Shown: positions 1-5,516 of the stretch, one piece after another | How the letters are laid out: the number at the start of each line of letters is the position of its first letter | Position numbering within the stretch: the first letter of the stretch is position 1 | Source: a virus | Taxonomy: Duplodnaviria > Heunggongvirae > Uroviricota > Caudoviricetes | Length of the DNA: 5,516 bases | Direction: 5' to 3' (one strand) | Virus record (IMG/VR): IMGVR_UViG_2547132420_000006 | Notes under the pieces: model-generated | What the model was told of the DNA's origin: nothing | Seen by the model: only the letters and a program-made list of their open reading frames with translations | Databases searched by the model: none | Program-made: the position numbers and the translations under genes

Positions 1-1
1 G

Positions 2-736
2 ACAGAATCAGCGATTCTGGCGCACGCCCGGCGATGTGCGCCAGCGGAGTCGTGCGGCTTCGTGGTGAGAACGCCGGAGGAGGAAAGATATTTTCCCTGC
101 GTGAATATCTCCGGTGAGCCGGAGGAGTATTTCCGGATGTCGCCGGAGGACTGGCTGAGTGCAGAAATGCAGAGAGAGATTGTGGCGCTGGTCCACAGCC
201 ACCCCGGTGGTCTGCCCTGGCTGAGTGAGGCCGACCGGCGGCTGCAGGTGCAGAGTGATTTGCCGTGGTGGCTGGTCTGCCGGGGGACGATTCATAAATT
301 CCGCTGTGTGCCGCATCTCACCGGGCGGCGCTTTGAGCACGGGGTGACGGACTGTTACACGCTGTTCCGGGATGCTTACCATCTGGCGGGGATTGAGATG
401 CCGGATTTTCATCGCGGGGATGACTGGTGGCGTAACGGTCAGAATCTCTATCTGGATAATCTGGAGGCCACAGGGCTGTATCAGGTGCCGTTGTCAGCGG
501 CGCAGCCGGGCGATGTGCTGCTGTGCTGTTTTGGTTCATCGGTGCCGAATCATGCCGCTATTTACTGCGGCGACGGCGAGCTGCTGCACCATATTCCTGA
601 ACAACTGAGCAAACGAGAGAGGTACACCGACAAATGGCAGCGACGCACACACTCCCTCTGGCGTCACCGGGCATGGCACGCATCTGCCTTTACGGGGATT
701 TACAACGATTTGGCCGCCGCATCGACCTTCGTGTGA
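2..736 (+). CDS. K: Tail tip assembly protein K (gpK-like), MPN/JAMM + NlpC/P60 two-domain protein; 5' end runs off the window
   Basis: Frame 2 is open from position 2 to TGA at 734-736 (ORF track starts it at GTG 62 only because that is the first start-like codon). JAMM motif H-x-H-x7-S-x2-D is encoded at 194-235 (HSHPGGLPWLSEAD), with an upstream E-x-C-G (AESCGF) at 47-58. NlpC/P60-like catalytic Cys in DCYTLF (Cys codon 353-355) and downstream His in NHAAIY (His codon 551-553). Protein closely resembles lambda gpK as I recall it. An in-frame ATG at 137 would give a 199-aa product, matching the lambda K length I remember, so the true start is uncertain. Confidence 0.88.
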   Translation, partial: TESAILAHARRCAPAESCGFVVRTPEEERYFPCVNISGEPEEYFRMSPEDWLSAEMQREIVALVHSHPGGLPWLSEADRRLQVQSDLPWWLVCRGTIHKFRCVPHLTGRRFEHGVTDCYTLFRDAYHLAGIEMPDFHRGDDWWRNGQNLYLDNLEATGLYQVPLSAAQPGDVLLCCFGSSVPNHAAIYCGDGELLHHIPEQLSKRERYTDKWQRRTHSLWRHRAWHASAFTGIYNDLAAASTFV

Positions 737-1283
737 AAACGGGGGCCGAAGCCATCCGGGCGCTGGCCACACAGCTCCCGGCGTTTCGTCAGAAACTGAG
801 CGACGGCTGGTATCAGGTACGCATTGCCGGGCGTGATGCAGGTGAAACCGAATTATCTGCCCGTCTTAATGAGCCGCTGGCAAATGGTGCCGTGATCCAT
901 ATCGTGCCGCGTCTGCCGGGGCCAAAGTGGCGGTGTGTTTCAGGTTGTGCTGGGGGCGGCCGTTATTGCGGTTCTATAGGGAGACCCTTGCGCTGGGGGG
1001 GAGCCATTGGGCGTGTATACGGCATCTGTTTTCTCTCGGTGCCAGTATGATGCTGGGCGGTGTGGCGCAGATGCTGGCACCGAAAGCCAGAACTCCCCGC
1101 ACACAGACAACGGATAACGGCAAACAGAACACCTATTTTTCCTCACTGGATAACATGGTTGCCCAGGGCAATGTTCTGCCTGTTCTGTACGGTGAAATGC
1201 GCGTGGGGTCTCGCGTGGTTTCTCAGGAGATCAGCACGGCAGACGAAGGGGACGGTGGTCAGGTTGTGGTGATTGGTCGCTGA
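634..1283 (+). pseudogene. I: Tail assembly protein I (gpI-like), reading frame disrupted by indels in the central Gly/Ala-rich segment
   Basis: ORF 634-1050 (frame 1) encodes a lambda gpI-like N-terminus (MAATHTLPLASPGMARICLYGDLQRFGRRIDLRVKTGAEAIRALATQLPAFRQKLSDGWYQVRIAGRD...HIVPR). ORF 927-1283 (frame 0) encodes the gpI-like C-terminus (FSLGASMMLGGVAQMLAPKARTPRTQTTDNGKQNTYFSSLDNMVAQGNVLPVLYGEMRVGSRVVSQEISTADEGDGGQVVVIGR). Between about 910 and 1040 gpI-like peptide pieces sit in three frames (frame 2 at 926-976 gives SGGVFQVVLGAAVIAVL then stop), so no single frame gives a full-length protein. The 650-nt span from ATG 634 to stop 1283 is not a multiple of 3. Confidence 0.6.
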
Positions 1284-1301
1284 TGCAAAATGTTTTATGT
1301 G

Positions 1302-1329
1302 AAACCGCCTCCGGGCGGTTTTGTCGTTT
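1302..1329 (+). other. Short GC hairpin followed by an interrupted T-tract in the I-J intergenic spacer (possible weak terminator or RNA structure)
   Basis: aaaCCGCCtccgGGCGGttttgtcgttt: 5-bp all-GC stem (1305-1309 pairs with 1314-1318), 4-nt loop, flanking A/T extensions, then T-rich tail; lies in the 60-nt gap between the I stop (1283) and the J start (1344). Confidence 0.3.
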
Positions 1330-1331
1330 AT

Positions 1332-1335
1332 GGAG
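1332..1335 (+). promoter_or_regulatory. Shine-Dalgarno sequence for J
   Basis: GGAG located 8 nt upstream of the J ATG at 1344. Confidence 0.55.
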
Positions 1336-1343
1336 CATGACGA

Positions 1344-4300
1344 ATGGGTAAAGGCAGCAGTAAGGGGCATACCCCGCGCGAAGCGAAGGACAACCTGAAG
1401 TCCACGCAGCTGCTGAGTGTGATCGATGCCATCAGCGAAGGGCCGGTTGAAGGTCCGGTGGATGGATTAAAAAGCGTGCTGCTGAACAGTACGCCGGTGC
1501 TGGACAGTGAGGGGAATACCAACATCTCCGGTGTCACGGTGGTGTTCCGGGCCGGTGAGCAGGAGCAGACACCGCCGGAGGGATTTGAATCCTCCGGCTC
1601 CGAGACGGTGCTGGGTACGGAAGTGAAATACGACACGCCGATCACCCGGACCATCACGTCTGCAAACATCGACCGTCTGCGCTTTACCTTCGGTGTGCAG
1701 GCACTGGTGGAAACCACCTCAAAGGGGGACCGGAATCCGTCGGAAGTCCGCCTGCTGGTTCAGATACAGCGTAATGGTGGCTGGGTGACGGAAAAAGACA
1801 TCACCATTAAGGGCAAAACCACCTCGCAGTATCTGGCCTCGGTGGTGGTGGGTAACCTGCCGCCGCGCCCGTTCAATATACGGATGCGCAGGATGACGCC
1901 GGACAGCACCACAGACCAGCTGCAGAACAAAACGCTCTGGTCGTCATACACCGAAATCATCGATGTGAAACAGTGCTACCCGAACACGGCACTGGTCGGC
2001 GTGCAGGTGGATTCGGAGCAGTTCGGCAGCCAGCAGGTGAGCCGTAATTATCATCTGCGCGGGCGCATTCTGCAGGTGCCGTCGAACTATAACCCGCAGA
2101 CGCGGCAATACAGCGGTATCTGGGACGGAACGTTTAAGCCAGCATACAGCAACAACATGGCCTGGTGTCTGTGGGATATGCTGACCCATCCGCGCTACGG
2201 CATGGGGAAACGTCTTGGTGCGGCGGATGTGGACAAATGGGCGCTGTATGTCATCGGCCAGCATTGCGATCAGTCGGTGCCGGACGGTTTTGGCGGCACG
2301 GAGCCGCGCATCACCTGTAATGCGTACCTGACCACACAGCGCAAGGCGTGGGATGTGCTCAGTGATTTCTGCTCTGCGATGCGCTGTATGCCGGTATGGA
2401 ACGGGCAGACGCTGACGTTCGTGCAGGACCGACCGTCGGATAAGGTGTGGACCTATAACCGCAGTAATGTGGTGATGCCGGATGATGGCGCGCCGTTCCG
2501 CTACAGCTTCAGCGCCCTGAAGGACCGCCATAATGCCGTTGAGGTGAACTGGATTGACCCGAATAACGGCTGGGAGACGGCGACAGAGCTTGTGGAGGAC
2601 ACGCAGGCCATTGCCCGTTACGGTCGTAACGTCACGAAGATGGATGCTTTTGGCTGTACCAGCCGGGGGCAGGCACACCGCGCCGGGCTGTGGCTGATTA
2701 AAACAGAACTGCTGGAAACGCAGACCGTGGACTTCAGCGTGGGTGCCGAAGGGCTTCGCCATGTACCGGGCGATGTCATTGAAATCTGCGATGATGACTA
2801 TGCCGGTATCAGCACCGGTGGTCGCGTGCTGGCGGTGAACAGCCAGACCCGGACGCTGACGCTCGACCGTGAAATCACGCTGCCATCTTCCGGCACCACG
2901 CTGATAAGCCTGGTTGACGGGCAGGGGAGTCCGGTCAGCGTGGAGGTCCAGTCCATCACCGACGGCGTGAAGGTGAAAGTGAGCCGGGTTCCTGACGGCG
3001 TTGCCGAGTACAGCGTGTGGGGGCTGAAGCTGCCGACGCTGCGCCAGCGCCTGTTCCGCTGTGTGAGTATCCGTGAGAACGACGACGGTACGTATGCCAT
3101 CACTGCAGTGCAGCATGTACCGGAGAAAGAAGCCATCGTGGATAACGGGGCGCACTTTGACGGTAACCAGAGCGGCACGGTGAATGGTGTCACGCCGCCA
3201 GCAGTGCAGCATCTGACCGCCGAAGTCACCGCAGACAGCGGGGAATACCAGGTGCTGGTCCGCTGGGACACGCCGAAGGTGGTGAAGGGGGTGAGCTTTA
3301 TGCTTCGCCTGACCGTGGCAGCGGATGACGGCAGTGAGCGGCTGGTCAGCACGGCCCGGACGACGGAAACCACTTACCGCTTCACACAACTGGCTCTGGG
3401 GAACTACAGGCTGACAGTCCGGGCAGTAAATGCATGGGGGCAGCAGGGCGATCCGGCATCGGTATCGTTCCGGATTGCCGCACCTGCAGTGCCGTCGCGG
3501 CTTGAGCTGACGCCGGGCTATTTTCAGATAACCGCCACGCCGCATCTTGCCGTTTATGACCCGACGGTACAGTTTGAGTTCTGGTTCTCGGAAAAGCGGA
3601 TTGCGGATATCAGGCAGGTTGAAACCACAGCCCGCTATCTTGGTACGGCGCTGTACTGGATAGCCGCCAGTATCAATATCAGGCCGGGCCATAATTATTA
3701 TTTTTACGTTCGCAGTGTGAACACCGTTGGCAAATCGGCATTCGTGGAGGCTGTTGGTCAGCCGAGTGATGACGCATCCGGCTATCTGGATTTTTTCAAA
3801 GGCGAGATAGGGAAAACCCATCTGGCTCAGGAGCTGTGGACGCAGATTGATAACGGTCAGCTTGCGCCTGACCTGGCTGAAATCAGGACGTCCATTACGG
3901 ATGTCAGCAATGAAATCACACAGACCGTCAATAAGAAACTGGAAGACCAGAGTGCAGCGATCCAGCAGATACAGAAGGTTCAGGTTGATACAAATAATAA
4001 TCTGAACAGCATGTGGGCTGTGAAGCTGCAGCAGATGCAGGACGGACGCCTTTATATTGCGGGTATCGGTGCCGGTATTGAGAACACCCCCGACGGCATG
4101 CAGAGTCAGGTGCTGCTGGCGGCACACAGGATTGCGATGATTAATCCTGCAAATGGCAACACAAAACCGATGTTTGTTGGTCAGGGTGATCAGATATTCA
4201 TGAACGACGTGTTCCTGAAACGCCTGACGGCTCCCACCATTACCAGCGGCGGTAATCCTCCGGTATTTTCCCTGACACCGAACGGGCGGCTGACGGCGAA

Positions 4301-4823
4301 AAATGCCGATATCAGCGGTAACGTGAATGCGAACTCCGGGACGCTCAACAACGTCACGATTAACGAGAACTGTCGGGTTAAAGGGAAACTGTCAGCCAAC
4401 CAGATTGAAGGCGATATTGTCAAAACAGTGGGTAAGGCTTTCCCGCGGGACTCCCGGGCACCGGAGCGGTGGCCATCAGGGACCATTACCGTCAGGATTT
4501 ATGACGATCAGCCGTTTGACCGGCAGATTGTTATTCCGGCGGTGGCATTCAGCGGTGCTAAACATGAGAGAGAGCATACTGATATTTACTCCTCATGCCG
4601 CCTGATAGTGAAGAAAAATGGTGCTGAAATTTATAACCGTACCGCGCTGGATAATACGCTGATTTACAGTGGCGTTATTGATATGCCTGCCGGTCGCGGC
4701 CACATGACGCTGGAGTTTTCGGTGTCATCATGGCTGGTAAATAACTGGTATCCCACAGCAAGTATCAGCGATTTGCTGGTTGTGGTGATGAAGAAAGCCA
4801 CCGCAGGCATCAGTATCAGCTGA
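1344..4823 (+). CDS. J: Host specificity protein J / central tail fibre (gpJ-like), 1159 aa
   Basis: Single uninterrupted 3480-nt ORF with ATG start and SD. N-terminal roughly 800 aa is near-identical to lambda J as I recall it ([34 protein letters not shown]...). Contains two tandem fibronectin-III-like segments with typical F-strand motifs ([27 protein letters not shown]). Central and C-terminal parts are divergent. Position between I and lom matches lambda order. Confidence 0.95.
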
Positions 4824-4842
4824 ATTTTATAACCCATATACG

Positions 4843-4867
4843 GGCGCCAGAAATGGCGCCTTTTTTA
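4843..4867 (+). terminator. Rho-independent terminator downstream of J
   Basis: GGCGCC (4843-4848), loop agaaat, GGCGCC (4855-4860; self-complementary arms giving a 6-bp all-GC stem), followed by TTTTTT (4861-4866); sits 20 nt after the J stop codon. Confidence 0.75.
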
Positions 4868-4880
4868 TTGCAGAAAAGCG

Positions 4881-4885
4881 AGAGG
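4881..4885 (+). promoter_or_regulatory. Shine-Dalgarno sequence for lom
   Basis: AGAGG located 5 nt upstream of the ATG at 4891. Confidence 0.6.
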
Positions 4886-4890
4886 TAATT

Positions 4891-5490
4891 ATGCGTAAAG
4901 TTTGTGCAGCCATTTTGTCCGCAGCCATTTGTCTGGCCGTATCCGGTGCGCCTGCATGGGCGTCTGAGCAGCAGGCCACACTGAGCGCAGGGTATCTTCA
5001 TGCCCGTACGAACGCTCCCGGCAGCGATAATCTGAACGGGATTAACGTGAAATACCGTTATGAGTTTACGGACACACTGGGGATGGTGACGTCGTTCAGC
5101 TATGCAGGAGACAAGAATCGCCAGCTTACCCGTTACAGCGATACCCGCTGGCATGAAGATTCCGTGCGTAACCGCTGGTTCAGCGTGATGGCGGGGCCGT
5201 CTGTACGCGTGAATGAATGGTTCAGCGCGTATGCGATGGCAGGCGTGGCTTACAGCCGTGTGTCGACTTTTTCCGGGGATTATCTCCGCGTAACTGACAA
5301 CAAGGGAAAAACGCACGACGTGCTGACCGGAAGTGATGACGCTCGCCACAGTAACACCTCTCTGGCGTGGGGAGCTGGCGTGCAGTTTAACCCGACCGAA
5401 TCCGTGGCCGTTGACGTCGCTTATGAAGGCTCCGGCAGCGGTGACTGGCGTACCAACAGTTTCATCGTTGGTGTCGGTTATAAATTCTGA
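4891..5490 (+). CDS. lom: Lom-like outer membrane protein (Ail/Lom/OmpX family 8-stranded beta-barrel), prophage moron
   Basis: 199-aa ORF with strong SD. N-terminal signal peptide with AxA cleavage motif ([24 protein letters not shown] | SEQQ). C-terminus [23 protein letters not shown] ends in an aromatic beta-signal (terminal Phe) and is nearly identical to the lambda Lom C-terminus as I recall it. Position immediately downstream of J matches lambda. Confidence 0.9.
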
Positions 5491-5516
5491 TTAGCCAGGT
5501 AACACAGTGTTATGAC

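Follow-up and report, generated by a model that had tools for sequence, protein, structure and literature searches.

The tail tip attachment protein of phage lambda, gpJ, consists of hub domains, two FNIII domains, an alpha-helical shaft, a beta-prism central straight fiber and a C-terminal Ig-like domain, and four bottom loops (L1-L4) of its receptor-binding domain insert into LamB (Ge & Wang 2024). Among 1,207 J homologs, residues 960-1132 hold a disproportionate share of the variation, and the tree of this specificity region is strongly incongruent with the tree of the whole protein. Residues 1012 and 1107 of lambda J are specificity determinants, and 1107 is also the site of an indel that defines J lineages (Maddamsetti et al. 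2018). A hypervariable, separately recombining specificity region of J has thus been in print since 2018. The native receptor is LamB for lambda and for phage 21 (phi21), and OmpC for 434 and the WGPS6-like phage phi330, whilst a single J mutation makes phage 21 able to use OmpC. Natural gpJ C-termini have been fused to lambda gpJ at aa 964, and two of the chimeras, A8 and 1A2, have been characterized (Brodel et al., Nature 2024). The J C-terminus sets which outer membrane protein is used, and so sets which E. coli strains are open to lambda-like or Stx-carrying phages.

Here, we analyzed a 5,516-nt stretch of DNA (IMG/VR record IMGVR_UViG_2547132420_000006, Caudoviricetes; the window). A sequence-only reading had proposed that the C-terminal end of its J diverges from lambda J through a modular swap of the receptor-binding domain, and had predicted a receptor other than that of lambda. 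Our analysis ties the allele in the window to existing experiments. The earlier inference was sound, though ordinary: published papers and PDB-linked engineering work already cover the phenomenon, the allele family and its receptor, and no new biology is involved.

Results

Gene J and its place in the tail module

The open reading frames and their Pfam domains identify the window as the distal portion of the tail module of a lambdoid phage, with the order K - I - J - lom as in lambdoid phages (Table 1). RefSeq annotations under the match concur with this order. The best match of the whole window among complete E. coli genomes was 96.8%, and its matches in the plasmid collection were confined to prophage-like records, at no more than 96%. 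A 160-nt piece of the receptor-binding region had no exact match in the genome_contigs collection. The Pfam domains of J follow the order of lambda gpJ (FNIII-A_GpJ, Phage-tail_3, Ig_J, Ig_J_second, Phage_Tail_Tip, Ig_GpJ_C), each scoring well over its cut-off, and the product is a lambda-type tip attachment protein. Translation of positions 4374-4823 returned exactly the peptide quoted in the sequence-only reading, 149 residues plus stop, at the 3' end of the intact gene.

J F952 (window 4197-4199), in the motif QIFMNDVF, is the counterpart of lambda J F924 and is kept. Lambda J F924 is required for triggering HepS, a prophage-encoded abortive-infection nuclease that Gifsy prophages evade with an Ile at this position. 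Going by its sequence, the J in the window would be a HepS trigger.

Table 1 Features of the window discussed in the text. Loop positions are predictions from a monomer model.
Feature	Window position	Strand	J residues (aa)	Remarks
K-like protein, NlpC/P60 plus JAB	62-736			Upstream of J; Pfam
Gene I homolog (tail assembly protein)	634-1283			Upstream of J; frameshifted
Gene J, tail tip attachment / host specificity protein	1344-4823	+	1-1159	Single intact ORF, 1159 aa
FNIII-A_GpJ			86-207	Pfam
Phage-tail_3			330-498	Pfam
Ig_J			610-714	Pfam
Ig_J_second			716-818	Pfam
Phage_Tail_Tip			872-1000	Pfam
Variant block, alpha-helical shaft and upper central fiber	3789-4058	+	816-905	27-28 aa longer than lambda
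Conserved island, lower central straight fiber	4168-4373	+	~942-1010	86-90% nt to lambda (90-nt windows)
Divergent C-terminal receptor-binding module	4374-4823	+	1011-1159 plus stop	43% aa to lambda
Ig-like receptor-binding domain proper	4428-4820	+	1029-1159	Pfam PF12421 Ig_GpJ_C
Putative loop L1	4437-4478	+	1032-1045	Between model strands 39-45 and 60-68
Putative loop L2	4554-4580	+	1071-1079	GAKHEREHT
Putative loop L3	4647-4655	+	1102-1104	LDN
Putative loop L4	4737-4772	+	1132-1143	Aligns with lambda residue 1107 region
Terminator-like hairpin and T-run	4842-4871	+		Between J and lom; hairpin 4842-4861
lom-like outer membrane protein gene	4891-5490	+		Pfam Ail_Lom 396.6 bits, full length

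Divergence of J from lambda

We aligned the J proteins of the window and of lambda (NC_001416) and counted identities per 50-aa block. Across aa 1-800, each block holds 44-50 of 50 residues identical to lambda J (~97% aa identity). Aa 801-900 fall to 22/50 and 14/50, and the window J is 27-28 aa longer there. Aa 951-1000 hold 46/50, and the last three full blocks hold 28/50, 22/50 and 17/50. The claimed divergence of the C-terminus was borne out, with 43% identity over the last 149 aa (43.2% over the last 147 aa by tblastn). Compared with lambda J aa 965-1132, the receptor-binding module is 42.7% identical at the protein level, and hence is not near-identical to the LamB-binding module. Mismatches read off the lambda J protein alignment number ~86 in 150 aa at the C-terminus versus ~24 in 800 aa (Fisher p ~3e-58).

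At the nucleotide level, blastn similarity to lambda stops exactly at 4373 and none was detected by blastn in 4374-4820. Past 4373, 90-nt windows drop to 0.44-0.57 identity with lambda. The conserved island to the left of this boundary is flanked on both sides by sequence that falls to 0.57-0.64 nt identity with lambda. Within the island, the block 4201-4373, which had been described as conserved, differs from lambda in 6 of 57 residues (89% identical). The motifs that had been singled out in the divergent part as reminiscent of lambda (DIVK, FPR, WPSGT, DDxPFDRQIV, DMPAGRG and GIS) are residues common to both proteins in the alignment. Further upstream, nucleotide homology to lambda is lost at 3840 and is back at 4010. 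The variant block around this gap, 3789-4058, matches phage 21 and PhiR55_1 at 98% nt identity, and forms a second mosaic block of J upstream of the receptor-binding module. If helical, the longer shaft would make the central fiber roughly 4 nm longer.

Module exchange in J

The backbone and the receptor-binding region of J resemble different phages. Over the backbone (1344-3788), nucleotide identity is 94.8% to lambda, 95.6% to phage 21, 95.8% to PhiR55_1 and 77.4% to VT1-Sakai. Over 4374-4820, it is 94.9% to PhiR55_1 and 93.1% to VT1-Sakai, and phage 21 aligned in just two short fragments (74-87% nt). Because the backbone and the receptor-binding region give incongruent nucleotide similarities, recombination is required, and the modular swap suggested by the sequence-only reading is upheld: the backbone is lambda-like, but the domain is like that of VT1-Sakai, whose own backbone is distant.

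VT1-Sakai (Sp15, E. coli O157:H7) and 1A2 belong to the same allele family as the window and share its module length and left junction. VT1-Sakai differs by eight substitutions in the module and in its backbone, whereas in the window the module is carried by a lambda/phi21-like backbone that has the long alpha-helical shaft. Phage 21 J has a similar backbone and the same long shaft variant, but its Ig-domain core is replaced relative to the window and its module is 64% aa identical. Compared with phage 21, the replaced core spans ~4440-4780 (0.42-0.65 nt identity), and the breakpoints vary by comparator. Homologs of the C-terminus in the databases range almost without gaps between 96% and 54% identity, which indicates repeated exchange within the module. 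The island at 4168-4373 is likely to be the recombination junction on the left of the module, and it is the same junction (lambda aa 964) as in the functional gpJ chimeras of Brodel et al.

Fold and putative loops of the receptor-binding domain

The Ig-like domain at the end of J scores 130.3 bits against the PF12421 Ig_GpJ_C profile (gathering cut-off 26.2), with profile positions 1-135 of 135 covered. AlphaFold2 predicted an all-beta domain for window J aa 987-1159, with a mean pLDDT of 83.4. The top Foldseek hits of this model in the PDB were 9wcb, 9wca, 8xck and 8xcj (TM 0.71-0.72, E 3e-20 to 2e-17), and the next unrelated fold had a TM of 0.39. The first two entries are the open state of the A8 gpJ 713 central tail fiber with OmpC G17 of E. 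coli EDL933 (9wcb) and the closed state of A8 gpJ (9wca); the other two are the closed state of the lambda fiber (8xck) and the lambda gpJ713-LamB complex (8xcj). Because these matches are solved gpJ domains, the divergent region is a receptor-binding domain in which the fold has been kept. This structural check on the sequence-only reading matched the predicted fold to domains that bind LamB (lambda gpJ) as well as OmpC (A8 gpJ).

Receptor-facing loops were placed from strand alternation in the monomer model, rather than from coordinates of a complex, with lambda residues 1012 and 1107 as landmarks. The putative loops L1-L4 occupy model positions 46-59, 85-93, 116-118 and 146-157. L1 aligns with the region of lambda residue 1012 and its placement on the "bottom" face is a prediction; it is highly variable among homologs, with 7/14 residues identical to lambda and 14/14 to VT1-Sakai. 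L2 is the most variable stretch in 25 homologs (mean entropy 1.62), with 2/9 identical to lambda and 8/9 to VT1-Sakai. The corresponding values are 0/3 and 3/3 for L3, and 3/12 and 12/12 for L4. In total, 37 of the 38 putative loop residues are identical to VT1-Sakai, 19 to phage 21 and 12 to lambda. In the model, the shared motifs FDRQIV, NG, DMPAGRG and KK..GIS sit in strands and fiber-side loops.

The lambda J domain (8xck, 8xcj) shares its architecture, fold, core and fiber-proximal motifs with the window, but is unlike it in overall identity, in the putative loops and in its LamB receptor. A8 gpJ belongs to this domain family as well and folds alike (Foldseek TM 0.71, E 3e-20); it has the lambda aa 964 junction and binds OmpC. 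It is only 62% identical to the window over the last ~150 aa and, set against the window protein, lacks 4 aa in L1 and has 5 additional aa in L2.

Probable receptor, from the 1A2 module

We located the "GpJ 1A2" DNA in the supplement of Brodel et al. (2024) via lambda J 5' DNA, and read it with a custom frameshift-tolerant protein-DNA alignment. The sequence was machine-read from the PDF with frameshift errors, and 6 residues were unreadable. The supplement labels were verified on the neighboring "GpJ A8", which reads the same as PDB 9wca "A8 gpJ 713". No stretches of window DNA were found in this supplement, and the 1A2 insert differs at many synonymous sites. The proteins are nearly identical: across the 173-aa segment from N987, 155 of the 167 readable positions agree between 1A2 and the window, and over the last ~150 aa 1A2 is ~92% (91.6-93%) identical to the window and 97.2% to VT1-Sakai. 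We assigned modules to the same type at an aa identity of at least 90% over the swapped module together with the same loop lengths. The window module is 96.0% identical to PhiR55_1, 94.6% to VT1-Sakai and 91.6% to the machine-read 1A2, with no indels, and is hence of this type.

OmpC alleles were supplied on plasmids to MG1655 without lamB and ompC, and with 20 of the 23 a GFP payload from 1A2 particles reached 76-99% of cells at the highest dose. The permissive alleles include G17, the EDL933 allele, and delivery was at most 2% with OmpC G1 (K-12), G2 and G40 (Brodel et al. 2024). Because delivery varies with the OmpC allele in cells without lamB, 1A2 is OmpC-dependent, allele-specific and LamB-independent. 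Unlike the 1A2 type, A8 accepts K-12 OmpC as well. Our reading of the 1A2 receptor draws on the main text of Brodel et al. (2024) and on G17 in their Extended Data Fig. 1. In the source table for Extended Data Fig. 2 of the same paper, panel C (OmpC-EDL933) repeats the 1A2 and A8 values of panel B (OmpC-MG1655). The repeated values contradict Extended Data Fig. 1 (G17) as well as the main text, and are probably a copy error.

Comparison with J proteins of known receptor placed the window J closest to the VT1-Sakai/1A2 type, which is linked to OmpC. The earlier prediction of a non-LamB receptor gains support by way of the ~92%-identical 1A2, which works without lamB and depends on OmpC alleles. 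From this relationship, the receptor of the window J is probably OmpC, and the K-12 OmpC allele is probably not accepted by the window module. K-12 is not given as host in any of the 57 phage records with the allele, and those of them that are PhiR phages were grown on E. coli C or ECOR13, which together are weakly consistent with this assignment. The allele is also carried by 2G7b (94.6%), whose source paper and supplements name K-12 and C as indicator strains and do not specify which one was used for 2G7b.

Divergence from lambda alone does not predict a new receptor, because the phage 21 domain is only 45% identical to that of lambda and yet uses LamB. Sequence identity is likewise an imperfect guide to the receptor, because the modules of phage 21 (LamB) and A8 (OmpC) are 81% identical and one J mutation lets phage 21 use OmpC. 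The J of 434 (as in the lambda h434 hybrid) and the WGPS6/phi330 type carry an alternative natural module at the same position that targets OmpC; it is ~41% identical to that of the window, differs in loop lengths and forms a separate allele family. Phage phi330 was considered as direct evidence for OmpC and set aside, since it belongs to this WGPS6/434 type.

Proposed explanation and alternatives

The best explanation as a whole, which we hold with good confidence, is that a widespread alternative module was recombined onto a lambda/phi21-like J and docks OmpC. Region 4374-4823 encodes the bottom of the central straight fiber and the Ig-like domain, trimerizing at the tail tip. The module is an allele of the "Sakai Sp15 / PPompW / PhiR55_1 / 1A2" type, other than the LamB-binding one of lambda, and homologous recombination in the fiber segment at ~4168-4373 joined it to the lambda/phi21-like backbone. 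The four variable loops most probably dock onto the trimeric porin OmpC in many of its natural alleles, probably not that of K-12. If the lambda-LamB and A8-OmpC pairs are a guide, docking would push the three domains apart and trigger opening of the tail and ejection of the DNA. The data presented here show the gene, its domain family and fold, where the mosaic blocks end, the recombination, how widespread the module is, and how nearly identical it is to characterized 1A2; OmpC binding by the exact allele in the window, the contacting loops and the triggering mechanism are what we infer.

A divergent C-terminus could also arise by accelerated point mutation in place, with no module exchange, and the J specificity region is known to be under diversifying selection (Maddamsetti et al. 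2018). Against this, nucleotide identity to lambda falls within ~30 bases from 86-90% to undetectable, synonymous sites included, and the same region is 93% identical to VT1-Sakai despite a 77% J backbone. The abrupt nucleotide boundary and the incongruent similarities rule out divergence in place, which we regard as extremely improbable. Exchange of the module would still be compatible with LamB as the terminal receptor, as in phage 21, whose native receptor is LamB and whose module is 64% identical to that of the window and 45% to that of lambda; the fold is common to LamB and OmpC binders, so distance from lambda leaves room for LamB. The much closer relative 1A2 (~92-97%), however, works without lamB and is switched on or off by the OmpC allele supplied, and of the 38 putative loop residues VT1-Sakai shares 37 and phage 21 only 19. 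We therefore consider continued use of LamB quite improbable.

Two further alternatives accept the module type. The differences between the window and VT1-Sakai, 8 in 149 residues (K1013L, I1025L, I1052V, R1076K, K1090R, R1118H, S1129A and S1157T), might alter specificity toward other OmpC alleles, possibly that of K-12, or toward a porin such as OmpF. The receptor range of J moves with one to four substitutions in lambda and phage 21, R1076K sits in putative L2, the most variable loop, and the near-continuum of homologs suggests ongoing fine-tuning. Most of the differences are conservative, however (I/L, I/V, R/K, K/R, S/A, S/T), and seven of the eight lie outside the putative loops, R1076K being the only one within. 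We judge an altered specificity relative to 1A2 and VT1-Sakai to be unlikely. That R1076K as the main candidate, perhaps with the longer shaft, shifts the OmpC allele range or the porin, and makes the window J a naturally retuned variant, would be a long shot. The alternative that carries the most weight, although still on the unlikely side, is that the prophage is defective and the module a relic, with no present role in infection and uninformative on current host range. Compared with intact homologs, gene I has small indels that split it over two reading frames, and many homologs of the C-terminus are truncated or frameshifted, with VT1-Sakai J itself annotated as truncated by mutation. On the other hand, J in the window is uninterrupted and each of its domains exceeds its Pfam threshold, the gene I indels lie in G/C runs and could be assembly errors, and intact modules of defective prophages can still be transferred to other phages by recombination.

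Prevalence and use of the allele family

The 450-bp region has matches in 3,569 of the 5,426 complete E. coli genomes searched, in a median of two places per genome. At a nucleotide identity of at least 90% it was found in ~3,250 records, or about 60% of the complete E. coli genomes; the best match is at 98.9%. The phage collection has 57 records with the region at an aa identity of at least 88%, most of them long-tailed Stx and PPompW phages. Phages with the allele include VT1-Sakai, the PPompW prophages, many long-tailed Stx1a and Stx2a phages, JLK-2012, 2G7b and six PhiR phages (ECOR collection). Identity to the window module is ~60-64% for the phi21/A8 type, with 88 records in the 60-80% band, 43% for lambda and ~40% for the 434/WGPS6 family.

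The allele family is thus among the commonest in E. coli prophages, and it is already in use in engineered lambda particles for gut gene delivery. Recognizing it permits a receptor call from sequence, namely OmpC and probably not the K-12 allele. A retuned receptor-binding variant, if true, would be useful in engineering delivery particles.

J C-termini in E. coli genomes are often broken or poorly assembled. Among the database matches to the C-terminus, the homologs P0025, P0035, P0061 and P0106 are frameshifted or fusion artifacts, and many others are short fragments at contig ends.

Genes flanking J

Lambda I aa 1 to ~95 are found in ORF 634-1050 of the window, and aa 139-223 (98% identical) in another frame, in ORF 927-1283. 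Compared with intact I genes, the window has a 2-nt deletion, a 1-nt deletion and ~5 extra bases (near 923, 990 and 1005). The split gene I is either a pseudogene of a decaying prophage or the product of assembly errors in G/C runs. A prophage with a frameshifted gene I may not make infectious tails.

Downstream of J, a consensus scan found a hairpin with an 8-bp stem containing 6 G-C pairs, followed by TTTTTATT. Phage 21 has a terminator annotated at the same place after J. The next gene is annotated under its RefSeq match as "Ail/Lom family outer membrane beta-barrel protein", and lom after J is the normal lambdoid context. This lom-like gene is itself a mosaic: its similarity to lambda lom is only patchy, at 71-85% nt, and VT1-Sakai and PhiR55_1 match it at 86-88%. 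An odd match is that of the lambda h434 hybrid, which aligns at 88% with the 3' end of J together with lom (window 4664-5516).
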